Positions 1-52,836 of a DNA stretch of 52,836 bases are shown in pieces. The notes under the pieces were generated by a model. That model saw only the letters and a list, made by a program, of their open reading frames with translations, was not told the origin of the DNA and did no database searches. The position numbers and the translations under genes were made by a program. Every line of letters starts with the position of its first letter. Within the stretch, counting starts at the first letter, position 1. The DNA is from a virus. Lineage: Duplodnaviria; Caudoviricetes. The stretch spans positions 1 to 52,836 of the IMG/VR virus record IMGVR_UViG_3300009602_000016; one strand, given 5' to 3'.

Positions 1-64
1 AGGTGGCAACGTCTTTCGAGAGTTTCTCGACGACCTCCTTCACGTCTGGCGCTTGATCAGCCAT
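1..64 (-). CDS. Major capsid protein, N-terminal 21 codons (runs off window start)
   Basis: ATG at 64 with GAGGA RBS at 74-78, reading MADQAPDVKEVVEKLSKDVAT; directly downstream of the prohead protease as in HK97-type gene order; rest of capsid gene is at the other window end. Confidence 0.8.
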   Translation of the reverse strand, partial: MADQAPDVKEVVEKLSKDVAT

Positions 65-82
65 GACAAAATATCCTCATTG

Positions 83-769
83 TCATTGATGGGAGATTAC
101 CCCTGACGCTGCCTTCATGGCCGCGATCAGGTCTGCCTCAGCGCCAACGTCCCGTTGTGCCGCGACAAGTGATTTGAAGCCATTGGCTGTAATGGCCTTG
201 GCCTCTTGCTGCGAGTACCCTACGTCCCGTAGAAGACCCTCGAAGTCACGTTCTGTCTCAATGGTGCTGGCCATCCCGGCCAGACCGGCGAACGCAACAT
301 CATCTTTTACGGCGCTCACTCGCGCCTGTGAGTTGGCTGGAAAAGTGACCAGGGAGACCTCCCATAGATCAATCTCAACCAGCTTCCTGATCCGTACTTC
401 CTCATCGATTTCCGATTTGACCGTTCGGAAGCCGATGGACAATCCATCGAGTGCTCCAATCTTGAGCAACTCATAAGCATCCCTGCCCTGCGAGGCAGCA
501 GTCGCGATGTCGCCTTTTAGAAACAGGCCTCGCTCATCCTCACCCATCTCCGGGAAGATGCCGACGGGTTGGTCCGTCCGATGCTGCCAAAGGAACTTGA
601 TACCACGCGGCCCCTTCTCCTTCAGCGATTTCTCAAAGGCTCCTTTAACAACGATCTCGCGATCGCTGTCCAGCACATCGAACACTGAACCATAGCCCTC
701 GAATGTGCCGTCTTCCGACAGGTCCTTGGTGACTGTCAACGAGCAGTCGATCCGTTTCATCTCAATCAT
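83..769 (-). CDS. HK97-family prohead maturation protease
   Basis: GTFEGYGSVF, FLWQH (catalytic His), LDGLSIGF (catalytic Ser), DLWEVSLVTFPAN motifs. Confidence 0.95.
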   Translation of the reverse strand: MIEMKRIDCSLTVTKDLSEDGTFEGYGSVFDVLDSDREIVVKGAFEKSLKEKGPRGIKFLWQHRTDQPVGIFPEMGEDERGLFLKGDIATAASQGRDAYELLKIGALDGLSIGFRTVKSEIDEEVRIRKLVEIDLWEVSLVTFPANSQARVSAVKDDVAFAGLAGMASTIETERDFEGLLRDVGYSQQEAKAITANGFKSLVAAQRDVGAEADLIAAMKAASGVISHQ

Positions 770-817
770 GGCGTTAGCTCCTTCGCCTTAGCTGCATGTC
801 CCAAATCATCAGAACTC

Positions 818-2890
818 TCATGCTACCTCCTCTGGTGTCAGGTGCCCAATGACACAGCGACAGTTGATCGTCTCCTCAGGTGGTCCGCTGGGATCACCGG
901 GTCTCATCAGATCACCATTGCCAACACGGAACGGCTGCTTGAGTTGGACCACTTGACCATTCGCCTCGATGTGCGTCTCACGGGTCCGGTCGTCACCAGC
1001 CGCAATCCACTCCCTCTGCAACTGCAGTCCTGTTGCCTCGGCAGCTTGATCACCTGCCGCCACCGCTGCCGAATGGGTCTCCGTGCGGGAGATAAGGACC
1101 GCGCGATTACGCGCAATGAGCCCGCCCGTGGCTTCCGTGATCCGACGGGCCACTGCCACGGTGCCTTCAGCCACGGCCTCACCCTCGGCCACGGCATTAC
1201 GGATCTGGTCCCGCGTGGTCTTGCTGATAGCCGTTACCTTCTTCGCGGCATGGGTGCCGATCCACTCATCCCGCGACAACGCAAAGGCGTCAGCAGCATC
1301 CTTGGTCTCCACCGCCCCCTGATCCTTGGCGGCGTCAAGAATGCGCTCACCGAATGTGTCCATGACCGTGGTGTAGTGGGCGCGCAAGGCCAAGGTGACG
1401 CGCTCGTCGTGCTGGTCCGTGCGGTGCATGGCCTCACTCAGGCCACCCTCGGCATATCCCGCCGCCGCGTCCCGTGCCACACGACGCAATTCTGCTATCA
1501 TGGATCTTGCGAGCCCACGTGCGCGGGCGATCTGCAGCCGGGTGTGTTGTGCAAATTCCCTGGCCTGGGCACCCGGCGACCTGTCCGTCAACAACTTGTA
1601 GGACAGGCCACCAGGGCTGGCTAGAGCGACCTGCCCCTCGTCGTCATTACCAAGGGAAAATCCGAGCGGCAGCAGGCCAGCATTGACAAGGATATCGTCG
1701 CCGCCATCCACTGGCTCATAACCCACGGCCTCCCGCTTCTCGTTGATGGTAAGAAAATCCACCCCTCCAAATGTCTCGAATTTGCGCTGCCGCTGCATGT
1801 TCAAGGCCGGCACAACGTCGGCGTTGTACTCCAGCGCCAAGTCATCACCAAACATCGGCACCAGCCAGTTGTTGAGTTCATCCCGCCCCTTGTCCAACAG
1901 GGGCAAGATGGTTTCTTCCCACAGCCCCAACCGGGCCTCACGCATATTGGAATAGGTGGCAGCGTCCGGGATGCCCACAAGCTGGGGCGGCACCCCGAAC
2001 GCCAGCGCCACATCACGGGCCGAAACATCACGCCCCTTGAGCCAGTCCATGTCCTTGGGTGTCAGGCTCATTTCTTTCCAATCGAAATCTCCTTCCAGCA
2101 GGACAGGCCTGCCAGCATTCCGCGCTCCAGCGAACCTCGTATCCAGCTGGTGCTGCAGTGATGCACGTTGCTCTGGCGACAGGACGGCAGGTCCGCCACC
2201 CTCGTCCGTGGATTTGAAGATGAGTGCTCCACCGACCATGGCCCTGTTCTGAAGCATGGACTGGTTCCATTGGCCGGCTGAGTTGTGCTGGTCCACAGAG
2301 AACGCCGCTGCTTCAATGGCGCTCATGCCATACCAGTCGTTGAGTGGATTGAATGTCCGCCAATGGCTCACGAGGGACTGGCCCGTAAAGGGGTCTACGG
2401 GCCAGTCCACATCGCGACCCTTGAGGCTGTAACGGTACAAGGCCGGCAATCCCGTCTTGCCGGGTACGACCTTCATGCGGTCGGGGCGCAGGTTCCACAA
2501 TTCGATCGGTTCCTTCCCGTCAGGTCCAACAGCCTCCAGGTACGAATTGCCGGCGATTAGCAGAAATGCTCCCCAAGCGCTGAACAAGTCAGCACCGCCG
2601 GTCATGGGGTTGGGTCGTTTCACGAGGTTCAGCAATGAATGCTCATCAAGCTGTGCCCGATCACCACGGCCCTTACGGAACAGCTCCCAATCGATCTGAG
2701 CAAATCCTTGCGCCACCATATTGATGGATTGAAACGCCACTACGTTCTTCTGATACGCCTCCTTGGCGAGATTGCCATAGTCCCGTGGCGTCCATGCCGG
2801 CTGGCCCATGTCACCCAACGCGACGACATGGCCTGCCATGCTCTCCTTACGGCCGACAAGTGCAGTCCAGGCATTTCGCAAGCGTCCCAT
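818..2890 (-). CDS. HK97-family portal protein fused to a C-terminal MuF/SPP1 gp7-like head morphogenesis domain
   Basis: Portal motifs (LLIAGNSY, LWNLRPDRM, WYGMSAI, AFGVPPQLVG, LTINEKRE) in residues 1-410; MuF motifs ISRTETH, REWIAAGDDRTRETH, PGDP...INCRC at the C-terminus, one uninterrupted frame. Confidence 0.9.
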   Translation of the reverse strand: MGRLRNAWTALVGRKESMAGHVVALGDMGQPAWTPRDYGNLAKEAYQKNVVAFQSINMVAQGFAQIDWELFRKGRGDRAQLDEHSLLNLVKRPNPMTGGADLFSAWGAFLLIAGNSYLEAVGPDGKEPIELWNLRPDRMKVVPGKTGLPALYRYSLKGRDVDWPVDPFTGQSLVSHWRTFNPLNDWYGMSAIEAAAFSVDQHNSAGQWNQSMLQNRAMVGGALIFKSTDEGGGPAVLSPEQRASLQHQLDTRFAGARNAGRPVLLEGDFDWKEMSLTPKDMDWLKGRDVSARDVALAFGVPPQLVGIPDAATYSNMREARLGLWEETILPLLDKGRDELNNWLVPMFGDDLALEYNADVVPALNMQRQRKFETFGGVDFLTINEKREAVGYEPVDGGDDILVNAGLLPLGFSLGNDDEGQVALASPGGLSYKLLTDRSPGAQAREFAQHTRLQIARARGLARSMIAELRRVARDAAAGYAEGGLSEAMHRTDQHDERVTLALRAHYTTVMDTFGERILDAAKDQGAVETKDAADAFALSRDEWIGTHAAKKVTAISKTTRDQIRNAVAEGEAVAEGTVAVARRITEATGGLIARNRAVLISRTETHSAAVAAGDQAAEATGLQLQREWIAAGDDRTRETHIEANGQVVQLKQPFRVGNGDLMRPGDPSGPPEETINCRCVIGHLTPEEVA

Positions 2891-2980
2891 TTAGCCCTCC
2901 ACGACCAACAGCACCTTGTTACCGACAGCAATCCTTGGCCAGTATGCGGCCGTCCAGAACCCGTAGTTCTGCGCCAACAT
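2891..2980 (-). CDS. Small hypothetical peptide, 29 aa (MLAQNYGFWTAAYWPRIAVGNKVLLVVEG)
   Basis: GGAGGG RBS, ATG at 2980, TAA directly abutting the portal ATG (TAAATG); exactly fills the gap between spike-base gene and portal. Confidence 0.5.
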   Translation of the reverse strand: MLAQNYGFWTAAYWPRIAVGNKVLLVVEG

Positions 2981-2994
2981 ATCCAAGCCCTCCC

Positions 2995-3330
2995 TCAGTA
3001 CAATCCGACCAGGTTGGTGGCTGTAGTGCCAGTCGACAGGATGATCTTGGCACGAACCCAGTATAACGTCCCAGCCAGCACACCAGTCATCGTGAATAGA
3101 TCGCCGCCGCTGGTCGTCAACGAAATGTTGCCGGCACCACCCACATAAATGGCCCGGGTGTGGTTGGTCAGCTCGTTGGTATCATGCGGCGTGACTTCAA
3201 AGCCGTTATTGAATGGGCTCTGCAGACCGATCCGATCCGTCGAGAACGTGTCAGCGGCCCAGGCCACCGCACCATAAACGAGGGCCATGGCTAACAGAGT
3301 AGCCGCTACGCCTTGTGCAAATTTCAGCAT
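2995..3330 (-). CDS. Head spike base protein-like (RcGTA Rcc01079 family) with N-terminal Sec signal peptide
   Basis: LQSP..GFEVTPHD..EL...RAIYVGGAGNI..GT..VRAKIILSTGTTATNLVGL matches the family pattern as I recall it; N-terminus MLKFAQGVAATLLAMALVYGAVAWA is basic/hydrophobic/AxA. Confidence 0.75.
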   Translation of the reverse strand: MLKFAQGVAATLLAMALVYGAVAWAADTFSTDRIGLQSPFNNGFEVTPHDTNELTNHTRAIYVGGAGNISLTTSGGDLFTMTGVLAGTLYWVRAKIILSTGTTATNLVGLY

Positions 3331-3340
3331 GATCGCTCCT

Positions 3341-4627
3341 TCATGAAATGTGTGGCATGACGGCTCGGCCAGTTCCCGTCTTGAGCATGAGCTCAGTCAG
3401 GCCCCAGACGCCAGCGTCCGCACGGTCAGGGGATTTGTCCCCGACATAGCCAGCCGTCGTGAAGTTAGTCAACTGATCTTCGAACCGGGGGAACCGACCG
3501 ACGTGGTGTATCTTGTCCTTCTCATATAACGCCGCAACAGGTTCGGCCCGCACGACCTTGCCCCGTGACGCCGTCACCAGCTTGACCGGCACATGAGGAT
3601 CAACGGCACGGATCACAGCCGCCACCATCTCACCGCCGAAGTTCCGTTCAGCCACGATCAGGTCTGCCTCGTGCTCGTTGTAAGTGTCGACGGCAATGCG
3701 CCCCCACACCTCAGGCGATGCCCGCAAGGAATTGTCAGCCTTCACGTACGCATGGTCATCGACGCCCCGACCCGCTGCAATAATCCCGATCTCATCCGAC
3801 CGATAATCCTCAGGGCCCGAGGCGCCTGACGGGTCCACGGCGACGGCCACCCGTTTCAGATCTGGCACGTCGTCCTCCGATACCCGCGAGCTCTCGATCA
3901 TGTCCGCTGTCCACAAGGCCCCTTCGACCTCGCTGACATACTTGCCCTCGTAAAACCGTTGGCGGTGCCGTGCCGACATGGACCGCAGCTCGTCGAGATA
4001 CGCCGGGTCCAAATTCTCCTTGTTATCTTCCGGGTTCATATACATGAGGGCATACTGATCGGGGTTCCGCAGCTTCTCCTCGTTGTCGACGTTCTTGTTC
4101 TGCACGAACAGCCGATTGGTCCAATGCCCCACGCCCACCGGGTTGAGGTCGTAATAGGCACGCTGCACGAGCCCGGGCGCGCGTTGCGCAAGCCGCGTGA
4201 GCAACGTCTTGATGGAGCTGTATGGGATCTGGGAGCACTCATTCGGGAAGATGGTGGCGTACTCCTGGCCGAGGATTTTGTCCACCCGCTCCTTGTCATC
4301 CAGGCCACCGAACCAAATCTCCGAACCATTGGGCAGCTCGAAATAGCCGTCCTGTCGATGTTCGGTCATCGGCAAATCAGGGAAACACAAATCTCGCACC
4401 TTGGGGAACGTGTCCAACCACACCGACGCACGAACGGCGTTCGCACGGAGGCGCGTAATCAAATGCCGTGAATTGGCGGCCTTGGCCGCACGTATGATGA
4501 TGGCACGAATGATCAGGAATGTCTTGCCCGATCTGGATCCACCCACGAGCAGGGTATGGCGCTGGGGGTCACCCAGCATACGGTTGGCGGCGATCTGCCG
4601 CTCGGTCAATTTAAAGTCTGGTGTCAT
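3341..4627 (-). CDS. terL: Terminase large subunit
   Basis: Walker A GGSRSGKT, Walker B-like TIFPNE, coupling motif DLNP, RNase H-like nuclease VAVDPS and SPDRADA. Confidence 0.95.
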   Translation of the reverse strand: MTPDFKLTERQIAANRMLGDPQRHTLLVGGSRSGKTFLIIRAIIIRAAKAANSRHLITRLRANAVRASVWLDTFPKVRDLCFPDLPMTEHRQDGYFELPNGSEIWFGGLDDKERVDKILGQEYATIFPNECSQIPYSSIKTLLTRLAQRAPGLVQRAYYDLNPVGVGHWTNRLFVQNKNVDNEEKLRNPDQYALMYMNPEDNKENLDPAYLDELRSMSARHRQRFYEGKYVSEVEGALWTADMIESSRVSEDDVPDLKRVAVAVDPSGASGPEDYRSDEIGIIAAGRGVDDHAYVKADNSLRASPEVWGRIAVDTYNEHEADLIVAERNFGGEMVAAVIRAVDPHVPVKLVTASRGKVVRAEPVAALYEKDKIHHVGRFPRFEDQLTNFTTAGYVGDKSPDRADAGVWGLTELMLKTGTGRAVMPHIS

Positions 4628-5171
4628 CGCCCGTCACCACGATCTTGACACCGACCGCCAGATTGAGATTGGTCTGAGGCCCGTCACGGTACTTACCCGG
4701 ATTGGCGCCTTTCATGAGGAAGATCAGCAGCGTGTCCGAGGGTCGCCGCACCGTCAGGGGGATGGGTTCATCGTTCTCATCCAACATGGGCAACCCCGTC
4801 GTGTGGTCTATGCGGTACTGCATCTCGCCCTTATAGATCACCGGCTCATCCACACCATGGATAGCTCGCCGATTGGCCTCCTCCTCATAAGCGGCCTCGG
4901 CACCAATAGCCTTGGCCTCCTCCCATGCTTTAGCAAAGTCCGCGTCCTCATGACGGCGGCGGTATAGCGGCTCACGTCCGATGCCAGCAGCGAGCGCCGC
5001 CGATGACACGCACGGATACTGCATGAGCTCATTAAGGAAATAGGCCAGGTGGGCTTTCGTGACTGGATGGCCTCGGCCCGGTGCCTTGCTGCCACGGGCT
5101 TTTGCTGCCCGCTTCAGGCCCCTGCGGGACGTGCCCTTCTTCTGAATGTCTGTGGTTGTCTTAGAAGCCAC
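4611..5171 (-). CDS. terS: Terminase small subunit
   Basis: Upstream of and overlapping terL; HTH-like VSSAALAAGIGREPLYRRR, EEEANRRAIHGVDEPV, SDTLLIFLMKG..PGKYRD; probable GTG start at 5171 after GAGGGG. Confidence 0.8.
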   Translation of the reverse strand: MASKTTTDIQKKGTSRRGLKRAAKARGSKAPGRGHPVTKAHLAYFLNELMQYPCVSSAALAAGIGREPLYRRRHEDADFAKAWEEAKAIGAEAAYEEEANRRAIHGVDEPVIYKGEMQYRIDHTTGLPMLDENDEPIPLTVRRPSDTLLIFLMKGANPGKYRDGPQTNLNLAVGVKIVVTGDDTRL

Positions 5172-5265
5172 TCGGTTCCCCTCACGCGCACACACGAACC
5201 TCACGGGAATGGGATCATATATCTAGCGTCCGCTCGTTACACCCTGTACTACTCTAATATTTCCA

Positions 5266-5564
5266 GCCCCTTGATACTATTCAATACTATCAGTATATCA
5301 GCATCGGGAAAATGCTGATATGGAAATAGCCCAATGATATCAAGGCTTATATCAGTATATCAGTATAATCAGTACTGACGGACATTTCAAACCTTGCGAC
5401 GAGTTCACCTGCGCGGGTGCGTATCCCGCGCGTTGCGCGACCCTAAGTCCTTGATACTATACGCTTATCAGCAGGGGACCATGGCCGAAAAGTCCTGATA
5501 ATGTGATAGACGGTTGATCTTATTGAGGAATATCTGGTAGCAGGCCCCATATATCAACCTGATA
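5266..5564. repeat. AT-rich non-coding region with clustered TATCAG/CTGATA repeats and A(A/G)(G/C)YCCTTGAT-type leaders; candidate origin or packaging site
   Basis: TATCAG at 5288, 5296, 5350, 5358, 5466 (TAATCAG 5366); CTGATA at 5315, 5495, 5559; CCTTGATACTAT at both ~5269 and ~5449. Confidence 0.7.
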
Positions 5565-5841
5565 GAGGTTAATCCATGGAACGTCTATACATGGACCCCT
5601 ACGCGCAAGTAATATAGAAAGGCCGTTTTATTGCCATCTTCCAATACTCACCGGTGCCATAAAATACTCCCAGATGGAGGCCATTTGGATACCATATGGA
5701 TCCCACGGCTGCGGCCTCGTAGATCGCCCCACGGGGCCGCTATAATCACCTCAGTCATACCTCCACATGACCACCTAGCAGGGCCCGCTGTGGCGTGCCC
5801 CAGTGGTCCGCAATCAGGGTTCGGGTGTCGGTTTTACCCCC

Positions 5842-5997
5842 TCAGAAACCATGGCCATCCCTCAGGGGCAGCACACGCTCCAGGCGGTCTTCGGCGAGGT
5901 CCAGCTTCTCATTGACCTCAGGCCAGTCATCATCCACTAGGGCCGTGTGCCGGAAGTTCCGAATGGCCGTCAGCAGCTCCCTTGCATACAGCTCCAC
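5842..5997 (-). CDS. Small hypothetical protein (51 aa, GTG start)
   Basis: Protein-like frame VELYARELLTAIRNFRHTALVDDDWPEVNEKLDLAEDRLERVL; start uncertain. Confidence 0.4.
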   Translation of the reverse strand: MELYARELLTAIRNFRHTALVDDDWPEVNEKLDLAEDRLERVLPLRDGHGF

Positions 5998-6008
5998 ATT
6001 GTTCTTGG

Positions 6009-6494
6009 TTAGGCATCGGCTTCTTGCTCCTCCGCCGTTGGTCGTTGTGGCACAAGTGGCTCCACGTCCCCCGTCGGAGGGTCCTGGTGCATGGTGCCAT
6101 GGGGCTGCAGGCCGGCTGCTTGGTCCACGACCACATCAGTATAGAACCGCAGCGTCCCCACGAACTCCCTGGGATTGTGAGCAAAATCCGAGGCCATGTA
6201 TACGTGCTTCCCAATGGCCTCAGCCCAGGCCAGTTCTCGCCGCGTGCTGAAGCCGATGTAGTTCTCCACCCCTTCCCCTGGCTTGTCGATGACGAGGATG
6301 GCGTCGCTGTCCATAATCTTGGCCATGTGGAGCAGGTCCAGGATTTCCTTCTGCGCCTCGTCCGGCCCACCCTCAGGCAGATCCGACCGATACGCAGAAA
6401 GCCCGTGGACCCGATGGCCCTTCAGGGACAGGGTGAACGCCCAGTCCTTGAATTCTTGCTCGAAGCGGCTGCTGCCGCATAACGTGATCCTCAT
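6009..6494 (-). CDS. Nucleoside 2-deoxyribosyltransferase-like fold protein
   Basis: MRITLCGSSRF, LHMAKIMDSDAILVID, YIGFSTRRELAWAEAIGK (catalytic-position Glu) pattern. Confidence 0.65.
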   Translation of the reverse strand: MRITLCGSSRFEQEFKDWAFTLSLKGHRVHGLSAYRSDLPEGGPDEAQKEILDLLHMAKIMDSDAILVIDKPGEGVENYIGFSTRRELAWAEAIGKHVYMASDFAHNPREFVGTLRFYTDVVVDQAAGLQPHGTMHQDPPTGDVEPLVPQRPTAEEQEADA

Positions 6495-6505
6495 TGCAGT
6501 TCTCC

Positions 6506-6778
6506 CTACTTGGTGGGTGCCGGATCAGCGGCCCCCGGTGTGGCAACATTATCCAGGACGATGGGCTCCCGTTTCTTTTTGGGTTTCTTCTTCGGCCATT
6601 CTGGGTGGACCAACCGTTGCTCATCGAACCAGTGGCTCGATACATGCTTCCCGTCCTTGTCGACGGGTGGTGCCAGGAGGGCCTGATTGCAGCCTGAGAT
6701 ATAGACCACATACCCCAGGACCACGCCTGTGAAGCCAGTAATGCGGTCCTTCAATGTTTCGCCTAATTGAACGCTCAT
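6506..6778 (-). CDS. Hypothetical phage protein
   Basis: LGETLKDRITGFTGVV..YISGCNQ..WFDEQRL, common small phage family; good RBS. Confidence 0.7.
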   Translation of the reverse strand: MSVQLGETLKDRITGFTGVVLGYVVYISGCNQALLAPPVDKDGKHVSSHWFDEQRLVHPEWPKKKPKKKREPIVLDNVATPGAADPAPTK

Positions 6779-6985
6779 CTCCTAGTTCCTTTCCTCGGTA
6801 GGAGTTCCCCTGGGAAATACTGCCCAGGGATTTGTTCAGCACGTTGCTGGAGCATCGACCGGCGGTGTGCGGTGAGATTGCCGCCCAGGATATAGGCCGC
6901 AATTATCTTCAGGGCTTCACGCTCCGTCGTGTTGGAGGTAATATCCATGGCCCAGTGAGCCTGTGCTGATCTCCCTGGTGGGTGC

Positions 6986-7171
6986 TCACCCATCCCTCTG
7001 CCTTCTCTTCTGCAGTTGCTCCATGAACCAGCACAGTGGGACCGCCACCGGCCAGAATAGCGACACCAGCAGGACGCCGAATGCCGTTGGGATGTCGTGA
7101 GCCGTTTCATTCTGCCAGAGTATCCACCCCAGGCACAAAGCCGCCCACGCGTATAGAAAGGGCGCGATCAT
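6986..7171 (-). CDS. Small membrane protein
   Basis: Two hydrophobic segments; ATGA overlap with upstream gene. Confidence 0.55.
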   Translation of the reverse strand: MIAPFLYAWAALCLGWILWQNETAHDIPTAFGVLLVSLFWPVAVPLCWFMEQLQKRRQRDG

Positions 7172-7515
7172 TGTACGTCCTCCACCTTGATCTTAGTCGC
7201 CAGGGCGCGCTTCCGCATGTCGGCGGTGCCACGGCCCCCGGGAAACACCACGACCAGATCTGGCCGGCCCTCCTCGATCATTTGCCGATTGCGGATCGGG
7301 CCAGCCGCCCGACCATGCTTGCCCCACTGTGCTGGGTAGCTGTCGATCATGATGTCTCGTGATATGGCCCAATCACCGGCTAACCGATCGGCGCCCTTGG
7401 CCTCACCATGGATGACCGTCGTGATGGGTCCACGTATCCGGTGCAAGCGATCAAGGACATCGAACAACCGCAGCTGGTTTGTGTAGTTCCGACCTCCGCA
7501 TACGAGCACTTTCAT
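7168..7515 (-). CDS. SLOG superfamily (YspA/DUF2493-like) protein
   Basis: MKVLVCGGRNY, VIHGEAKGADRLA, GRAAGPIRNRQM, FPGGRGTADM. Confidence 0.85.
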   Translation of the reverse strand: MKVLVCGGRNYTNQLRLFDVLDRLHRIRGPITTVIHGEAKGADRLAGDWAISRDIMIDSYPAQWGKHGRAAGPIRNRQMIEEGRPDLVVVFPGGRGTADMRKRALATKIKVEDVQ

Positions 7516-7685
7516 TTCTTGCCTCCTTTCAATTTCTTCAATACGGTCGTGCTGACGAGGGACGGTCCACGGCCATCCCACTCCACCTCGACGGTATACA
7601 GCGAATAATGGCTAATCACCTTCCCCTTGCGGCCATCGAACTCCACCCGGCAGCCGATCGGGAATTTCTTGGCTTCAGCGGGCAT
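7512..7685 (-). CDS. Small hypothetical protein
   Basis: MPAEAKKFPIGCRVEFDGRKGKV; overlaps neighbours in coupled fashion. Confidence 0.5.
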   Translation of the reverse strand: MPAEAKKFPIGCRVEFDGRKGKVISHYSLYTVEVEWDGRGPSLVSTTVLKKLKGGKK

Positions 7686-7977
7686 GGTAGTTCTCGCGGA
7701 ACCCCGGCACCCGCCGCCAAATCTCAAGCGGCTGATTGTGGGAATTGATGCACCAGCCAACATGGCCGTTTTTCTCCCTCCACTGCTCGAATAAAATTTC
7801 GGCGGTATCAGAACACAGCACGGGCTGAGGATTTGTGTCATATGTTGCAGCAGTAAAACTGCCATCGATGATCAATAGAGTTCGGTACTGGCCCCCTGGC
7901 CCCATGCCCGTCTTCAGCCACCCCAGAATTCGGCCTGGGTCGCAGCAGCATCGCACTTCGTACCATGGCGCACTCAC
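7675..7977 (-). CDS. Hypothetical protein
   Basis: ORF in run of coupled minus-strand genes. Confidence 0.55.
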   Translation of the reverse strand: MSAPWYEVRCCCDPGRILGWLKTGMGPGGQYRTLLIIDGSFTAATYDTNPQPVLCSDTAEILFEQWREKNGHVGWCINSHNQPLEIWRRVPGFRENYHAR

Positions 7978-8183
7978 TGCAGCCTCCCCTCATCACGGGC
8001 GAGCAATCCTTGGACGGCCTCGCCCAGTTCTTTGATCACTCTATTCTGTTTCTGGATAGCGGCTTCGAGCAACTGAATACGGTCCGTGTGGTTACGGGTC
8101 GTCCGCATGGTCCCTTCCAGCGTGCCCACTGCCTGAGCCACCTCCACATTGAGCCGCTGCAGCATTTCGAACATATCACCCAT
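7974..8183 (-). CDS. Hypothetical coiled-coil protein
   Basis: Heptad-like helical sequence, RBS GGAGA. Confidence 0.55.
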   Translation of the reverse strand: MGDMFEMLQRLNVEVAQAVGTLEGTMRTTRNHTDRIQLLEAAIQKQNRVIKELGEAVQGLLARDEGRLQ

Positions 8184-8188
8184 GGCGC

Positions 8189-8584
8189 TTATTTCTCTCC
8201 ATCTTCCGTGCCCGCTTTGCCGTCGCCCGGGCCATCGCGTCCTTGTCGGATGCGCTCAGTTGCTTCTTCATAGGTGACCCCTTCCTGACCTTGCTTCGCT
8301 TGGTCGAGGCCAGGAGTGAGGCGACGACCTGTCCCAAAGGGCCGGTCAGTGGCCACCCATCCACTCCGAATGTCAGCACTTTCATTATCAATCTCCTTGA
8401 AGGCTTCTCGCAGCCGTTCGAATGCGCCATCGACCGATGCCCTGAGCTCACTGAAGGATGGCCCCACGAGGCCAGCAGCATCAGCACATTCGAAGTGCCA
8501 CCACTCCTCCGGCTCCCGCATGGCCCACCGGGCGTCGTGGGCTTCAACACCCACGCTGCACCCTTGGCACTTACGGTCGGGCAT
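8189..8584 (-). CDS. Hypothetical protein with CxxC/HxxC motif
   Basis: KCQGC...WWHFEC; in gene run. Confidence 0.55.
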   Translation of the reverse strand: MPDRKCQGCSVGVEAHDARWAMREPEEWWHFECADAAGLVGPSFSELRASVDGAFERLREAFKEIDNESADIRSGWVATDRPFGTGRRLTPGLDQAKQGQEGVTYEEATERIRQGRDGPGDGKAGTEDGEK

Positions 8585-8816
8585 CTTCCATCATCCTGCG
8601 TGTCTCGCCAGCTAGGACCACCGCTTCGACCAGCTCCTGATCTTCCCGGGCAATGCCGACTTCGATTTGATGGTACTTTTCTATCATAACCTGAAGGGCG
8701 TTGTGCGCCAGCTCTAGATCATGCAGCCCGCCCAAGATCTTCAGGCACTTCTCGATGGCGGCGAATTGCCGTTTGGCGCGGTCCATGTGAAAATTCATCT
8801 TGTCCAGTTTATCCAT
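8571..8816 (-). CDS. Hypothetical protein
   Basis: MDKLDKMNFHMDRAKRQF..., GAGGG RBS. Confidence 0.55.
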   Translation of the reverse strand: MDKLDKMNFHMDRAKRQFAAIEKCLKILGGLHDLELAHNALQVMIEKYHQIEVGIAREDQELVEAVVLAGETRRMMEDARP

Positions 8817-9468
8817 CGCACCATCCCTCTCGCTTGCCGCCGAGATATGGCCGGGCATGGCCCTCACGGATCATGACTATAGCGAGGTTCTGCCCATTAG
8901 CAAGAATGACATTGGCAATGATCCGCCCTGCATATTTGCCTTTTTTAGGGTTTAGGATTGTAACGTCGTCTTTTCCGATCAGCTGCTTGACGCGTTCCTT
9001 GGCTTGTCGGGCCATGACTTTTTCTTCTGGGCATTTGCCACGGAGCTCAGGGGTGTCAATGCCATTGATCCGCACTAAGATGTTGATCTCCCATGTCGGC
9101 CATGGTCGTGCCCGCACGCGAATGGTGTCACCATCAACGACCTTGATCACCTTGGCCGGCACCAGCAGATCTGCGGCCTCCACCACTGTCGTCAGCGCCA
9201 CGCCGAGCATGAAGAAAAAGATGGCTGCGGTCAGTATGAGAAACAGGCCAACGACCAATGGCTTCTTGCTGGCGGGTCCGCTCTCGTAAGTGACAGGACC
9301 AATGGCCCGCACAATGACATAAGCCACCTTGGGCTGCGACAGCGCCAGGTCGACATGGCTGCCCATCTCCGCTGCAGTGTGGTCCCGCGTGATCATGGAT
9401 GTTCCGAAGACTTCTTCGTCCTGCTCATCCGCTCGTGCATAGCCGATCAAGTCGTATTTGCCGCTCAT
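8809..9468 (-). CDS. Thermonuclease (staphylococcal nuclease family) with internal transmembrane segment
   Basis: VVDGDTI, VRINGIDTPE, GKYAGRIIA, MIREGHARPY; hydrophobic stretch LVVGLFLILTAAIFFFMLGVALTTVV before the nuclease domain. Confidence 0.85.
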   Translation of the reverse strand: MSGKYDLIGYARADEQDEEVFGTSMITRDHTAAEMGSHVDLALSQPKVAYVIVRAIGPVTYESGPASKKPLVVGLFLILTAAIFFFMLGVALTTVVEAADLLVPAKVIKVVDGDTIRVRARPWPTWEINILVRINGIDTPELRGKCPEEKVMARQAKERVKQLIGKDDVTILNPKKGKYAGRIIANVILANGQNLAIVMIREGHARPYLGGKREGWCDG

Positions 9469-9582
9469 CAGTTTCCCTCCACTATCAGAATGATTGATAT
9501 GAGCATGAACGCAAAAATGACGACCCATGCCCAGATGGCACCCGGCCGCACATCGCGGTCGATGCCATCGTCTTCTAGATAT

Positions 9583-9852
9583 TTATACGTGGGCTCCATA
9601 TCCTCTTCGTCGTTTTCCATAGCGTCCAGCACTCCTTTCGATGTAGCATCGGGCATGATGCTCGCTGCAGTACGACGACCCTTGTTGAGTGGGAGCCTCG
9701 CACTTGGATGGGTCCACCCTGGGATCAGCATCGATCCACTGGCACTTGCCCGGCACCCATGTCGTGCTGTACTTAATGAAGTCAGCTTTATCCCCCAAGG
9801 TAGGACCATATTTCAGCGTATTGAACCAGGTTCCGTCTTTTCGATGGGGCAT
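9583..9852 (-). CDS. GcrA-like protein (C-terminal Cys/His domain only)
   Basis: KCQWIDADP..KCEAPTQQGSSYCSEHHARCY resembles the GcrA CxWPxGDP..CG.P..GxxYCxxH pattern; TGATG coupling to upstream ORF. Confidence 0.6.
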   Translation of the reverse strand: MPHRKDGTWFNTLKYGPTLGDKADFIKYSTTWVPGKCQWIDADPRVDPSKCEAPTQQGSSYCSEHHARCYIERSAGRYGKRRRGYGAHV

Positions 9853-10028
9853 CAGCAGGCACACACTTTAGGGACAGAAGCAAACCAGCTGATGAACTTG
9901 CCGTCACGGGTCGTCACCTTTACCCCACGCGGAAAGCCCACTTGAGGATCGCGCTTGCTGAGGGCGCCACCTTGCTGGGTGCGTTTGATCCGTTCGAGTT
10001 CGCACTTGTTACACGGTCGATTGCTCAT
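9852..10028 (-). CDS. Small hypothetical Cys-containing protein (58 aa)
   Basis: AAGGAG RBS, MSNRPCNKCELERIKR...KVCAC, stop overlaps next ATG. Confidence 0.55.
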   Translation of the reverse strand: MSNRPCNKCELERIKRTQQGGALSKRDPQVGFPRGVKVTTRDGKFISWFASVPKVCAC

Positions 10029-10102
10029 TTCTAGTTCTCCTTATCTCTGTAAATGATCCGAACTTCTGGCTCGCCGCGCTAGGATGATTGGCAAGGGCAT
10101 CG

Positions 10103-10363
10103 TCAGCCCTCCTTGCCAAACACCGTCTTGGCTATGAGCATGTCCACCATGCCCCGAAGATCGCTGCTCAATGCCAGGGGTGCCAGCACCCTGGCCCGTA
10201 GTGCATGGACAGCCGATCCGACGCCCACGATGGCGCTCACAAGGATGACCAACTTCCGGGTGTCATTAGCATTCATCGAGTGGCGATTAATCACGACGCC
10301 TGCAGCATCAACGACAGCCGTCACGACTTCCTGCACAATCTTATTGTCGACTTGGTGGCTCAT
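10103..10363 (-). CDS. Hypothetical protein
   Basis: AAGGAGG RBS; in gene run. Confidence 0.55.
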   Translation of the reverse strand: MSHQVDNKIVQEVVTAVVDAAGVVINRHSMNANDTRKLVILVSAIVGVGSAVHALRARVLAPLALSSDLRGMVDMLIAKTVFGKEG

Positions 10364-10589
10364 GGTTTCCTCCTTACTAGATCTTCCGTTACATCCCGAA
10401 GGACCTTGCCATCGGCCATCTCAACATCGTAGCGAAATGGCCGCCCGAATGATCGCGCCACCACGGACCCACTCCCCACCCCCTGGACCTCCACGACGTC
10501 CCGCAGATTGATCAGGGGCAGGGGTTTGAGTGGATGGCCCATGTCCACGGGCTCGGTCCCCCACACGCGCATACGTACGACCTTGGCCG

Positions 10590-10910
10590 TCATGGCGTCA
10601 CCTTTTCTATGTTGTCTATGCACTGGAGCATCCACTGGAGTGCTTCCCGCTCAGCCATCTCCTCGATGGTGTTGGTCTCGGCATCGACGGGTAGTTCTTC
10701 CAGGCGGTCGGTCAAGATTTTTCGGAGCAGGTCCATCTGCTCGTTGGGGGTGTGCCCGGTTTCCTCAGCTTCCCCCACCCCCATGCGGTAGGTCCGCTGG
10801 CATGTGTCACAGGCGAGGTAGTGCTTTGAGTGTGCCAGCTCCTTAACTGGTCCGGAACACTCAGGGCATTGACCAGCCCTGAGCATGATCCATAGGTCTT
10901 TTGCTTCCAT
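10590..10910 (-). CDS. Hypothetical zinc-ribbon protein
   Basis: CPEC...CDTC pairs. Confidence 0.55.
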   Translation of the reverse strand: MEAKDLWIMLRAGQCPECSGPVKELAHSKHYLACDTCQRTYRMGVGEAEETGHTPNEQMDLLRKILTDRLEELPVDAETNTIEEMAEREALQWMLQCIDNIEKVTP

Positions 10911-11155
10911 TATTTGACCACCTCCCACTTGACACCTTCAGCCGTCATGCGGCCGCCGATGATGAGGCAACACTTACTGCCCTCGTTGGTCATGTTGCCA
11001 TCGCGGTCCATGCCCTTCAGCATGTTCCATTCATCCTTGTCACGGGTGGCTTCGAATTGGAAGTCGTTGACGAACCGAGCTGAGACGCGTGTCTGCTTGC
11101 CGTCGGTTCGGTGGATGGTGACGACAGTTTCGATAAAGCTGACGCTTGCACTCAT
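10910..11155 (-). CDS. Hypothetical protein
   Basis: AAGGAG RBS before MSASVSF; coupled stop/start. Confidence 0.5.
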   Translation of the reverse strand: MSASVSFIETVVTIHRTDGKQTRVSARFVNDFQFEATRDKDEWNMLKGMDRDGNMTNEGSKCCLIIGGRMTAEGVKWEVVK

Positions 11156-11742
11156 GTCATTCTCCTTCCTCGATGGCGCTGGCAATCTTCTCCAGCAACG
11201 GTCCATTGGGATCATTGTACCCTTCAAACGGGCCAACTGGTCTGCTGATTATTCTGATAGTGGTGCTCGGTTCGATGAAACTTCGAACCTTTGCTGCGCT
11301 GTCCTTGAGGCCTTGCTTGTAGCCCTCGTTAAATGACTTGGTCATTATTTTTCTTCTCGTAGTTCATAGATGATCAGGAGGACGGACAGTCCCAATCCGA
11401 TCATCGCGTCGTTATGCCTCTCCTGGAGCTGTTGCCCTGGGCTCTTGAGGTCCCACATGAGCTGGCGCTGCTGGCAGATGAAACGAACATCGTCCTGCCG
11501 GCAGGTCATTTCGATGGCCTGCTGACGAAGGCCACCAATGCCCCCACACCCCGCGAGCAGAGCACAGAGGATAAGGGTGGAAACGGCCCGGGCACATGCC
11601 GCTATTAAGCAAGCATCATCCTCAGCTGAACGGCGAAGGGCGTCCCGGTTCCCCGGGTCGCTTCCATAAAACCGTGTACGCATACAATTTCCAGTTCTGT
11701 CATTCATTGAACATGATACCACGCTGAGAAAGTAGATTAACC

Positions 11743-12153
11743 TCATCGCTTCATTATTAGCACCTTACGGATTTGGCCGGCAGGCAGGCGCCGCCCGGTG
11801 GTGCGGATTATGGCCCTGCTCAGTAGGGTTAATTTACATTCGAGGACCACGGACCAATCGAAGAGGAGGTACTGTAAGGGCCGCACCACACGGACGAGAA
11901 CAAAAGCTGTGCCGCCAGATTCACCCCACATCCGCAACCATAACTGCTGCTCGATGGATAAATCCAATGCTGCAGGATCGAAGGCCTTGAGCGACAAGGT
12001 GTCGATGCTTTTCAGCTCGATTAATCCTGTCTTGCCCGCAATGGTATACAGCACATCGGGTGTGCCTATGTGGGCAGGGTTCTCGATCCGCACCAGCGTC
12101 CCGTATTTCCGAAGGTGCTTCTTCAACGACAGCCAAAGTGATTTTTCTTTCAT
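11743..12153 (-). CDS. PD-(D/E)xK nuclease, VRR-NUC/Holliday junction resolvase-like
   Basis: MKEKSLW, RIEN..IGTPDV, LIELK, LSIEQQLWL..GG.AFVLV; directly downstream of PolA. Confidence 0.75.
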   Translation of the reverse strand: MKEKSLWLSLKKHLRKYGTLVRIENPAHIGTPDVLYTIAGKTGLIELKSIDTLSLKAFDPAALDLSIEQQLWLRMWGESGGTAFVLVRVVRPLQYLLFDWSVVLECKLTLLSRAIIRTTGRRLPAGQIRKVLIMKR

Positions 12154-14081
12154 CAGTCACACTCGCCCCAATGCCGCCCCTTCTGCATGTCCACCAGGAT
12201 GGGCACGCGGAACGGTATCGTCGTCTCCATCAGATACTTGGCTTCCTTCATGGCTGCAGTTCCTTCCTTCGTTTTCGGCACCGAAAAATCCAGCTCATCA
12301 TGGACGGTCAGCAAAGGGGCGCCCGTGACGTCGCACACCCCGCTCTCCCAGATATCGACCATGGCCTTCTTCATGACGTCCGCCGCCGATCCTTGGTCCA
12401 CAGCATTGAACGCCTTATGTGTGCCATACCGACGGACACCAGCTGCCGGCACCTTCTCCTTATTTTGCCGTGCCCGTTTCTGCTGTTCGCGTACGTACGC
12501 GAGCGCGTGTTCCTTTTTGCTGAATGGTCCGGTCTCCCGTGACAGGTTCCAATCCCGTGGCTCCCACTCCTTGAACCGCCGGCGACGCTTCAGGATCGTC
12601 CGCACATATCCACGGCCCTGGGCGACATCGGACGCCGCCCGGGTCGTGCTCCTAAGGAATGGCAGCCGCTTGTGATAGTCATTCAAGAAACCTTTGCCCT
12701 CCTCATATGACAGGTTGAGCTCATATGATGTCTTGGCGATGCCCATGCCGTAGACGATCCCAAAATTAACGGTCTTCGCTTGCTTCCGTCCAATGCTTGC
12801 CCACTCAGCGCACATGGCATGAAAATCTACATCCGGCTCATCTATATAACGTCTACGAATGTCCGCCGCTCCAGGCCCCCTTGCATAATGGGCTAAGATC
12901 CGCAGTTCCACTTGGCTGTAGTCCGCCCGATACCAGCGCTCGCCCACTTCCGCGACGAAGGCCGATCGGATCATCGGACCCAACTCAGGATCGCGGAGGG
13001 GGATGAATTGCAGGTTAGGATCAGACGAACTGAAACGACCGGTAACAGTTCCACCCTCATCAGATTTGGACTGGTGGAACTGGCAGTGGATACGGCCATC
13101 GATTATCTTGTTCAATAGTTGCCCCCGCACGAATGTCGATTTGAACTTGTCGATGGTGCGGACATTCAACAGGGCAGCCGCCAACGGGTGCTCATGGTTC
13201 TCGAGCCATTTCTTCTGGAAGCTCGGTTCTCCTTTCTTGGCCGTGGTCGGGTATGGAATGCCAGCGCCATCGAAGGCCGCAGCAATGGATCGGGCCGCCC
13301 ATGGCTTGACCTCACCCCCTGCTGCCTTGTCCAGAACCCGTTGGGCCTTGGCCAGACGTTTCTCCATCTCAGCATCAATGTCAAGCAGGCGTTTCTTACT
13401 GACGCGAACGCCCCTTCTACGCATGGCCAACAAGATGGGGGTGAGCCGACACTCCAGGTCGAACAGGTCCAGTAATTCTTCGGCTCCTAGGAGCTCCTCC
13501 TGGCGCGCTAAGATCCGTAATGGTGCTATGGCATCAACCTGTGCGTAGGCGGCCACGTGGCGCGCAGGGAGGCGCCACAAATGGGTCTGCGGGGCACCTT
13601 TCCACCCCGCAGCATTACATGCGGCCTCCATTTCATGGTAGCCATCCAGGCCGTGACTATCCATGACGTCATGGAACACCATTAGGTCTTCAAGACTGTA
13701 GTTCCCCCCCTTGTTTTCATCGAGCAGTGGCTCCGCTACTTGGACATCGCGGAAGGGTCCAGCGACATCCACCCCCTCCTCCGCTAGGTAGTCCAAGTCA
13801 TACAGAAGATTGGCACCCACTTTCGGCTGGTTAGGTCGTGTGAGCTCCTTTTTGGCCCATGCGATCACCTTCTTCTTAGGCAGGTTGTCTCCACCCTCAT
13901 GACCGAACGGAAGGTACCAGGAGCGGCCGTCAGGCACCGCGACGGAGATGCCCACCATATAGCCATCGCGCCGAACCCCTGGCCCCTTCGACTTCAGGTC
14001 AGGATCATGAGTCTCCGTGTCCAAGCCGATGGCATCAGCGGCCGATAAGTCAGGGAGGTCAGGGGGAGCCCAGTCGGTCAT
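12153..14081 (-). CDS. polA: DNA polymerase, family A, with 3'-5' exonuclease domain
   Basis: Exo I GLDTET, Exo II ANLLYD, Exo III YAQVD; TVTGRFSSSDPNLQ, motif A ADYSQVELRILAH, motif B RKQAKTVNFGIVYG (Phe at the 762-equivalent position), motif C TVHDEL; ATGA overlap sets start at 14081. Confidence 0.97.
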   Translation of the reverse strand: MTDWAPPDLPDLSAADAIGLDTETHDPDLKSKGPGVRRDGYMVGISVAVPDGRSWYLPFGHEGGDNLPKKKVIAWAKKELTRPNQPKVGANLLYDLDYLAEEGVDVAGPFRDVQVAEPLLDENKGGNYSLEDLMVFHDVMDSHGLDGYHEMEAACNAAGWKGAPQTHLWRLPARHVAAYAQVDAIAPLRILARQEELLGAEELLDLFDLECRLTPILLAMRRRGVRVSKKRLLDIDAEMEKRLAKAQRVLDKAAGGEVKPWAARSIAAAFDGAGIPYPTTAKKGEPSFQKKWLENHEHPLAAALLNVRTIDKFKSTFVRGQLLNKIIDGRIHCQFHQSKSDEGGTVTGRFSSSDPNLQFIPLRDPELGPMIRSAFVAEVGERWYRADYSQVELRILAHYARGPGAADIRRRYIDEPDVDFHAMCAEWASIGRKQAKTVNFGIVYGMGIAKTSYELNLSYEEGKGFLNDYHKRLPFLRSTTRAASDVAQGRGYVRTILKRRRRFKEWEPRDWNLSRETGPFSKKEHALAYVREQQKRARQNKEKVPAAGVRRYGTHKAFNAVDQGSAADVMKKAMVDIWESGVCDVTGAPLLTVHDELDFSVPKTKEGTAAMKEAKYLMETTIPFRVPILVDMQKGRHWGECD

Positions 14082-14545
14082 GGTGCGATCTGCCTCCATG
14101 TGCGGGTCTGTACCCTGTGGCGTCTGTGCCCGCTGTAAAGCCACTCCCGTTGGGCTACTTCATCGTGGGCATAGCGGTTCGTGAAGATGATGTGCTGGCA
14201 GCTGGTGTTGAGCAGCATCCGAACACAGAAGACGCAAGGGCTATGGGTGACATATGCGAAGACAATATCGTGGACATCAGAGCACTGCAGCATGGCATTG
14301 GCCTCTGCATGGACGGCCCGACAATGCTCCAACCCTTCCCCAGAAGGATAGCCCATGCCCGGGCAAGGATGGTCCGTGCAGTGTGGCACACCGGAAGATG
14401 GTCCGTTGTAACCAGTTGCCAAAGTATGCTTGTAGCCATTAACGAGGATGCATCCAACGCCCTCAGGCCGGCGGCCACAGGTGGACCGTTTTGCGGCCAA
14501 GGCCGCCATGCCCAAAAAGTATTCGTCTTGATCTGGACGGCCCAT
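14078..14545 (-). CDS. dCMP deaminase
   Basis: RSTCGRR, ATGYNG, HAEANA, SPCVFC zinc-binding motifs. Confidence 0.93.
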   Translation of the reverse strand: MGRPDQDEYFLGMAALAAKRSTCGRRPEGVGCILVNGYKHTLATGYNGPSSGVPHCTDHPCPGMGYPSGEGLEHCRAVHAEANAMLQCSDVHDIVFAYVTHSPCVFCVRMLLNTSCQHIIFTNRYAHDEVAQREWLYSGHRRHRVQTRTWRQIAP

Positions 14546-15255
14546 TAGAAGATCCCCCGCTTGTCCATGTCGCCCTGGAAGGCGTGTAGCGATCCAAGGA
14601 AGTGGATCATGGACCCGACATCAGCGCCAATCTCCTTGGCCATGTAGGCCAGCAACCCACATGCGAAATAGACATCGGCCGTGAAGAATTTGAGGAAGTC
14701 GCAGGATCGCTGGGAGTAGATGCAGTGGAGGTAGCCATTGCGCAGGCCAAATTGATAAGTGAGCGAGCAAGGCACACGGTCATGGCCGCCCCAATTCATC
14801 AGATCCCGATCGGCCATATACATCGAGATGATGGCCTGCCGAGTGTTGGGGTGTTCCTGCAGCTCACGGATCACGTACGGGATCTGCCAGTGCCACCGCT
14901 CAGCATAGGTGTAGCTGAAGGTGCCGTTCCGTATAAACTGCTTCCAGAAATCCTGGTTCTCAACCCAAGCATGGCCCGGGTTCTTGTTGACGGCACCCAG
15001 GTCAGTACGCTCTCGCAGTTCAGCCTGCACCCAGTTCTCCAGATGGGGCGTAGTATACTTCACCATCTCCATCATCTTGTCGCCGACGACCTGGTTCAGC
15101 GTGTATGAGTAGCCGAACAGTTCGAGCGTTTCATAGCGGGGGTCGTCAGCGACGTTTTGATCTTGGACCGTTGCTGTCTGATATCGATGGCCCATCTCAT
15201 ACAGATCCCGCTCGACTTCACGGACCATCTCCATGGGGTCAGAAAATATTCGCAT
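14545..15255 (-). CDS. Thymidylate synthase-family enzyme with dCMP-type specificity residue (putative dCMP hydroxymethylase/methylase)
   Basis: FSYTYAER, TRQAI, catalytic VPC, QRSCDFLKFFTAD (Asp where E. coli ThyA has Asn177), GSLHAF; TGATG coupling sets start at 15255. Confidence 0.85.
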   Translation of the reverse strand: MRIFSDPMEMVREVERDLYEMGHRYQTATVQDQNVADDPRYETLELFGYSYTLNQVVGDKMMEMVKYTTPHLENWVQAELRERTDLGAVNKNPGHAWVENQDFWKQFIRNGTFSYTYAERWHWQIPYVIRELQEHPNTRQAIISMYMADRDLMNWGGHDRVPCSLTYQFGLRNGYLHCIYSQRSCDFLKFFTADVYFACGLLAYMAKEIGADVGSMIHFLGSLHAFQGDMDKRGIF

Positions 15256-16136
15256 CACTTCGCCTCCTTGCGTTGAAATACCATGATCGTCTGGTACAAT
15301 GGCGGACGGACACCGAACCGCTTTTCGTATGTGTTGAGGTGCAGTGTGCCCGGATGATGCTTCAGGACGGCGGTGCCGACGGCCTTGGCCAACCCAGTCC
15401 GCATGACGGCGTCCGCCAACATCTGGTGGAGCATGAATGGCTGCTTGTTCCGCATCATGTCTTTGACACCGATCACCAGATGACCCTTTGGCTTTGTGTA
15501 CTTTAGGCATGTCGCATAGATCCGCGACATGGCCTCGAAGTATTCGTCGTTCTCACCCATGAAAGCCAGGTTGGGGTATTGATCGTCGTACTGGAATTTA
15601 TCCTGGGTGTCCTTCCAGAAACCCTTCTGCCGTGCGTCACCAGAATAGGGTGGATTGTTCACGGTCAATGCGAACTTCTTCTTGAGGCCTTTGAGGAAGT
15701 CGCCCATGTTGCGAGCGTCCCCATGGAGGATGCTGTACTTCTTGTCGAAGCAGTTGTTGGCTTCGATATTGGCTTGCACGACATCGACATACTGGATTTC
15801 GACGCCCGCAGCATTTCGGGCTGCCCGCAATGCCTCGACGGCTGTGGTCCCAGCGCCCATGGTCGGGTCGAAGACCCAATCCCCTGGCTTCGTGAATTGC
15901 TGAACAGCCCACCGCGCAATGTGCAGAGGTGTCTTGGCGATGTGTTTCACTTCGGCATCGGCGTAATAAGCCCGCCGTTCGATCCGAGAATACCGGGTTC
16001 CATCCTTTCGGATTAGTTCGCCCAGGTACCGGCCCACCGGTGGCGCGTGATAGTCCGTCGGGGGCCGCTTGCCCTTTTGGACATGGACCACCTCACCAGG
16101 GTCAACTGAGTTCTTCGCTTTCGTTTTGCTAGACAT
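15255..16136 (-). CDS. SAM-dependent amino-methyltransferase (motif I before NPPY motif IV)
   Basis: HIAKTP, VFDPTMGAGTT, GVEI, HGDAR, VNNPPYS. Confidence 0.85.
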   Translation of the reverse strand: MSSKTKAKNSVDPGEVVHVQKGKRPPTDYHAPPVGRYLGELIRKDGTRYSRIERRAYYADAEVKHIAKTPLHIARWAVQQFTKPGDWVFDPTMGAGTTAVEALRAARNAAGVEIQYVDVVQANIEANNCFDKKYSILHGDARNMGDFLKGLKKKFALTVNNPPYSGDARQKGFWKDTQDKFQYDDQYPNLAFMGENDEYFEAMSRIYATCLKYTKPKGHLVIGVKDMMRNKQPFMLHQMLADAVMRTGLAKAVGTAVLKHHPGTLHLNTYEKRFGVRPPLYQTIMVFQRKEAK

Positions 16137-17514
16137 TCGAAATTACTCCTTTATATTTTGGGGGTCGCCGTGGTTTCAAGGCAGGGTGCTTACGCATCTG
16201 CCGTCGCTTCTTGGCCTTGGGTTCCTTGGCCGCTTTCTTTGGAGCATCAGCCGGCCGCAAGAAATCCTCCAGATCAGGTTGGGGGATGGCGACACCGATG
16301 CCGTATTTATGGTGACGGATTTCACAGCGGGTATACATCCAGCAGGCACCACACGCCCGGGCCTGATCCGCATGGCCTGTGTTTTCACAATACCAGCGCT
16401 TGGCATCATCGATATAGGGGTTATGCGCCAGCAGTCGTGTTCCCGGTAGCTTACGTGGCTTGCCCTTGATATGGGCCGCCACCTGCTGGGCAAAGTTCCT
16501 GCAGAATTCTACGGGCATGAACTTCCCCGTCTGCTTGACCATGTGATTATTTCGCTCATGGTCCCAGGTGCCATCCTTTTCGTACTTGGTCCCATAGAAA
16601 ACGAAGTCATCTGGTGTGCCTTGCACGCGCGCCCGCTCGCGTAAAGAATAAGGATAGCCCGTTTTCGCATGGATAGTCGGGTTCTGCCCGGTCAACACAA
16701 AGGCCGGCCCGTCCCAATATCCCCGAGCAAATCCAATTCGCATCTTGACCGTGCCATCGGAGGCGTAGTAGGGGACATTCTGGCCTCGGCGAATGCCCTG
16801 CATGAATTTGGACAACTGGGACCATGACATCTTCTCATCGAGCACTTTGAAGCCCAAGGACTTACCGCATATGTTTCGGCGATTGTGCTTGTCGTGATTA
16901 GGCACCTCGCCTTCGCGGCCGTACAAATCTCCCAGCCGGGTCTCCACCGTTTGCTCATGCTCTTGTTCGTCCGGCACGAACACGAATTTCTCTTCTCGCA
17001 ATGCCCCAATGACAAAGAAGCGTTTCCGGTGTTTCTGAATGTTGCCGTAACCATGGTTCGATACCCACTCGAAAAAGATATCGTACTCCGGCAACTCTTC
17101 CACATATTTCGCTGCTGAATAGGCAATCAGGGATTTGGGCAAATCATCCATGGCGAAGAACCGTGGCTTGTATTTCTTCACCAGTTCGACGAATAGGGGA
17201 ATATCCCCTGGGTCATGGATGGCACTGCGTTTGTCGATCCGCATATTGCTGAAGTTGCCGCACTCCGGATGGGAGAACGCCAGATCAATCGGGCCAATGT
17301 CATCGAGCATCGGTGCCGTCGCTATGTCCTTCTCAAAGAAGGCACCAGGGAAATTCTCTTCGAATGTGTTGCGTCCCTCCTCATCGCGGTGATGGTAATA
17401 TCCACGCCATTCAATATTGCCCACGACATCGAAGCCAGCATCACGGGCGCCAATCAACATGGACCCAACGCCGCACGTCAGGCCAATGGCCTTAAGCTTC
17501 TTCCGGGCGGCCAT
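16129..17514 (-). CDS. Divergent C5-cytosine DNA methyltransferase homologue (candidate carboxymethyltransferase)
   Basis: Motifs in canonical order: I GLTCGVGS, II NIEW, IV HPECGNFS, VI FAMDDL, VIII YGNIQKHRKRFFVIG, IX SLRERARVQGTPDDF, X KQTGKFMP; C-terminal C-x11-C-x2-C-x5-C and basic tail. Confidence 0.85.
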   Translation of the reverse strand: MAARKKLKAIGLTCGVGSMLIGARDAGFDVVGNIEWRGYYHHRDEEGRNTFEENFPGAFFEKDIATAPMLDDIGPIDLAFSHPECGNFSNMRIDKRSAIHDPGDIPLFVELVKKYKPRFFAMDDLPKSLIAYSAAKYVEELPEYDIFFEWVSNHGYGNIQKHRKRFFVIGALREEKFVFVPDEQEHEQTVETRLGDLYGREGEVPNHDKHNRRNICGKSLGFKVLDEKMSWSQLSKFMQGIRRGQNVPYYASDGTVKMRIGFARGYWDGPAFVLTGQNPTIHAKTGYPYSLRERARVQGTPDDFVFYGTKYEKDGTWDHERNNHMVKQTGKFMPVEFCRNFAQQVAAHIKGKPRKLPGTRLLAHNPYIDDAKRWYCENTGHADQARACGACWMYTRCEIRHHKYGIGVAIPQPDLEDFLRPADAPKKAAKEPKAKKRRQMRKHPALKPRRPPKYKGVISNV

Positions 17515-18203
17515 CAGTAGTTCGACCTCTGCCGAAACTTATTCACCTCAGATTTTCTGAAGTACAGATTAAAGACGTCATCCCTGTCCATGCCGATCGC
17601 TTCGGCATACCCGATGAGGGCCGGCAGGGCCAGGGACAGGTGGGCGTAAAATCTTTGCTTGTCCGTGGCGACATGGGTGTTCTTCCATGGCTTATTCTTC
17701 AGGCAGTTGGCGGCCATGGCCAAAGCCTCGACGACATAATAAGCCCGCTCCGTGATGCCCCCATCGAAGAACTTCTCGAGGCCACCATAGCCGTGATCGC
17801 ATAGGACATCGAGCAGATCGACCTGGGCATCTTCCACCCACGAGTTCAGCCCGACCTTCAGCAACGTCTCCTCGGGTTTCATGCCGCACAGGATCATGGT
17901 CTCGACAAGGAAGTGCAGGGCGTCGGCACATTCCTCCTGGGCGTGGATGGGAACATCGGCGTGGTCGAAGTATGCTTCCGTCGACTCTCCAATCTCCTCG
18001 ACCGCCCGCCAGAACATATCCTTGATTAGCGCCTGCCATCGGGGATCATCTAGGTTGAAATCCACGCCGGCCACGATGGCATGGCCGACGCCGTTGGCGA
18101 ATTCGATCTGGTGGTACTTATTCATGAGGCTGGTCTGGCGTTCCCAGATCATCCACAGCCGATCCCCAGTAATCTCGGGGGCCTCCACATCATCCACGTT
18201 CAT
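17514..18203 (-). CDS. All-alpha (dimeric dUTPase/MazG-like) dNTP pyrophosphatase
   Basis: VEEIGES, QEECADALHF, LKNKPWK, LYFRKSEVNKFRQRSNY. Confidence 0.85.
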   Translation of the reverse strand: MNVDDVEAPEITGDRLWMIWERQTSLMNKYHQIEFANGVGHAIVAGVDFNLDDPRWQALIKDMFWRAVEEIGESTEAYFDHADVPIHAQEECADALHFLVETMILCGMKPEETLLKVGLNSWVEDAQVDLLDVLCDHGYGGLEKFFDGGITERAYYVVEALAMAANCLKNKPWKNTHVATDKQRFYAHLSLALPALIGYAEAIGMDRDDVFNLYFRKSEVNKFRQRSNY

Positions 18204-18397
18204 GTTCGTTTCTCCTTTGGTGCCGGCGCGGCCCGCATGAACCCTGCCGACGTTGAACTCATCAGCTCTGCAGCGACATTCGCTAAGAACCGCGTTACGA
18301 ACTCAGGGTCGATTTCACCGAACCTCTCCCGGGATAACCGATGAGCATCCTCGATCAATGCTGCTGCCCGTCGGTCGATGTCCACTTGGTCAGGCAT
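18200..18397 (-). CDS. Small hypothetical protein inside the modification operon
   Basis: Overlaps both neighbours; GGGAGC-like RBS; helical sequence. Confidence 0.55.
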   Translation of the reverse strand: MPDQVDIDRRAAALIEDAHRLSRERFGEIDPEFVTRFLANVAAELMSSTSAGFMRAAPAPKEKRT

Positions 18398-19769
18398 GTT
18401 CCCACCCCAGGCTGAGCATAGGTGCTGTCTCCGTGCAGAATTGTTCCACCAATCGACGGCGCCGCTTGATGGGGTCCTGCCGTACCTCGTGGATCTTCAG
18501 TGCCCACTTCTCCCGCTCCAGGATTTCCTTGGGTACGATGTCCTTGAACAATTCCTTGAGGTGCTCCTTCTCATGGCGAACGGCCCATGGAAGGGACAAG
18601 GCCCGTCGCACGACGTCACGTGCGAGGAAAGGGCATCGCAGCTCCACCGTGCCCGCCATCATCATCTTATCCAATCGGGGGAGATGGTACGAGACCACTT
18701 CATGGTGGAGGTCGGAGAATTGGCTGTCGTATTCCTTGGCCCGCCGATACCCACCGAACAACTCATCGGCACCGTCACCAGACAGGGCAACATGCGCCGC
18801 CTGCCTTCTCAAGGCCATGGCCAAAGCGAGTTGCGGGACCATGGACCCAAGGTCGACCGGTGTCTCATTCCAGTATAGAGCGACAGCATCGTTAATATCA
18901 TCCAGCTCGACCAATGTACGTTGCCCCGGCTGGAGGTCCAACAGGTTCAGATACTCTGCCTCATCATTGTCGGCATGGTAGACACGAACGTCGGCCTCCC
19001 GCCGCGCCAGCTCGAGGACGATGGTACTGTCGAGGCCACCGGATGCCAGGATTGACACGGGCAGATCTGAAATCAATCGACGGCTCACTGCCTTCTCAAT
19101 GTGCTCCCGCAGGTCCGTCGGGTTCAGGGGTGATAGGTCACACCACCGCTTTTCAAAAACAAGGTGGGCGTCACCATCAGCCGTGAACGTCATGAGATGC
19201 CCGGGCACCATTTTCCAGATCTGAGCGAATGGTGTTAATCGGGCCTCAGGATCGTAGCCCCATTTTTGCACGGTCGCCAGATATTGCCGGTCCAGCTCGC
19301 CATTCGACATCGGGACCAGGGCCCGCAATTCTGAGCTCACCGCCAAGGTCGTCTCCGATGCCAGAGCATACAGCGGCTTCTTCGCCAGATCATCGGTGGC
19401 GATCGTGACGCAGTTGCCATCGAACAGGGCCATGGCGAAGAAGCCATCGAATTCGTTGAATGCTTCCCACCCCCGATCGGCCAACCGCGCTAACGCCACT
19501 GGCAGATCGGATGGCGCCCCTGGTTGGATTTCCCTGAAGTTGAACACCTCACCGACCATGGCCCCCTCCAGGCTATTGACCGTTTGCGGATGGTCGAATT
19601 CTTCCCCTGTCCCCTGGATGGGCAAGCGGACATGGCCGACGGCGGTCTTCCCCCAGGTCCATGACCGTGAGCGTAAGCCACGATGACCTGTCACGGAGTT
19701 CATCTTTTCCACCAGGGCCAGGGGGTTCGATGTCTCCGGACAACGCAGCACGATGTTGAGGCCACACAT
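18390..19769 (-). CDS. Asparagine synthetase B-like amidotransferase (Ntn glutaminase + PP-loop adenylation domain)
   Basis: N-terminal MCG, GHRG, GHVRL, GEVFN, KKPLY, PP-loop SGGLDS, LSGDGADELFGGY, RLDKMMM..VELRCPFL. Confidence 0.93.
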   Translation of the reverse strand: MCGLNIVLRCPETSNPLALVEKMNSVTGHRGLRSRSWTWGKTAVGHVRLPIQGTGEEFDHPQTVNSLEGAMVGEVFNFREIQPGAPSDLPVALARLADRGWEAFNEFDGFFAMALFDGNCVTIATDDLAKKPLYALASETTLAVSSELRALVPMSNGELDRQYLATVQKWGYDPEARLTPFAQIWKMVPGHLMTFTADGDAHLVFEKRWCDLSPLNPTDLREHIEKAVSRRLISDLPVSILASGGLDSTIVLELARREADVRVYHADNDEAEYLNLLDLQPGQRTLVELDDINDAVALYWNETPVDLGSMVPQLALAMALRRQAAHVALSGDGADELFGGYRRAKEYDSQFSDLHHEVVSYHLPRLDKMMMAGTVELRCPFLARDVVRRALSLPWAVRHEKEHLKELFKDIVPKEILEREKWALKIHEVRQDPIKRRRRLVEQFCTETAPMLSLGWEHA

Positions 19770-20308
19770 CAGACGATGTGTCCACGCCGTAGGATGGCTG
19801 AGAGCACCAAGGGGTCATGGCATGACCAATCATGCCATATGACAGCCATAGCGGTGCTGACGGCGATCTGCGGCATGATGAGGTCGTATCTACGGATGAG
19901 GTCGACTGACCGGGTGCGCACCCGGGTCATGTGCTCGGCAGATTTATGGGCCTTCAGTTCGGAGCGCATGATGGCGGCGAGGATGGTATCCATGGATGGT
20001 CGGCAGTAGATGAGGGCGACTGGTTGCCGGTGGGAAAGGTCCCGTAAATTCTGCCAAAGGTCCGTGTCAGGAAGCATCGGGCCATCGCGGACGATGGGAC
20101 CATAGACCAGTTCGCTGATTGCGCCGTACCGGTCCAGGATGATGGAGGGTTGCCGGTCGCCGGGCAACTCCATCCGCCGTTCTAATTCAGCATGGTCTTC
20201 GGGTGGTCCACCCTCATGCCGAATGTCTAACCCCAGGTCATCAGCCAATGCTTGGCCGAGGCAAGTCTTGCCAGCACCATCAGGGCCTTCCAGAATTATC
20301 ATGCCCAT
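19769..20308 (-). CDS. P-loop nucleoside monophosphate kinase (thymidylate kinase-like)
   Basis: IILEGPDGAGKT, ILDRY..SELVYGP. Confidence 0.85.
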   Translation of the reverse strand: MGMIILEGPDGAGKTCLGQALADDLGLDIRHEGGPPEDHAELERRMELPGDRQPSIILDRYGAISELVYGPIVRDGPMLPDTDLWQNLRDLSHRQPVALIYCRPSMDTILAAIMRSELKAHKSAEHMTRVRTRSVDLIRRYDLIMPQIAVSTAMAVIWHDWSCHDPLVLSAILRRGHIV

Positions 20309-20414
20309 CGATCATCCTCCAAGTTGAAACGACTTTGGCAGCACGGGATCGCCCCAGGCCACCGCTCTTCCGTTTACAAAATCACCACTTCGAGTTCTCA
20401 CACTTTCATGGGGA

Positions 20415-20446
20415 TAATATTACGGCCATGGCCGATGGTCCGTAAA
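20415..20446 (-). promoter_or_regulatory. Possible sigma70-type promoter for the modification/polymerase operon
   Basis: Minus strand TTTACG-18 nt-TAATAT immediately downstream of a terminator and ~110 nt upstream of the kinase start. Confidence 0.35.
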
Positions 20447-20470
20447 CTTCTAGGTTGGGGTGCCGGACAT

Positions 20471-20503
20471 AAAAAGACCCCGCCGGTTTTACCCGGCGGG
20501 GTC
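20471..20503 (-). terminator. Intrinsic terminator
   Basis: Minus strand GACCCCGCCGG-GTAAAA-CCGGCGGGGTC followed by TTTTT, 22 nt after a stop codon. Confidence 0.85.
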
Positions 20504-20525
20504 CATGTCCACGATGTTGACGGAT

Positions 20526-21509
20526 TTACTTGAGCAGCGAGTACGTCTCCGTCTTCCGGTCGTACTGGATCTTCATCGGCTCTTTCGTCCGCTTGGGATT
20601 GCGCAGGATGGACACGGCAACGGCCGCGTTCTTGCTGTCGCAACCCAGGGCCTTCATGATGGCGTCCTTGGTGACCTTTTTCTTCTTGGTGAACAGGTCA
20701 CGCAGGATCGTTTGATAGGACACCTTGCCCTTCGTCTTACCACCCTTTTTCGCGGGGGCGGCTTTGGCGGCGGTCTTCTTGGTCGCGGTCTTTTTTCCCT
20801 TGGTAGCCATTTCTAGTTCCTTCCGGTTTCTGTATAGCTTGGCGGTGGGTCCAAACATGCCAAAGGTTCGCACGAGTGCTTCCTGGTCATCTCTGAACCG
20901 GTCGCGATCATCACCGGTCAAGCTGTTAAACAGCCGTATGATTACGGCCATATCCAACGACTGCAGGTCATCCGCAGTCGCAGCAATTAGGGTGGTATCA
21001 TCATCCTTGCACGACCCCACCCATTTCTTGGCACCCGCCATCGTGGGGAATGCCCAGATCCGAAATTGCTCCGGCTCACCTTTCTTCTTGCCAGCCTCAG
21101 TGTAGAGCAATCCATAGAAAGCTGACCCCGGGGACAGAACCACATCGGGATCTGCGCCACGGAGCATAGCCAGGACACGGGCACTGGCGTCAAATGATAA
21201 CGGCAGCTCCCGTGGGTCACGGCCCTCCGCGACAAGACCATCGCGAGAGGACAACATTTTCTTCAGGCGCTTGCTCAAGTGGTGGGCAACCTGATCCAAC
21301 GATGCTGGATCATCCCACCCCATGAACATCCGCCCCCATTCAGACATTGAGACGGATGTGTCAATCAAGCTGTGGATGCACAAGAGCCGCACCTTCGGGC
21401 GGGCGGTCTGGTAGGCCACGACATGGCGACGACCAAGACCAATCCGCGCGGAGGTATGGTCCTCCTGCACATAGACATCTGCGTAGCCGAAAAGTCGTTT
21501 GTCAGTCAT
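20526..21509 (-). CDS. Hypothetical protein with C-terminal Lys/Ala-rich DNA-binding domain; probable in-frame internal start at 20810 (94 aa)
   Basis: Internal AAGGAACTAGAAATG precedes MATKGKKTATKKTAAKAAPAKKGG followed by a winged-helix-like segment. Confidence 0.65.
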   Translation of the reverse strand: MTDKRLFGYADVYVQEDHTSARIGLGRRHVVAYQTARPKVRLLCIHSLIDTSVSMSEWGRMFMGWDDPASLDQVAHHLSKRLKKMLSSRDGLVAEGRDPRELPLSFDASARVLAMLRGADPDVVLSPGSAFYGLLYTEAGKKKGEPEQFRIWAFPTMAGAKKWVGSCKDDDTTLIAATADDLQSLDMAVIIRLFNSLTGDDRDRFRDDQEALVRTFGMFGPTAKLYRNRKELEMATKGKKTATKKTAAKAAPAKKGGKTKGKVSYQTILRDLFTKKKKVTKDAIMKALGCDSKNAAVAVSILRNPKRTKEPMKIQYDRKTETYSLLK

Positions 21510-21519
21510 GACGACCTTC

Positions 21520-23133
21520 CTAAGTCAGTGATGGGATCAAGTCAACAAGTTCTGACTTGGCCCGAGTGATGGCAACGTACTCCAAATTTTCCTCCTGTCG
21601 CTGTTGCCACGGTTTCCGCGCCCACTTGCTAGGCAACGTGCCAGCCCGATCCAACAGATAGACCGTATCCCATTCCCGACCCTTCGACTTGTGGATCGTG
21701 GACAGGGTGAGAACGTTCGGGATGTCACCGGGCTTGGTGTCACCGAACAAGCTGTCGATGAAGTCCACCAGGTCCGTCAAATCCGTCTTGCCCTCGGCAA
21801 CCAGGGAGTTGATCATCTCCTGAATACACTGGCAGCGATCCTCAATCGCTTGCGCCCGTTCCTCGCGGCCTTTGGCTTGCCACTTGGAGACCTCACGGGC
21901 TTCGTAATCTTCCAACTTGGTCGATAACGCTGACAGCGTCTTAACGCGCTTCCAGCGGGTGGCCAACTTGATCAGGCCAGTACCGATTTCCCTGCCCTCG
22001 ACCCGGCACCCCACGCCGTTCCTGATGAGCATATAGGCCTGCTCCACGAGCGGCTTCACGTTGCGGCAGAGGACCACGTTCTTGCTGGTGGGTTCTTCGT
22101 CGATGAACCACGGGACCATGACCGCTTCGCCGTTGGGATCATCAGCCGGTACCTCGAGCCGAGTTATGTTGACGCGACGGAAAGTCCCTTCGGGTGCTGT
22201 CTCATGTGCCACTAGATCTGGCACCAGCCGATTGGCCTCAACAACGACCGCCTTCGGACAACGGTAAGTGACAGTCAGGGGCAGGGTGGAGGAGTTGAGT
22301 TCGGTAGCGATCAGATCGAGTGCATCGCTGTCGGCACCAGTGAAGCCGTAGATGGCTTGCCGGTCGTCACCGACGGCGATCAGCCGCCCCGTACGCGGTT
22401 TAAGGATCGCGAGCGCGAGCGCGCGTCGTGCGGCGTTGGTGTCCTGGGCCTCATCCAAGAGAACCCAGTCCTTCGGCCAGAACCGTGCCTTGTGGACCAG
22501 GGGCGCCAGGATCATGTCGTCGAAGTCGATCACTTGGCGATCCATGCTCAAGCTGGTCCGCAGCAATGCGATGCCGGCTGGCACCAAGTCGTCGAGGGTC
22601 CACCCATCAGCCAGCTCGTTGACGGCGTGATGTTCAAGGAGGTCGTACCATGCCTTCTCGTCGCCGGTGCCACACAACAGACCGAAAGCCGATTGCTTGG
22701 CGAGGCTGACGGCCTTGCACAGCGCACTTGAGCACTGCGCCCATACGCTATCGGGACCTTCGGCATCTGCCAAGGCATCGATCAGGTCGCGAACTTTGTG
22801 CTCGTTGACTTTGACATCCTTGTCGGCCACCCGGCGCCATGTGCTGAAGCCAGCCGAATGGACGGTGGACGCCTGGACCTTACGCCAGTCAGCGAAGCGG
22901 GGATCGTCTTGCGCCATCTTCGCCAGCTTGGCCTTGGTCTCGTCAGCATTGGATTTGTTGAAGACAAGGAAGACAACCTCGCCGAGGTCATCTTCCACGA
23001 TCGTCCGAATACCGGCATGGAGCAGCGCATGTGTCTTGCCACAACCGGCACGGGCGATCAGGTTGAGCGAGCCGGTGCCCGTCTTGATCCACTGGACCAC
23101 GGCCTGCTGTTGTTCGTTGAGTGGGAATGTCAT
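21520..23133 (-). CDS. Superfamily 1 (UvrD/Rep-like) helicase
   Basis: ARAGCGKT, LLDEAQD, VGDDRQAIYGFTGA, TYRCP, STIHKSKGREW, YVAITRAK. Confidence 0.93.
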   Translation of the reverse strand: MTFPLNEQQQAVVQWIKTGTGSLNLIARAGCGKTHALLHAGIRTIVEDDLGEVVFLVFNKSNADETKAKLAKMAQDDPRFADWRKVQASTVHSAGFSTWRRVADKDVKVNEHKVRDLIDALADAEGPDSVWAQCSSALCKAVSLAKQSAFGLLCGTGDEKAWYDLLEHHAVNELADGWTLDDLVPAGIALLRTSLSMDRQVIDFDDMILAPLVHKARFWPKDWVLLDEAQDTNAARRALALAILKPRTGRLIAVGDDRQAIYGFTGADSDALDLIATELNSSTLPLTVTYRCPKAVVVEANRLVPDLVAHETAPEGTFRRVNITRLEVPADDPNGEAVMVPWFIDEEPTSKNVVLCRNVKPLVEQAYMLIRNGVGCRVEGREIGTGLIKLATRWKRVKTLSALSTKLEDYEAREVSKWQAKGREERAQAIEDRCQCIQEMINSLVAEGKTDLTDLVDFIDSLFGDTKPGDIPNVLTLSTIHKSKGREWDTVYLLDRAGTLPSKWARKPWQQRQEENLEYVAITRAKSELVDLIPSLT

Positions 23134-23327
23134 CGCGAGTTCCTTTCTTTCTTTTGCGCCTCTTTGATCAATGCCGAGGCGCGATCGGTCATGGAAAAGC
23201 TGTCACTGAGTGTGCGACCGACACGAATGGCGCCGGCCTTGCCCAGGAAATAATAGCGGTCCTTGCCATTTGGCTTGGTCGATCATCTCCATCTTCGCCG
23301 CGGAGAATTTCTTGGTCTGGAAAACTT

Positions 23328-23639
23328 CTAACATGGCACATGCCTCCTCTTCCAACGGTCCTTCTTCCATTGCACCTCAGTCGCGATTGCTGCCATGACG
23401 ACCGGGTGCGTGGCGCGGTCCTTACCGGCCATGCGAGCAGCCCACCCCTGGCTCATCGGCACGCTACCATGTGGGCCGCGCTCCAGGCCTTTGGCGCCAT
23501 CCCAGAAAGCACACCGATGGCCGGCCCCCGTGTGAGGACGGCCCTCGATATAAAGTGTGCTGTCGGCATTGGCCGCCCAAGCGTACAGCGCATCGTACAT
23601 CCGCTGCATCAGCTTGTTCTTGTAGGTACGTCGGGCCAT
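23328..23639 (-). CDS. Hypothetical protein
   Basis: GAGG RBS, MARRTYKNKLMQRMYDAL; TAATG coupling. Confidence 0.55.
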   Translation of the reverse strand: MARRTYKNKLMQRMYDALYAWAANADSTLYIEGRPHTGAGHRCAFWDGAKGLERGPHGSVPMSQGWAARMAGKDRATHPVVMAAIATEVQWKKDRWKRRHVPC

Positions 23640-23953
23640 TAGCTTACCTCCTCGTCGCTGAAGTGAAAGGCCGTCGGGTTGTCGCCGTAGTAACGCCGAG
23701 GCCGCTTGTACCACTCATGGCGATCCGGGCTGAAGCACGCCGTGTGCCTGAACGGGATCTCCTTGATGGAGGTGGGGTCGCCCACGGTCATGCGGACAAT
23801 GATCGTCGCGTCGTCATCGATGACGCCACCGCACCCAGCAGGGATGGGGTAGCTAACCACCTCGACGGGATCGGATCGCAGGGGCAGGGAGGCCCACACC
23901 CACGGGCGAACGGGGTCGTGGTCTCGGCCGTCACGTTGGATAAGGTTTGCCAT
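23639..23953 (-). CDS. Hypothetical protein
   Basis: AAGGA RBS; in gene run. Confidence 0.55.
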   Translation of the reverse strand: MANLIQRDGRDHDPVRPWVWASLPLRSDPVEVVSYPIPAGCGGVIDDDATIIVRMTVGDPTSIKEIPFRHTACFSPDRHEWYKRPRRYYGDNPTAFHFSDEEVS

Positions 23954-24142
23954 GTCAGTTCCTTTCTAATGCCGCCGTCACCAACTCAACAGTGCGGCGT
24001 GCTGATTTAGCCATCGAGCGCCGACCGGGGAAATCCCAACCAGGGCCATCGCAATCAGAGTAGTGCCGTGCGTCGGACAACCATTCCTGCAGCTCCTCCT
24101 TCTTCATGACTTCACGAAGATGCAGGTGACAGAATGTGTGGG

Positions 24143-24592
24143 TCATTTGAATGGCCCTCCCCTCTTCACCTTGTGGCCTTCGTCTCGCAGCTCCTGCATT
24201 TCCGCGGCGCAATCACTGGCGATCGAAGTGCTGTTGTCATCATCGGATTTCTCGAAAGTCATGTGGGGGCACCAAGGCCCCTCGCCGTCGTACTGAACCC
24301 AAAGGTAAATCAAGTCAGCCTCCTCTTCTTCCATGGGACGCCAGCGGATCGTCCCGTACCTCAAATTCTGCTCGGCGCGTTCCCGCTTGATCACGAGCTC
24401 TTTGGAAATGATCTGGAGCCCGCCGTCCTTCTTCACGGTGGCCACGACCACGTCGCCCAACGCGCCAGCCTTCTCAATCTCATGAACGGACAAGGCCACG
24501 ATGCTCTCACGAACGAAGCCGCCATCAGTCAGGGGCACGTTGAAAGTCACCTTCTCCATGCCGTTGACCGGCAGCCATTTGTTGGTATCCAT
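24143..24592 (-). CDS. Hypothetical protein
   Basis: GGAGGG RBS before MDTNKWLP. Confidence 0.55.
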   Translation of the reverse strand: MDTNKWLPVNGMEKVTFNVPLTDGGFVRESIVALSVHEIEKAGALGDVVVATVKKDGGLQIISKELVIKRERAEQNLRYGTIRWRPMEEEEADLIYLWVQYDGEGPWCPHMTFEKSDDDNSTSIASDCAAEMQELRDEGHKVKRGGPFK

Positions 24593-24618
24593 CAGACCCT
24601 CCTTTTCTAGATTTCTGC

Positions 24619-25032
24619 TTAAACGGTCACTTGAGATTGGCGGGGCATGGATGTCACCCAACGGCCATCTTCATCCTGGGTGAGCATTTCCCAACGACCA
24701 AGGCGGGGAAGGTCAGCATATTCACGACTGATCTTGGCCTTGGCCCTGGCCACCTGCAACTCCTCAAATGCTGCAATCTGTTTCTTGGTGGCATACTTGT
24801 AAACTTTGCGAATGGTGAAACCCAATTCTTCGAACATGGTCTCGGCATCACTGAGGCGGGTGGGGAACTTCATGCGGGTTCCACGCCGAACTTCTTCAAT
24901 CATAAAGCTGAGGCTTTCACGGCCCTTGGGTGTGTTGCTCAAATGGGTGAGTACAAAATCGATGATGCGATTTTCTTGATCACTGGTGATCCGAATATCG
25001 CGGTTCCACAATCTAATAATTCTGCTGGTCAT
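24619..25032 (-). CDS. Hypothetical protein
   Basis: GGAGGG RBS before MTSRIIRL. Confidence 0.55.
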   Translation of the reverse strand: MTSRIIRLWNRDIRITSDQENRIIDFVLTHLSNTPKGRESLSFMIEEVRRGTRMKFPTRLSDAETMFEELGFTIRKVYKYATKKQIAAFEELQVARAKAKISREYADLPRLGRWEMLTQDEDGRWVTSMPRQSQVTV

Positions 25033-25033
25033 G

Positions 25034-25489
25034 TCATACCCTCCGATTTTCAATTTGCCATTTCGGCTTGGTGGCGAACTTGAGGCCCCCACGGGGACCA
25101 ATGGCGATGTGCCAATAATCCCTGCACAGGACTGCGGCCATGGTGTCCTCATCACCAATGCGGCCATGCTCGGCTGTCAGCCACACGACGCCATAATCTG
25201 TCATGCTGGTCTCAAATTTTTTCCATTCATACTTGTCGGCGAACTCGCCATTGTGCAAGGGCAACCGAACCTTCAGGCGGTCAATGGTGCGGACCTGGGC
25301 GGCGGTCATTCTACCAGGAACAAAACCTGTGCGGGTTTTGATGGGGACCAACCGACCGCAATTATTGCACTGCCAATGTGGGGCGAACTTACCGGCTTCA
25401 TCATACTCACTCACCCGAGTGTAGATCGCATATTTTTCATCGGGGGAGCAGGTGGGGCAGGTGTCGTGCTTTTTTTGTGGGGTAGGCAT
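25034..25489 (-). CDS. Hypothetical zinc-finger protein
   Basis: CPTC...CNNC; IGPRGG motif; first gene after an AT-rich promoter-like spacer. Confidence 0.6.
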   Translation of the reverse strand: MPTPQKKHDTCPTCSPDEKYAIYTRVSEYDEAGKFAPHWQCNNCGRLVPIKTRTGFVPGRMTAAQVRTIDRLKVRLPLHNGEFADKYEWKKFETSMTDYGVVWLTAEHGRIGDEDTMAAVLCRDYWHIAIGPRGGLKFATKPKWQIENRRV

Positions 25490-25537
25490 TTTCTCTTCTC
25501 CGAGTTCTGGGTTTCTGACGGCCGTTTCGGCCAACAA

Positions 25538-25605
25538 AAGAATAGTACACCCGCGGGAGCGGCCATAAAACCTCTTTTCAAGAAAAAAGTTTCTAATTAG
25601 ATCAA
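25538..25605 (-). promoter_or_regulatory. Probable early sigma70-type promoter with AT-rich UP region
   Basis: Minus strand AT tract then TTTATG-16 nt-TACTAT(TCT) in an intergenic gap ahead of a run of small genes. Confidence 0.4.
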
Positions 25606-25609
25606 TAGT

Positions 25610-27043
25610 TTACAGCAGATAATGACGATGAGTTTGAGGGAGCAAGATATGGAGCCGATTTCTTGCCCTTGTGGCACCCACATAGAACACTCGGTGCTCC
25701 CCGTCATCACCCCGGATCATGGCCTCGTGGGGCCGCTTCATCATGTCCGAACACAGCAAGACATCGTCGGCCTCCATGCCCTTCGCGGAGTGGATCGTGT
25801 CGATGATTATCTGGGGCGGATCTTGCAGCCGCCCACCCCGCCGGAGGATCGTCAGATAGTATTCGCGGCGCGACAACAGGATGCCCGTAAGAGCGTCGTG
25901 CCAGATCGGCGAACCTTTCCCGACATCAATTTCTGGGGACATGACCGCGGCCAATTCTGCGAGCTCGTTCTCATCGACATGACCCCCTGACCTCAGCTTC
26001 TCGTAAGACAGGATCGCTCGCACATGGGCAGGGTCGACGGATGGTCCTGAACGGGTCCGATAGGACAGCCCTTGTGTGGCTATTTCTTCAGCCAAATCTG
26101 GCAGCAGTCGCCGGTTGCGTGCGAGCACCAACCAGGACCCATCCGTCGCGAAGTCGACATGGCCGACGGCTCGGTGATGGTGGACCTCGCCCCCTTCAGA
26201 TCTGGGCGCCCACTCCTTGTCGTATCGTTGGCCGATCCGAGAGACAATCTCATTGGAGAAATCGAAAACAGCCCGCGGCAATCGGTGGCTCGCTGGCAGC
26301 ACCTCACGCTCATCGGCATCGAAAGTCAGGAACCGAGCGACGTCCGCACCGGACCATTGATAGATCGCCTGGTCATCGTCGCCGGCCACATACATTCGGA
26401 TGGCGTCCTTGGACGCATGATCGACGACGGCCCACTGCAGGGGTGTCAAGTCCTGGCCCTCGTCGACAATGAAGACGTCGACCGGCAACGGCTCGCACTC
26501 CTCCAGGAACAGCGACAGCATATCCGTGAAATCCACGAGCACCAAGTCATCCTTGTACGCCTGCATGACACCAGCGAACTGCTCAAGCCGGTGCCATGAC
26601 ACTTGGACATTCGCCGTCGACCACGCGTCCTTCAGATCCCGCATGCTGCCTCGAGCCATCTCCTCGACGAACAGCATCCGATCACCCTCGCCCATGTCGT
26701 CGGCGTCATCATCCACGGACACGGCACCAGTCAGCCGAATGCCGAGCAGTTCACCCACCGCCGACAGGTGCCGGCGATTGAACACTTCAGATCTGGACAG
26801 GCCCAGCTGGCGATAGCACATGGAATGGAGGGTGCGAAAGTAGGGGAGGTCGTCGCGGTCTTTAATCTTGAACTTCGTCATGGCCCGGGCGGCAGCTTCA
26901 GCCACAGCGGCCCGGGTGAAACTGACGAAGGCGATCCGGTCTGGTGGCACCCCACCCGCCAGGGCTTCTTCAACCACCTCCAGAAGCCGAGTGGTCTTGC
27001 CGGCGCCGGGTCCACCCAGGATGAGGTTGGTACTGAGGCTCAT
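25610..27043 (-). CDS. Superfamily 1 (UvrD-like) helicase
   Basis: GGPGAGKTT, SFTRAA, FRTLHS, VDEGQD, AGDDDQAIYQWSGA, TIHSAKGMEAD, YVGATRAR. Confidence 0.93.
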   Translation of the reverse strand: MSLSTNLILGGPGAGKTTRLLEVVEEALAGGVPPDRIAFVSFTRAAVAEAAARAMTKFKIKDRDDLPYFRTLHSMCYRQLGLSRSEVFNRRHLSAVGELLGIRLTGAVSVDDDADDMGEGDRMLFVEEMARGSMRDLKDAWSTANVQVSWHRLEQFAGVMQAYKDDLVLVDFTDMLSLFLEECEPLPVDVFIVDEGQDLTPLQWAVVDHASKDAIRMYVAGDDDQAIYQWSGADVARFLTFDADEREVLPASHRLPRAVFDFSNEIVSRIGQRYDKEWAPRSEGGEVHHHRAVGHVDFATDGSWLVLARNRRLLPDLAEEIATQGLSYRTRSGPSVDPAHVRAILSYEKLRSGGHVDENELAELAAVMSPEIDVGKGSPIWHDALTGILLSRREYYLTILRRGGRLQDPPQIIIDTIHSAKGMEADDVLLCSDMMKRPHEAMIRGDDGEHRVFYVGATRARNRLHILLPQTHRHYLL

Positions 27044-27858
27044 GCCGTCAGCTTGTCACCGATCCGCTGGATGACATCCCACTGCTTCTCAGACACGAAA
27101 ACTTTATCACCGTATTTCTCACGCTTCTCAACGAACTCGTCGACGAAGCCACATTCCCACTCCGTCAGCAACTCGGGGGAACTCACCGCGGCCGATAAAA
27201 TTTGATCCAGCTTCGGCAGGTCCACCTTGGCTGTCTCCCACTTCGGTCCTGCCTTGGGTTGCTGCTTTTCATGATAGGCCAGGGGGTGGCCGCCGGCCTC
27301 CAATGCCACCAGGACCAAATGGGTGGCCTTGGCATCAGCCAGCGCCCCGTGCGCGCCTTCGAAGCCGTCTTCATCCACTAGGGTGCGGTATGCCTCATCG
27401 AGGCTGGGCCATTTGAAACTACCCGGGAATTTTCCAGGCAGCTCGAGGACGTCCGTTGCTGATTGCATGGTGCAGATTTTGTCTTTGGCCCGGACGGCTC
27501 CCCCTGTCCCGCCGGCCCGGCGGAACATCGGCAAAATCATCTTGAGGTCGAAGCCCATGTTGTGAGCAATCAAGCGATCAGACTTCCGCACCAGGGCATC
27601 GAACTCCTTGAGCACGGGCTTGGGCTCACGGCCCTTGGCCCGAGCGATCATGGTGGAGATGCCATGGACATCTTGGGCGGCCTTCGGGATCTTGACCCCC
27701 GTGTTGTAGATGATGGCTTCATACTCCTCGAGGATTTCGGCACCATCAAATAGCACCGCCCCCAGTTGGCACACATGCGCCTGCTTCTTGTCATCCTCAG
27801 CCAGGGCATCATCCCAGAAACCCGTTGTCTCCGTGTCGAATGCGAGGTCCATAGTCAC
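27040..27858 (-). CDS. DEDDh 3'-5' exonuclease (DnaQ-like) with small C-terminal helical domain
   Basis: FDTETTG, AHNMGFD, GAHGALADA. Confidence 0.9.
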   Translation of the reverse strand: MTMDLAFDTETTGFWDDALAEDDKKQAHVCQLGAVLFDGAEILEEYEAIIYNTGVKIPKAAQDVHGISTMIARAKGREPKPVLKEFDALVRKSDRLIAHNMGFDLKMILPMFRRAGGTGGAVRAKDKICTMQSATDVLELPGKFPGSFKWPSLDEAYRTLVDEDGFEGAHGALADAKATHLVLVALEAGGHPLAYHEKQQPKAGPKWETAKVDLPKLDQILSAAVSSPELLTEWECGFVDEFVEKREKYGDKVFVSEKQWDVIQRIGDKLTA

Positions 27859-29366
27859 ATCTCCTCATTGTCAAATGGTCTCGGCACGTCGAAACCCTCG
27901 TCTTGCCGGTCGAAATCTGGTACGGACCAGCAGCGAACGCATTTGCCTTTCAGCTGGAATTGATGATGGGCCGCATCGCGACGTCGCAAGGCCGCCCATG
28001 CTGACTTACTGGTGATCCGAAAACGGTTCTGCTCCAGGAACCTCAGCAGATCGGTGGACCGGAAATAAACACGGCCCTTGTTCAGCCATGGCTTGCCAAC
28101 GATCAATTCATCCTGGCTCTTGGCCATACCGCGCTCAGTACAAAATTGCTCAACGAATTGCATGAACTGGCCCTCGATGCCAGCATCATCCGGTGCCTCG
28201 ACGACGTCCACCGTCTCCAGTAAATCCTGGATGGCCAGCCGCCACGTCGCATTCTTTATCTTGTTCGGTAATCGGTTGAGGGTTTCCATGCACAACACAT
28301 GGAAGCGGTCTTGAGAAATCAAGTCGAAGGTCGATTGGATTTCTACCCGCACCCCGTCGACATCAACGATCCATGTGGGTGGCTTCGTTTCGATCTTGGT
28401 CAGGTTGGCCAGCACCACCCCGGGATCATCCAAGGCCCCTGCGATCCCGTGCGGACGCGTCAGGCATATCTGCCTATTGCAGGCATCCACGATCGGGCTT
28501 TGGTCACACATGAAGCCATAATCTTTCTTGGCCAACGATCCAATGATCGTCTGCATCTCGCTGGAGGTCACGGGCGGCTCCATGTAAGCCCTATTCATCT
28601 CCTCCAGTTTCTGCTTCCACTCGTCCGGCCATTTCTTCTTCGCGAGAACGCCCAAGTTGAATAGGGCCTTGTTCCGTGACCCCTCAGGGAACCCACGAAG
28701 CGCGAGCACTTGAAGGCACGGGGGACCATCCGACAACACCTCGTCGGTGGCTGGTTTGATCTTTTTGATCTTGGTCGCGGTGGTCCGACGGGATTTGGCT
28801 AATGCCAAAAAGTCCTTTGGCCCCAAGGATTTACCCTTTGCGACCGCATATCGGTCCGTGTCACCCCCGGCGAAGTAGGGCATGTTGATCCAGTTGCCCA
28901 CATCGTCCTTGGACGCCAGCGTCGTTTGCTTGGGGAACACCTCCACACCAGCATGGCCAAGGACCACGGCCCACTCCATCAGCTTCCCGCGGACGATATT
29001 GGCCGGGGCAGGTGGGGAGCAGAATAAGTAAAGATGTGCTCCCCCTGACTTGGTGCGGCAGACGACCAGGGGAAGGCCCAGATCTAAAACCTGCTTCTCG
29101 AGCCGGTCCAGATCCAGGCCATCGTAGACGTCGATGTCGATGGCACCGAAATGGCACTCGCCATCGTCATCGATCGGCACGATGCCAAGGCCTTGCTCAC
29201 CGACGAGGTGCATCGACCAGAGTGCGTCAGTGACATCGCCCATGAGCGTGCGGGCTTTGCCACCAACCTTGTTCTTGGAGGCACTCCGACGACCTACACT
29301 ATAGACGCCGTAAGCTCGTTCGAGCCCACGGAATAGGTCGTGGAATGCCTCCGCCAGTGCGTGCAC
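27855..29366 (-). CDS. Archaeo-eukaryotic primase-family protein
   Basis: FGAIDID, RTKSGGAHLYLF, EVFPKQ, GNWINMPY, PPCL..EGSRN; no Walker A seen in the C-terminal part. Confidence 0.85.
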   Translation of the reverse strand: MHALAEAFHDLFRGLERAYGVYSVGRRSASKNKVGGKARTLMGDVTDALWSMHLVGEQGLGIVPIDDDGECHFGAIDIDVYDGLDLDRLEKQVLDLGLPLVVCRTKSGGAHLYLFCSPPAPANIVRGKLMEWAVVLGHAGVEVFPKQTTLASKDDVGNWINMPYFAGGDTDRYAVAKGKSLGPKDFLALAKSRRTTATKIKKIKPATDEVLSDGPPCLQVLALRGFPEGSRNKALFNLGVLAKKKWPDEWKQKLEEMNRAYMEPPVTSSEMQTIIGSLAKKDYGFMCDQSPIVDACNRQICLTRPHGIAGALDDPGVVLANLTKIETKPPTWIVDVDGVRVEIQSTFDLISQDRFHVLCMETLNRLPNKIKNATWRLAIQDLLETVDVVEAPDDAGIEGQFMQFVEQFCTERGMAKSQDELIVGKPWLNKGRVYFRSTDLLRFLEQNRFRITSKSAWAALRRRDAAHHQFQLKGKCVRCWSVPDFDRQDEGFDVPRPFDNEEM

Positions 29367-29377
29367 GATCCTTGCCT

Positions 29378-30193
29378 TCAGAAGGCTTCGTCATCGCTGC
29401 TTCCTTCATCGGGGGGAGGCGCCACATTGGCCACCCCGGACATGACCTGTTCGCGGAAACCCTTGGCGCCCTCGTACAGAGCGACGTCAGCATCCCGCTG
29501 CTTTTTGTCCGAACCCAGCTGCCGCTCGAGTTCGATCTTCACGCCTTTCCAAGTATAGTCATCTTTGGCTTCGCCGACGGTCGTCACGCGGTACATGTGA
29601 CTATACGTCGGTGGCGTAAACTTGGACCCATCCGCACGCTCGATCTTGAGGTGTTGCATCTGGGTCATCCAGTCCCGCGACTTTTTGATCTGGGTGGAGG
29701 CCAACGAGAAGACGACTGGTTGGGTGTTGCCGTCATCATCGATGAGAATGCAGAAGTGATAACGGGTGTCGGCCAGGTAGGCCTCGTCGTCCTTCAGCCA
29801 GAACTTGCCGCTCTCATCCCGCCGGCATTTGGCGATGATGGGATCGTTAGCCGGCCGACGGCCACGGAAGCCCCCACCGGCCTCGCGGGGTGTCCATTCC
29901 ACGAACACCCGTTCGAAATGTGCCGGCACAACGAGCACGCCTTCTTCGCCGCTGTAGACGTCCTTGGTCGCACTGTTATAAAGCATGCCGGCCCGCGCCC
30001 CCTTGATGTAGGACCCGTGATCCTCGTCAACCTGTGGGCTGCCCTTCTGCAGGATTTGCAGATACGGGATGGCATAAGAGTCGACGTCCGCGTTCTCGAA
30101 GCCCCCTCCAGCATCTTCTTCGAATGGTAGTGCCACTGCACCACCGGATTTCTGCTTAGCGGGAACCTGCGTCTTCTTTCCTTTTTTCGCCAT
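29378..30193 (-). CDS. Putative single-stranded DNA-binding/replication protein
   Basis: IPYLQILQKGSPQV, FVEWTPREAGGG, STQIKKSRDW, acidic C-terminus ending in F; position next to primase. Confidence 0.6.
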   Translation of the reverse strand: MAKKGKKTQVPAKQKSGGAVALPFEEDAGGGFENADVDSYAIPYLQILQKGSPQVDEDHGSYIKGARAGMLYNSATKDVYSGEEGVLVVPAHFERVFVEWTPREAGGGFRGRRPANDPIIAKCRRDESGKFWLKDDEAYLADTRYHFCILIDDDGNTQPVVFSLASTQIKKSRDWMTQMQHLKIERADGSKFTPPTYSHMYRVTTVGEAKDDYTWKGVKIELERQLGSDKKQRDADVALYEGAKGFREQVMSGVANVAPPPDEGSSDDEAF

Positions 30194-30234
30194 GTCGCAA
30201 TTCTCCTTAATAAGCCCATGGACCTGGGCTGGTT

Positions 30235-30816
30235 TCAGCTTTCGATTTTCGCTTGGTCGAATGTATAGATGCCGAAGATATTCTTGGGGATATCCCGACC
30301 GGCCTCCATCTGCTCACGGACGTAAGCAGATAGGGTGTTCCAGGGCACGCTTTCTTTTCGGGCATGCTCCACTTTTTCTTTCAGCAGCTGCTTGGCCAAG
30401 GCCGCCGCCTTCTTATCTTCCTTGGCACCAAACTTTGCGACCACCTCATTCTTGATGAGGGAGCCGGCCTTGTGTTTCCGCAGCCACGCCATGGCTGCGC
30501 CTTGGTGCTTCTTGGGAATGTTCGCCCGCACGAGGTGCTCAACCGTCACCTTCTCGCCGGTGCTCAGTTTGATTTGGTCCACCCCGGCTGCGGCCATGGC
30601 CGCCGGCAAGTCGACTTCTTTCACCTGCTTCAGCTCCGCCTGCAGATCGGCAACGAAGGCCTGACCATGAACCACCTTCTCGTCGAGTTCGATCTGCTTC
30701 TGAGCCAAGTCCGCAATGGTCTTGATTTTCTTGCCATCGACATTGCTTAGATTGTCGTCAGCATCCCCTTCGAAATCCATTTCGTCGGGGCCGAGCTTGT
30801 CACTACCTTTTGCCAC
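30235..30816 (-). CDS. Conserved phage replication-module protein
   Basis: LPAAM..GV..IKL..G, AMAWLRKH.AGSLIKNEV, VPWNTLSAYVRE pattern common in PolA-encoding phages. Confidence 0.6.
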   Translation of the reverse strand: MAKGSDKLGPDEMDFEGDADDNLSNVDGKKIKTIADLAQKQIELDEKVVHGQAFVADLQAELKQVKEVDLPAAMAAAGVDQIKLSTGEKVTVEHLVRANIPKKHQGAAMAWLRKHKAGSLIKNEVVAKFGAKEDKKAAALAKQLLKEKVEHARKESVPWNTLSAYVREQMEAGRDIPKNIFGIYTFDQAKIES

Positions 30817-30819
30817 AGT

Positions 30820-31191
30820 TTATGCTCCTTTCCTGACTTTCGTATCCCTCATGTCGAATTGGACCCGTATATAGTTGCGGGTCTCACGATCCCACTTCAA
30901 CATTGCCACTCGCCCACGGTTGGCATCCGCCGCCATAGCGGACGCAATACCGATAGCAATGGGATCACCCATAGCGAGAATGTGGTCGTCATCGCAGAAA
31001 TTCCTTAGCCGTTTTCTCATCTCAAAAACGACTGGCCCAGGAGACAAGATCGACGTTCGTGGATCAAGCAACACCTCGAGCTTGCCATAGGCCGCCGCCG
31101 GCGACAGATCATAAATGGGCTCCCACGAACCATTGGGCTGTCGGCGCATGGGCTCTTGCGTCACGAACACGGTGCCCTGGTCATTGCTCAT
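30820..31191 (-). CDS. Hypothetical protein
   Basis: VFVTQE, DLSPAAAYG, DDHILAMGDP, LKWDR; coupled to helicase. Confidence 0.65.
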   Translation of the reverse strand: MSNDQGTVFVTQEPMRRQPNGSWEPIYDLSPAAAYGKLEVLLDPRTSILSPGPVVFEMRKRLRNFCDDDHILAMGDPIAIGIASAMAADANRGRVAMLKWDRETRNYIRVQFDMRDTKVRKGA

Positions 31192-32681
31192 AGCCACTCC
31201 TCTGGGTCATCCCCCGTCAATAGGTCGGCCATGCTTTTCTTATCCCGCAAAGCCGTCACAATTTTCTCGTCGACAGTATTCTCAGCAATCAGGTCGATGT
31301 AGACCACCGTATTCTTCTGGCCGAGCCGGTGCGCCCGATCCTCGCTCTGCAGCCGGGCCTCCAGCGAAAAGTCATTCGAGAAGTAAACGACCGTGTCGGC
31401 CACTTGCAGGTTCAGCCCCCGTCCACCAGCATGGGGATTGCCCACGAACACCCTGGCCTTACCTTCACGGAACGCCTTGAGGGCCGCTGGCCGCTTATTT
31501 TGGGGTACAGCCCCATCGTATCTCACGGCGGCCACGTCAGCCTGGCTGAAGGCCTCACAAAGAGCATCCACGTCATGTCGGAACCTGCACCAGACGATAG
31601 TTTTGCCTGGAGAGTCCAGGATGGCCTCCATGGCCATTTCAATCCGTGGCTGCTTGTCGCCGACGTCTTCCCACCCAGCATCCGGATCGTCGAAGTCGGC
31701 TGGTAAGAAACCGCATGTAATCTGCTGAAGCCGGGTGATCCTAGTCAGCACCATGGGGATACCGACTGAGCCCCCGGACAGCTCAATTAAGAACTCATCC
31801 CGCAGCCGATTGTAGATTTTGCGCTGATCGGAGGGCAGGGGGTAATACCTTTTCTTGTAGATTTTTGGTGGCAGATCTACGGCACAATCCTTCTTCGTCA
31901 GGCGGACGGAATGATCGGCGATCATGTCCCGCAACTCGCTCAGATTTCTGTACTCCGTCAGGCTGTCGTACTGATGCCCGGTGGACCCACCAGCGAACTT
32001 CCGCTCGAAAGAACCGAAGTGGTGTTTGAACACATAAAAAGAGTCGAAGCCCAGGATCGACGGACTGAGGAAACGGAACTGCGAGTAGTAGTCAAATGGT
32101 CCTTGGGGTGTTGGGGTGCCGCTCATGATCCGGCGGTAGTCCGCGTATTTCCTGGCGGCGGACAGCAGCTTCGTTCGTGACGCGCCAGGGTTCTTGATCG
32201 TTGTGCTCTCATCGATGACCATGAGCGTGCGGCGGGCTAGCAAGAATTTCTTAAGGTATGCCTTGCCGGCCTTTGTGATGACGGCTTCGACATTGATTAG
32301 GAAGACCGCCAGCCCCTCATGCCCGATCAGGTCATTCAGCTCCTTGGTGTAGGCCTTCCCACCAACCCGGCCGGAGCGCCATATCAAGGAGCACGCGCGT
32401 ACACGGTCGGGTAAGTGCTCAGGGATCTGATCCGTTGCCCATTCCCGGTGGATCCCGTTCGGCGCCGTCACCACCAGGGCATTTATCTCCCCCGTGTCAT
32501 ACAGCCACGCCGCGGTGTCCAATGCGATCTTGGTCTTGCCGAGACCCTGCTCCAGGAAGATGGCATACCATTCCCGATCACGCGACTGCTCAAACACGAC
32601 TTGCTGGTAAGGTCGCGGGGTGGACTTAAATTTATAGTCAGCTGTGCTGACCACTCGCCGTCGTTTGGTCCGCTTAGCCAA
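31188..32681 (-). CDS. SNF2-family (superfamily 2) helicase
   Basis: PRPYQ, EQGLGKT, VIDES, MSGTP, GGRGLNL, QSEDRAHRLGQ; probable TTG start at 32681 after GGGAG. Confidence 0.93.
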   Translation of the reverse strand: MAKRTKRRRVVSTADYKFKSTPRPYQQVVFEQSRDREWYAIFLEQGLGKTKIALDTAAWLYDTGEINALVVTAPNGIHREWATDQIPEHLPDRVRACSLIWRSGRVGGKAYTKELNDLIGHEGLAVFLINVEAVITKAGKAYLKKFLLARRTLMVIDESTTIKNPGASRTKLLSAARKYADYRRIMSGTPTPQGPFDYYSQFRFLSPSILGFDSFYVFKHHFGSFERKFAGGSTGHQYDSLTEYRNLSELRDMIADHSVRLTKKDCAVDLPPKIYKKRYYPLPSDQRKIYNRLRDEFLIELSGGSVGIPMVLTRITRLQQITCGFLPADFDDPDAGWEDVGDKQPRIEMAMEAILDSPGKTIVWCRFRHDVDALCEAFSQADVAAVRYDGAVPQNKRPAALKAFREGKARVFVGNPHAGGRGLNLQVADTVVYFSNDFSLEARLQSEDRAHRLGQKNTVVYIDLIAENTVDEKIVTALRDKKSMADLLTGDDPEEWL

Positions 32682-32769
32682 GTCAATTCTCCCATTCGTA
32701 TGGACCATGAACCATACCAGGGAAATAAGGAACACCCCCCGGGGGCGACAAAAAGCGGAAGTATCCGAT

Positions 32770-32846
32770 TATCAGTACACGCCCGCTAGGTGATACGCCT
32801 AACCCCCTGATCTAGAATGATATTATCAGCATATCAGTATTATCAG
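32770..32846. repeat. Second TATCAG repeat cluster
   Basis: TATCAG at 32770, 32824, 32832, 32841, preceded by AACCCCCTGAT at ~32801; same architecture as 5266-5372. Confidence 0.7.
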
Positions 32847-32973
32847 CTTTTTTCGACCTTTCGCCACCGTCACTAAATCCTCCCGCGCGGGGATGCGGAT
32901 ATGGTGATATGCATAGACGGACCGTGACGCGCCTCGTGGTCCCATGGCACCCCCGGCCACGGTCATGGTCCGT

Positions 32974-33600
32974 CTAGCCCCCATCTTTGGGCCTCAGGAT
33001 GCACACTTGATCGATGGGCTCCCACATGGCAATATTGGCCGGCGAGACAAATCCCCGACCATCCCACAGATCTGAAAGGTCCAGACCGTACTCAGCATCG
33101 AGCTCAGTCGATGCTTCCGAGCAGATGAAGGTATCATCCCGCACGAGGTCAGGTTCAACGCCCATGACCGCAGCAGCGATCCGCCACGCAATGCGGCCAA
33201 TCTCTGCGCCATCATAAGGCCGGCCTTGGTGCTTGCCGATGAAGCGGCCCGCCCGTTCCATGCGATCTGGATAAGCGTCAGACAGATCGTAATCCGGGTG
33301 TCGGCCAACGAGCAACCCACCAGGGTAAGGTTCGCCGGTGCCGCTGTAGTCCCTCATGTATGAACTAAGGGGAACAAGTCGTACCCCGATGCTTTCAACG
33401 CTCTCGAAGACCATGAGATTGTCGAACTTCGGAACCCAAATGAGCCTCGCCACATGGGACCATACCGCGCCGGTTCCCAATTGGATCAACTTAGAAAATG
33501 CGGCGTTCCCTGAACAAAGCAGATAATCCATGTCCCGAAGGTCCGAGCGAACAGCGCCGTACTTGACGACGCCGCCCTCCGGAAAATCTGGCCCGATCAC
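32974..33600 (-). CDS. Permuted papain-like (YiiX/YebB-type NlpC/P60) enzyme
   Basis: His before Cys: WSHVA, FESVESIGVRLVPLS, GRPYD, FICSE; probable GTGA-overlap start at 33600. Confidence 0.75.
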   Translation of the reverse strand: MIGPDFPEGGVVKYGAVRSDLRDMDYLLCSGNAAFSKLIQLGTGAVWSHVARLIWVPKFDNLMVFESVESIGVRLVPLSSYMRDYSGTGEPYPGGLLVGRHPDYDLSDAYPDRMERAGRFIGKHQGRPYDGAEIGRIAWRIAAAVMGVEPDLVRDDTFICSEASTELDAEYGLDLSDLWDGRGFVSPANIAMWEPIDQVCILRPKDGG

Positions 33601-33827
33601 TTCGATCGCTCTTTGCTGATCATGCCCCAGGCCAACAGGCCTGCGGATGCCCAAAGAACCCACGGGCTTGTGCCGGCCGCGGAACCGAGGACACCCTGCA
33701 GGGTTTCCCACCCGCCTTTTTCAGCGAGCTGGTTGAGTATGAGAAGGCCGACACCGCCACCGACTTTGGTGGATGGTTCGCTGCCTCGTTCCGCTAGCCA
33801 TTTCTTCAGTGCCATAAAGATTTCCAC
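33597..33827 (-). CDS. Putative holin
   Basis: Small, two hydrophobic segments, ERGSEPST motif, charged C-terminus, adjacent to endolysin. Confidence 0.55.
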   Translation of the reverse strand: MEIFMALKKWLAERGSEPSTKVGGGVGLLILNQLAEKGGWETLQGVLGSAAGTSPWVLWASAGLLAWGMISKERSK

Positions 33828-33840
33828 GATGTCATCTCCT

Positions 33841-34347
33841 CTATAGTTGAAGTGGTTTGACGAACTTGCCGTAGTTAAGAACCCACTGTTCGATCGTTCC
33901 TTTTCCTAGGTGCGTGTTCCAATGCTCCTTCCAGTAAGCGGCAAGGGCTTCGACGTCATCAGCCGAAGGTAAATTCTGGGGAATGCGACGATACTGGCAC
34001 CGTGCAACAGCCGTTGCGTACCAGAAATTTCCAGCCATTTGCTCGACGGGATCTGTGGGCGACCTTGATCGATACGCCAGGACCTTGACCTCGGGCACCT
34101 GGTTATAGCGTAACCAGTTGTCGAACAGATCATCATGGGTTGCCCGTTCCATCTGATACAGGCCGAACCCTGGCCCCAGGGTCACATCCCCTGGCCCAGT
34201 GATCTGATCAATGAATGCCCCCAGACTCTCCTGGGCGATGGTCCCGAGCATCAGGTGCAAAGCTGCTGGGGAGTTCATCCCCAGCTCAGACATGACTGGC
34301 TTAACGACGAAGCGAGCCAACTGTCCCAGATCTAAACCGGGCAACAT
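33841..34347 (-). CDS. Putative endolysin (lysozyme-like/transglycosylase fold)
   Basis: LMLGTIAQES (catalytic Glu), GLYQMERATHDDL, YWKEHWNT; position after tail genes. Confidence 0.7.
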   Translation of the reverse strand: MLPGLDLGQLARFVVKPVMSELGMNSPAALHLMLGTIAQESLGAFIDQITGPGDVTLGPGFGLYQMERATHDDLFDNWLRYNQVPEVKVLAYRSRSPTDPVEQMAGNFWYATAVARCQYRRIPQNLPSADDVEALAAYWKEHWNTHLGKGTIEQWVLNYGKFVKPLQL

Positions 34348-34667
34348 TAGGTCTTCTCCCTTTTCATCGACGCCATGTCCTTGTTCAGCTCATCAATGCG
34401 GTCATGGATACGGCTGATCGAGTTATCTGTCTTCTCGTACTGGACATCGGCTCGTCTGATCCTATCCTTCAATTTCTCCTCGATGCCCTCAAGCTTCTGC
34501 TTAGTGAGGGCGATACATTTATCCATGTCCGTAAGCGTGTTGCCATTCAGAACTTTCGTGATCCGCCCTAGCTTGTAGCGGGCTTCTCCAATGGCTAACA
34601 CCACGCCGATGATTGCGAAGAGCATTGCCCACACGAGACCAGGGCTAATTAAAGACGCTTCCACCAC
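34347..34667 (-). CDS. Single-TM coiled-coil lysis-module protein
   Basis: N-terminal TM then coiled coil; TAATG coupled to endolysin. Confidence 0.55.
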   Translation of the reverse strand: MVEASLISPGLVWAMLFAIIGVVLAIGEARYKLGRITKVLNGNTLTDMDKCIALTKQKLEGIEEKLKDRIRRADVQYEKTDNSISRIHDRIDELNKDMASMKREKT

Positions 34668-34977
34668 GAGGCCCTCCCTCTTTCAGTTTTGGTTGGTCAG
34701 CAGATTTCCAGTCTTCACCTGCCGTGAGTAAACACATCATGCCATTCAGATAGACCACTGCAATGGTCCAGGAACTTCCGTCCGGCTTTCTGAAGAGCCC
34801 AACATAACTGCCGCCATGATTTGTCGGCCCACCTTCGTACAGCGTTTCGTTGTGCTTGCTTTGAAGGAACGTGATCATCTGCGCCTTCTTCCCGCAGGGA
34901 ATTTGCGGCGGCCTTTCTTGCGCGCTCAAGCTTAGGGGGAAGACGACGGATAGCAGTATGACAAGACATCTGATCAT
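34645..34977 (-). CDS. Secreted hypothetical protein
   Basis: Signal peptide MIRCLVILLSVVFPLSLSA; two Cys; GSSWTI..NGMMCLLTAGEDW. Confidence 0.6.
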   Translation of the reverse strand: MIRCLVILLSVVFPLSLSAQERPPQIPCGKKAQMITFLQSKHNETLYEGGPTNHGGSYVGLFRKPDGSSWTIAVVYLNGMMCLLTAGEDWKSADQPKLKEGGPRGGSVFN

Positions 34978-34979
34978 AA

Positions 34980-35648
34980 CTATTCCGGTGCGTTGTTGGG
35001 CCACCCCGTTGTGTAATCGTACCCCAGGACCCTCGCAGGGTCCGTCAGAGCGGCCAAGGCCGCTTCGTGTGTGGTTTGGGCCACATAACAATCTTCCATG
35101 TGCTGAGCGAGCGTCTCCCACATGGACTTGAAATCGGCCGCGGACAGGGAGACCAGCTGGTTATCCCTCATGCGCCAGACCTGGGAGGTTAGCCCGAGGC
35201 TTTCGATCCGGTGCTGTGCTGCTCCCATCCTTGAGTATGAGACCTCGGCCGTTTGAACGGTGTAGGTCGTCACCCCGCCATCCGGCGACCACTCGATGTC
35301 GCCATGGAGCACGGTGTTGCGCTGGCTGGTGATCCGTTGGGAGATGGCCGGGCGCACCTCCTCAACCGTCTTGGCCACAGTCCCAGGAACCCGAGTGACG
35401 ACAGTGCCAACGAGTTGATCATTGGACGTGCCATCTGGCTTAAGCAGTTTATCATCGAAGGTGCCGTTGGCGAAGTCAGCGATCCCGATGGCCAGGCGTT
35501 GCGCTGCCGTCCACGCATTGCTGAAGACCTGCGGTGAGTGTTTCACGCCAGTGTTGGCCTCCACAAAACCTTTCTTCACAGGAAGCAGCCTCACCACGGG
35601 AAGCCCGAAGGTCTCAGCAACATTGTCCCACGTCAGTTCACAAAACAT
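34980..35648 (-). CDS. Tail fibre-associated protein (DUF4376-like C-terminus)
   Basis: WRMRDNQLVSLSAADF, YDYTTGW; directly downstream of receptor-binding protein. Confidence 0.6.
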   Translation of the reverse strand: MFCELTWDNVAETFGLPVVRLLPVKKGFVEANTGVKHSPQVFSNAWTAAQRLAIGIADFANGTFDDKLLKPDGTSNDQLVGTVVTRVPGTVAKTVEEVRPAISQRITSQRNTVLHGDIEWSPDGGVTTYTVQTAEVSYSRMGAAQHRIESLGLTSQVWRMRDNQLVSLSAADFKSMWETLAQHMEDCYVAQTTHEAALAALTDPARVLGYDYTTGWPNNAPE

Positions 35649-35651
35649 ATC

Positions 35652-38153
35652 TCACCTCGCTTTCGATCTTGGAAAGGGATTTTCACCAATAGCAATAAAT
35701 ACCATGCGCTGGCTCGCATTATTATACTCGCCATCGGTCCCTCTAATTTTGAACCCGTTAGATAGAATGTCCATTATTGTTCTGGAAGCCTCTGCTACAG
35801 TAATATTGAGGATAAACTCTTCACCATGAGGGTTAAATGTATTACGGGCAGTATCATGCACCATCCACCCACTGGTTCCACTTGCCGAATTTTTTAACAT
35901 GACGAAGCGTGGACGAAACCCGCAGTAGATAAATGGTCCGTCTAGATTGCCGTTGCCGAAGTAGTAGCTGCAAAATAAAAAGCCTTCCACATTAGCTAGT
36001 AGCCATGCAATATGACTGTCACCGCTATCATTCACATTAGCACTGGTCCCCAAGGAGAAGACGGATGATGTTGGTGCTGTGTCATTCCAGATTGTGGCGT
36101 CATCTGCTACTGCCGAAGCGGCGCTAAAAAGTAAGTAATCAGTTTCAGGATCAGAAGCCACACCCGAATGATAGGCGTGGATATGCCTATCATCAGGACG
36201 GTTTGCGGCGATTATAACTTGGGGGATGATGCCGAGGCTATGTGCAATAGTTCTGTTCGCGCCATTCCCGGTATAAGCAACGATATCGAACCCGGCCACT
36301 GGGTCTTCTTTGAGCGTATACGCAACAAATGCCTCGCCTGTATCGTTGTAGCCTCCTGCTCCAGTTCCAAGCCGAATGTTATTGGCGACAGTCCCAAACG
36401 CCGTCACGCCATCTGCTTCCGTTACTTCCGACAGGTTGGCAAATGCAGGACTAAGTGCTAAGGTTGCGCCGCGAACTGTATCGACCATCCTACCAGCATC
36501 AGCCTGGTCCCGGTTTTTGATCAAAGCAAGGCAGTTGGTAACATCGAAGCCAACGTCGATGTCGGTGTCGGCAGAAGCGTTACCCGTATAAAGAGTGACA
36601 CTGAAATAATCGCTGCCCTGGGTGATCGCCCAGGCACGATCCGTTGCAAGGGATGCCTCGTTCAGCGCCCGCGCATTAGCTGGCGGAGCCGTATTCCAGG
36701 CATGTTGCCCAAAATTCCAAGAGCCGGTCCAGCTACCAGACGTATTGTTGGCGCGGCTGACGAAATAATATTCCCGTCCACTTACAAGGTCGGCATTGCG
36801 TGCCGATGTATCACCAGCCTCAACTTCGGCATTTGACCCTGCGCCACTATCGGCTCCAGTCTGGTAGGTGCCATCTTTAGTCACCCACAGGACATTGTTC
36901 GCGCAATCAACTATGAAGCCGAGAACATCCCCAGCCGTATGAGTGGCGAGGCTTGTATTGGCATGCCAAGAACCACCTTTAGTCCCGTCATGGTGCCAGC
37001 CAATGTCAAAGCCTGTTCGTATGCCATCCCCAAATAAGCCGGATATTCCACCAACAGGGTTGCCACTGGAATTACTAGCAATAGTCAATTCAGCGTAGTA
37101 AATCGCGCCGCTCGTTGCGTTAGCCAACATGCCCATCGTGGACACCATGTCTCCACGATTTGGGGTGGAAGCTGCGGAAGTAAAATCGAGGTTGCCATTA
37201 GCATAGGTCTGCCCGGCGGAGTATGTGCCGCTGGTATCGGACATTTCCTTCCAGACACTATTAAGAGTGCAGTAGTTGTTCGTTGGTGAATCGGCAACTT
37301 GATCGTTGGCTGCAAGTCCGCTGTCGGTGAAGTGGTTGGCTCTACCCGAAACATCAGTGCCTGCACCGTTGCCGGTGCCGGGAGCAACTTTGAAATCCAG
37401 ATAAAAGCTTTCGTTCGCAAATGTCAGTCCGCTAACGTCTTTTGGAACCCAGATGCCGTCATCATTGGTCTCACCGAAACTGGCAGCAGTAAGCTGGTCA
37501 CCATCAATGAAAACAAACTCTGCGAGATAACCATCATGCTCAATATTTCCAGCGGGACGTGCGCTAATAGCTATTGTGAAGTTTCCGTTAAGCCTTGAAG
37601 CATAGGCGGAATCTGGATAAGTTGCCGTAGAGAACGCCGTGACTTGGGTTCCGTTGACGTAGAGTTTAATTCGATTAGCCGCGGTTCCTTGGTCACTATC
37701 ATATGCATATACAATGTGATACCAAGCGGAAGGATCGCGAAAAAGGCGAGTTGTAACAAGCTTGTGTTTTAAAACTCCTCCGACGTAGTCCCACCACCAC
37801 AAAGCATCGTCTATGAACTCCATCAGGCTGAAGTTAGAGCCATCGGTTAATTGGCTAATAACAGTCTGTGTCGTGGCGAATGCTAAGTTGGACCGCTTCA
37901 CCCAAAATGAAACAGTAAACTCTGTCTGGTCACCTCCCGCATTCGTGCGTGTCATGTGCGCGCTATCAGCCGCGTTAAATCGGCATGAGTTATCGATGGT
38001 GTACGAGTAGTACGCACCGCCAGCAGCGCCCGCTGCCCCTGCCATGGCACCGCCAGCAAGCCAGCTGCACTTCCCTCTTATGGGCAGGTCTTCGAAGTTG
38101 AAATCCAGATCATCCCAATCCAGATCGAATGGGGCATCAACAATCTTTGCCAT
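35652..38153 (-). CDS. Receptor-binding/tail fibre protein with LamG/concanavalin-like and SPRY-like beta domains
   Basis: YTIDNSCRFN, FTVSFWVKR, LFRDPSAWYHIV, DSPTNNYCTLN, YTGNG repeats, GPFIYCGFRP. Confidence 0.8.
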   Translation of the reverse strand: MAKIVDAPFDLDWDDLDFNFEDLPIRGKCSWLAGGAMAGAAGAAGGAYYSYTIDNSCRFNAADSAHMTRTNAGGDQTEFTVSFWVKRSNLAFATTQTVISQLTDGSNFSLMEFIDDALWWWDYVGGVLKHKLVTTRLFRDPSAWYHIVYAYDSDQGTAANRIKLYVNGTQVTAFSTATYPDSAYASRLNGNFTIAISARPAGNIEHDGYLAEFVFIDGDQLTAASFGETNDDGIWVPKDVSGLTFANESFYLDFKVAPGTGNGAGTDVSGRANHFTDSGLAANDQVADSPTNNYCTLNSVWKEMSDTSGTYSAGQTYANGNLDFTSAASTPNRGDMVSTMGMLANATSGAIYYAELTIASNSSGNPVGGISGLFGDGIRTGFDIGWHHDGTKGGSWHANTSLATHTAGDVLGFIVDCANNVLWVTKDGTYQTGADSGAGSNAEVEAGDTSARNADLVSGREYYFVSRANNTSGSWTGSWNFGQHAWNTAPPANARALNEASLATDRAWAITQGSDYFSVTLYTGNASADTDIDVGFDVTNCLALIKNRDQADAGRMVDTVRGATLALSPAFANLSEVTEADGVTAFGTVANNIRLGTGAGGYNDTGEAFVAYTLKEDPVAGFDIVAYTGNGANRTIAHSLGIIPQVIIAANRPDDRHIHAYHSGVASDPETDYLLFSAASAVADDATIWNDTAPTSSVFSLGTSANVNDSGDSHIAWLLANVEGFLFCSYYFGNGNLDGPFIYCGFRPRFVMLKNSASGTSGWMVHDTARNTFNPHGEEFILNITVAEASRTIMDILSNGFKIRGTDGEYNNASQRMVFIAIGENPFPRSKAR

Positions 38154-38163
38154 AGCGCAATCC

Positions 38164-38742
38164 TTACTTCACATCGAGGCTTAACACCAACTGAACGACA
38201 TTCGCTGCGCTCACATAATAGTCCAGCCGATCCTTCGCCGAGGCTGTCGTGGTAAGCACACCAGCAGTTCCTCCAGCCCACTTGTAGTCGCCGTGGTAGG
38301 CGAGGGTACGACTTCCCGTTCCATCCTGGGTGACGGTAATCGATCCGTGCTGACCTACGACTTGATTCGAGGGCTGACCAAGGGTTCGGTTGCCAGCGAT
38401 GGTTAGGGAGAAGTTGTTGCTGTTCTCAAAGTCAACTGCGACCGTCGCCCCATCCGACAGGACAGTGATCGCGCCGGTCTGTGACTTGGTCCAGTTGCCC
38501 ACCTTCCCAAGCTGTCCAATGATGAGCCCAATATCGTAAATCGTGACCCAGGCCGAATTCGCTGCGTTGCGCTGCTTGAGGACATCAGTGCCGGACGTAT
38601 CAACCCACAGCTGGAAAGCGAATGTGGTGGCTGGCGCCGAAGCTCCGTTGTGCAACCCTACCAGCGCAACAAGGGCTGAATTGATGTCAGCACGGACGGT
38701 GGCGCCGTCCGCATTCGCAATATCCATATCATGGTCTGACAT
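38164..38742 (-). CDS. Tail fibre proximal/adaptor protein
   Basis: HDMDIANADGATVRADINSAL, ITVTQDGTGSRTL. Confidence 0.7.
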   Translation of the reverse strand: MSDHDMDIANADGATVRADINSALVALVGLHNGASAPATTFAFQLWVDTSGTDVLKQRNAANSAWVTIYDIGLIIGQLGKVGNWTKSQTGAITVLSDGATVAVDFENSNNFSLTIAGNRTLGQPSNQVVGQHGSITVTQDGTGSRTLAYHGDYKWAGGTAGVLTTTASAKDRLDYYVSAANVVQLVLSLDVK

Positions 38743-38745
38743 AAT

Positions 38746-39147
38746 TTACTCCTTTGGCTGCGGGACTGCGCCCTTATGTTCCTTGTTCCACAAGTCTAGC
38801 TGACCGGAGCGTTCCCAGATTTCGATGAACTGAAGGGTCTCATCTGGCAGCTGAATATCGCTTTGATCGCGGACAGCCTGTAGTCCAAGGATGATTGCTC
38901 GAATAGTCAGGCCAAGAGGATCGGTCTGGAGCTTCCGCATTGGAAGCCAAGCAGATTTCTCGATGCTCCAAACATATTCGCCTGGTTTAAGATCGCAGCC
39001 TTCCGGGACGCCGACATGCTCTCCAAACAGGACGTTCTCAGGGACGTCCTGCTTAATGACATCAAACCCCTGAAGGATCAACTCTTTGTTCACAATTGCA
39101 ACGTGGCCCATTCTTCCCTCCTCATATTCGTGCTGCGACAACTTCAA
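38746..39147 (-). CDS. Hypothetical tail-region protein
   Basis: Between tail tip and fibre genes; true start probably near 39111. Confidence 0.55.
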   Translation of the reverse strand: MKLSQHEYEEGRMGHVAIVNKELILQGFDVIKQDVPENVLFGEHVGVPEGCDLKPGEYVWSIEKSAWLPMRKLQTDPLGLTIRAIILGLQAVRDQSDIQLPDETLQFIEIWERSGQLDLWNKEHKGAVPQPKE

Positions 39148-42106
39148 GCTTCGTGCAATGGACGTTGTATGCGGGATCGGTCGTCAATAATTGTGCTCGC
39201 ATCTCAACGCCCCAGGCACTAACCTCGGTGACTGAAAAGCGGTTCCAATCAGTCCAGACTGGTGCCCCTGTCGGATCGGTCTGGGTGGTCCTGAACTCTG
39301 TTTCAAGATCGGCGAAGCCGGATGTGTTTCCATCGAAGTCATCCCACGTGTCGATGAGGGATGTCCTGCTATCGATCTGATCAAGGACGTTGACAACGGT
39401 GATGGCAACTTCATTTGTGAGCCTTCGCTGGACCACCGATCCGAAATCAAACCTGGCAGCAAACGTATATGTGCCGGATAAGGCCACGCCACCTTCACTA
39501 TCCCAATCAGCAACTAGATCAACATCAGCCCAATCATCCATATTATCTTGACCAACAAGCTTCAGAAGGCCGCCGTCCTCGATCGTAGAAGCATGTGTGC
39601 CTGTGAAGGCCGTGCTCTCTGTAATGGTGTCCGTATTAGTAAAAGCGAGGATGGTCGCCTGAGCCGATGTGATGGACGTCGTCGCTGTACTGAGGATGCC
39701 ACTGCTATCACGCGTACGTAGAAGATAGGTGCCAACTTTCAACGGTACAAAAGCGACAGTTGTATCACCAGGGATCGGATCGGATAATGACGTGGACGTC
39801 TGCCATGTCACTCCACTGACTGGTGTGGCGTGACGGATCAGCACGTCACCTCCAATCAACACATCCAGATCTGGCGATTGGTCCCATTGCAGAATGGCAA
39901 TGCCACCCAACTGAAAAATCGTGACGCCCTGGGGTGCTGTCGGTGGTGAAAGCAGACCAAGGATTTCTTGCGTGATAACGACACCATCACTTCTAACGCC
40001 CAACTGATTAACGGATTGAACTTTGAAATCGTAACGGCCTGGGTTCAGATCATTGATTTCCACCTTGAGGCCTGGTGTCGCTGCCAACGTCAGATATGTA
40101 GTATCTGTCGTCAGTTTAAAGCTGACCTGATATTCGTCAACGAACTTATCCGTTGCTGCTGTCCATGTGACATTCGCCCGGGCTTTTACCCCTGCGCTGT
40201 TCCGCGTATTATACAGCTCCTCAGTAATGGTGATTGCCGAGGGCTCGCCGATTGTCGTGGGGTCCAGGGGGTTGACCCGTGGTGCCGGATCGACAGCTGT
40301 CTCTTCAGCAGTAGCATTGAAGTCAAATACGGTGGAGACCGTTTCTCGTGCGATCAGATTGATGATATAGGCAGGACCCTCCTCGCTTTGAACGGAGGTG
40401 AACACCCACTCAGCAATTTCGAATACCTTAGCAGACCAGTTGCGGCGGGTGTTGTCCAGGGCGAATGTCCCACCGGCCTGCAGCTGGAAAGCCGCCATGG
40501 AGCAAACGAGCTCGATCGTTTGTTCTTGCCGATGACGCTGCAGAGCGATTTTTGCAAGTCGCTGGGCGGTATTTGATCGTGAGGTGAAAGGCAAATCCAG
40601 TTCGGCGAAGACCCGGCTGCCACCGTCATTCGTCTGGAATGTGCTGTCGGTCACGGGTGGATAATCTGTTGCGATGCCCGCGTTCAATGGCGAAACATAA
40701 ATGCCCTTGACGGCATTGAACCGCTCACGGCGGGAATGCCGACCACGACGCCGGATCGATCCCCGCATGTCACTCTCATCCAGTGTCACGGTCGGGGCAA
40801 CATAGACACCAGCGTCGATGGTCCACTTCGGGCCGATAGGATAAATGCGCCCGGCCATCGCGGATTTAAGATCCTCCAGTGCTTCTGCCGGCGACCGCTT
40901 GAAATCGATCACACCGTTCGCTGTATACCGAGGCTCACCATTCTTCGTTAGAGTATGGGTGCCCGTGCCAGCATCGGTAATGTCGATCTGAGTTCCAGTC
41001 AGCGCATTGTCATAAGTCGTCGCCAGTTGATAAGTGACATTCTGAGTAACGGCATCGTCGTCAGTGCTATCGACAGATTGAACTTCTTGGACGACGATCA
41101 CATAGTAATTCGTCGCAAGAGAAAGGCCTGCCGGCAGGGTTCCCGTTGTAGTTCCTTGGACCCGATCCCCGGTTTGAAATACAGCCCGCTCATCAGTCGT
41201 GATGAGGAGGTCACTAGCTGCCGTCGCCGTCACGACGTGGGTAGATAGATCTACCGTCGTTGTTGTCGTAGCAACGAATTCATCGCAGGTGTTCGCGGCA
41301 GACATTGTCGTAGCGTCATCAAGATCGTTGACGGCATCCACACCCCGGCCCCACCGTGTATTCGTAAGATAAAGACGAGCAGCCAAGGCAGGACTTGGTT
41401 GCCAGCGAGTGGTGCCATCCCGCGGGTCAAATAACTTTGCCCCACGCACCCACGCGCTGATATTCGTAGGAATGACATTGGGGAAGATGTCACGGTCCGT
41501 CTCCGTTCGAACATAGATATAAGCGACGTCCGTTCCTTTGAAGTTGCCATCGAGAGCTGTAATGGCGCCGGTTAGATCTGAGTCGGCTGCCTGCCCAGAT
41601 GCCCCCAGATGTTTCTTGATCCTCACAAGGTTCGCATACTTCCCCGAAGTGACATTCCCGCTGCCATCGAGCATGGTGTCATAGACGGCATCGGTCCCTA
41701 AATAAACGGTCTTAATTGCATCAACCTCACCATCAGAAAGCGGGATCACCATATGATGGAACTGATTATCGTCAGTGCTTTCAAGAAACACCAACGGCCC
41801 AGACACACGAGCCTCACCGATGACCACACGGCGCTCAGTGATCGGTTGCCGGATGAGGGTCGAATTATCACGGGACTGAACCTGGAAACTTGGCGAAGTG
41901 AAATTAGGAACCTTTGGCGTGGGGGCGAGTGCCAGCTCGAGCGCTCCCAGGGCCGCTGAACCGACAGCCGACAAAGCAATAGACGTACCAAGCCCGATAC
42001 CACCAGGCACCAGTCCACCAAAAGTGAACCCACCGGCCGGCCCAAAGAAGAACGTCGCTGAAGCAGCGACAGCGGCCTTGAAGATTATGCCAAGTGCCTT
42101 GCCCAT
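39122..42106 (-). CDS. Tail tip/central fibre protein (lambda J-like, fibronectin III domains)
   Basis: RRVVIGEARVSG, VRGAKLFDPR, RFNAVKG, LDLPFT...AQRLAKI, FnIII YDFKVQSVN. Confidence 0.85.
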   Translation of the reverse strand: MGKALGIIFKAAVAASATFFFGPAGGFTFGGLVPGGIGLGTSIALSAVGSAALGALELALAPTPKVPNFTSPSFQVQSRDNSTLIRQPITERRVVIGEARVSGPLVFLESTDDNQFHHMVIPLSDGEVDAIKTVYLGTDAVYDTMLDGSGNVTSGKYANLVRIKKHLGASGQAADSDLTGAITALDGNFKGTDVAYIYVRTETDRDIFPNVIPTNISAWVRGAKLFDPRDGTTRWQPSPALAARLYLTNTRWGRGVDAVNDLDDATTMSAANTCDEFVATTTTTVDLSTHVVTATAASDLLITTDERAVFQTGDRVQGTTTGTLPAGLSLATNYYVIVVQEVQSVDSTDDDAVTQNVTYQLATTYDNALTGTQIDITDAGTGTHTLTKNGEPRYTANGVIDFKRSPAEALEDLKSAMAGRIYPIGPKWTIDAGVYVAPTVTLDESDMRGSIRRRGRHSRRERFNAVKGIYVSPLNAGIATDYPPVTDSTFQTNDGGSRVFAELDLPFTSRSNTAQRLAKIALQRHRQEQTIELVCSMAAFQLQAGGTFALDNTRRNWSAKVFEIAEWVFTSVQSEEGPAYIINLIARETVSTVFDFNATAEETAVDPAPRVNPLDPTTIGEPSAITITEELYNTRNSAGVKARANVTWTAATDKFVDEYQVSFKLTTDTTYLTLAATPGLKVEINDLNPGRYDFKVQSVNQLGVRSDGVVITQEILGLLSPPTAPQGVTIFQLGGIAILQWDQSPDLDVLIGGDVLIRHATPVSGVTWQTSTSLSDPIPGDTTVAFVPLKVGTYLLRTRDSSGILSTATTSITSAQATILAFTNTDTITESTAFTGTHASTIEDGGLLKLVGQDNMDDWADVDLVADWDSEGGVALSGTYTFAARFDFGSVVQRRLTNEVAITVVNVLDQIDSRTSLIDTWDDFDGNTSGFADLETEFRTTQTDPTGAPVWTDWNRFSVTEVSAWGVEMRAQLLTTDPAYNVHCTKLEVVAARI

Positions 42107-42576
42107 TAGGCGTTAATCCTCCAAGCACGGACAAGTGAGGTCAGGGGAAACGCAAGCCAGCCAGGATCATTAGCGACTAGCACGGACTTCCCGTCGAGGT
42201 GGACAATACCCAAGACCCGATCGACGCCGAGTTCTGGGTCCACCTGATCGCCCTGAACCACCCCCACGTCTCCCCGTTGCGCGCGTAAGGGGGTAGGCCA
42301 CTCGGCCCACCCATACTGCCCCGCAATCAACTCAGCTAGGCCCTCCAGGCCGCCGTATTTCTGGAACATCTCCAGCGAACCACGCAAGGACCCCAGGTGT
42401 TCGGCTTCCAGATCAGCCGCCACACTGTCACTGCCCACCATTCGGCGAATACACTCTACCACGGCGAAGCAACAATCCCGTCGGCCATACTCGAAAGGCA
42501 ACGTGGACTGACGCAAGAATTCGGCCTCCAGTAAGTGTGGCCAATCTTCACGGCGGGGAACGGGAGCTGTCATCAA
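42106..42576 (-). CDS. NlpC/P60-like tail tip assembly protein
   Basis: PFEYGRRDCC, AQRGDVG, RAWRI. Confidence 0.7.
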   Translation of the reverse strand: MMTAPVPRREDWPHLLEAEFLRQSTLPFEYGRRDCCFAVVECIRRMVGSDSVAADLEAEHLGSLRGSLEMFQKYGGLEGLAELIAGQYGWAEWPTPLRAQRGDVGVVQGDQVDPELGVDRVLGIVHLDGKSVLVANDPGWLAFPLTSLVRAWRINA

Positions 42577-43148
42577 TCGCCCTCCTTCCCGATGATATTC
42601 TTCTGCTGGAGGTCAACGACGAAGTCGCAGAAAGTGTCGGTGCTGTCGATCAACTTCTGATCCTCGCTGGTGTAGCGAAACAGCACGGGCTTCTCCAAAT
42701 CGATCAGCACGCTTTCGACGCTAAGAGCCACTGTCGTGGTCTCTCCTGTCTCCTCGTCATTCATGGTGTCGGCCTTGCCGCGGTGTAATTCATAGGGGTC
42801 CGCAACGATGGCGCCGGCTGCGGTCATGGCGCCAAAGTACAACTTGACTATTCGCCCCTGGTATTGCTCAACATCAACCAGGGCCAAGATGGCTGCGTCC
42901 AATCCCGACAAGGTGTAATTCAATCCCGTTGCAATGATGTCCGCTGTCTCCTGCACGGGAGAGAATTGAAGGAGCCGACCAGTGCCGACCCAGGTGTTGC
43001 TGTTCCAGGTCAGTGTCCCAAGCCCAGACCAGAGCCGCAATGCCCCCGTGTCGAATAGTGCTTCGATCAAGAAAATCGGACGCTTAACCGTGGCCAGCAA
43101 TTTCGTATTCAATGCAGCTGTGATCGAGCGGGCCATCTTAGGGCTCAC
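42573..43148 (-). CDS. Minor tail (hub, lambda L-like) protein
   Basis: LRLWSGLG, WVGTG, YTLSGL, RYTSEDQK; position. Confidence 0.7.
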   Translation of the reverse strand: MSPKMARSITAALNTKLLATVKRPIFLIEALFDTGALRLWSGLGTLTWNSNTWVGTGRLLQFSPVQETADIIATGLNYTLSGLDAAILALVDVEQYQGRIVKLYFGAMTAAGAIVADPYELHRGKADTMNDEETGETTTVALSVESVLIDLEKPVLFRYTSEDQKLIDSTDTFCDFVVDLQQKNIIGKEGD

Positions 43149-43767
43149 TAATCGCTGTGAAAGCTTGACCTGTCAGGATCGGCGTTGGCGCTAAATCCCA
43201 CGGCATCTTGTTCGAGGCCAATCGGAACAGGCCCACACAACTCGCTGTCGTCACCGTGGCATTATTCGCAGGTGAGTTGTTCAGTGTGATCGCTGGCCAA
43301 AGGGTCAAAGTCGTCTCTCCAGAACCGTTGGTGTTGCTATCAACCAACGACTTATATAGGCGAGCCGTAGACCCAGAACCCAGCTGAATATAATCGCCTT
43401 TCTTCAACCACCCAGTAATATCGTTTGAGCAGCCATCAATGTTGAGGTCCTGGCCGGTCTGACTTGCGCCAGCCACCAAGGGAGTTCCACCCAAGGCACC
43501 ACGCGCCGTCGCGCCTGTAGGATCGCCCATGGTGAATGTCCCTTCCATCCCATTCAGGCTGAGAAGGAAGCTAATGAGCTTGTCCTCGGCGTCTGCCCGA
43601 TTAAAGGGTGGCGGTTGGATCATCACCACCCACACCTGGCCCTGATGGACGAAGACTTCTGGGTCTTGTGTAAATGGCGACCGCGTCGATCCGACAATGG
43701 GTATAGCAGCGAAGCTGACTTCCGCCGAGATATCTGTTGGGAAGGTCAGGGGAAATGAAATGGTCAT
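43138..43767 (-). CDS. Distal tail protein-like
   Basis: SPFT, FLLSLNG..GTF; directly after tape measure. Confidence 0.7.
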   Translation of the reverse strand: MTISFPLTFPTDISAEVSFAAIPIVGSTRSPFTQDPEVFVHQGQVWVVMIQPPPFNRADAEDKLISFLLSLNGMEGTFTMGDPTGATARGALGGTPLVAGASQTGQDLNIDGCSNDITGWLKKGDYIQLGSGSTARLYKSLVDSNTNGSGETTLTLWPAITLNNSPANNATVTTASCVGLFRLASNKMPWDLAPTPILTGQAFTAISEP

Positions 43768-45782
43768 CAGGCCCTGCCTCTCAGCCGTGGGTCACGACGT
43801 TGTGCTTCGACGACGGCACCGACAGCCCGCCGTTCGAATGTACCATCCAGTGCGAGCACGATCGTTTCGAGCCGGTTGATGGCTGCACTGTCGGCCCCAC
43901 GCGCGTCAATGAATACTGTCGAGCCAACCCTCTTCGTTTGTTGATTGGTTGGCGTGACATCTACTTGCTCGCCTTTGGTGGCCTGGAACTGCACGAGGTT
44001 TGCATCTGTTCCACCACGACCGGCCACTTTGAAGGAGCCACCCTGAGCGAACCGGGGGAATGTCGTACCACCGAATTCTCCCAGGCCGCTAGTGACGCCC
44101 GAACCAGGACCGATCGCAGCAGGTGTTCCACCGCCACCAAAGCCAATGGCGCCTAAGATACTCCCGAAAATGCTACCACCCCCAGCCTTGGCCGCACCGC
44201 CTAAGCTATCAAAGAATGCTGACTTGGCCTGGGCAAAGAGGAAATTCTGAACATCAGCCAGCAGCCCCCGCAATGTCCCACGGAGGTCCTCGCCAGACTG
44301 GATGGCATCCAAGAAGGAACTTGACATTCGCTCACCCAGGACGACCACGACTTTTTGGAACTCCTGCGTTTTCTTCTTGGTCTCAGTCAAGATGTCATTG
44401 GCCTTCACAAGTGACCGCTGGTAAGTATCGAAGTCGATGAGGTTGTTCGCGAACAGATCCTGAAGCTCGAGCAGTCGGGCCTGGTAGTTCTCCATGGGTG
44501 TACGCGTCTCAGTGAATGCGGCCTTGGCCGCGGCCCGAAATTCGTTGTTCTTGTCGATCACCTCCTGCATGACGGCCAGCCCCTCCTGCTGGGCAGCACG
44601 AAATGATCCCCCGGCAGGTCGGCCTACGGAAGGAAAGCCAAGATCCGCCGTGGCATCAGCAAATGGGCTTAGCCCACTCGTCGCAGCAGGAGCCTCCCCT
44701 GCAGCACTGGCGCCGGCAACCCGCAGCCGTTCGGCCTTGCGAAGTGCGGCCAGCATGGAGTTATTCAACCGTTCGATGGCGGCCTGGGTCTCATCAACTC
44801 GTTGCTGTAGCTGGCCACCCAGCCCACTTACACTATCGGCCCAACTCTTCAGCGCACTTTGGTCTTCCAGTTCTTCCCGCAAGCCAACGAGCTTGGCCTG
44901 CAGTTCAGCCATCTTGGCCTGAGCACTCTGGTCAATGATGTTGAAGTATACAGCCCACTCCCGCCCCCAAGTAATGATCGCAGGAATGGAATTCGTCAGG
45001 GCCGTCGCCAGATCAGCAATGGCGTCCGCATTTTCCAGCACGGCCTGCGTCACCTTCACCTTGATCAAGGTGAACAGCAACGTAAGCTCATCCTTAGCCT
45101 TCTCAGCCGACCGTAGCAGGTCCTCCTCCAGCACCAGCCCCAGATCTCTGGCCCGTTGTATGGCGGCCTCCATGCCCCCGATGCCATTCTTAATCAGGTT
45201 GGTCATGTCTACGCCCATGGTCCGCCCAAAGGCCGCAGCGAACAGCGCAGCCCGATCCAGTTGGGAGGTCAGGGAAGCACCCTTTTTGATAATGAGGTCG
45301 AAAGCGTCGTCGACGTTCTGGGCGGCTTGGACATTCTTCAGCAGCTCCGTATCCATGCCTTTCAGGATGGTGATTAAGGTACCCGTGCCCGCGCGGGCTT
45401 CACCGATCCGCTTGGCGAAGGCCGACAGGCCACCGGCCATGGCCCCAACATTAACGCCGGCTAGATCCGCTGCCACACGGAGCTCTTGCAGCTTGGTTGT
45501 AGTGAACCCGGTCTTGTCTGCTGTCTTTGCCAGCTCGTCACCGAAATCAATGGATTTTTTGATGAGCAATCCAAGACCAGTGACACCTGCCGCGAGGACC
45601 ATGGCCCCACGGAAGGACGCCATCTTCTTGACGGCACCCCCGACGGATTTCCCAACACTGCGGAAGGTTTTACCGACGCGGCTCTGGAATGTTCGCAAGC
45701 GCCGTTCGGTCTGATCGATGCCACGATTAAATGGCTTCATGTCAGCCTCGAACCGAATGGCCAATGTGCCTAATGTTGCCAT
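43767..45782 (-). CDS. Tail tape measure protein
   Basis: 671 aa Ala/Gly-rich helical protein after tail chaperones; FAQGG near C-terminus. Confidence 0.9.
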   Translation of the reverse strand: MATLGTLAIRFEADMKPFNRGIDQTERRLRTFQSRVGKTFRSVGKSVGGAVKKMASFRGAMVLAAGVTGLGLLIKKSIDFGDELAKTADKTGFTTTKLQELRVAADLAGVNVGAMAGGLSAFAKRIGEARAGTGTLITILKGMDTELLKNVQAAQNVDDAFDLIIKKGASLTSQLDRAALFAAAFGRTMGVDMTNLIKNGIGGMEAAIQRARDLGLVLEEDLLRSAEKAKDELTLLFTLIKVKVTQAVLENADAIADLATALTNSIPAIITWGREWAVYFNIIDQSAQAKMAELQAKLVGLREELEDQSALKSWADSVSGLGGQLQQRVDETQAAIERLNNSMLAALRKAERLRVAGASAAGEAPAATSGLSPFADATADLGFPSVGRPAGGSFRAAQQEGLAVMQEVIDKNNEFRAAAKAAFTETRTPMENYQARLLELQDLFANNLIDFDTYQRSLVKANDILTETKKKTQEFQKVVVVLGERMSSSFLDAIQSGEDLRGTLRGLLADVQNFLFAQAKSAFFDSLGGAAKAGGGSIFGSILGAIGFGGGGTPAAIGPGSGVTSGLGEFGGTTFPRFAQGGSFKVAGRGGTDANLVQFQATKGEQVDVTPTNQQTKRVGSTVFIDARGADSAAINRLETIVLALDGTFERRAVGAVVEAQRRDPRLRGRA

Positions 45783-46003
45783 CAGTGCTTACGCCCCTTC
45801 TTTGTCTTGTCCATGACCCGCTGGAGCAGCTGACCCTGAATGGCCCCTTCGTCGTCGAGTTCGTTCTCGATCTGCTTGAAGGCCAGCCATTCAGTAATCT
45901 CCTCGCTGGTCAATTCACACAACAGCGCCCTGACGCTGGGATATCCTAACTCGCGACAGAGGGCGAGGTACCTAATCCGCTCGGGGCGCCGCCTAAGTTT
46001 CCC
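45782..46003 (-). CDS. -1 frameshift extension of tail chaperone (gpGT)
   Basis: Slippery heptamer G GGA AAC at 45997-46003; -1 frame reads KLRRRPERIRYLALCRELGYPSVRALLCELTSEEITEWLAF... to a TGA overlapping the tape measure ATG. Confidence 0.85.
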   Translation of the reverse strand, partial: GKLRRRPERIRYLALCRELGYPSVRALLCELTSEEITEWLAFKQIENELDDEGAIQGQLLQRVMDKTKKGRKH

Positions 46004-46353
46004 ACCACTTCCTCGATGTCCTGTTCGGTCAGACCATTCAATCGAGAAGCAACGGCAAAGACACGGTCGAGGGCTTTCGCATTCTTCTTGCCCAGTTCGA
46101 TCATGTCTGCAGCAGTGAACATCAGCTCGCCGTCGCCATTGATGGCGGTCAGAGCAATGAGACGTGCCCGCATGTTCTGGAACACCGACTTACGGCTTTC
46201 ACCGTCCTCCGGCATCAGCGAAGCCTCCCACTTGTCTCGCTCCGTTCCGGTCATCATACGGACAGTCACCTTACCATCCCATTCGGGTACTTCGACATCT
46301 TCAGTACGAAGGTCGTCCGCACCCAAGATGTCCTCCTTGGATAGGGTTCTCAT
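45946..46353 (-). CDS. Tail assembly chaperone (gpG)
   Basis: LSKEDIL, VEVPEWDGKVTVR, ends near slippery site. Confidence 0.85.
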   Translation of the reverse strand: MRTLSKEDILGADDLRTEDVEVPEWDGKVTVRMMTGTERDKWEASLMPEDGESRKSVFQNMRARLIALTAINGDGELMFTAADMIELGKKNAKALDRVFAVASRLNGLTEQDIEEVVGNLGGAPSGLGTSPSVAS

Positions 46354-46374
46354 GCCTCCCTCCTTTCCTAAGGG

Positions 46375-46782
46375 TTATGATGTGGCTCGCGTGAGTGTGC
46401 CAGCCGACTGGATAGTGATATTGGTCGTCGCCAAATCACCCACGGCCCCACCCATCGGCGGGTAGGTTTCCAGCACACCATTGCCGGTGAAGCTGGGGTT
46501 GGTCGCGCTAACGGCCGAACTCGTCGGCACCAGGACACAAGCGAACACGGTTCCAACGATGCTGAAGAGGGTGGCATCGACCTTGGACGCCGCGAAGTCC
46601 TGGGCAAACTCAATGTCGATAGACCAATCCAACAGGCCACCAATGCGTGACCGGGTAGTATCGCTCATCACAGTATCATCTTGCAGCTCCGCGCTATAGT
46701 TCAGAACGCAAGACTTCACGTGGTCCGACAAATCGACCGTGTTGAGTGTGACAGAGTAATCAGTTGCAACGAAGATCGCCAT
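46375..46782 (-). CDS. Major tail tube protein
   Basis: VDLSDHV, AELQDDTV, RIGGL, SATNPSFTG, GAVGDLAT; directly before chaperone. Confidence 0.8.
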   Translation of the reverse strand: MAIFVATDYSVTLNTVDLSDHVKSCVLNYSAELQDDTVMSDTTRSRIGGLLDWSIDIEFAQDFAASKVDATLFSIVGTVFACVLVPTSSAVSATNPSFTGNGVLETYPPMGGAVGDLATTNITIQSAGTLTRATS

Positions 46783-46797
46783 GATGGCTCTCCTTCC

Positions 46798-47529
46798 TTA
46801 GACGATACCAATAGCGCAGATGAACTCAAAGCTCGGTCCTGCGCCACCAATGGTGTAGTTGACCCTCCACCAGTCGTCATTGGCAATCGCGCCCGCAAGA
46901 GACTTCCATTCGGACGTGATCCCGGTCGCCTGGGTGAAGGTCAGGCGATTGGTTGCTGAAGTCATCCCCGAGTTGTCGTCACTTTGAACGATCACATCGA
47001 GGGTGTCGCCAGAGCTGGCAGTGATAACATGGAGCGAGGCATACACACTTTCCCCAGCAGCCACAAGGCCAAGCTGACGAGCAGTGCCATTCCCAGTCGT
47101 GGTCCGGGTGGCATTGTGCATGACCGTCCCTGAGACCAACGGACCCTCACTAGCTTCTGCACGAGCGCTGAAGCTGAGAATTTCTCCCAGCACTGCCTCG
47201 TGATTGTACTCGCCTTCGTTGGCTTGGAAGAAATAAGCCGGCGAAGCATCCGCGCCGTCGGTGGGTCCAACCGTGGTGACGATACCTTGCGTCCCGACCT
47301 TCGGGAATATGTGACTGTCGATGTCGGCTGGTGCTGCTGCCGTATCATAGAAGCCTTCCAGGTTGGCTTGGATCGTCTTGAGCCCACCGATACGCGACCG
47401 AGTATCGTCACCGAACACCGTGTCGTCTTGAAGCTCCGCAGCGTACTCCAGAGCCATCTGGTTCAGGTGCCCGGACAGGTCATGATCACCCAGCCAAAAC
47501 TTGCAGTTCGTAAGGACGTATAGTGCCAT
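46798..47529 (-). CDS. Tail tube paralogue with C-terminal beta-sandwich domain
   Basis: Shares DLS.H, AELQDDTV..D.TRSRIGGL with the downstream tube gene; ~100 extra C-terminal residues. Confidence 0.7.
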   Translation of the reverse strand: MALYVLTNCKFWLGDHDLSGHLNQMALEYAAELQDDTVFGDDTRSRIGGLKTIQANLEGFYDTAAAPADIDSHIFPKVGTQGIVTTVGPTDGADASPAYFFQANEGEYNHEAVLGEILSFSARAEASEGPLVSGTVMHNATRTTTGNGTARQLGLVAAGESVYASLHVITASSGDTLDVIVQSDDNSGMTSATNRLTFTQATGITSEWKSLAGAIANDDWWRVNYTIGGAGPSFEFICAIGIV

Positions 47530-47531
47530 GA

Positions 47532-47942
47532 TCAGGCCTCCATCAATATTGCTCGGAACCGCTGCACACCGTGCCGGGTCAGCCCATCGGGCTCAAGCAA
47601 TGATTGTGAGAATTCGAAGACAATTCCCACGTGAACAAATGTCGCTGGTGTCAGCGTCACCTCGTGCAGTGCTCCGTGGACTGCACTCATAATATCAGAA
47701 ACTTCCTTGCGGCCACGGTAGCGAGACCACGAATGGATTTCGAGTGTGTGCTCAAATCCATTCTTCGCGAACGTACTCTCATCAATCGTGGTCCCCTCGC
47801 CAATGGTCACATAAGGGAACGTCGGATCTTGAGGCACATGATCATAGACCCGTGCCGTGCTGCCGATGAGCCCCTGCACAGTGGCGTCATTACGGATGGC
47901 GTCATAAATCTCGACCTGCAGTTCCCACTCAGATGAAGCCAT
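47532..47942 (-). CDS. Tail terminator/completion protein (DUF3168-like)
   Basis: RVYDHVP..FPYVTIGE, IHSWSRYRG, TRHGVQRFRA. Confidence 0.85.
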   Translation of the reverse strand: MASSEWELQVEIYDAIRNDATVQGLIGSTARVYDHVPQDPTFPYVTIGEGTTIDESTFAKNGFEHTLEIHSWSRYRGRKEVSDIMSAVHGALHEVTLTPATFVHVGIVFEFSQSLLEPDGLTRHGVQRFRAILMEA

Positions 47943-48394
47943 CAGCCTTTCCCCGCTGATCTGGTGAACTTCTTAAGGAAGACCTTGCGGCGTTTCTTAA
48001 AGCCATCCTTAGCGTGTTCGAAGGCCGGTGTCATAAACGGCCGTGCCCCCATGCGGCTGGTCCCGAATTCCAGCATGTCCGAATACTCGGCGCCACTCAC
48101 GGCCTCGGCTGCAAGCCGCTTCCCCCTGGCCATCGATGCCCGGATGTGAGCAGCTAAGAAGCCAGTGTCAGTGGCAGGGGGTTGGCCGGGAGCGGAAGCC
48201 CTGTGGATCACGCTGCGGCGCCGGTACATACGGCCTGACTTGGGTCCACGTTGCACCAGACGCTTGGCCTCCGTCGCAGTGTCCACAGCCGCGGACAATA
48301 ACAGATCGGCCATGGGCTTACGAGCCTTCTCCGGCAGTTTTTTGAGCCGGCCCTTCAGCTCCTTCATGCCGATGATTTTGCTGGCTTGCGCCAT
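47942..48394 (-). CDS. HK97 gp10-family tail morphogenesis protein
   Basis: ASAPGQPPATDTG, LEFGTSRMGARPFMTPA. Confidence 0.88.
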   Translation of the reverse strand: MAQASKIIGMKELKGRLKKLPEKARKPMADLLLSAAVDTATEAKRLVQRGPKSGRMYRRRSVIHRASAPGQPPATDTGFLAAHIRASMARGKRLAAEAVSGAEYSDMLEFGTSRMGARPFMTPAFEHAKDGFKKRRKVFLKKFTRSAGKG

Positions 48395-48726
48395 CAGGTG
48401 GCTACCCCCTCATCGCACAGCATGACAAGGTACCGGGCTTTATCATCCTCAGGATCGAAGATGCCCTTGATGTTGAATGCCCGCGACCCCACCACGAACC
48501 GGTTCTCCGTCGTGATGTCCGTCCGATGCCGAATCGTCACCTGGTGGGTGACTACATCTTCGAGGCCCTGCTGGGCAAGACGCTCGCCCGCGGACATAGG
48601 TTTAATGTGGCCCCACACGCTGGCGACTGCATCCCAGGACAACGTACCACCGGCACCGCCACCAGCATCCGGTGTCATGTTCTTAACCTGCAGGTCGAGC
48701 TGTGTTCTCATCTTGCCGATGTTCAT
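48394..48726 (-). CDS. Head closure protein (SPP1 gp16-like)
   Basis: IGKMR, DAGGG, THQVTIRHR, FNIKGI. Confidence 0.85.
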   Translation of the reverse strand: MNIGKMRTQLDLQVKNMTPDAGGGAGGTLSWDAVASVWGHIKPMSAGERLAQQGLEDVVTHQVTIRHRTDITTENRFVVGSRAFNIKGIFDPEDDKARYLVMLCDEGVAT

Positions 48727-49400
48727 CCGACTTCTATGATCCGTTTGCTATCCCAAAGGGATCTGACACCCCAGGGCATTTGATTGGCATTTGTCTCCTG
48801 GACTTCCGCACGGTTCTCGTACAGATGCCCGATGAGCATAAGCATTCCCGACATGAGGTCATCGGGTATGCTACCAGCGACGCCATAGCCACAGACGAAT
48901 TGGACTTCAATGCCATTCGCTACACGCGAGGGGTTCGGCCAACTGGAGCCAGATCGCAAAACAATCCGCCCGGGTTCGGTCGCTGTATCGACGAAGTAAT
49001 TACTGGCAGCGAATGTCGTCGCTACATCGGCATCATCGTAAGTTTTGATGTGCGTTACTGATGCTAAAGGTGGCTTGGGTAACACGATCCCTTCCGCTCG
49101 GCCGGTAATGATGCTCTCAGGACCGGTGCGAGTGCCTTCCCACAGCGCATCGGCATCATTGGAGAACGGCCATTGGTCCATGAACGCTTGCCACGTCTGA
49201 GTGATCAGCGCCCGCCCCGTGTAATCCTCACAGCGTTGACGAGCCGCCACGATGAGATTGGTGATGAGGGTATCGTCTGCTGTATCGGTCACCTTCAGAT
49301 GATCCTTGGCAGTCGCTACCAACATCGGCTCAACGGTGGGAGCGCCCTGTTCCGTAAGACGGAGCGGGAGCTTAATCAGTCGAGTTGGACTGAGGGACAA
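48723..49400 (-). CDS. Head-tail connector/adaptor (gp6-like)
   Basis: EP...AKDHLKV..DDTLI, EDYTGRALITQTW, LIGHLYENR. Confidence 0.9.
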   Translation of the reverse strand: MSLSPTRLIKLPLRLTEQGAPTVEPMLVATAKDHLKVTDTADDTLITNLIVAARQRCEDYTGRALITQTWQAFMDQWPFSNDADALWEGTRTGPESIITGRAEGIVLPKPPLASVTHIKTYDDADVATTFAASNYFVDTATEPGRIVLRSGSSWPNPSRVANGIEVQFVCGYGVAGSIPDDLMSGMLMLIGHLYENRAEVQETNANQMPWGVRSLWDSKRIIEVG

Positions 49401-49403
49401 TGA

Positions 49404-49619
49404 TCAGTCTCCCTTGTCCTCGGGGGCGCCGGCCTTGGCCTTGTTGTCCTTCTTTTCTTTTTTGGCCTTGGGGGCCGTGGTGTCTTCGGCCAGGCCACCT
49501 TCGACGAACACATCCCGCAAGCGTTCGGGCACGTTGTGCTTATCGCCCTCCTTGAAGTGTTCGACTTTGGCGCCGTCTGGCGAGCCGTCACAGTCCTGTT
49601 TCATCTTGACCCACATCAA
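49404..49619 (-). CDS. Small head-module protein
   Basis: Typical small gene preceding the connector; basic tail ending APEDK; AAGGAG RBS. Confidence 0.65.
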   Translation of the reverse strand: MMWVKMKQDCDGSPDGAKVEHFKEGDKHNVPERLRDVFVEGGLAEDTTAPKAKKEKKDNKAKAGAPEDKGD

Positions 49620-49633
49620 ATTCTCTCCTTCCG

Positions 49634-51088
49634 TTATTTAAGATGACCACGCATGGCCGCATACTCCAATGTCGTGAGCACCACCGGATTGGATCGGGGA
49701 GAAGCGAGTGTGCTCACGAGCATTGCCTCCCCGAATTTCTTCGGCGGGACACCGTGCTTCGGGTCCAACCTCACCCACCTCATTAGCGCCGGGAATAGAA
49801 CGATCCGACGCAGATTATAGAAGGGATACTCCCTGAGGGCCATCCGCTCAAGCTGGTAAGCCAGCTTCGGCACCTCCCGTTTAACGTTCTCAGCGATCAT
49901 GTGCATCTGTTCGGCCTTGGCCTCCTTGATGCCATAGTAGCCAACGATCGCTATCGTCACTGCCATCAACCCAGGCAACACCAGCCGACGCAGCGCGCTC
50001 CTTCGCGCACGCCCGAAGGCGGGTGCCATTACTCCCAGGCCCACGACCGCCATGAAGGCCGTCGCTGGGTTCTGTAAGGGGAAGGACACCAGGGCCAGGG
50101 TTGCCAGGGCGGCCAGGGAAAAACAATGGGGGCCGATGCCCACACATCGCTTTAGGACCATGACCGCAAAAATGGTGACGATGCCAAATCCCACAAGACC
50201 CAGGTCGCTCAACAGCTGCAGATATTCGTTGTGCGCTGCCTCGACCACGGTGCCCGGCGTCACCACTTCCGTGAATGGTGCCGTCGCGAAAAAAGGATAC
50301 TGGTACAGATACCCACCAAATCCCTGCCCGATCAATGGAGCAGCCCACCACATCCGCAGCGTGGTCTGAGCGAATTCCCAACGGAAGCGTAAGGACGTCT
50401 GGAGCTCCGTACTGCTCCACAGGACGACCAAGAGGACAACGGATAGGCCCAAGGCTATGATAAGAAGATCAGTGGTCATCACACGGCGTCTCCAGGCGCA
50501 TATGGCGAAGGCGACCATGCCCGCAAAAGCGACGAACTCGCTATGGCTGGGGTTGTCCCAAAGCTGGTAGGCGGCAGCAATGACCACGGCACTGCGGATA
50601 ACCCAAGGCACTCGCCACACGGCCCAGGGCAGCGCCACCAGGATCATCTCCGAGACCAAGTTGTCATTCCCAAAGCCCCCTCGCCAATCTGGCCGGAGGA
50701 TATCACTAACGCTAGCAACGATAATTGCCGCAGCGGCAGCCCAACTCATCGCAGTAATCAAGAAATCTTGGTCCACTCGTCGGACCAAAATAAACAATAT
50801 GAGCAACGCCGTGGCATGGAACATCTGATGTGTGTACTGAGCAACGTCGGGGGTCCATGCAATGGAGGCTGCAGCCCAAGCGAGCATCATCCCGGCCACC
50901 ATATCGACGACATCCAGGCGAGCCCGATCGGTAATCAGCAGCACGCACCCCACGGCAGCCAGCACTTCAATCGCCAGCCATTTGGGTGCTACCACTAGAC
51001 CCCAACTTGGAACGTGGCCCGCCATCGCCGCGGTCGCAAGGACCGCAGCAATGACGAGCGCACATCCCTTGTAGTACGTGGTCAGCAT
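49634..51088 (-). CDS. O-antigen ligase/O-oligosaccharyltransferase (WaaL/PglL-like, Wzy_C) family membrane protein
   Basis: About 12 hydrophobic segments; GGFGNDN, R..FAQTTLRMW..APLIGQGFGGY, AHNEYLQLLSDLGLVG, SFPLQNP; soluble helical C-terminus. Confidence 0.88.
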   Translation of the reverse strand: MLTTYYKGCALVIAAVLATAAMAGHVPSWGLVVAPKWLAIEVLAAVGCVLLITDRARLDVVDMVAGMMLAWAAASIAWTPDVAQYTHQMFHATALLILFILVRRVDQDFLITAMSWAAAAAIIVASVSDILRPDWRGGFGNDNLVSEMILVALPWAVWRVPWVIRSAVVIAAAYQLWDNPSHSEFVAFAGMVAFAICAWRRRVMTTDLLIIALGLSVVLLVVLWSSTELQTSLRFRWEFAQTTLRMWWAAPLIGQGFGGYLYQYPFFATAPFTEVVTPGTVVEAAHNEYLQLLSDLGLVGFGIVTIFAVMVLKRCVGIGPHCFSLAALATLALVSFPLQNPATAFMAVVGLGVMAPAFGRARRSALRRLVLPGLMAVTIAIVGYYGIKEAKAEQMHMIAENVKREVPKLAYQLERMALREYPFYNLRRIVLFPALMRWVRLDPKHGVPPKKFGEAMLVSTLASPRSNPVVLTTLEYAAMRGHLK

Positions 51089-51670
51089 TTACCGATCGAT
51101 GGTAATGGTGAACACGGCCTTGGCAGTCGTTGACGAGGCACCATCGCTCTCGATGACAATACGTTCACCCGCGGCCACTGTGTTAAGCGCAGTGGGTGTC
51201 GCGGTTCCCGTATCGCCGACCGAGATTGGTGAGGCCACATCGACCTCGCCACCAGTGATCGGTGTCTTTCCGGTAGCGTCCTGGATGTAAGCGACGAAGG
51301 TTAGGTCACTCGCCGACCCTTCCGTGATCGCTGTATCAATGGACACGCGGATCGAACTGATATCACCGGCAACGGGCATCGGGACGTACACCGTTGAGGA
51401 GGCCGTCTGAATATCTGCCAGTGTAAATGACAGATACGCTTCGTCCAGCTCCGCACCGGTTGCCGATACCGTGGTGCTCGCAATGGAGAACGTGCCACCG
51501 CTTTCGATGTCCAGGTCACCGCCGCTGGCGATATCGAGCGATCCACCGATCACCCAACGCGCACCACCTTGCTCCGAATAATTGCTGACATTCTGAGCAA
51601 TAGCGGCACCAGCGAAGATGCACAGGCCAACAAACAATCCTGACAAGGCTTTCTTCAGAAGATTTCGCAT
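51089..51670 (-). CDS. Head fibre/decoration protein-like with N-terminal Sec signal peptide
   Basis: MRNLLKKALSGLFVGLCIFAGAAIA then QNVSNYSEQGGARWVIGGSLDI, resembling the NYTEQGG..VIGG.L start of phage head-fibre proteins; Ser/Thr-rich beta C-terminus. Confidence 0.65.
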   Translation of the reverse strand: MRNLLKKALSGLFVGLCIFAGAAIAQNVSNYSEQGGARWVIGGSLDIASGGDLDIESGGTFSIASTTVSATGAELDEAYLSFTLADIQTASSTVYVPMPVAGDISSIRVSIDTAITEGSASDLTFVAYIQDATGKTPITGGEVDVASPISVGDTGTATPTALNTVAAGERIVIESDGASSTTAKAVFTITIDR

Positions 51671-51750
51671 TGCGTTTCTCCTTCCAATGGGTCAGGCCTG
51701 GGTGGCACCAGGGAGGCAGTACACCACCCAGACCATCCCACTCGCCCTGG

Positions 51751-52173
51751 TCAGGTGGCTTGCGCCGTGACCGGAGCGTGCCTGGCCTTGCCGGACAGCC
51801 AACAGGCGCAGAAGAACGCGACGCCCGCATTGCCGGCCGGTGTGATGGTTGCCCTCAGATACCGCTCCGGAGGCACGATGCCGATACGACGGACGGTGTT
51901 GTCGTCGGCTTCGTCGAACGAGACATTGGCCTCGTCCACCTGCAGGAAGGCATCGTCGACCGCGACGTTATCCGACAAGCCGCTGTCGTCGCCGCTTTCG
52001 ATGAGAACGGTGAAGGTGGCAGCCGCGTCCGCCAGGGACCCGATGAGAATGAGGAGCAGAACTTCCTCGAACCCCTGGGTGTCCAGGATCTCAGACACGA
52101 GCACCGTGTTGTCGCTGCTGTCGGCAATGGGGCTAATCGCCCGAGCCGGCAGAAGATTGTTATAGAGGTTCAT
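51751..52173 (-). CDS. Capsid decoration/cement protein-like
   Basis: Immediately after capsid; ILDTQGF, IESGDDSGLSD, IG...RYLRATIT beta-sandwich pattern. Confidence 0.65.
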   Translation of the reverse strand: MNLYNNLLPARAISPIADSSDNTVLVSEILDTQGFEEVLLLILIGSLADAAATFTVLIESGDDSGLSDNVAVDDAFLQVDEANVSFDEADDNTVRRIGIVPPERYLRATITPAGNAGVAFFCACWLSGKARHAPVTAQAT

Positions 52174-52188
52174 GATGATGAGCCCTCC

Positions 52189-52836
52189 TTAGGCCGAGAT
52201 GGTGTTGAGGCGAAGCGCCTCGGCGAGCACCACCTGCCCACCGACACGGCGACGGGCAATGAAGCGGACGTTGCCGCTCGCGGCTTGCGTATAGGGATCA
52301 CGCAGAACCGACAGGCGAATGCGGTCCACGATGAGATAGCCCCGACGGAAGTCGCCGAAAGCGACCGAGTTGGCGGCCGCGGCTTGGTTGGGCATGTCCG
52401 TTGCCTCGACATACGGTGCCCCGATGATCGTGTTCGGAACGCCGTTCGCAATGCCGGCCATCCACAAGTACTGACCGTTGCCGTCCTTCAACTTGCGGAC
52501 GGCGCCGATGGAGTTCCTGTTGAGGACCCAGACAGCATTGCGGGCATACGCCGACTTGATGGCGTGGAATGTGTCGATCAGACCGTCGGCCTGGATCAGC
52601 GTTGCGTGCCCGGAGTTCGTAGTGCCGACGTCGCCGTTCTGCAGGAAGCCCTCGGGCTGTCCCACGGCGTCGCCGTTCACGAACGCTGTGCCTTCGGAGA
52701 CGCCGAACTGTTCGGCGAACTCCATGTTGAGTTCGGCCTCAAGGTTGAACGCACTGTCCTCGAGGTCTTGCTCGGAGATGTCCACCAGCGCATAGTGCTC
52801 GTGCGTGGGGATTTCCTCCAGCCCGTAGGTCAGACC
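52189..52836 (-). CDS. Major capsid protein, HK97 fold, C-terminal part (runs off window end)
   Basis: ISEQDLEDSAFNLE, AFVNGDAVGQPEG, RKLKDGNGQYLW, FGDFRRGYLIVDR, RDPY, RRVGG. Confidence 0.95.
   Translation of the reverse strand, partial: GLTYGLEEIPTHEHYALVDISEQDLEDSAFNLEAELNMEFAEQFGVSEGTAFVNGDAVGQPEGFLQNGDVGTTNSGHATLIQADGLIDTFHAIKSAYARNAVWVLNRNSIGAVRKLKDGNGQYLWMAGIANGVPNTIIGAPYVEATDMPNQAAAANSVAFGDFRRGYLIVDRIRLSVLRDPYTQAASGNVRFIARRRVGGQVVLAEALRLNTISA

What the first reader, a model, noticed from the sequence alone, without database searches (positions are those of the whole stretch)
16129..17514. C5-methyltransferase homologue that naturally carries the substitutions that make a DNA carboxymethyltransferase
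Seen: motif X is KQTGKFMP where M.HhaI has KQFGNSVV, so the conserved Asn is Lys (codon 16522-16524). The residue after the catalytic Cys (17260-17262) is Gly, not Gln (PECG vs PCQ). Motif VI is DDL instead of ENV, while the motif VIII Q..RxR is intact. Established: this Asn and Gln (M.HhaI N304/Q82, M.MpeI N374/Q136) gate the cofactor pocket; shrinking them admits bulky SAM analogues, and M.MpeI N374K uses carboxy-SAM to make 5-carboxymethylcytosine. Inference: a natural carboxymethyl (or other bulky group) transferase whose acid product is the substrate of the neighbouring AsnB-like enzyme. ENV>DDL may signal a changed target base (U or hmC). No CmoA-like carboxy-SAM synthase is recognisable in the genome, so the cofactor would be host-derived or different. 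From memory a natural phage carboxymethyltransferase has been reported in a cyanophage; that should be checked to judge novelty.
Basis: partly seen in the sequence, partly recalled or inferred. Interest (0 to 1): 0.92.

Follow-up and report, generated by a model that had tools for sequence, protein, structure and literature searches.

The report
Remodelled cytosine-methyltransferase homologue in phage hypermodification operon
A marine phage gene that looks like a DNA cytosine methyltransferase carries, in every relative, an altered active-site pocket and always travels with enzymes that replace and decorate cytosine, so it probably helps to build an undescribed modified DNA base.

Summary
ORF 16129-17514(-) is a divergent C5-cytosine-methyltransferase homologue with HPECG (Gly after the catalytic Cys85), DDL for ENV, an intact QxRxR and KQTGKFMP (Lys331 where canonical enzymes have Asn and the natural carboxymethyltransferase SpCmoX has Arg350). 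These are family traits: Gly 104 of 104, Lys 90 and Arg 9 of 104.

This is not a CmoX-type system. It lacks SPPC and Arg350. No CmoA was found in 0 of 45 related viral genomes.

Instead it sits in a conserved operon: dNMP kinase, AsnB-like amidotransferase, NTP pyrophosphatase, C5-MTase-like, NPPY methyltransferase, dCMP-type thymidylate-synthase homologue, dCMP deaminase, PolA. All 14 near-complete genomes with the gene also carry the TS homologue and the AsnB-like gene. The TS/AsnB pair occurs without the MTase-like gene in 57 of 80 loci.

My best reading (about 0.38) is a post-replicative enzyme. It would use Cys-C6 covalent catalysis on the 5-substituted cytosine supplied by the TS route, building an acid side chain that is then amidated. 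Cx-SAM carboxymethylation remains a rival (about 0.22).

I found no description of the family in the papers searched, and no cultured phage carries it.

The parts
16129..17514 (-). C5-cytosine-methyltransferase-fold enzyme, 461 aa, the finding. Motif I GLTCGVGS, II IEWR, IV HPECG, VI MDDLP, VIII QKHRKR, IX RERARVQGTPDDF, X KQTGKFMP. It ends in a 4-Cys module and a basic tail.
17257..17262 (-). Codons of the catalytic Cys85 and of Gly86. Canonical enzymes have Gln here and SpCmoX has Ser.
   Evidence: Both residues invariant in 104 of 104. Alignment.
16522..16524 (-). Lys331 codon, at the motif X position of canonical Asn and SpCmoX Arg350.
   Evidence: K 90, R 9 of 104.
17143..17148 (-). Asp123-Asp124, motif VI, in place of Glu-Asn of ENV.
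16324..16389 (-). Cys376-X11-Cys388-X2-Cys391-X5-Cys397 module. It is probably metal-binding. It is modelled confidently as helices.
18390..19769 (-). AsnB-like glutamine-dependent amidotransferase. It has an N-terminal Cys2 glutaminase and an SGGLDS PP-loop synthetase domain.
   Evidence: Pfam PF00733 1.7e-35 plus GATase_6/7. TIGR01536 5e-56, below cut-off. Found with the MTase-like gene in 39 of 45 sources.
17514..18203 (-). All-alpha NTP pyrophosphatase of the dUTPase_2/MazG type. Candidate dCTPase/dUTPase.
   Evidence: Some NTP-PPase is present in 41 of 45 sources.
18200..18397 (-). 65-aa ORF that overlaps both neighbours. No family found.
19769..20308 (-). dNMP or thymidylate-kinase-like P-loop kinase.
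   Evidence: phrog_761 1.5e-16. 19 of 45 sources.
15255..16136 (-). NPPY-motif amino-methyltransferase homologue. Its start overlaps the stop of the MTase-like gene by 8 nt.
   Evidence: PF01555 2.1e-15. HemK/PrmC/CcrM-level hits. 18 of 45 sources, fused to the C5-MTase-like domain in 3.
14545..15255 (-). Thymidylate-synthase homologue, 236 aa from the internal Met. By E. coli ThyA numbering it has Asp at N177, Asp at D169 and Arg at L143. Predicted dCMP C5-modifying enzyme.
   Evidence: Diagnostic positions from PMC13326640.
14078..14545 (-). dCMP deaminase.
   Evidence: PF00383 6e-15. 35 of 45 sources.
12153..14144 (-). Family A DNA polymerase at the end of the same minus-strand gene string.

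Best explanation
The gene encodes an active covalent-catalysis enzyme of the C5-cytosine-methyltransferase fold. It works on phage DNA after replication, as the DNA-level step of a T4-style deoxycytidine-replacement pathway.

Inferred pathway:
- The NTP pyrophosphatase and the dCMP-specific TS homologue convert dCTP/dCMP into a 5-substituted dCMP, most probably 5-hydroxymethyl-dCMP.
- The kinase and the phage PolA put that nucleotide into DNA.
- The MTase-like enzyme flips out the 5-substituted cytosine, and Cys85 adds to C6.
- The space opened by Gly86 and the charge of Lys331 then serve the C5 side chain. They hold and exchange or extend the 5-CH2-X group through the exocyclic-methylene intermediate. 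This is the chemistry that ordinary C5-MTases show in vitro with 5hmC and thiols.
- The result is a carboxyl-bearing side chain, which the AsnB-like glutamine amidotransferase turns into an amide.

Shown: the motif changes and their conservation, the fold, the operon, the co-occurrence pattern and the absence of CmoA.

Inferred: the substrate, the leaving group, the incoming group and the order of steps.
For: (1) The catalytic apparatus for C6 attack and base flipping is invariant: Cys85, Gln160, Arg163 and Arg165 in 104 of 104, and an acidic residue at 123 in 104 of 104. Some members carry an intein directly before the Cys.

(2) There is a strict one-way dependence on the TS homologue. By six-frame HMM search the TS homologue is present in 40 of 45 sources, plus one elsewhere in its genome. 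That covers all 14 records at least 90% complete. The TS and AsnB pair exists without the MTase-like gene in 57 of 80 AsnB loci. This is the pattern expected of a downstream accessory enzyme.

(3) The TS homologue has Asp at the ThyA N177 position in 36 of 36 module members and 44 of 44 MTase-less members. It also keeps Asp169. By the published diagnostics (PMC13326640, sections read; PMC8670742) that means a dCMP substrate and not a 5-hydroxy-dCMP synthase.

(4) Clostridium phage CPAS-15 has the same TS clade (36% identity, same Arg/Asp/Asp signature) and the same pyrophosphatase (40%). Its order is kinase, pyrophosphatase, glycosyltransferase, TS, PolA. A hydroxyl-using transferase thus sits in the slot that the MTase-like gene holds here. 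This supports a hydroxymethyl handle.

(5) No Cx-SAM source was found: CmoA in 0 of 45 genomes, 0 of 80 loci, and 0 of 3 MAGs above cut-off.

(6) Unlike SpCmoX, the family has lost canonical AdoMet-contact features. The motif I Phe is Thr in 68 of 104, the motif III Asp is not conserved, and PPC is P-E-C.

(7) There is a chemical precedent. An engineered M.SssI couples thiols to 5hmC in DNA, and M.HhaI hydroxymethylates C (passages of PMC7176277). From recall only: that engineered M.SssI carries Ala at the same two gate positions.
Against: No natural enzyme of this fold is known to act on 5hmC. The ribose and adenine contacts of motif II are kept (Glu35 97 of 104, Trp36 76 of 104), as is the GxGS loop. 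That points to a bound adenosyl cofactor, which this mechanism does not need. A small residue after Cys combined with Lys or Arg in motif X has exactly two precedents, and both use Cx-SAM. In MTase-less phages the AsnB-like enzyme must find its acid substrate by some other, unidentified route. The TS product is inferred from three residues and from one syntenic glycosyltransferase; the invariant Arg at the L143 position is uncharacterised. I could not inspect the pocket in 3D.
Confidence: 0.38

Rival explanations
1. A natural Lys-type DNA cytosine C5-carboxymethyltransferase uses host-made Cx-SAM on ordinary cytosine. The neighbouring AsnB-like enzyme then amidates 5-carboxymethyl-C to 5-carbamoylmethyl-C.
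For: Lys331 aligns with SpCmoX Arg350 and with the canonical Asn. Gly86 aligns with SpCmoX Ser and with the canonical Gln. Lys and Arg interchange in the family, 90 and 9 of 104, which suggests an anionic ligand. M.MpeI N374K and SpCmoX both use Cx-SAM, and SpCmoX R350N is dead. The adenosyl-binding Glu-Trp and the Gly loop are kept. An AMP-forming ligase next to the MTase mirrors CmoY/CmoX. The paper also reports an uncharacterised ligase cluster with a glutaminase domain next to CmoX.
Against: CmoA is found in 0 of 45 viral genomes, including 14 near-complete ones, and in 0 of 80 AsnB loci. The paper found 4257 CmoA genes in the contigs of its 5615 CmoX sequences. The window comes from marine metagenomes. 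CmoA is above cut-off in only 4 of 121 genomes of the class of one MAG host candidate, and not in the Synechococcus or Caulobacter controls. The model does not explain the obligatory dCMP-type TS homologue. Phage S-B43, the characterised CmoX phage, has none. The AsnB-like gene occurs without this MTase in 57 of 80 loci. The AsnB-like protein shows only PP-loop-level similarity to SpCmoY.
Confidence: 0.22
2. A DNA-level mop-up enzyme that acts on residual unmodified cytosine with a donor other than Cx-SAM. Candidate donors: another group of SAM such as 3-amino-3-carboxypropyl, or a small electrophile such as formaldehyde, glyoxylate or CO2. The product would be the same or a related side chain as the nucleotide route gives.
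For: This keeps the need for Cys85 and for C5-H chemistry. It needs no CmoA. It explains why the gene is accessory to the TS and AsnB core. Lys331, and Glu84 in 72 of 104 members, could hold a carboxylate and an ammonium group. Aldehyde addition by C5-MTases is documented (PMC7176277).
Against: This is pure inference and no precedent exists in DNA. If a dCTPase removes dCTP, little C5-H substrate would be left. The donor is unidentified.
Confidence: 0.15
3. An ordinary SAM-dependent m5C methyltransferase with drifted motifs. It would protect the phage from host restriction and would be unrelated to its neighbours.
For: Pfam PF00145 is above cut-off. The fold matches m5C MTases. Catalytic residues are present.
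Against: The deviations are invariant across a clade down to 30% identity rather than drifting. Gene order is conserved, and the gene is fused with, or overlaps, the pathway genes. The Asn-to-Lys or Asn-to-Arg change switches known enzymes away from SAM. The gene is never seen outside the TS and AsnB module in near-complete genomes.
Confidence: 0.06

Closest known systems
SpCmoX, the DNA cytosine C5-carboxymethyltransferase of Synechococcus phage S-B43 (PDB 8YF3; Yang et al. 2025, PMC12783734)
   Same: C5-MTase fold (Foldseek E 2e-15, TMt 0.67). A basic residue at the HhaI Asn304 position and a small residue after the catalytic Cys. An asparagine-synthetase-family ligase and a pyrophosphatase lie in the neighbourhood.
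   Different: Lys, not Arg. HPEC, not SPPC. D(D/N)L, not ENV. The motif I Phe and motif III Asp are lost. No CmoA. An obligatory dCMP-type TS homologue, which S-B43 lacks. The ligase has a glutaminase domain and is unrelated to SpCmoY beyond the PP-loop. Sequence similarity is marginal.
Engineered M.MpeI N374K (Cx-SAM-using CpG methyltransferase), and the steric gate mutants of M.HhaI and M.SssI
   Same: Lys at the motif X Asn position. The Gln after Cys is replaced by a small residue. The gate mutants and their residue numbers are from the finding and from recall. N374K is cited in PMC12783734.
   Different: Those are laboratory point mutants of canonical enzymes working on unmodified CpG. 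This is a natural, deeply diverged clade inside a nucleotide-replacement operon.
T4-type cytosine replacement modules: dCTPase, dCMP hydroxymethylase, dNMP kinase, dCMP deaminase plus a DNA-level transferase. Examples are the T4 glucosyltransferases and the 5hmC carbamoyltransferase of PMC8670742.
   Same: The same set of nucleotide-level genes, with a TS homologue carrying Asp at N177. One or more DNA-level enzymes are encoded between them. The related Clostridium phage CPAS-15 has a glycosyltransferase in that slot.
   Different: The DNA-level enzymes here are a C5-MTase-fold protein, an AsnB-like amidotransferase and an NPPY methyltransferase. None of these is known to act on 5hmC. The TS clade has Arg, not Asp or Glu, at the L143 position.
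Atypical in-vitro reactions of C5-MTases (Klimasauskas laboratory): aldehyde addition to C, and thiol coupling to 5hmC
   Same: These give the chemical logic of the proposed mechanism: a Cys-C6 adduct, then exchange at the exocyclic carbon (PMC7176277, passages).
   Different: They are known only as side reactions of methyltransferases in vitro. No natural enzyme or pathway has been assigned to them.

Membership tests
DNA (cytosine-5) methyltransferase superfamily (PF00145) | Profile match above the curated cut-off, and the fold | tested here: met
   56.9 bits against a cut-off of 22. AF2 pLDDT 92.5, with top Foldseek hits all C5-MTases. It is below the TIGR00675 cut-off: 35.1 against 100.65.
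DNA (cytosine-5) methyltransferase superfamily (PF00145) | Catalytic Pro-Cys dipeptide in motif IV | tested here: inconclusive
   The Cys is invariant, but it is preceded by Glu (E 72, S 12, D 7, K 7, A 4 of 104). The Pro lies one residue earlier.
DNA (cytosine-5) methyltransferase superfamily (PF00145) | Motif VI ENV glutamate and motif VIII QxRxR | tested here: inconclusive
   QxRxR is invariant. Glu is replaced by Asp in 100 of 104 members.
DNA (cytosine-5) methyltransferase superfamily (PF00145) | Motif X Gly-Asn and the AdoMet-binding FxGxG | tested here: not met
   Asn is replaced: K 90, R 9, and N in only 2 of 104. The motif I Phe is Thr in 68 of 104.
CmoX (Cx-SAM-dependent DNA cytosine carboxymethyltransferase, Yang et al. 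2025) | SPPC motif | tested here: not met
   HPEC here. H 98, P 93, E 72 of 104. The criterion is quoted.
CmoX (Cx-SAM-dependent DNA cytosine carboxymethyltransferase, Yang et al. 2025) | Arg350 contacting the carboxymethyl group | tested here: not met
   Lys331 at the aligned position. Arg occurs in only 9 of 104 relatives. Functionally it may be equivalent, by analogy with N374K.
CmoX (Cx-SAM-dependent DNA cytosine carboxymethyltransferase, Yang et al. 2025) | Association with a Cx-SAM synthase CmoA | tested here: not met
   0 of 1 (own genome), 0 of 44, 0 of 80, and 0 of 3 above cut-off.
CmoX (Cx-SAM-dependent DNA cytosine carboxymethyltransferase, Yang et al. 2025) | Transfer of carboxymethyl from Cx-SAM to C5 of cytosine | not testable with these tools
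   Needs enzymology or LC-MS.
T4-type deoxycytidine replacement module | TS homologue with Asp at ThyA N177 (dCMP substrate) | tested here: met
   36 of 36 and 44 of 44. The register comes from QRSxD plus 8 residues and from HMMER alignments to TS structures.
T4-type deoxycytidine replacement module | Acidic residue at the ThyA L143 position, typical of hydroxymethylases | tested here: not met
   Arg is invariant. Its meaning is unknown. The same Arg occurs in the glycosyltransferase-linked Clostridium phage enzyme.
T4-type deoxycytidine replacement module | dCTPase, dNMP kinase and dCMP deaminase encoded alongside | tested here: inconclusive
   The families are present, but the base specificity of the pyrophosphatase cannot be read from sequence.
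5-hydroxy-dCMP synthase clade of TS homologues (Lee et al. 2026) | Asn at the ThyA D169 position | tested here: not met
   Asp in 36 of 36 and 44 of 44. The criterion was read.

The most novel reading that the evidence does not exclude
A methyltransferase scaffold has been turned by phages into a DNA-level thymidylate-synthase-like exchange enzyme. It would re-activate 5-hydroxymethylcytosine already in DNA through a Cys-C6 adduct and swap the hydroxyl for a carboxyl-bearing group. An AsnB-like amidotransferase and an NPPY methyltransferase would then amidate and perhaps N-methylate that group. The result would be an undescribed amide-type hypermodified cytosine, replacing C in a widespread group of uncultured marine and soil phages. 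It would also be the first natural use of the atypical C5-MTase reactions known so far only in vitro.
Probability: 0.28. Interest if true: 0.92.

Novelty: new variant of a known kind. Interest (0 to 1): 0.78.

Why it matters
If either leading reading holds, this operon encodes a cytosine hypermodification that has not been chemically described. The family is large: 459 proteins at E <= 1e-3, and 96 clusters at 50% identity with E <= 1e-30. In the related AsnB-like search, 468 viral stretches encoded a relative, of which 80 were kept. No cultured phage carries the family; the best hit in 50,697 phage records is 27% identical.

A natural Lys-type enzyme would widen the definition of DNA carboxymethyltransferases beyond the published SPPC/Arg350 filter. 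A 5hmC-processing enzyme would add a new reaction class to phage anti-restriction chemistry, and a new tool for labelling 5hmC.

The work also yields a practical rule. Gly after the catalytic Cys plus Lys or Arg in motif X does not by itself identify a Cx-SAM enzyme. Genomic context (CmoA versus a dCMP-type TS homologue) separates two different systems.

Tried and rejected
1. Pfam-based test for the TS homologue in five records gave 0 of 5, which briefly suggested TS-less genomes. A family-specific HMM and profile then showed this was a false negative: L041 at 4.6e-88, and G033 and G040 at 1e-81 and 1e-92. I reject the TS-less reading.

2. Complex prediction of the MTase-like enzyme (residues 1-410) with the AsnB-like enzyme gave no verdict, score 0.00. 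It is not used as evidence.

3. The look-up of sequencing runs listed 15 runs, all kept as contigs, all labelled marine metagenome, with no RNA holder. No raw or nanopore reads were available, so modification-dependent miscalls could not be examined.

4. Literature on PDB entries 9IQU and 9IQC found nothing relevant. Iyer et al. 2013 is not held, so I could not check whether it predicted this module. Searches for a described TS, AsnB and C5-MTase-like system found none in the library. Supplementary files of PMC12783734 were not seen. They could show whether Lys variants turned up in that paper's searches.

5. PDB sequence search with residues 270-352 alone did not reach motif X. The hhalign and hmmsearch alignments also stop before motif X. 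I therefore settled the register with MAFFT --add.

6. The genome-contig scan returned only 3 loci. Two are phage contigs binned into MAGs and one is a partial copy in an 11-Mb MAG. They give weak host hints only. The ORF listing of L049 added nothing.

7. A T4-like group has the kinase and the AsnB-like gene beside gp23. No TS homologue was found there, but those records are only 17-42% complete, so this is inconclusive.

8. The L039/L040 group lacks the AsnB-like gene in the DNA held. Those records are 8-23% complete, so this is inconclusive.

9. My first NPPY-MTase HMM was contaminated by truncated C5-MTase ORFs, which produced a figure of 42 fused. I discarded it and redid the count with jackhmmer: 18 of 45 sources, 3 fused.

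10. I considered uracil as the target base. I rejected it as less likely, because both motif VI positions are acidic or amide and the TS homologue is of the Asp (cytosine) type.

11. The ESM Atlas returned only viral PF00145 clusters and gave no new lead.


Full report
**What is there**

The window is a 52.8-kb IMG/VR virus record, estimated 94% complete. It has about 57% G+C and no tRNA genes. It carries Pam3 gp33/gp34-like proteins, an AEP primase, UvrD and SNF2 helicases and a family A polymerase. Near-identical DNA stands in 14 runs labelled marine metagenome, held as contigs only.

ORF 16129-17514(-) encodes 461 aa. It matches Pfam DNA_methylase at E 3e-15. AlphaFold2 models it at pLDDT 92.5 with a 104-sequence alignment. 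Foldseek then returns only C5-cytosine methyltransferases: MET1/DNMT1, HaeIII, 3g7u, SpCmoX 8yf3 and HhaI.

**The observation**

Cys85 is codon 17260-17262, followed by Gly86. Motif VI is MDDLP and motif VIII is QKHRKR. Motif X is KQTGKFMP, with Lys331 at 16522-16524.

I fetched SpCmoX from the S-B43 record MN018232.1 and two canonical phage m5C methyltransferases. I added them to the family alignment. GKFMP lies over GRMVP of SpCmoX (Arg350) and over GNALP/GNAVP. HPECG lies over SPPCS and PPCQ. DDL lies over ENV.

HMM alignments to PDB sequences stop just before motif X. The equivalence therefore rests on motif register.

**A family, not an oddity**

The protein has 459 relatives at E <= 1e-3 in the 90%-clustered collection; the best 120 are 44-54% identical. 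An exhaustive search of 50%-identity representatives gives 507 hits: 170 at E <= 1e-10 and 96 at E <= 1e-30.

Across 104 full-length members down to 27% identity:
- Cys85, Gly86, Gln160, Arg163, Arg165 and Arg37 are invariant.
- Position 331 is K 90, R 9, Q 2, N 2, A 1.
- Position 123 is D 100, E 4.
- Position 124 is D 57, N 42, E 5.
- His82 occurs in 98.
- Glu84 occurs in 72.
- Glu35 occurs in 97 and Trp36 in 76.
- The motif I Phe of canonical enzymes is Thr in 68.
- The motif III Asp is not conserved.
- Four C-terminal cysteines are each present in 94-96.

Some members are fused to an N6_N4-type methyltransferase, or carry an intein directly before the catalytic Cys.

The nearest Atlas clusters are 96-100% viral (aside). 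In 50,697 phage GenBank records the best hit is 27% identical. Among 185,579 species genomes only three loci appear. Two are phage contigs binned into MAGs.

**What is known**

Yang et al. 2025 (PMC12783734; abstract, Results and Discussion read) showed that Synechococcus phage S-B43 encodes three relevant enzymes:
- CmoA, a Cx-SAM synthase.
- CmoX, a C5-MTase homologue that makes 5-carboxymethyl-C at GC sites. It accepts only Cx-SAM and is dead as R350N.
- CmoY, an asparagine-synthetase-like ligase that adds glycine.

Their database search required SPPC and R350. It found 5615 CmoX sequences, with 4257 CmoA genes identified in the contigs carrying them. They also noted an uncharacterised ligase cluster with a glutaminase domain.

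The present family fails both sequence criteria, so that filter would have excluded it. By profile it is only marginally similar to 8yf3 (E 1.6e-4).

**Context decides**

The gene is one link in a string of minus-strand genes with overlapping stops and starts: kinase (19769-20308), AsnB-like (18390-19769), a 65-aa ORF, dUTPase_2/MazG-like pyrophosphatase (17514-18203), the MTase-like gene, an NPPY methyltransferase (15255-16136), a TS homologue (14545-15255), dCMP deaminase (14078-14545) and PolA.

I collected 44 related viral loci. With the window they make 45 sources, which I searched in six frames with family HMMs:

| Component | Sources with it, of 45 |
|---|---|
| MTase-like | 45 |
| TS homologue | 40 (plus one elsewhere in its genome) |
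| AsnB-like | 39 |
| dCMP deaminase | 35 |
| An NTP pyrophosphatase | 41 |
| Kinase | 19 |
| NPPY methyltransferase | 18 (fused in 3) |

All sources lacking the TS or the AsnB homologue are contig fragments. All 14 records at least 90% complete have both. Gene order is conserved.

CmoA (TIGR00740) is absent from the window and from 0 of 44 related records. The three MAGs have none above cut-off.

A Pfam-only search had wrongly suggested two TS-less complete genomes. The family profile corrected this. S-B43, the characterised CmoX phage, has no TS homologue of this clade.

**The TS homologue**

HMMER alignments to TS structures, and the fixed spacing from the QRSxD motif, place Asp at the E. 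coli ThyA N177 position, Asp at D169, and Arg three residues before the catalytic Cys (the L143 position). This holds in 36 of 36 module members and in 44 of 44 members from MTase-less phages.

According to Lee et al. 2026 (PMC13326640, sections 24 and 28 read) and the MetaGPA paper (PMC8670742, passages):
- Asp177 means a dCMP substrate.
- Asn169 marks 5-hydroxy-dCMP synthases.
- Leu143 goes with methyl products, and Asp or Glu with hydroxymethyl products.

The enzyme is therefore a dCMP C5-modifying enzyme that is not a 5hoC synthase. Its Arg143 is uncharacterised.

Clostridium phage CPAS-15 has the closest cultured relatives of both the TS homologue (36%) and the pyrophosphatase (40%). It shows the same Arg/Asp/Asp signature. 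Its order is kinase, pyrophosphatase, glycosyltransferase, TS, PolA. A hydroxyl-using transferase thus occupies the slot of the MTase-like gene. This is my main reason to expect a hydroxymethyl handle.

**The AsnB-like enzyme**

It has the N-terminal Cys glutaminase and the SGGLDS PP-loop. It is unrelated to SpCmoY beyond the PP-loop.

A search of IMG/VR with its family alignment matched 504 stretches, of which 468 encoded a relative; 80 loci were kept. Of those 80, 66 have the TS homologue within 8 kb, only 23 have the MTase-like gene, and none has a CmoA-like gene.

The 57 MTase-less loci mostly show TS, AsnB and dCMP deaminase in direct succession. With them come PolB, a PRA-PH-type MazG, a homologue of the same NPPY methyltransferase (34-44% identity), UvsX, DnaB, ThyX and, in some, ribosomal protein S21.

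The conserved core is therefore TS homologue plus AsnB-like enzyme, with deaminase, pyrophosphatase, kinase and NPPY methyltransferase. The C5-MTase-like enzyme is an accessory of the PolA-type phages.

**Weighing the mechanisms**

It has a small residue after Cys, and Lys/Arg interchange at the Asn304 position. The only two enzymes known with that combination transfer carboxymethyl from Cx-SAM. The Glu-Trp ribose and adenine contacts are also kept.

The model has three difficulties:
- No relative carries cmoA. Likely hosts rarely have it: 4 of 121 genomes in the class of one MAG host candidate, and the Synechococcus and Caulobacter controls are below cut-off.
- It gives no reason for the obligatory dCMP-type TS homologue, pyrophosphatase and kinase. 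In the T4 paradigm these remove the C5-H substrate.
- The AsnB-like enzyme is mainly a partner of the TS homologue.

The same two pocket changes are what an enzyme would need to admit a cytosine that already bears a C5 side chain. Residues 86 and 331 flank the C5-methyl axis.

Ordinary C5-MTases can do this chemistry in vitro. An engineered M.SssI couples thiols to 5hmC, and M.HhaI hydroxymethylates C (PMC7176277, passages). From recall only: that engineered M.SssI carries Ala at these same two positions.

I therefore rank first, at about 0.38, a post-replicative enzyme. It would add Cys85 to C6 of the TS-derived 5-substituted cytosine and exchange or extend the side chain into an acid, which the AsnB-like enzyme amidates.

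The other readings rank as follows:
- Cx-SAM carboxymethylation: about 0.22.
- A DNA-level mop-up on residual C with another donor: about 0.15.
- Plain m5C methylation: about 0.06.
- The remainder is unassigned.

None of the chemical steps is shown. The identity of the TS product, the incoming group and the level at which the AsnB-like enzyme acts (nucleotide or DNA) are all inferred.

**Novelty**

The gene belongs to a known superfamily and resembles a system published in 2025. It fails that system's defining features and sits in a different, conserved pathway. I found no description of that pathway in the library. Iyer et al. 2013 and the supplements of PMC12783734 could not be read.

I classify it as a new variant of a known kind. 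There is a fair chance that the chemistry is new.

Noticed in passing
window 15255-16136 (-): NPPY-motif methyltransferase homologue with motif I before motif IV. It scores at the same weak level against HemK/PrmC/PrmB glutamine-amide methyltransferases and CcrM-type adenine methyltransferases. It is adjacent to the C5-MTase-like gene in most of the 18 of 45 sources that have it, is fused to it in 3, and is also present in the MTase-less TS and AsnB phages. Speculation: it could N-methylate the amide or amine made by the pathway rather than adenine.
   Followed up: partly
window 16324-16389 (-), residues 376-397 of the MTase-like protein: A Cys-X11-Cys-X2-Cys-X5-Cys module, conserved in 94-96 of 104 relatives, modelled with high confidence and followed by a Lys/Arg/Pro-rich tail. 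The last three spacings recall, from memory, the Fe-S cluster loop of EndoIII/MutY. The metal is unknown.
   Followed up: partly
proteins P0034, P0051, P0073, P0109; alignment A1 columns 106-421: Several family members carry an intein-like insertion of about 320 residues exactly between Glu84 and the catalytic Cys85. It includes PF04480/PF18741 endonuclease-type domains, and a Hint domain in one member.
   Followed up: no
window 14545-15255 (-); L041:11605-12495; G033:30687-31526: The TS-homologue clade is so divergent that Pfam PF00303 misses some members entirely (0 of 5), while a clade profile finds them at E 1e-81 to 1e-97. Surveys of phage thymidylate-synthase homologues based on Pfam will undercount this clade.
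   Followed up: yes
PDB 9IQU/9IQC/9IR2: The closest solved relatives of the TS homologue (E 3e-13, 234-238 aa, deposited as 'Thymidylate synthase') align Asn to the ThyA D169 position and Asp to N177. That is the published signature of 5-hydroxy-dCMP synthases. I found no paper for these entries.
   Followed up: partly
loci L085-L140: A large group of viral contigs has TS homologue, AsnB-like gene and dCMP deaminase in direct succession without any C5-MTase-like gene. They also carry PolB, PRA-PH MazG, UvsX, DnaB, ThyX and, in some, ribosomal protein S21. Conserved unknown genes lie beside them (about 310 aa after MazG, and about 117 aa before the TS homologue).
   Followed up: partly
L041:15794-16804 (+) (G040, complete 75-kb genome): An Amidoligase_2 (PF12224, E 1.3e-42) gene lies about 4.4 kb downstream of the MTase-like gene, in a phage that also has the AsnB-like gene. 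This would be a second carboxylate-amine ligase in the same neighbourhood.
   Followed up: no
L046 (Clostridium phage CPAS-15, MN417334.1 12445-15216): The gene order is kinase ('shikimate kinase'), dUTPase-like, glycosyltransferase ('WcaC'), TS homologue, with a dCMP-type TS signature. This suggests that these Clostridium perfringens phages carry a glycosylated 5-substituted cytosine.
   Followed up: no
window 20526-21509 (-) and 18200-18397 (-): A 327-aa ORF with a Lys-rich middle and a 65-aa ORF lie inside or next to the operon. Neither has a Pfam, PHROG or NCBIfam match. The 327-aa protein has a homologue in the same position in L043.
   Followed up: no
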